Below, one piece after another: positions 1 through 64,000 of a stretch of DNA of 64,000 nucleotides. The notes beneath the pieces were generated by a model, which made no database searches, had not been told where the DNA came from, and worked only from the letters and a program-made list of their open reading frames with translations. The position numbers were made by a program, and so were the translations under genes. Position 1 is the stretch's first letter. Every line of letters starts with the position of its first letter. Source of the DNA: Saccostrea cucullata (taxonomy: Eukaryota); NCBI RefSeq assembly GCF_032062105.1, contig NW_026927402.1, positions 124,001-188,000 of the forward strand, in the 5' to 3' direction.

Positions 1-909
1 ATAAATTGATTCTTCTTGGTACAAAGTCCCTAAATGGGAATTTAATTAAGGGAAGAAAAGACATCATTCCAAAATTTATCATGTTTGTGATGACAATTAT
101 TACATTTTACTATTGAATAATGAGTATCTGATTGTGTGGTTTATCCCCTAGGTGTGCACATGTACTATCTCAAAATTCTAGGCTGTTGATAAAAAGCATT
201 GAAAAGTTTAATATGCCTGTCATCAGTGGTCATTTGGAAATTTTCTACTTTAACCTTGACTTAATTTTCATTTAGCACAGGGTTCTTTTATCTGTCCAGC
301 ATGCAACTTTAAATTGATGCTAAAACCTATAATCAGGGGGATTGATTTCTCTGATGCACAGTAAAAATAAAGTCTAAATGAAAGTGTTTTAATACTGGTA
401 TATATAATATTATATATTTAAATTTATTCAAACAAAAATTGATTAACTTTTTAAATCTTCAGCTTATTTTTGCATCTATTGCTATAAAAAGTTTGGAGTG
501 TTTGTTACAGGAACAAGCTAAAATCCATTGCAAGACATTTATCATACACCTTCACATACCACCCTGGTCAATCCCAGTATCAAGCTCTGCAAATATTCTC
601 TGATAGAATTACATCTGTATATCAAGTTTGACACATTCAAGTACAAAATAATGCTGTGTCATACTGAGAAAGCATTCATCAACATTGGTATCTATCTCAG
701 CTAAGACAAGGAAGCCATGTCAGTCTTGTTTAAATAGTAAATATATCTTAACTTCCTCAGATGCCTAGATTCAATTGCATTTTTCAGAACTGCAAATGGA
801 GGCTCAATATAGATGAAATAAGAGATAACAAATAGTATTCTAGCTCAAAAGTCCAAACAATATAAAGCAGAGGCAAAGGAAAGATGGACCTAAACACTAG
901 GCCTGGCCA

Positions 910-1040
910 CCTGGGGGCCAAAAAACTTAGACGAACTCTTTTTTTTTTTTATCTCAGTCTCACTTTTACCAAAGGAATATCTGGTGGAAAAGTGAGACTG
1001 AGATCAAAAGAGAGCTCATCGAAGTTTTATGACCCCCAGG
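910..1040. mobile_element. Short foldback (hairpin) MITE-like element
   Basis: Imperfect inverted repeat: CCTGGGGG..AAACTT..ATCTCAGTCTCACTTTT versus AAAAGTGAGACTGAGAT..AAGTTT..CCCCCAGG around a short loop. No clear target-site duplication (TSD). Confidence 0.55.
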
Positions 1041-1208
1041 CCTCAGAGGCTTGAGCAGGAGCCATGGAAAAGGTGAGCATCTCAAGCCACCTGGTCACAC
1101 TCGCCATGTACTCTGTGTCATGATTGGATGATATATACTTTATATGAGCCTCTGAAGTGATGCAGATTATTCGGGCACATCTCCTTTTGTAGGGAAACAC
1201 AACATTTA

Positions 1209-1394
1209 CAGTGGAGCCTCATTTATCCAGACACTTTGGTTCCCAGCCAATCGTCCAGATATTTGAAGCATCAGGATATCTGAATCACCAATTAAACAAG
1301 ACAAAATAACATTAAAGAATTTCGTTCCCATGAAAAATCATCCTGATACTGAAGCATCCGGATATCTGGCGTACGGATATCTGAAGGTCCACTG
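1209..1394. mobile_element. Tc1/mariner (pogo-like) MITE
   Basis: Termini CAGTGGA...TCCACTG, flanked by TA on both sides; internal GGATATCTG repeats. Confidence 0.7.
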
Positions 1395-1412
1395 TATATT
1401 TATTTCAATATA

Positions 1413-1620
1413 CTGTAGATCACTAAATTTTCGCGACACCTTATTTTCGCGAGATAGTTCTTGACTCTTTATTAGCGAGACATAATTTTCACGAGTTGTT
1501 GTTTTTCCTCTATATAATCGTAAGGAATACTTTTAAACGCGAGAATGAAATTTTCGCGAGCTCTTTGTCTCGCGTAATTACGCGAAAATTAAGTTCTCGC
1601 GAATAAAACGTGATTTACAG
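1413..1620. mobile_element. TA-flanked MITE
   Basis: Terminal inverted repeats (TIRs) CTGTAGATCAC / GTGATTTACAG with TA flanks; many TCGCGA subterminal motifs. Confidence 0.75.
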
Positions 1621-4600
1621 TATATGTTTGCAAGTATTTCATTGGGATGCTTCACTAATCTGGACATTTTTGCTTGGGAACACAGATTAACAAGAGATGA
1701 CTCAATATGTATAAAAACTAGCTGAATCAAACTTAATAAGAAGCATCAAAATTCCTATTGTTTGTTTGTTTTATAAATGTCCCTTTGAGAGTTTTTAATT
1801 CACTCATATTGAGACACCAACCCTTTCTGATTCATAATGATTTGCCATTGTCTATAAATCTTTTAAACAATAGAAATTCAGTGAAAAATAAATGGTCCTT
1901 TTTCATTTGATCTGGTCCATCATCCTTTCTTCAAGCTTCAACATCTTGAAGATTTCATAGTTCACCAACTGAACACTTGACACAAACAAGTTCATTTCCA
2001 TCAACATAGAAACAGCCTTAACAAACAGACATAACTCCAATCATATGAATTACTGTAAATTTACCCCTATATTAACATGATTAATAACCTGTTTTGCTTT
2101 TTAATAAATGTTTTAGTTAAATCTTTAAACTGTTGCTTCTTCAAAGGCTTTCATGAATGTATATATGTACATAGGTAAATTCTTTGCCAAAAAATTAAAC
2201 CATGTAATTTAATCAGTGGCAAATAAATCTTGTGGGGTGAGCCTTATAGTTCACTGGTTTAAACTTATTTCACACTCCAATGGCAACTTGGCGGTAAATG
2301 TTTTAAATCAATGAAAATCTCATAAATTCAACACTTTATCAAAGTGATCAATATTTATTGACATTTCAGAGCTAACAAATTCATCCCAATGCCCACCATT
2401 AGCAAATGAAATCATTACGCTCCTTCAGAACTCCATAATTTTCTGCAATCATGGAGATAAATGCAATGAAAGAAGAAGTGAGATGTCAACACAATTTATT
2501 TCTTTTTTTTTCCCCTTAGCATGCCTTTTTTGCATACAGTAGCTGAGTGCAAAGTGTGTAACCATATGACATGCAATGCAGTTTGCTCAATAATCAAGCA
2601 GTGTCAACTTTAACCACTAGATCTCTTCATCTCAGCAATCCCCTATAGGAATCTACCACGATCACAAGCTACAAAATGCAATCAAGACCAGGACTCAAGG
2701 TCTCGAATTTACATAACTGCGGCAGAAGTCCAGCTCACTCGCACAATCTGAATAACGTTAGTCAATATATAATTTAATCATCCATACAGCCCAAACTAAC
2801 CGAACTGAAATCTACAAGAACAATGACCTATCCGTATCCCGCTATTTCCAATAATGAAGAAAATTTGGAATTTTTACGAGTTCCTCCAATATCAGCAGTA
2901 TAAAGCTCCCCCGCTAATGGGTGCCGAGGCTTCATATTAAATTCGTTACGACCTAGATGAGCTTCGTCTTAAAAAAGATCCTGTCCCATTAGAGGTTCCA
3001 ACAGGAATATATGGGATATGCTTATTGGAATATTACATTTATTTCAAAAAGTTAATCAAATCTGTAAATCTTCCTTGTGATGACATTTAGTACACAAGTA
3101 TTCATAATAATAAATTTAATTAAAGTCTTCTAATCAACCAGGATTAATTCTTGGATGTCCTGTTATTTTGATATTTTTTTTAATGTATCAGATGCCGCCA
3201 CCTTAAAAAACTGTTAAGCTGACCCTGACTGACTAACTAAAAATCACCCAACTCAAAATTTTTTTTTTACCTGATGTAAACTTACATTCCATGATACAAT
3301 ATTTTTTCCCCTTTTTTGTTAAATCTTCTTATCCTGTCAACAAATATGTTGAAATTATCTGGAAAATTATTTTCCCATCTACCTTCCAATAATATTTAAC
3401 CCAATAATTTTATCCGAGTCAGGAGAGGGCATGCAAGCAAACATTATGGCCCAGATAGAGAAAAATCCTTTAAAGACTTAAATCCTCAGTCTTCACCAAA
3501 AACATGAAAAAGAAAAGAGGTGATGATCATCTCTGTTATACTATTATTTCTTAATCATAATCTCTATTTCTGTACTTTGCCCACTGAACCTCAACCTCAA
3601 TCTTAATTTGCAAAGGGGATAATTTTCTGCAGTTGCTGAATTCTGTCCTAGTGGAGTTCATAATATAATTCATGAAAAATTAGTGCACTAATAAATGGAT
3701 TACAAGTGTAATATTGTCTGCTAATGGTTACACCTAATCATGTTAATTGCAGAATCAGTTATCATGAATCATTAGAGCCTCATTCATTGTGAGACTGAGA
3801 AAAGTATCCCAATGTATTACAACATTGATATTTCTGAATCAGAAAAAAATTGCAATTTATAAATGCACATCATATACACATTCTTTATCATGATTATATG
3901 ACACACATTTATATCAAGATTTTACATAAAATTTGCTGCCATATGCTGTTTTTTTTTCTTCATATTTTCAAAAAATATTTTCTTTATTTTATTTTAAAGA
4001 AGGAAGATGCAGATTTTAATTCTATTACTCTTCTATTTCATAAATATTTTAAATAATAACTTAGGTAAATAATACATGGTGTAAGATATCTTAAATGATA
4101 ACTAACAGATGGTCAGATGTCTTGAACTATACAAACATCTTATACCTGGAAAGATAAAAACTGACCATTATAATTCTTATCATTGATATTTCAATTGATC
4201 ATCCTTCATATCCATTCCTTACATAAATGAGTGATGGCACTTCTACATGTGCCTCCTAATTATAAGCCAGCAGCCTTTTAAAACCCTCACTGGGCTTCAT
4301 TAGATACAGCATAATCAGGTATTCATTACACAAAAAAACCTTGTGTTTCACAGCAGAGAAGAAATGTAAATATTCCCAAAAGACAATAAGAACTGCTGTA
4401 AGTGGGGAGGATTCCTGTATAACTGGAGCCCCCTGTTTTTGTTTACATTAAGGTGGTATTTCTCTGCTGTACAATTAACCGGCTGATTAAGTTGGAGTGC
4501 CAGAACCTACTGCAGCAGCTGAGGAGGAGAGTCTCTATGTTTACATAGCGAATCACTGAACTGAGGCTCTAAATACCACACATTCAAAATGTAGGACAGC

Positions 4601-4964
4601 AAGTGATAATCAACACTGATTAATACAACAGAATGTATACTTGCTTCCATGTACTATTTACTGTAATCAATGTTAATTAAGAGGTGCACAGGCATTACCT
4701 TTAATATTGCAAAAAATGCTATGCTACCAATTAAGCTATGCAATTTTACTTATAGTAATTTGTGAACTGAACAGATGCTTTGAAAAATGAAGAAGTAGGT
4801 TTTTCACTTTTTGACTTATTTGACACACAAACACTATTCCTTTTTTTTTTTTTGAAAATCATTATATGTATTAATTTATGAATCAATATTCAAACAATGT
4901 TCAATGTGTAATTAACTCAGCAATTAGAAATAATTGATTTTGAACTGGTTGGTGGGATATTGGT

Positions 4965-5690
4965 AAGGTTGTGAGATGTTAGACTTAAGTGAGATGTTGA
5001 ATAGGTTGCGAGATGTTAAACAAGTTATGAGATGTTCGACTGGTTATGAGATGATCATAGATAGGTTGTGAGATGTAAAAATGGACTGGTTGTGAGATAT
5101 AGAATAGGTTGTTGAGATGTTGGACAGGTTGTGACAATTAAAATTGTTGGACAGGTTGCCATGAAATGTTAAATTCACAATTTTGAGATGTAAGACATAT
5201 TGCTTATGTGAGATTAGGAAAGGTTTTGAGATGTTGGACTATTTACCTAATAAATCAGATGTTAAGAGAAAATGGTTTTGAGATTATAACCAGTTGTGCA
5301 GGTTGTGAGATGTAGGCCACAGATTGTCAAAATTTTGCAAATTTTATCATAAAATGGTTGTGATATAAAGACATGATTTCAAAGCATTAATTTATTGTGA
5401 GATGTTGGACAGGTTAAAAGATGTAGGACAGGTTGTGAGATGTTGGACTGGTTGTGAGATGTTGGACTGGTTGTGAGATGGAAAAGGTTGTGAGATGTTG
5501 CATTTTGTAGAGATGTTGGACTGGTTGTGAGATGTTGGACAGGTTGTGAGATGTTTGACTGGTTGTGAGATGTTGGACTGGTTGTGAGATGTTGGACTGG
5601 TTGTGAGATGTTGGACAGGTTGTGAGATGTTGGACAGGTTGTGAGATGTTGGACTGGTTGTGAGATGTTGGACAGGTTGTGAGATCTATG
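4965..5690. repeat. 19-bp minisatellite (GGTTGTGAGATGTTGGAC[A/T])n
   Basis: Degenerate copies from ~4965 and a near-perfect array at 5395-5685; the array resumes at 7360-7475. Confidence 0.9.
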
Positions 5691-5802
5691 TACTTGGACC
5701 TATGACACCAGATGACTACTTTATGTGTTTAGTTAGTTTTTAATCCCCAGAAGCAGAGAAGAATTTTTCTTTTAATAAAAAACATTTACACATATGAATA
5801 AT

Positions 5803-7358
5803 AAACAAGAACCCCTCGAAACCCGCCAAAATTGGATTTTGGTAAGTAGGTCATCACTTGTATTTTACGTTAAACTCCGTCAAAGAAGAAATTTTCAACC
5901 ATAATATTTTCTATATAATCTATATAGTCTGCCCTAGCTAGGGCTAAACTTACGGACACTGCAGCCAGGAAGGCGCAATACTTGTGTCACAATTCAATTT
6001 TTTGAAAATCGATACAATCAAACTCGACTATTCATAAGGCTAAAGAAAACATATTCAGATTAAAAAAAAAAAAAGCAAAAGGTGATACAATAGAGAGAGA
6101 TACTACCAGTGAAATTCAAAAGGAAAGCCCTTTTGGGCTAGTGGCAATATATTTGTGCGATTTATTTTTAAAAATAACCGGCAAAAATTAAAATAAAACT
6201 TATGTCCAAAAAAATTATCATAGAAAAAGTCAATACAAGGTAATTCTTTTTTCAAAATAAAGTTTAATTTCTATTAAAATTAATTTCGATAAATTAATGA
6301 TTAATAAAGAAAATAAAAATATTTAAAAAAATTATCTGATGATCTTAATTTCCTTTTCTGATCATTTGCAACTAATTTAGAATGAAATTAAATTCCTTTT
6401 GTTTTCACATTAAATTATTAAATACACTAGAAATGTATTTTATGTGAATCACAAAACACTGATCTTTATTGATGCCCTGATTGAGCGCTATAATTCAATG
6501 AGATATATGCCTTTATTTACACGTGTGTGGGGGGGGGGGATCCAAAAAAACGATCGTTTTTGGAAGTAAATAAGTCAATTAGTACTGCAAATTGAAAATA
6601 ATTGAGATTTATTGACAGTAGGAGCATTTGGAAAATATTCACTGGTTGGGAATTTGATAGCAAAAAATACCATATGTTTTTCATGTATTACATGCTTATA
6701 TTATCGTTTTTATATTAATATACTTTTGTTAATTGCACATCCTTGACTACCTGTGGTTCCAATTAAGAGCACTTTATTCATATATAGCATATGGCTGCCT
6801 GATGAAACGTTGCCGTCTATTTTTTCCCTTGTGTGTGTCAAATTAAAATAGATGATTTGTTATTGATTTTTCAAAGAGTTAACCAAACCCGATTATAAAA
6901 AAAATTGTATCGAACCGAAAATCGAGATGGTGAATAGAATATTGAACCGAGCAATTATAGAACAATATCGATATTTCGGTAATTTATAAGCCCTAGTGCA
7001 CAAAAACATTTTTCCCAGGGGCCATTTTTCACAATTTCTATAATCGAAATATTCATTAAAATTTGCCAAGAATTTGACTGCTTGATCACCACAAAAGAAG
7101 ATTTTTAAAGATTGCAATAATTTTGATGGTTTTGGCCCCACCCCTCAGGCCCCAGGGGGGCGGGGACCATAAAATTCACAATTTTTGTTTCCCTTCACCC
7201 ATAAATGCTGTATACCAAATTTGGTTGAAATTGGTTAAGTGGTTTCAGAGAAGAAGCTGAAAATGTTCAAATGTTAACACACGACGGACAACGAACGACG
7301 GACGACGACGGACAAAAACAGATAGCAATAGGTCACCTGAGTTACTCAGGTGACCTAA
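5803..7358 (-). mobile_element. Helentron-associated non-autonomous element (HINE-like) with an internal insertion
   Basis: On the minus strand: palindrome AGGTCACCTGAGTAACTCAGGTGACCT followed by a GTCC/GTC microsatellite and a TTCTTCTCTGAAACCAC unit, ending TCTTGTTT near 5803. An internal segment ~5938-6996 is bounded by CTAGGGCT...AGCCCTAG inverted repeats. Confidence 0.6.
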
Positions 7359-8100
7359 AAATGGACTGGTTGTGAGATATAGAACAGGTTGTGAGATGTT
7401 GGACAGGTTAAAAGATGTAGGACAGGTTGTGAGATGTTGGACTGGTTGTGAGATGTTGGACTGGTTGTGAGATGTACTTGGACCTATGACACCAGATGAC
7501 TTTATGTGTTTCTTGGTTTTTTTTTTTTTTTTTTTTTTTTTTACATCAGAAAGCTGTACAACAGACAGCTTTACATTCAGATAAAACTGTAAGATACATT
7601 TTACTGATACAACTGAACTTTGTATCTCAAACTCTATCTCAAATACCCTTGATACGTCGAAGTGATATGTGGAAGTCCCAACTACATTTTCTTTAAGCAT
7701 TTTACCCTCAATATCTCAAATCCTCTGATATCACAAAGTTGTACCTCAGCCCCATCAAATTTGAGATTTAACAAAGTTTGACTGTAGTGTTCAAGCTTTT
7801 CCGGTCTTTGACCGGTAGGGCAAAATATGAAGTGTCTGTGTGTAATCCCCTACTTTACTGTGCCTATTAGAATACCGGTAGTACTATTACCTTAATTGAT
7901 GTCAACAGCAAATTTCCACATAAATAGATGTAGATAAATTCATCAAATTGAGTACTCAGTCTCTTAATACTATAAAAACAAAGAGGGAACACAATAACAA
8001 GGCTCTCACCTCACAATGTAATGCAGTTATTGTTTCCTTTGTACTTATGGATCAAATTAAATTAAGCATTGATTCATTCTTAATGTTAGATCATTTATTT

Positions 8101-8225
8101 TGTGCCGGTTAGACGGTTTTGATCGCTTGTGGTTAGATAGCTAAGTTGGTACCATAGAGCACTTGTCTGGAGATTCTGTATGTGGATCTAGGTTCAAATC
8201 CTGGATTGGTCCATGGCTGTTATAT
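8101..8225 (+). mobile_element. Degenerate copy of the tRNA-containing mini-element at 22756-22894
   Basis: Collinear similarity: TGTGCCGGTTAGACGGTTTTGATCGC..GGTTAGATAGCTAAGTTGGT..AGAGCAC..GGTTCAAATCCTGGATTGGTCC. Confidence 0.65.
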
Positions 8226-8320
8226 GAAGTGATAAAATCTAGGACAACAAATTTTCGGTGCAACACTTGATAGATATAGCTACATGCAGCAATTAAAGAA
8301 CCACATTAAGTGTTTTAATT

Positions 8321-9035
8321 CAGGGATTTATCAAGGCTGTTTTTACTACCGGTAAACGGTACCTTTCCCCTCTTGAAAAAGGTGAAAAATTCCCCTTTTT
8401 CAGATAGAAAATTCTCCGATTAAACGGAGAATATTTAAAACATTGTACTGAAATTTTCCATTTTTGTCCGATTAAAGGTTAACAGCATATCCTAACTCAC
8501 CATCCTAGTCATTCAAACGCTTTTGAAAGAGAGAGTAGATTATTCAAGCTTCCATTTGATATTGATCGGTAAACATGTGCCATGTCCATGATGTCGAAAT
8601 ATACGCTGCGATTGCAGAGTTGAGAAAAGTGTAGATGAGTAAGACGGAGCTTAAATCACTATAAATCGGAAGAATGGAGTAACAACAAAAACAATGTTAG
8701 TAGTGAAACATGAAAAACAGAATTGATTTGTGATAGATATTGAGAGAAAAAATTAAATAAAGTACTGACCTAGTTAAATTTTTTTTTTTTGTTATTTAAT
8801 ATTTTGTCTCAAAAGTGAAGTTTTTGTGGCCTTTGTAAAGGTCTACAAATGACCCTCGGAAGCTCTAAGAATGCAGGATTTTGCTCCATTTATTTAAAAA
8901 TTTTCCGGGGGGGGGCATGCCCCCGGACCCCCCTAGAATACTCGCGCCTCTGGCTCTCAGATCGAGCCTGCGGCTCTCATTTTTCCCCTTTACATATAAA
9001 ACGGTAGTAAAACAAAATAGCTAGATAAATCCCTG
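8321..9035. mobile_element. Non-autonomous TIR DNA transposon (CAGGG termini, 5-bp TSD)
   Basis: TIR CAGGGATTTATC..TTTTACTACCG at both ends; TAATT directly repeated on both flanks. Confidence 0.8.
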
Positions 9036-9339
9036 TAATTGTGACAGCAGCAATTATTTATAATGAATCCTAACTAAAACATCAATTTCCTTTTACAGAG
9101 GATGGAGGAAGAATTTATAGTTTTTGATTAAGCTGAAGTTAATATAATAATTATAATATTATACCAGACGTAACTTCCATTGTGAAAAAAGTATCTTGAC
9201 TTCCTTCACTTTTCCAGTTTGTAGTTGTGGACAAGCACCTTGATTCTTTTGAAATTTTTATTTAATGAAATTTATTTTTCACTCATCAAATATTGAAAAT
9301 AACCTGATAACATGAAATACATCTGGATAATTATGAAAT

Positions 9340-9485
9340 ATATGGAGATAATGAACAGTGCGCAAGCACAAAAGTCTATTAAACAATACAAAATAGGAGC
9401 ACAGGAATCACAAAACATCAGAGGTGGGATCAGGTGCTATGGAGGAGTGAGCTTCCCCTGCTGGCCGGTCACACCTGCCATGTGA
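9340..9485. repeat. Fragment of a dispersed repeat family
   Basis: ATATGGAGATAA..AAAATAGGAGCACA..GAGGTGGGATCAGGTGC..GGTCACACC. Related fragments lie at ~1055-1110, ~18555-18690 and, inverted, at ~33535-33590. Confidence 0.55.
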
Positions 9486-10440
9486 TATAGTTTAATACTA
9501 GTAAAAACATTCATTTTTTGAGCATGATATCAAATTTCAAGGCATCTAGGCATCATTATTAAAAAGCTTCTTTGTTGGGGGGGGGGATGTCTGTAAACTT
9601 TTCAGGGCTTTTTTTAAGATTTAAAAAAAAACAGATGGTACTATCTATACAAAAAAAATAGGGGGCACCTTGTGAAACTTTCAAACATGTTATTGAAATT
9701 CACTGCTTTGAAAGAGTGTCATTGACCAGAGTGTAATCTGTGTATCAGTTGTAGTATCTAGTAAATTTATACATAATATATAAATTAATTTATGTCTGTT
9801 TAATAATCATTTATGTAATATGCCCAAAAGGGCCCTGATCTGGAATAATAAATATATTCTATTCTATAATAAACAAATAAAATCTTACAGGAGGATGGTT
9901 CTGCTGCCAATATATTGATTTACAGTTTTCAACTAGACTTTATGCTTTTTTTCTAATTTGATACTTTGTATTATAACATAAAAAAAAGTCAGTAACACAT
10001 TTTACATGTACTTTATATAACATAAATTTCTTAACACTGGGAGATGCCAGCAGTCCGTAGTGTTTAAAAGCAGATGCGTAACACCTGAACTTACAATAAC
10101 TGTGCATTATCTTTGATCCGCCACCGAAAAATTATAAACATGTGCAACCAATTTTTCAAAACAATAACAGCGAGAGAAAATGGAGCACATTAAAATTCCA
10201 CACGTAAACAACAATAATATAATATCTTATTTTGTATGGTGACGTATTGTTTAGATACATTTAAATACTTAATAGTTAAAGATCATCTAGGTGAATTGTG
10301 GTTAAAAAACAAAACCCACCATATTCCATGCAGTATCATCAACAACAAGGCTGGGAGCACAAAATCATCAGAACCCGCTGACCATCTCCTTTTGAATACA
10401 ACAATGCCCGGCATCTTAAATCCTGCACAAAATTAATCAC

Positions 10441-10493
10441 TTGCATCGTCCGTAAATTCCACAGAAGAAATTTAAGCTGTAACACTTCGACAT
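10441..10493 (-). CDS. Putative first coding exon of an unidentified minus-strand gene (MSKCYSLNFFCGIYGRC...)
   Basis: ATG at 10493, open to a GT donor (AA|GTGATT) at 10440. Lies in a CpG-rich patch with GC boxes upstream, while the DNA downstream (1-10 kb) looks CpG-poor like a gene body. No homology recognised. Confidence 0.35.
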
Positions 10494-10599
10494 AATGAAA
10501 GTAGGTCTCCGCGCTTCATCCACCGTGATTTTCTTACAGCCATTCAACAGACGATGTTTGTTCAGTGAGGTTGAACGCGGTTCGACTAATGACAGGAAA

Positions 10600-10805
10600 A
10601 TGGGGGAATCGAATACACGGGGAAATCTAGACTTTTTGTAAGATAAGTTAATTTGACAGGCTCCTATTTTCCACATTGATGAAACCGGTAGATCATTAAA
10701 TCCACGAAGTCTTTAAAAAAAATTGCTCACATGGGTCATTGGGAAAGGGGGAGGGGCACACGTGGATTTCGACTCATCCAGAGGGGCGGGGGCGGCGGCC
10801 ACCTC
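10600..10805 (-). promoter_or_regulatory. Putative promoter with GC boxes
   Basis: GGGGCGGGGGCGG at ~10783-10795, GGGGGAGGGG and a CACGTG E-box, in locally CpG-rich DNA. Confidence 0.35.
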
Positions 10806-10811
10806 ATTTAA

Positions 10812-12000
10812 AGGGTTTTTATCATGCATCATGATTTTTTGATATAACACGGTTTATACGCTATTAAAATCATCCATCAAATTTTTTTGGTTAGAAAAAT
10901 AATATTTTGGGTGTTTCAGCGATTCAAAGTTTAAATTTCTCAATATGCATATTTTGATCGCCGATGTTGCGCGCCATTGCTCTGACGTCATAGGTGTCAG
11001 TCCTGGTAAAGCGAAGTACTTATTGTGTTTACAAAACGACTCAATGGCTACGTCTTAAAACCTTACTAGAAATTAAATAAATGATAATTGGTTAATTGAT
11101 AGATAATTAGATATAATTTGTGGCGTTTGGATGAAAAATCAGCACAGAAAAGGTTTTAGGAAGTTTTTTTTACCTGCCAGGGACTTGGTCGGTGCGTGGA
11201 TTTGTTTCCATTCAGAGCATTCGTTAAAGTATGATCACAATTTTTTTCTGTATTATATAAAATATCTATTTGATGGAAATAGTATTTTTCAAAAAATAAT
11301 AATTTATCAAAAGGCATTTTGAAAGTCCGACACACACACATCATGCACTAGTCTATGTGTTGTGAAGTTCGTAATGGCGCACGGCGCCATTGAAGATCGA
11401 AGTGACCGTTTCTATCAAATGATGTTCATTGCTGGAACAGATAGAAGACACTCAAGATCTGTTTATGTATAATTTATTAAAATAACGAAGAAAGAAAACA
11501 TATAACGAAAATTTTTATAATTATTTAAGAAGTCAAACGTTAATAATCCGATCTATTCAGTCGAAGTCAGTTGTCATTAACGGCTTCGTCTTCAATGCCC
11601 TATCCTCCTTTCACGGTATGTATTTTGGTTTATTTACTGTTGTAGAAGTTAATACATATAATACTTAGCATCCATTGCCAATGTTATATTGTCAATTTTA
11701 AAATTTCTTCCAACCTAGTGGTGTATTCTTTTTATTTCATGCAAATATCTATAAGGTAGATGTTTTCTTACGATACGCTTTACGAGGTCTAATTGCCCAT
11801 TGACACCTATGATGTTTCAGTACCACATGACCCCTATCTAATTAGTGGAGATTTTTAATCTGAAGACCCTACATTACGGACATATTATGGCTTAAATACG
11901 ACAGTTTAAAACATTATTTTATAATTAAACGATAATTATATGTTACAAGAATATAATAGTGTTTAATTTTTAAGAAATTTCGTTGCGTGATAAAAACCCT
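10812..12000. mobile_element. Kolobok-type non-autonomous DNA transposon
   Basis: TIR AGGGTTTTTATCA.GCA at both ends; TTAA at 10808-10811 and 12001-12004. Confidence 0.8.
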
Positions 12001-12004
12001 TTAA

Positions 12005-37392: not shown

Positions 37393-38916
37393 TTATGAAT
37401 AATGTAGTTTGCTTACCTTGCCCCTTCCTCTGCGCTTGCCCTCTTCCTTGTCCTCATCGTAATCTCTGCCCTGGTCCCTGTGATCTCTGCCCTGATCCCT
37501 GTGATCTCTGCCCTGATCCCTGTTATCTCTGCCCTGATCCCTGTCCCGTCTCCTCTGCTCCTCCTGGTTCCTCTGGTACTGCGCGAATCTCTCCAGAGCG
37601 TCATGTTCGGGGAGCCTCAGCCCTGGCATAGTAAGCTGGGGACGCAGGCTGTAGCTGCCGCTAGAAAAGCTCCTGGTGTTTCCGCAGATATCGGTGGTCT
37701 GCAGGGTCCTGACGCCGCGCGCTGCTTTGGGCCGCTTGTTGATGTCGTAGGGCTTATCGCTGGGTTGAGTCTGCTGAGGCTGGGATTCAAACAACCTGTC
37801 TACATCTCGGTTGAATTCGCGCACACAGCTTTGCAGATTGCTCATTACGGCCGGTGCACTGGTGCGAGATTCAAGCGGCGGCTTGCGGGGGCCCTTAGCT
37901 GCTTTTGGGCGGATTTTCACATCACGAGTATCGATGACGTAGGAAGGGCGGTGGAAGGGTTTATTTTCAGCGGCCAGAAGTGCCATTTCTATCTCCTTCC
38001 TGGTCTGCTCACGGGAATTCCCATACATCTTGGGACTGCTCCAAGTGGATGGGCCAGCACCGGCATCCATTGGGATGTCATAGCTTGTAGAAGCTTGACC
38101 ACTGGCACTTGTTCCTGCTCCCTCCACACTGTTCCTGTCTTTACCGCTATCCCATGCCCTTGCAGACTCCTGCTTGAGATCTCTTGTTGCAGATCCATTG
38201 CAGTAGCTTTTGTTTGCCGCTTCACAGGCGTTGCTCCTCTCGACATTTCCGCTGCTAGTCTTCCTTGAAGTTCCCGGCTCAGCTGTTACACTGATGTCTT
38301 CCTCGGAAGGAATGGCGCCAATGCAGACAACTCGTGAAGAATCAACTCGATAGCTTGGGTCGTTGGACTTCAGCTTCTTCTCGTGGCTCGGCTTCTCCGG
38401 TGGCGGTTTGTAGTTGATGCGGCTTTCTCCAGACCTGCTGTTTTCTTTAGGCATGTTTCCCTGTTCTGCCTTGGACTTGCGGCGTTGTTTTTTCGGACGG
38501 GGCTGATCGAAAGCTGGGTCATCTCGTTTAGTGGTGGAAGTAGTAGTACTAACAGTTTTCTTTTTCCTACTCTCTTCAAAAATGTCGATCATCCCTGTGA
38601 TAGACACATCAGAATATGTCCTAGTGGGTAAAGGAAGCTGAGGAGTTTTCTTCTCTTGGTTACCATCAGGCCCGTTATTCTCAACTTGAGCATTCACTGA
38701 GGCGGCCTCCTCCTGGTTTCCATCAGGTCCGCTATCCACAACTTGAACAGCCACTGAGACGGTCGCTTCGTCCGCCCCCTGTTGTGGCCCTGGATCCTGA
38801 TTTTCTCTTCTTCGGTCATTTCTTCGAAAAAATTCAATGATTCTTTCCTTGATAGTACGTCGCCTTTGGCGAATTTCCACAATGGGCACTGCCTCGGTTG
38901 AGCAAGTGCATCCCAT
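37393..38916 (-). CDS. Uncharacterised ~500-aa, probably disordered protein with a predicted N-myristoylation/palmitoylation signal
   Basis: 1524-nt GC-rich ORF in AT-rich DNA, starting MGCTCS. A strong donor AAG|GTAAGC falls after codon 500 (37417), so the true end is probably spliced: the acceptor at 36812 gives ...GKN*, and the one at 36714 gives an 18-aa tail. No recognised domain. Confidence 0.8.
   Translation of the reverse strand: MGCTCSTEAVPIVEIRQRRRTIKERIIEFFRRNDRRRENQDPGPQQGADEATVSVAVQVVDSGPDGNQEEAASVNAQVENNGPDGNQEKKTPQLPLPTRTYSDVSITGMIDIFEESRKKKTVSTTTSTTKRDDPAFDQPRPKKQRRKSKAEQGNMPKENSRSGESRINYKPPPEKPSHEKKLKSNDPSYRVDSSRVVCIGAIPSEEDISVTAEPGTSRKTSSGNVERSNACEAANKSYCNGSATRDLKQESARAWDSGKDRNSVEGAGTSASGQASTSYDIPMDAGAGPSTWSSPKMYGNSREQTRKEIEMALLAAENKPFHRPSYVIDTRDVKIRPKAAKGPRKPPLESRTSAPAVMSNLQSCVREFNRDVDRLFESQPQQTQPSDKPYDINKRPKAARGVRTLQTTDICGNTRSFSSGSYSLRPQLTMPGLRLPEHDALERFAQYQRNQEEQRRRDRDQGRDNRDQGRDHRDQGRDHRDQGRDYDEDKEEGKRRGRGKVSKLHYS
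37457..37545 (-). repeat. 21-bp coding tandem repeat (RDQGRD[N/H/Y])x4
   Basis: Plus-strand unit GATCTCTGCCCTGATCCCTGT repeated about 4 times, in frame. Confidence 0.9.
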
Positions 38917-38929
38917 TGTGGAAGTACTT

Positions 38930-39570
38930 CCGTAAAATGTTTTTATCTGGTTATAAACGCTCTTTCCTTGTTACAATGGAATCAACAAACTAGATAATTC
39001 GTTTTTCCCGAAATGCCTACTCGTCTGTGACGTTTCTGTTCTATGACGTCACAATGAAAGTAAATATTCATACTCGAGGTTAAAAATATATTCCACAATA
39101 AAAAAAAGTACCCATCTACTTCATACCCAACTTAGATAAACTTAGTACATGTATGAATCTTAAAAAAGAATGGGAAAATTTTTTTACAGACTCGATACAA
39201 AATTATTTTAGAGTATTTAACGCGTACATACTTTTTATGGAATATTCGTTAATAAATGCATTTGATAATTTCAAATAGATATTTTAATGCAAGTAAAACA
39301 ATTTAAAAAATGAAGTATATGATAAGTATAGTAATTATCTGGGGAAAACACGAAAAAACGTTTTGTCTTTCAGGGAAAAAAGATCTTGTCCCTTTTTCAG
39401 TTTTGATTCTAACATTTAGAATTTTAACTGTTTCATACCTTCCAGCGAAAAAGAGTTCCACTGAAAATCTGAGAAAAGCCAGTTACAAAAGTGCTAGTTT
39501 TTTTGCCATTATTGTTTGACTTTCACCATGTAGTTTCACTAATTGTTATTATTCGTTCATGGGTAAGTAA
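38930..39570. promoter_or_regulatory. Putative divergent promoter region and candidate non-coding first exon of CNOT2
   Basis: Full CRE TGACGTCA at 39044-39051 plus a TGACGT half site upstream of the orphan ATG. Plus-strand donor GG|GTAAGT at 39562/39563. The CNOT2 ATG exon begins with an acceptor (46172), so an upstream exon is likely. Confidence 0.4.
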
Positions 39571-42203
39571 AAAAATATGCGAATATGACTGCTTTGAAGT
39601 TTTTTGCAAGAAATATCGGGTTCTTTTCCATGAAAGGTCAAGGACTTAAATATGGTTGAAGCTATTTAAAGTAAGTTGTACTATTTGTTCTGTGATACAG
39701 AAAATGCACGACGAGTTTTGATTTAATATTTGAAAGTATATTTATTTTATTCAACATTTATTTAAATGTTATTCGATTGAGTTTTCAGATGATCCGTGTA
39801 ATACACGATCGTTGATTAAATGGACCTATTCTAAATCATGTTCACACTGGTCAGTTTGGAGCCAATAACCCAAATTGGATATGAAACTTAGTAAATAAAA
39901 CTAGAATAAAGTCATTGACATTTGATATAATAGATCTTTGAACATCAGAATGGATCACACTGCATTAAAAACAGCAACTTTTGTATTATCTAATTCCTTT
40001 ATGTTTACAGTTTAGGACATTGTTTATCATGTTTTATCCCACAAACATCAAGTGAATGGAAATCAATAAATGTAAAAAGCTTAAAACTATTATATTCATT
40101 GCTTATTTTAGATTTGCGTTACATGAAAGAAGATTAATTTTCTTTATTAGGCCAAAATAAAAAATAGACTTGTTTCCTGCTACCCGACCTACCTATTTTT
40201 TTGCACCCGACCCTAAAGTTTTTTTTAGCTTTTGGGGAAAAAATTCAAAATTTTAGGAATTTCATGTTTCAAAAGTGAAAAAAAATATACTCAAGTTGTA
40301 TTACATGAAATATATTTATAAAATATGGACTTACATGAAATTCCACTTGAGTTGTGCATCAAAAGGTATGGAATTTCATTTTAAAAGATATCTACCTAGC
40401 TACAGTACCGACCGGACACAACCTAACAGAAAGCGAACCCGGAGCAGACCCCGGGTTCGCTCTCTGGGTTCGCTCCGGGTTCGCTTGGGGTCCGCTAGGG
40501 CTGACCCCGAGCGAACCCGGAGCGGACCCAAAGCGAATCCGTAGCGGACCCCGAGCGAACCCGAAGCGGGCCCAGAGAGCGAACCCAAATTTCAGTAGCG
40601 GTCCCAGAGAGCGAACGCGGGTTCGGTATTTCTGTATAGAGCTGTCAATCAGGATTAGCGATTAACCAATCAGCGCATCAACCAATCAAAATAGCATATT
40701 GATCTGTCGATTGGGATATAAGATTGAACGTGTTGATTTAATTCGATATAAATCCAAACACAGTACATACAAGCAAAATGTGTGAATGTGCTGTGTAAAT
40801 CTATTATGAAAATTAAAATATTATTTAATATTTATTTATTTTAATTCTCCGGGTTGTTTTTTATATTTATATATTTATTTTCTTATTTTATAAACGCAAT
40901 TAATTAATTATATGTTTTAAATTTCCACGTAGAATTAAACATGAATATTTACGTTTTTATTTTCTTTATTTTTTTATACCAGTATTTAAAGTCCATTTGG
41001 TAAATAAATTGGGTAAATACATCAGTCAATGCATAAAAATGGAAATCAATTGAAATTACAATTTTTACTGACAAAAAGAGGATAAAAGAAATATGGTTGG
41101 TCTTCGATAATTATTGTAAAATTTCATTATCTCAAGATACTAACAGTTCAGGAATATTAAAGTACCCAATATTTAAGTATAAATAGATACAGGAAACATC
41201 AAGACGAAAGAGAGAGAGAGAGAGAGAGAGAGAGATCATAACTGTGAATTCTCATCATTAGACTTGATTCTGATAATAAAGCCTGATGACTTTTACTTAA
41301 ATTTCTATGAGTCATCCTCCCAATACTGTACTCAAGTTGTTTTCTATAAGACTGTTGCAGCAATTTTTTTTTTTCAAAAAATATACATGTACAGGAAGAT
41401 GTATATAAAGCACAAAAAATGACCAACAGTTTTCGGGACGCTCTGTCCCTTCCTCAGGATAAAGAAAAAAGTTAAAAAGTCATAAGAACAAAGGAAAAAG
41501 AGAAACCAAAAACAACTAGTACTACTACTAAACACTATATCTATTTACATAGTTACATAGTTGAATTGGAAATTTATATAAACACTATTAAAGAAAGAAA
41601 TCCGGACAGCTATGAAATACGTCTGGTTTATCGGGGTGTACTCAGGTGAAGTGCGATTTACATAATTGAACGAATTAATTACGCTAATTAATCACGACAT
41701 TTAGTAAATCGTACATTGTTTCATTCTCTCAAAATGGCGTAACTATACTTGACAAAGAACAATCAGAGAAATATAATATAGAAGGGATATTTTAACATGT
41801 GAATTATGATCTATTATAAATTTTGAAATGTTTTAGGACTAATTATTTTTGAAAAAATAATTAATAAAGGCGTAAGCAATACATAGTTATGTGGGTTGTT
41901 CGAAAGTTGGTAACGCAAACTAACTGTAGAGTTACAGTAAATTGAAAGAATAATCTTGTTAAGTATCATCAGGAATTGGGTCTAATTCACGTTCATTCTG
42001 GTGAAGTCATTCAGATTGTTAATACCATTAGGGCAGAATGACTTCAATCTGTGCACCCAGAAGGAAGATTTTCATATACACGCATTTTTTTTTCATGTCC
42101 AAGAAGATAAAGATAATTAAGAAGATCAATCATTTTGATGTAAATTTTGAATAATTTAACGAAATACGTAAATTGAGAAATCATAAATAAAATAATTAAA
42201 TAA

Positions 42204-43520
42204 GGCCATATAAAATTAATCTTTAGATTCTCATCCCCGCCCGCCCCTCTCAAAATGTCCCGCCCCGATGTTTCTTATTTTGATTTTAGGGTATTTTCAT
42301 GTATTTTTATTCAGTAAGAATTTGGGTCAAAGTGTAAGAGTTATCTCCCGTCTGTATTAAAAGTCGCGTGTCGCTATTTATATAGCAAAAACGCCATGTG
42401 AAGAATGGAGAAAAATCGGCAATAAAAGCAGTTTAAATGTGTAAGGAAAAGATAATTTGTCAGTTTAGAGAAGGCAGAGAAGAAAAAATAGCATAAACAC
42501 ATATAGATACCATCACTGGCAGGAGCAAGTATGTAGAGAGATTGTAACTAAGTAAAAATATACGAGGAAAGTCAAGTTATATATAACGATCTCCAGCTGT
42601 GTGACTTAGCTTTGAAATAAAAAAAAAATCTACAACATCGTAGACAGACTTAAGAGAAGGCCTAGATTTTTCAGTAGAATAATTATTAGAACATTTATAT
42701 AGCTTATGCAAAATAAGAAGTCACACATACACAATTTATTGGTATCCCCACCTCATTTTGTTCAGGGTGTGCCGTCTAATGTGTACTTGATAATTTGTTA
42801 ATTAATATACACCTATTTACTGGCTATGAGGACAATAGCAAGTTTATCGTTCCCCAAGACAGCAAACTATTTCCCGAGGCGCAGCCGAGGGAAATAGTTT
42901 GCTGTCGAGGGGGACGATAAACTTGCTATTGTCCGAATAGTCAGTAAATAGGTGTTTTATTATACCGATGCTGACTTAACTTTTGTTAACTTTTGGGAGT
43001 CCAGGGTACACACAATTATGATTTGCCATATTATACCGATGCTGACTTAACTTTTGTTACGTCATAATATATACGCGTCACAATCCGAATAAAACCAGAA
43101 GTTTTCCGAGATGAAAAGCGAGGGAAATAGAATGCTGCCGGTGAATAGTTTGATGACTATTTCACCATGGGCAGATAGCACAAAAACTATTTCACGGTAG
43201 AGGCTGTTTGGAAAAAATAGCATGTTTATTTGTCATGTTTTTATATTGAACAAATTCACAGAGGTATAATAACAATAAATATTTAACTTTTAAAGCAAAA
43301 AATTTCTTTAAATATTTAAAAGAATATGAAAAGAATTAAATCTATTCATATTTGCATTAAGGTAATGAAAAAAAATGTGTACGGGGCGTCCATTTGTTTT
43401 GTTGATACTTAGGCCTATATATAAATTAACAATTATAAAAAATAAAAAATAAAATCCGCCCACCCGCCCCAATTTTTTTGCAAATTAGGATGAGAATCTA
43501 AAGATTAATTTTACCTGGCC
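42204..43520. mobile_element. Nested PIF/Harbinger-type MITE
   Basis: TIR GGCCA..TAAAATTAATCTTTAGATTCTCATCC; TAA TSD. Confidence 0.8.
42802..43272. mobile_element. Crypton-like non-autonomous element with a long palindrome
   Basis: ~145-bp imperfect palindrome at 42810-42954 centred on CGAGGCGCAGCCGAG; ends TAATATAC...GTATAATAA. The family assignment is from recollection only. Confidence 0.55.
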
Positions 43521-44691
43521 TAATTAGAATTTTTAAAGACAATGTGTGTGTGAAATAGGGGGCATATATTAAAATATTCTTATCGGGTCGGGAGAACAAT
43601 TATTATTTGCCCTTTTCTTTATTCTGAAAAAAAAAATCATACTCGATCCAAAGTTCTGACCGTGAAAAAGATCTAATATACAGTGTAATTTTTTTTTAGA
43701 AAATGTCCAGTAAATATCTATTACGAACTTTTAATGTGTAACTGCTATAAATGAAATCTAAATATATCAGATGTACAAAAGTTTACATGTAATTTATAGA
43801 TGCGATATCATAATTCACGTGTTAAGCAAACATTTAAACTACGATTTAGCAAAACGTAAGGAATAACAAATGTATTTTTAAACTATATAAAGCATACATT
43901 TAAAAGGTATTTAGTTTAGATTTATTTCGTCAGTTTCACTTGTACACCATTCGATACACTGAAAATCAATTCAACACTCTTTTCTTCCTCTTCTTTTTTG
44001 TTTTCTCATTTTAACTTAAGAAAAATAAATGCCTTATAACCCGCTGTTAAATTAGTTTGAATTTCTCGGGATCGAGAAATCAAGGAAATCAATTATTCAT
44101 CTACATGTAAATCTACGTCGAATTTACAGTTGGATTTTAGAAAATTTATCAATGTTCTCCATTATATCACTGTTTACATGTACAGTGTACGTGTCCGCAT
44201 CGTCGCATAAACAACTATGATCGATCCACAATACCATTACTGTATTGGAATATACAAGGGGCGGGGCTTACTGGCGGTGAGATTAAAGCAGGGTCCGCTT
44301 CACGCATCAGTGCGTAAAGCGGTCCCAGGAAGCGAACGCCGGGTTCGCTCTAGCGGACCCAGAGCTGACCCCGAGCGAACGCAAAGCGCACCCGGAGCGG
44401 TCCCAAAATTTCTGAAAGCGGACCCCGAGCGAACCCGGGAAGCGAACCCGGAGTCCGCTTCGGGTTCGCTCTGGTGTTAGGTTGTGTCCGGTCGGTACTG
44501 TATGGCATGTTTAATTTGGTTTTGTAGTAGTTCATATCCAAAAAATACCATTGGAAAAATTAAATAAAATTAAAAAATAAAATAATTTTCCTACCTACCT
44601 ACCCTATTTTTTTCTGGCTGGTAGCAGGAAACAAGACTATTATTTTTTTTGGCCTTATATTGATTATATTTATGTATTAATATGTATAAAT

Positions 44692-45862
44692 TAGGGATGT
44701 CAAATCGGTCAGTTTTCAATACTCGGTTACTCGGACGTTTTTCCGATCAAGTACCCGGGTACTCGGTAAAAGTGTAAATAAATATGAACAAGTAAATTGA
44801 AGACTGTCATTGTAAACTCTTGAAGAAATAAAACCAGATGCACTGATAGGAGGCTTACCCGTAAATGTATTTCTGTTGTAATAACGATGAGCACTTCGTG
44901 CCCGACAAAGTTTAATATAACAGTTTTTTAAATTCAATTTATTTATTAGATAAACACAAGAAATAAAATCATAAGTTGTTCAAGTTGTTTTTGTTTAAAA
45001 AAAATAATCTGCTCCATAACTGTAATGTAACTCTTTGTCGCGTTTGACGACCAGGTATCAGTCGTCATAATCCGAGATTCCTCTGACTCTAACCCCTGCT
45101 TTTATATTGTGACTTGCGCAGGGGAGAGACTCTCTCCCCTGCACAAGTCATAATATAAATGCAGGGGTTAGAGTCAGAGGAATCTTGGATTACAGTCGTC
45201 AGAGCTACGAACAGTATCAACTTGAACTTGATCAAGTTCTCCTAACAGAGATGATTGACGATTTTAGTACACTTGTTCGATCCGAGATTTATATAGTACT
45301 GTATTACGGGACGGTATTTTGTAGTTTGATGCAACGATGGACATCAGTTTTTTTTAAAGCCTTTGCCTTCAACCAGTTTTATTGGCATGTAATCAAACAC
45401 AACCACATCAACAATCGCACGTGTAATATCATCCGCTCTTTCCCCGAGAATTTACGGCTTCTCGGAGAATTGACAAATTTTTTAATTATCTAATTTATTT
45501 AAACATAATGGATCTTAAACGATGTTCAGTTAAAACAAATAATTAAAGCCAAACAAAAAATAAGGGAAGAAGGCAGTCGAAGGTGAGAAAAGCCAGGTAC
45601 CCCAGGTACTTGGTCACGATAATTACTGTATAAACACTGCCACAGGCGATAATGGTCATTTAGAGTCGTAGTAAACCCTAATTACTGTATGTACAAGTGA
45701 AATGAGCATTTTAAGTTTTTAAACAGATTGTTTAATGCATTAATAAATAAGATTAGAAATATTCAAAAATATACATCCGAGTAACCGAGTACCGATTTTA
45801 GTATTCGATACTCGGACGTTCGATCGAGTACCTGGTTAACCGGGTACTCGTTGACATCCCTA
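44692..45862. mobile_element. hAT-type non-autonomous element
   Basis: TIR TAGGGATGTCAA; 8-bp TSD GTATAAAT/ATATAAAT (one mismatch); subterminal TACTCGG/GTACCCGG motifs. Confidence 0.8.
45068..45192. mobile_element. 125-bp foldback MITE with a 9-bp TSD (Mutator-like), nested in the hAT element
   Basis: Near-perfect palindrome TAATCCGAGATTCCTCTGACTCTAACCCCTGC...GCAGGGGTTAGAGTCAGAGGAATCTTGGATTA; CAGTCGTCA on both flanks. Confidence 0.85.
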
Positions 45863-46250
45863 ATATAAATATTAGATGTTTATATTTACATGATTATATT
45901 TTTTGTTTTGCATTGAAAAATTACATTCAGGATTTAATGTTGAATATAAAACTGTAAGACTACTATTGGACATACTCATAACTTGTTGTTGATTTCTGGT
46001 TTTCAGATAGATAGGATAATTCAATATTGGAGTTATTGTTGCTTTGAATTGATTAAAATCAAGTTTTGTCCAATTTTGAAATATGATTTTCTTCAAGTTC
46101 TTGCCTGTTCATGACTTAAAAGAAGACATTCAGATGCCTATTTGAAGTAATCTTACAATATTATAATTTCAGTTGTACCTGTTTAAGTTTTGTCACATTT
46201 GAAGAACATCGCCAACGCAGACTTGGGATAAAAACCATCAACACGTCTTA

Positions 46251-49200
46251 ATGATACCAGACGAGCAAGCAATGGCGTTCCGTAATCCCCTGGAAAACAC
46301 TAACATGTCCTCAGGAATAGGGCAGTAAGTCGCTTAGTTAAAATATGTTTCAGTTTGGGAAAAAAACAGTAGATGCAGTGATTATTTTCTGGATATAATG
46401 AATAAAATCAGGTTTGGATAGTGAATATAAATCTATTGTTTTTAAATTAGGGACTGGTAAGCCACTAAAGGTGAAATGTTAAGCATCCTTAATGATACAT
46501 ACTTCATATGTAATTTTGTTATGGTTCGATTATTTTTGATACCTTTTGAAAGAAAAACCAAATTCAAAGTTGTGTTTAGTCTAAATTATTTTGAAACTAA
46601 AAGTTGTAATTTGATATACATGGAAATTGACTAAAAGAATTTGATTTGCATGGATTGACTCACTGAATAATTCTACAATTTAACTATTAGTCCTAAAAAA
46701 ATCACATTTTTAAGCTCTATTCATCATCATTTATTTATGATACAGTATGTTTTTTCCAATGCCAAACCAGACTAAATATAGATCCCGAAGGAAAAATGAA
46801 CCAGATGCAAAACCAGAATATTTTGAACCAATATTACAAATTGACATAACTTACACACAATTATGTACTTAGAACATGTAGAAAAAGTTACTGTAGTGAT
46901 GCAAGAAAATAGAAAATCTGTAGTAGTAATGTTATGATTTATTATTTAGAAGGTTTATGACTGACCAATTATCGTGGAACACACAGTAAGTATACACTCC
47001 GCCCTCTCAGTTTGATTCTGTCACAGTTACAGGGTTGTCCAAAATCCACAAGCATTCTCTGATAGGTATAGTTATAGGGTGAGCTTAAAATAAATGAAAG
47101 AGGAGTTTATAAATTAATGACCAATCATGAATAAGTTGTAGAGGAATGTACCTAGAATTTTTGTCATGTTGGCAGGTTATTCTATCAAATCATGATTATG
47201 TCTTATTCATATATGTCTTAATACATTACATACATTATATAGTATATATATACAAACATGCACAGTTATAGGATTGCCCCAAAATTAGCATTCTGACATG
47301 TTTGCATAGGTAGCCTAAATTAGAAAAATTTCTTTTCATATGAATTATTTACAATATTTACAATCAGTTTTTCCATCAGAATTCCTCTTATTAGCTGAAA
47401 AAATTTTGAAATTAATTTCTATTTTTTTAAATTTTGTTTAGAGTTGAAGTGTATGATTTTTTTTTTTTCATGATGTTTTTGACCAACTATTCATTGCAGA
47501 AGTTCTCAACATTTGATTGAATTCATCATCTTTTTTCTTTTCATGAATGTCAAAATTTTGTGAAATTCTTTTATAGTTGTATGAAACATAGAGACTACAC
47601 TTTTCAGATTTAGTATTTTAGATTTTCTATTCCTTTATAAGACATCTCTGTCATGTTTATAAAAGTTGAAAGCTTATAACTATTCTATGATATACATGAT
47701 TGTATATATGAATTCAATTTTATATTGTCTGAAGCAAATTTATTTCTTTTTACAATAAAACAATGTATACCACACACTGCATTTTGAAAATCAATTAGAA
47801 GTCACAAATACTGATTGATATACACATTTGCATGCTGTTTAGACAATAGATATTCTGTGACAATTTCAAACTTGGAACTAGGCAAGAAAAACATGCTTTT
47901 TCTGGTTCATTTTGTGCAAAAGAGTTGCATGTTTCATCCTGTTCATTTTTCATTGCATGCACTTTTGCCCAGGGGAGAGAACTGCTCATGAGACTGCTCA
48001 TGTCATAATGTTGCACAATACCGACCCTACCTCTTGGTATCCCGTATATAGTTATGTTGACCCCGTCTGACCCAGTGATTTTGTTATATTTTGTTAAAAA
48101 AGTGAAATCATTATAATTCAATCAACTTAATTTATAGATTTGCCTAATTTCATACATTTGCAAAGAAGAGATTTATAGAAAAGCTATTTCATGGGCATCA
48201 TTTTTTGAGAAAAATATGATTGCCTTTCAAATCAATTATCATTGAGATTGAATACTTGTGTATAAATATCATAATTATATCAGCAAAATTCACAAAAAAA
48301 TGAACAACCTTAAGAAATATGATGATTTCATAGTCCATGTTATACTATACGTTTTAAAACTATATGTTATATTTATTATATTTATACTCATTTGAGTGGC
48401 ATATCTCGATCAAAATCAAGACCACAGAGAGTGACCTTCTCAGTTTACCATGTTTACTTTTGAAATTGACAATTGACAAGTCCTTAGCAATTAAAAAGAG
48501 GAAAATATATTTTATCATTTATTACATATACTGTAAACGTATTACATTTGGCAGAGTATTCTTTTTAGTGCTTTTGGCAGAGTGAAAATCCCGCTAATTC
48601 AAGTACAAAGCTTAAAGTCTTGTACAAATACACATAAATAGGAACACTGAGGAATGCGCTACATCAAATCTATGCTAACTTGTCCAAAAATCAATTTCCG
48701 CCAAATATCGTACACACTAAATATAATACATTTACAGTAAGTGTAAATTGTGCACCCACAGGCATTTAATGAATTGATTTTGATATATTTTTTAAAGGTA
48801 AGTAGTCAGACCAGTAGCTAGAATCTACTGGTCAATTACATGTGTCTGAAATTTTTGGCATGGCCAGATTTTGAATTGCTCAGCTAGTTTTTCAGAGGAG
48901 TATAGTGCTACTGGGTATGTGCCAACATCTGCACATAATTTTCCTCATTTTTTTTAACGTTTACTGCATGTCATATATTGACTGTGACTTATCTCGGTCA
49001 ATATTGTTTGTGTTCAGTTGTCTTGGAGAGACTTTTTAGAAAATTGATGTTTAGTTGCATTAGAAAGTAAAGGGAAAAAAGTTTTCATTTAAAAGATACA
49101 GGTTTCAGGATAAAAATTGAGAAAAATCAGACGAAAAAAGATTTTGATTGTCTATTTCAGGTACGGCTTGAGCCGGAAGGGGACAGGGGAATTATCCCCA

Positions 49201-62598: not shown

Positions 62599-64000
62599 GT
62601 CACATGACAGGAAGTGAACTTTATCATGTGACAGGAAGTGAAGTCTGACCCATATAGACAGCAGAAAACAGTGGCCTCTGATATTTACTCTTTTCTTGAG
62701 AATTTTTTGCACATTGCTTGTCCTTTCTTCGTTAGCTTTGATATTATTTATTATACTGAGATTTAAAAAAAAATCTAAATTTCAAATTCTCATACAGTGT
62801 ACAATGACTCTAAAATAATGAATTTTTTATGTTAAAAATCAATGTTTTCCCTTATCTTAAATATACTCTAGGCTTGGATATATATAGGGGAGGTCGGGGG
62901 TGTTTTAATGTGCATTGTTTCTAAAACTGAAAAGCTAGCAATTGAGGTATTTATTATTCATTGTTTGATTTTCCTAAAACCACTGTGTATGTTGTATATC
63001 TGGGCCATTGTGTGACTATGGTCAAGTGCAATCTGTTTCATTGTAAATAAAGCATTGTCATTGTCAAGTAATACAGTATTTGTTCTTTATGCAAAGTAGT
63101 TCTGATGGCCAGCATGCATATGAATGGAGTACACTGTACATGTACATCTTAAGGAAGCAAAAATCAGAGGATCTGGTGTAAACCACTTGTATTCAGGGTC
63201 TATCATTAATACATTCAACTATGAACACTTGTTGATTGTTAATATAATTTTAAACCAGGAATGTTCAACGTACAAGTATTCCTGATAATAGTATTGGCCA
63301 TTATAGTGTTAAAATTGAGTGTGATTTTTTTTAAAATAATGGTGTAGTTTTAAAAATCATCATCTGATCACTTTGATTTGATTAAAGTATTCAATAGACA
63401 TAATAAATTTTTCTTTTTGAAAATTGTATATGCCAGGTTTATTGACTATTAGCGATGTCATAGGTATTACAGTTGCTAGCAAAATATGCGAACTTCAACA
63501 GTTAAAAAAGAAATGTAGCTTTAGTGTTGTCAAATAACGCCGCTCATATGTAGAACGACATAGATCCCTCAATAATTAGTTGAGATTATTATTTTTTCGG
63601 CAATGGATCCACTCACAGTCCTTCTACACTATAAAATATTTTTTGCTTTAAAAAAATTTGAAAATGTACGTCAAAGCTTGAGAATGACAAAATAAGTACA
63701 TGTAATAGGTTTACATATGCCAATCAAATTCCGGTTTTCTCGGGATACACAAGCTTGTAAATTTGTGGCAAGGTTTGAGAGGAAAGAGGGTTGTAGTTTT
63801 AATAATAGTGCATTAGATAACCACAGAATTGACAAGATATTCAGTGTTCACTTTTAAGCTGAAATAAGCAAAAATGATATATATATATATATACATATAT
63901 AATATAATAATAAAAAAAAATAAAATGGAAGGACTAAAATAAGCACTTTATTCATTTACCCGCATTTATGTTGAGATTTATATAGAAGTAGATATTTATT

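What the first reader, a model, noticed from the sequence alone, without database searches (positions are those of the whole stretch)
37393..38916. Orphan ~500-aa protein with a dual-acylation N-terminus and internal repeated motifs, between ERCC3 and CNOT2
Seen: one 1500-nt GC- and CpG-rich exon amid genes with small exons. The N-terminus MGCTCS fits the MGxxxS myristoylation consensus, with Cys3 and Cys5 available for palmitoylation, and is followed by a basic amphipathic stretch (RQRRRTIKERIIEFFRR). Repeats: GPDGNQE x2, RPKAA[K/R]G x2 (each with KP[F/Y] upstream), and RDQGRD[N/H/Y] x4. There is an NLS-like PRPKKQRRK, and short helical islands in a polar chain. I recognise no domain. Inference: a lineage-specific membrane-tethered disordered scaffold, perhaps tissue-restricted given its retained CpGs.
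Basis: partly seen in the sequence, partly recalled or inferred. Interest (0 to 1): 0.7.

Follow-up and report, generated by a model that had tools for sequence, protein, structure and literature searches.

The report
Bivalve-wide lipid-anchored tandem-motif scaffold family
This is a real, spliced oyster gene, read in only some RNA samples, whose floppy protein belongs to an unnamed family shared by oysters, mussels, scallops and freshwater mussels; it is likely pinned to cell membranes by fatty-acid anchors and likely uses an undescribed repeated short motif to hold signalling enzymes there.

Summary
The gene is real but not an orphan and not single-exon. RNA shows a 604-nt intron after codon 500, giving the 501-aa RefSeq protein XP_062612648. 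Relatives carry names from eight bivalve species (oysters, Pinctada, Mytilus, Pecten, unionids); none named lies outside bivalves. The family keeps Met-Gly plus an early Cys (17 of 22 rows), a basic amphipathic helix, repeats of RPxAA[KR]GxR (21 of 22 rows; 1-4 copies), a helix between them and a C-terminal RPQLTVP-helix module. GPDGNQE, RDQGRD and the 'NLS' are private to this species. The core is under purifying selection (14 of 16 listed differences silent). Reads cover the gene in 1 of 3 raw RNA runs while both neighbours are read in all three; a CRE-type element is conserved upstream of the gene and of a truncated paralogue. No Pfam, Atlas or fold match; AlphaFold shows isolated helices only. 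Best reading: an acylated, membrane-tethered, disordered adaptor that docks signalling enzymes; the partner is not shown. Calcineurin, JNK and capping-protein motif definitions were tested and not met. The scan had not noted this family before.

The parts
37417..38916 (-). Coding part of exon 1 (codons 1-500)
   Evidence: identical to RefSeq XP_062612648
36813..37416 (-). 604-nt GT..AG intron, phase 0, just before the last codon
   Evidence: joint 36812-37417 in 6 reads of run X9 and one contig of X1; donor and acceptor read
36570..36812 (-). Exon 2: last codon (Asn) and stop at 36812-36807, then 3' UTR reaching at least 36570
   Evidence: contigs over 36570-36812
37082..37363 (+). Dispersed repeat in the intron, likely a tRNA-derived SINE (A/B-box look recalled)
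   Evidence: 1953 first-look candidates in the genome, 40 scored, 69-90% identity; very high read depth with loose ends
38899..38916 (-). MGCTCS: predicted N-myristoylation (Gly2, Ser6) and S-acylation (Cys3, Cys5)
   Evidence: MG plus Cys at 3-9 in 17 of 22 rows, MGxxx[ST] in 14 of 22; lipidation itself not tested
38815..38883 (-). Basic amphipathic helix, residues 12-34
   Evidence: pLDDT 83-88; hydrophobic moment in the top 2% of windows; net charge +3 or more over residues 8-45 in 13 of 17 MG-starting rows
38563..38616 (-). YSDxSI-x-x-MI helix (residues 101-118), shared with the oyster-group proteins and four short N-half-only relatives
   Evidence: 4 of 22 rows and 4 of 4 short relatives
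38476..38502 (-).
   Evidence: 1 of 22 rows; four non-synonymous differences at codons 140-143 in a relative's RNA
38653..38734 (-). GPDGNQE x2; species-private duplication
   Evidence: D8; 1 of 22 rows
37885..37911 (-). RPxAA[KR]GxR motif, copy 1 (residues 336-344)
   Evidence: 40 copies in 21 of 22 rows
37786..37851 (-). Central amphipathic helix (residues 356-377, CVREFNRDVDRLF)
   Evidence: pLDDT 74-84; strongest hydrophobic moment; pattern found in 15 of 22 rows
37708..37734 (-). RPxAA[KR]GxR motif, copy 2 (residues 395-403)
37573..37644 (-). C-terminal module RPQLT[VM]P-x-L/I ... L-x-x-W/F-x-x-x-Q (residues 425-448)
   Evidence: [RK]xxLT[VMA] in 18 of 22 rows with fixed spacing to the helix; pLDDT 92-93 for the helix
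37438..37563 (-). 21-nt tandem repeat encoding RDQGRD[N/H/Y] x4; species-private
   Evidence: D2; 1 of 22 rows, absent from S. echinata
39028..39051 (.). Full TGACGTCA palindrome (39044-39051) and a half site (39028-39033); CRE/ATF-type label recalled
   Evidence: 15 of 15 and 10 of 10 bases kept upstream of the paralogue, where the palindrome occurs twice; RNA contigs reach 39018
39455..39561 (+). Likely first exon of the downstream NOT2/3/5 gene, head-to-head about 435 bp from this gene's 5' end
   Evidence: joint 39561-46172 GT..AG in all three raw runs; read ends pile at 39455; link to the NOT2/3/5 domain inferred

Best explanation
The gene is transcribed, spliced and conserved across bivalves, and encodes a mostly disordered protein that is likely myristoylated and palmitoylated at its start and so likely held on a membrane, where its repeated RPxAA[KR]GxR motifs and its RPQLTVP-helix module likely dock signalling enzymes. 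Shown: gene structure, transcription, selection on the core, family range, lack of a globular fold. Inferred: (1) Gly2 myristoylation, then Cys acylation, with the basic helix 12-34 as a third membrane contact; (2) a 250-residue variable linker that lets the core reach partners; (3) the repeat engages a basophilic protein kinase, its near-invariant Ala sitting where the phospho-acceptor would be (Arg at -3, Lys/Arg at +2), so that it anchors or restrains the kinase; (4) the C-terminal module binds a second partner, with the conserved Thr fitting a 14-3-3 mode II site once phosphorylated; (5) the upstream CRE-type element makes expression cell-type- or stimulus-dependent. Steps 1-2 are about 80% likely, 'docks signalling enzymes' about 55%, the specific kinase pseudosubstrate reading about 15-20%.
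For: MG plus early Cys in 17 of 22 rows, and none of the other five starts with MG at all (they look N-terminally cut or rearranged). 40 motif copies in 21 of 22 rows: Ala at the candidate acceptor in 38, Ser in 1, Gly in 1; basic at +2 in 37, at -5 in 20. Rxxx[ST]xP (mode II as given in PMC8837530, one passage seen) in 15 of 22 rows, 5.4 expected from shuffles. 14 of 16 listed differences in codons 295-455 are silent against 22% expected, p 6e-8; a 33-nt net in-frame indel in the relative's RNA. No fold: pTM 0.26 and 0.20, Foldseek nothing at E<=0.001. Reads in X9 (about 65) but none in X8 or X10, which carry ERCC3 joints as well or better. TGACGTCA block conserved with the paralogue. Precedent for the architecture: calcimembrin, a disordered N-myristoylated, S-acylated protein that recruits calcineurin by short motifs (PMC12612047, passages).
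Against: No partner is shown. None of the enzyme-docking definitions tested is fully met: extended calcineurin LxVP 2 of 22, JIP1- and NFAT4-type MAPK patterns 0 of 22, RVxF 2 of 22. The motif counts come from a pattern I wrote from the alignment, which allowed only A/G/S/M at the candidate acceptor, so they are partly built in. The invariant Pro, Gly and last Arg of the repeat are not explained by the kinase reading, and invariant Leu and the fixed helix are more than 14-3-3 needs. Four MG rows lack a clearly basic N-terminal stretch. One X3 contig shows a 2-base deletion at 38816; it may come from the paralogue or another allele and was not resolved. Tissues of the runs are coded, so tissue versus stimulus cannot be told. 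The 22 rows include near-duplicates.
Confidence: 0.55

Rival explanations
1. Membrane-cytoskeleton linker: each helix plus following hydrophobic-RPK motif binds actin, capping protein or tubulin, and the tandem copies give avidity for a polymer.
For: Variable copy number (1-4 per protein); RPK core resembles the second half of the capping-protein motif; a Pro falls 7 residues after RPx in 14 of 22 rows, 2.6 expected; an amphipathic helix precedes each copy in the oyster protein.
Against: The CPI consensus LxHxTxxRPK(x)6P (PMC5491179, passages) is met in 0 of 22 rows, its half RPK(x)6P also in 0; the distance from the central helix to the next motif varies from a few to about 17 residues, unlike WH2 (recalled); no Pfam or PDB match.
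Confidence: 0.2
2. Calcineurin or MAP-kinase anchor: RPQLTVP is an LxVP-, PxIxIT- or D-type docking site, and the protein works as calcimembrin does.
For: LxVP core in 12 of 22 rows (1.5 expected) and Lx[VM]P in 15; LTVP is a proven calcineurin site in NHE1 (PMC6677818, passages); PxLxV in 13 of 22; GxR[TS]P proline-directed sites in 7 of 22.
Against: The extended definition [NQDESRTH]-[YTDFILV]-L-x-V-P (PMC5156906, passages) is met in 2 of 22, the family having Pro-Gln there; the x position is said to be free, yet Thr is kept; the loose D-motif consensus (PMC4670726, passages) matches 22 of 22 but 21.4 by chance; the oyster protein itself has LTMP.
Confidence: 0.12
3. MARCKS-like electrostatic switch: the basic motifs simply bind acidic lipids or calmodulin and are released by phosphorylation; no folded partner needs the exact sequence.
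For: Acylation signal, basic clusters and Ser/Thr right after the repeat in 25 of 40 copies.
Against: Strict conservation of Pro, Ala-Ala, Gly and of the W/F helix over the family, and near-absence of amino-acid change in the core, point to a shaped binding surface, not charge alone.
Confidence: 0.08
4. Not a host protein gene: a transposon or viral frame, or a decaying pseudogene.
For: One large GC-rich exon among small-exon genes; a stop-broken paralogue exists; tandem copies in Mytilus and Pecten.
Against: One full copy in the genome, spliced RNA, purifying selection, tree groups follow host taxa, no hit in viral contigs, PHROGs or Pfam.
Confidence: 0.02

Closest known systems
Calcimembrin / C16orf74 (PMC12612047, passages seen)
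   Same: Disordered, Gly2 plus early Cys, membrane recruitment of an enzyme by short motifs; both carry an LxVP-like string.
   Different: No sequence match found to it in Pfam or PDB searches; five times longer; no LxVPxIxIT composite; carries a repeated RPxAA[KR]GxR motif and three conserved helices.
Dual-acylated anchors smAKAP/C2orf88 and AKAP18-alpha (recalled, from no call)
   Same: MG-Cys start and amphipathic helices in a disordered chain.
   Different: The central helix has a polar residue (Asn, Glu, Lys) after its Phe/Leu where AKAP helices have paired hydrophobics (read by eye); no family match.
Pseudosubstrate kinase inhibitors such as PKI and the PKC regulatory segment (recalled, from no call)
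   Same: Basic residues around an Ala at the acceptor position.
   Different: Lacks the RRxA pattern of PKI; has invariant Pro, Gly and a further Arg; is repeated and lipid-anchored.
CPI-motif proteins (CARMIL, CD2AP, twinfilin tail; PMC5491179, PMC6249002, passages)
   Same: RPK followed by a basic stretch and often a Pro.
   Different: No LxHxT half; Pro one residue too far; 0 of 22 rows meet the consensus.
RefSeq XP_062612648 'uncharacterized protein DDB_G0284459-like'
   Same: Is this protein.
   Different: The name likely reflects low-complexity similarity; no function is attached and searches found no paper on it.

Membership tests
N-myristoylated, S-acylated (SH4-type) membrane proteins | Gly2, Ser/Thr6, Cys near the N-terminus, start Met is the true start | tested here: met
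   (17 of 22; 14 of 22 with Ser/Thr6); no upstream in-frame ATG before the stop at 38970. Two Logan relatives are called from an upstream Met.
N-myristoylated, S-acylated (SH4-type) membrane proteins | Lipids actually attached; membrane location | not testable with these tools
   needs labelling and imaging
Calcimembrin / calcineurin LxVP ligands | polar-hydrophobic-L-x-V-P (PMC5156906) | tested here: not met
   2 of 22 rows; this protein has PQLTMP
Calcimembrin / calcineurin LxVP ligands | PxIxIT site (pattern recalled) | tested here: not met
   5 of 22 rows, 2.4 by chance, not this protein
MAPK D-motif proteins | JIP1- or NFAT4-class spacing (patterns recalled; classes from PMC4670726) | tested here: not met
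   0 of 22 each
MAPK D-motif proteins | Loose consensus basic-x(0-5)-phi-x(1,2)-phi-x-phi | tested here: inconclusive
   22 of 22 against 21.4 in shuffles
CPI-motif capping-protein regulators | LxHxTxxRPK(x)6P | tested here: not met
   0 of 22
14-3-3 mode II clients | RXXXp[ST]XP sequence | tested here: met
   15 of 22 against 5.4; short and common pattern
14-3-3 mode II clients | Thr phosphorylated and bound | not testable with these tools
   needs phosphoproteomics and binding
Kinase pseudosubstrate inhibitors | Substrate-like basic pattern with Ala at the acceptor | tested here: inconclusive
   38 of 40 Ala, 37 of 40 basic at +2, but the pattern was self-defined and no kinase was matched
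Any Pfam, PHROG, PDB or ESM-Atlas family | Profile, feature or fold match | tested here: not met
   best Pfam E 0.005 in 1 of 17 members; the cytochrome c555 hit is three summed stretches of i-E 1.3-5.1
Transposon or viral ORF | Multi-copy, terminal repeats or viral relatives | tested here: not met

The most novel reading that the evidence does not exclude
An inducible, lipid-anchored, multi-pseudosubstrate kinase brake special to bivalves: a CRE-driven gene whose product sits on the membrane, holds one or several basophilic kinases through tandem RPxAA[KR]GxR motifs (an undescribed linear motif) and is switched by phosphorylation of RPQLT and 14-3-3 binding, forming a negative-feedback loop.
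Probability: 0.15. Interest if true: 0.65.

Novelty: new variant of a known kind. Interest (0 to 1): 0.4.

Why it matters
It turns an apparent orphan into an old bivalve family with two conserved, undescribed linear modules that can be made as peptides and used as bait at once. New short motifs under strong selection usually point to a conserved binding surface on a well-known partner, so finding the partner could add a docking motif usable beyond molluscs. It also gives a patchily expressed oyster gene sharing a promoter region with a housekeeping gene. The general kind (acylated disordered adaptor) is known, which limits surprise.

Tried and rejected
Pfam on the protein and on 17 family members, PHROGs on 4 members, ESM Atlas whole and core, Foldseek against PDB: nothing usable. 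PDB profile hit to an engineered cytochrome c555 trimer rejected as three summed weak stretches. JGI metagenome and viral contig scans gave 262 and 13 pattern matches, none a relative, so no genomic context of relatives was obtained and synteny stays untested. Clathrin-box (5 of 22, 2.3 by chance; not in this protein), RVxF (2 of 22) and canonical tankyrase (2 of 22) patterns, all recalled, rejected; RxxxAxG (20 of 22) merely restates the repeat. NLS reading rejected. Rfam over 34500-41500: only sub-threshold microRNA matches on an inverted repeat. Paper searches for accession and locus numbers, the RefSeq name with oyster, the motif strings and bivalve acylation terms found 0 papers; supplementary tables were not searched and may list these genes.

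Full report
Observation. The minus strand holds a stop-free frame from an ATG at 38916 to a stop at 37393, 507 codons; the longest frame in 2000 base shuffles was 309. The frame is 52% GC in a 34% window. CpG o/e is 0.68, above six ERCC3 exons (0.24) and the downstream gene body (0.38) but near the window mean (0.60); in Pacific oyster, CpG o/e tracks methylation and tissue-variable genes are less methylated (PMC3840415, passages). ERCC3 lies upstream and a NOT2/3/5-domain gene downstream.

Gene structure. The protein equals RefSeq XP_062612648 of Saccostrea cucullata except at the very end. RNA of a related organism (about 90-95% alike) explains this: six raw reads in X9 and a contig in X1 join 37417 to 36812 across a GT..AG intron, giving a 501-aa protein ending GRGKN. 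The intron holds a dispersed repeat. RNA contigs reach 39018; reads of a plus-strand exon at about 39455-39561 splice to 46172 in all three raw runs, so the gene likely shares a short head-to-head promoter region with the downstream gene. A TGACGTCA palindrome at 39044-39051 and a half site are kept, 15 of 15 and 10 of 10 bases, upstream of a paralogue on contig C8091, where the palindrome occurs twice; the window has 4 such palindromes, 0.37 expected. The paralogue covers the N-terminal half, with a stop after 137 codons and more stops beyond.

Expression and selection. Four of 24 listed runs were laid in each of two calls (six different runs). The coding region has reads in X9 (about 65) and none in X8 or X10, from the same study, while ERCC3 joints are read in all three (for 29491-29732: 22, 10, 17 reads). 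Contigs in X1, X2 and X3 also cover it; these cannot show level, and X1 and X2 are only guessed to be RNA. Of the 40 best-supported differences shown (292 in all), 23 lie in the frame: 14 silent, 9 not; in codons 295-455, 14 of 16 are silent against 22% expected (p 6e-8), while codons 140-143 of the proposed NLS all change. Reads under 85% alike are not counted, so variable parts are under-sampled. A 34-for-1 base replacement at 38769-38804 keeps the frame; one X3 contig shows a 2-base gap at 38816 that I did not resolve.

Family. Three word-index searches gave 6, 8 and 9 proteins; a full HMMER scan of 1.84 billion representatives with a six-sequence profile gave 18 at E<=0.001. Named members come from S. 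cucullata, S. echinata, Pinctada imbricata, Mytilus edulis, M. coruscus, Pecten maximus, Sinanodonta woodiana and Potamilus streckersoni; ten of my 22 working rows are unnamed ENA, Logan or JGI records, so a range beyond bivalves is not excluded. I left out near-identical or cut cluster members (P0005, P0006, P0036, P0040, P0042, P0052, P0055-P0058 and other Logan members) and counted four short N-half-only relatives apart; near-duplicates remain. On a tree, named taxa form groups needing the least possible 5 changes (shuffled mean 7.7), with long branches and weak deep support. Conserved: MG plus Cys at 3-9 (17 of 22), RPxAA[KR]GxR (40 copies, 21 of 22), a central helix (15 of 22), and [RK]xxLT[VMA] followed at fixed distance by L-x-x-W/F-x-x-x-Q (18 of 22 for the first part). 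GPDGNQE, RDQGRD and PRPKKQRRK occur in this protein alone. Lengths run from about 200 to 630 aa, the linker taking up the difference.

Structure. AlphaFold with 17 and 21 sequences gives pTM 0.26 and 0.20, with confident isolated helices only; Foldseek, Pfam, PHROGs, PDB profile and ESM Atlas give nothing usable. Shallow alignments could hide a small fold.

Mechanism. Conservation falls on a lipid-anchor signal at one end and short motifs with helices at the other, joined by a free linker: the layout of a membrane-tethered adaptor, as in calcimembrin (PMC12612047, passages). Which partner is open. The repeat reads as a basophilic kinase site with Ala at the acceptor (38 of 40; Ser in one Sinanodonta copy), which suggests a kinase anchor or brake, but the pattern was my own and kinase preferences are recalled. 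RPQLTVP fits the 14-3-3 mode II pattern (PMC8837530, one passage; 15 of 22 against 5.4) and holds an LxVP core like NHE1's LTVP (PMC6677818, passages) but fails the extended calcineurin definition (PMC5156906, passages; 2 of 22). CPI (PMC5491179, passages; PMC6249002, passages) and class-specific MAPK patterns (PMC4670726, passages) are met in 0 of 22. No complex could be folded. I therefore commit to an acylated adaptor for signalling enzymes at 0.55, with a cytoskeletal linker (0.2), a calcineurin or MAPK anchor proper (0.12) and a charge switch (0.08) as rivals.

Novelty. Four paper searches found nothing on the accessions, the name, the motif strings or acylated bivalve unknowns; supplements were not searched. 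The scan's index held no look-alike sequence and nothing nearby; two notes on other lipid-anchored proteins concern other families and were not tested. Verdict: a real gene of an undescribed bivalve family with undescribed linear motifs, a new variant of a known kind of protein; interest 0.4.

Noticed in passing
G000:C8091:19217-19885 (L005:4217-4885, minus): Truncated paralogue: 137-codon frame with the MGC start and YSxxSITEMI helix, then stops; promoter block with the TGACGTCA site duplicated; neighbours on the contig look like deoxyhypusine hydroxylase and a C9orf72-like gene (labels recalled).
   Followed up: partly
P0043, P0044, P0046, P0048: Short 126-179 aa relatives with only the N-terminal half, ending in an L-E-x-L-L-like tail; may be a separate small acylated subfamily that the C8091 copy resembles.
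   Followed up: partly
P0061, P0062, P0052/P0059, P0057/P0058: Signs of tandem copies in Mytilus and Pecten: consecutive accession numbers, shared contig lengths, and P0062 with a C-terminal module placed before an internal MGTSCTK start, likely two neighbouring copies fused by annotation.
   Followed up: no
P0007, P0037, P0039, P0041, P0047, P0054, P0061-P0064: An acidic L-E-L-I-D-L-E-N-E-like motif before the first repeat in 11 of 22 rows, resembling a clathrin box or SUMO-binding motif (recalled); the oyster protein has a helix there instead.
   Followed up: partly
window 40420-40625: Array of 11-nt units forming long inverted repeats (48-nt arms, 90% complementary) in the first intron of the downstream gene; high-copy in RNA, likely a MITE-like element.
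   Followed up: no
window 35380-36070: About 240-bp unit in three diverged copies in the likely 3' UTR region between this gene and ERCC3 (D3, D13).
   Followed up: no
window 10983, 13649, 18189: Three more perfect TGACGTCA palindromes; 4 in the window against 0.37 expected.
   Followed up: no
G000 contigs C12628, C5179, C3823, C11094, C6781: Many clustered actin genes (140 matches, about 29 near-whole second exons), several with broken copies.
   Followed up: no
window 22796-22868: tRNA-like element of undetermined type, probably a SINE head.
   Followed up: no
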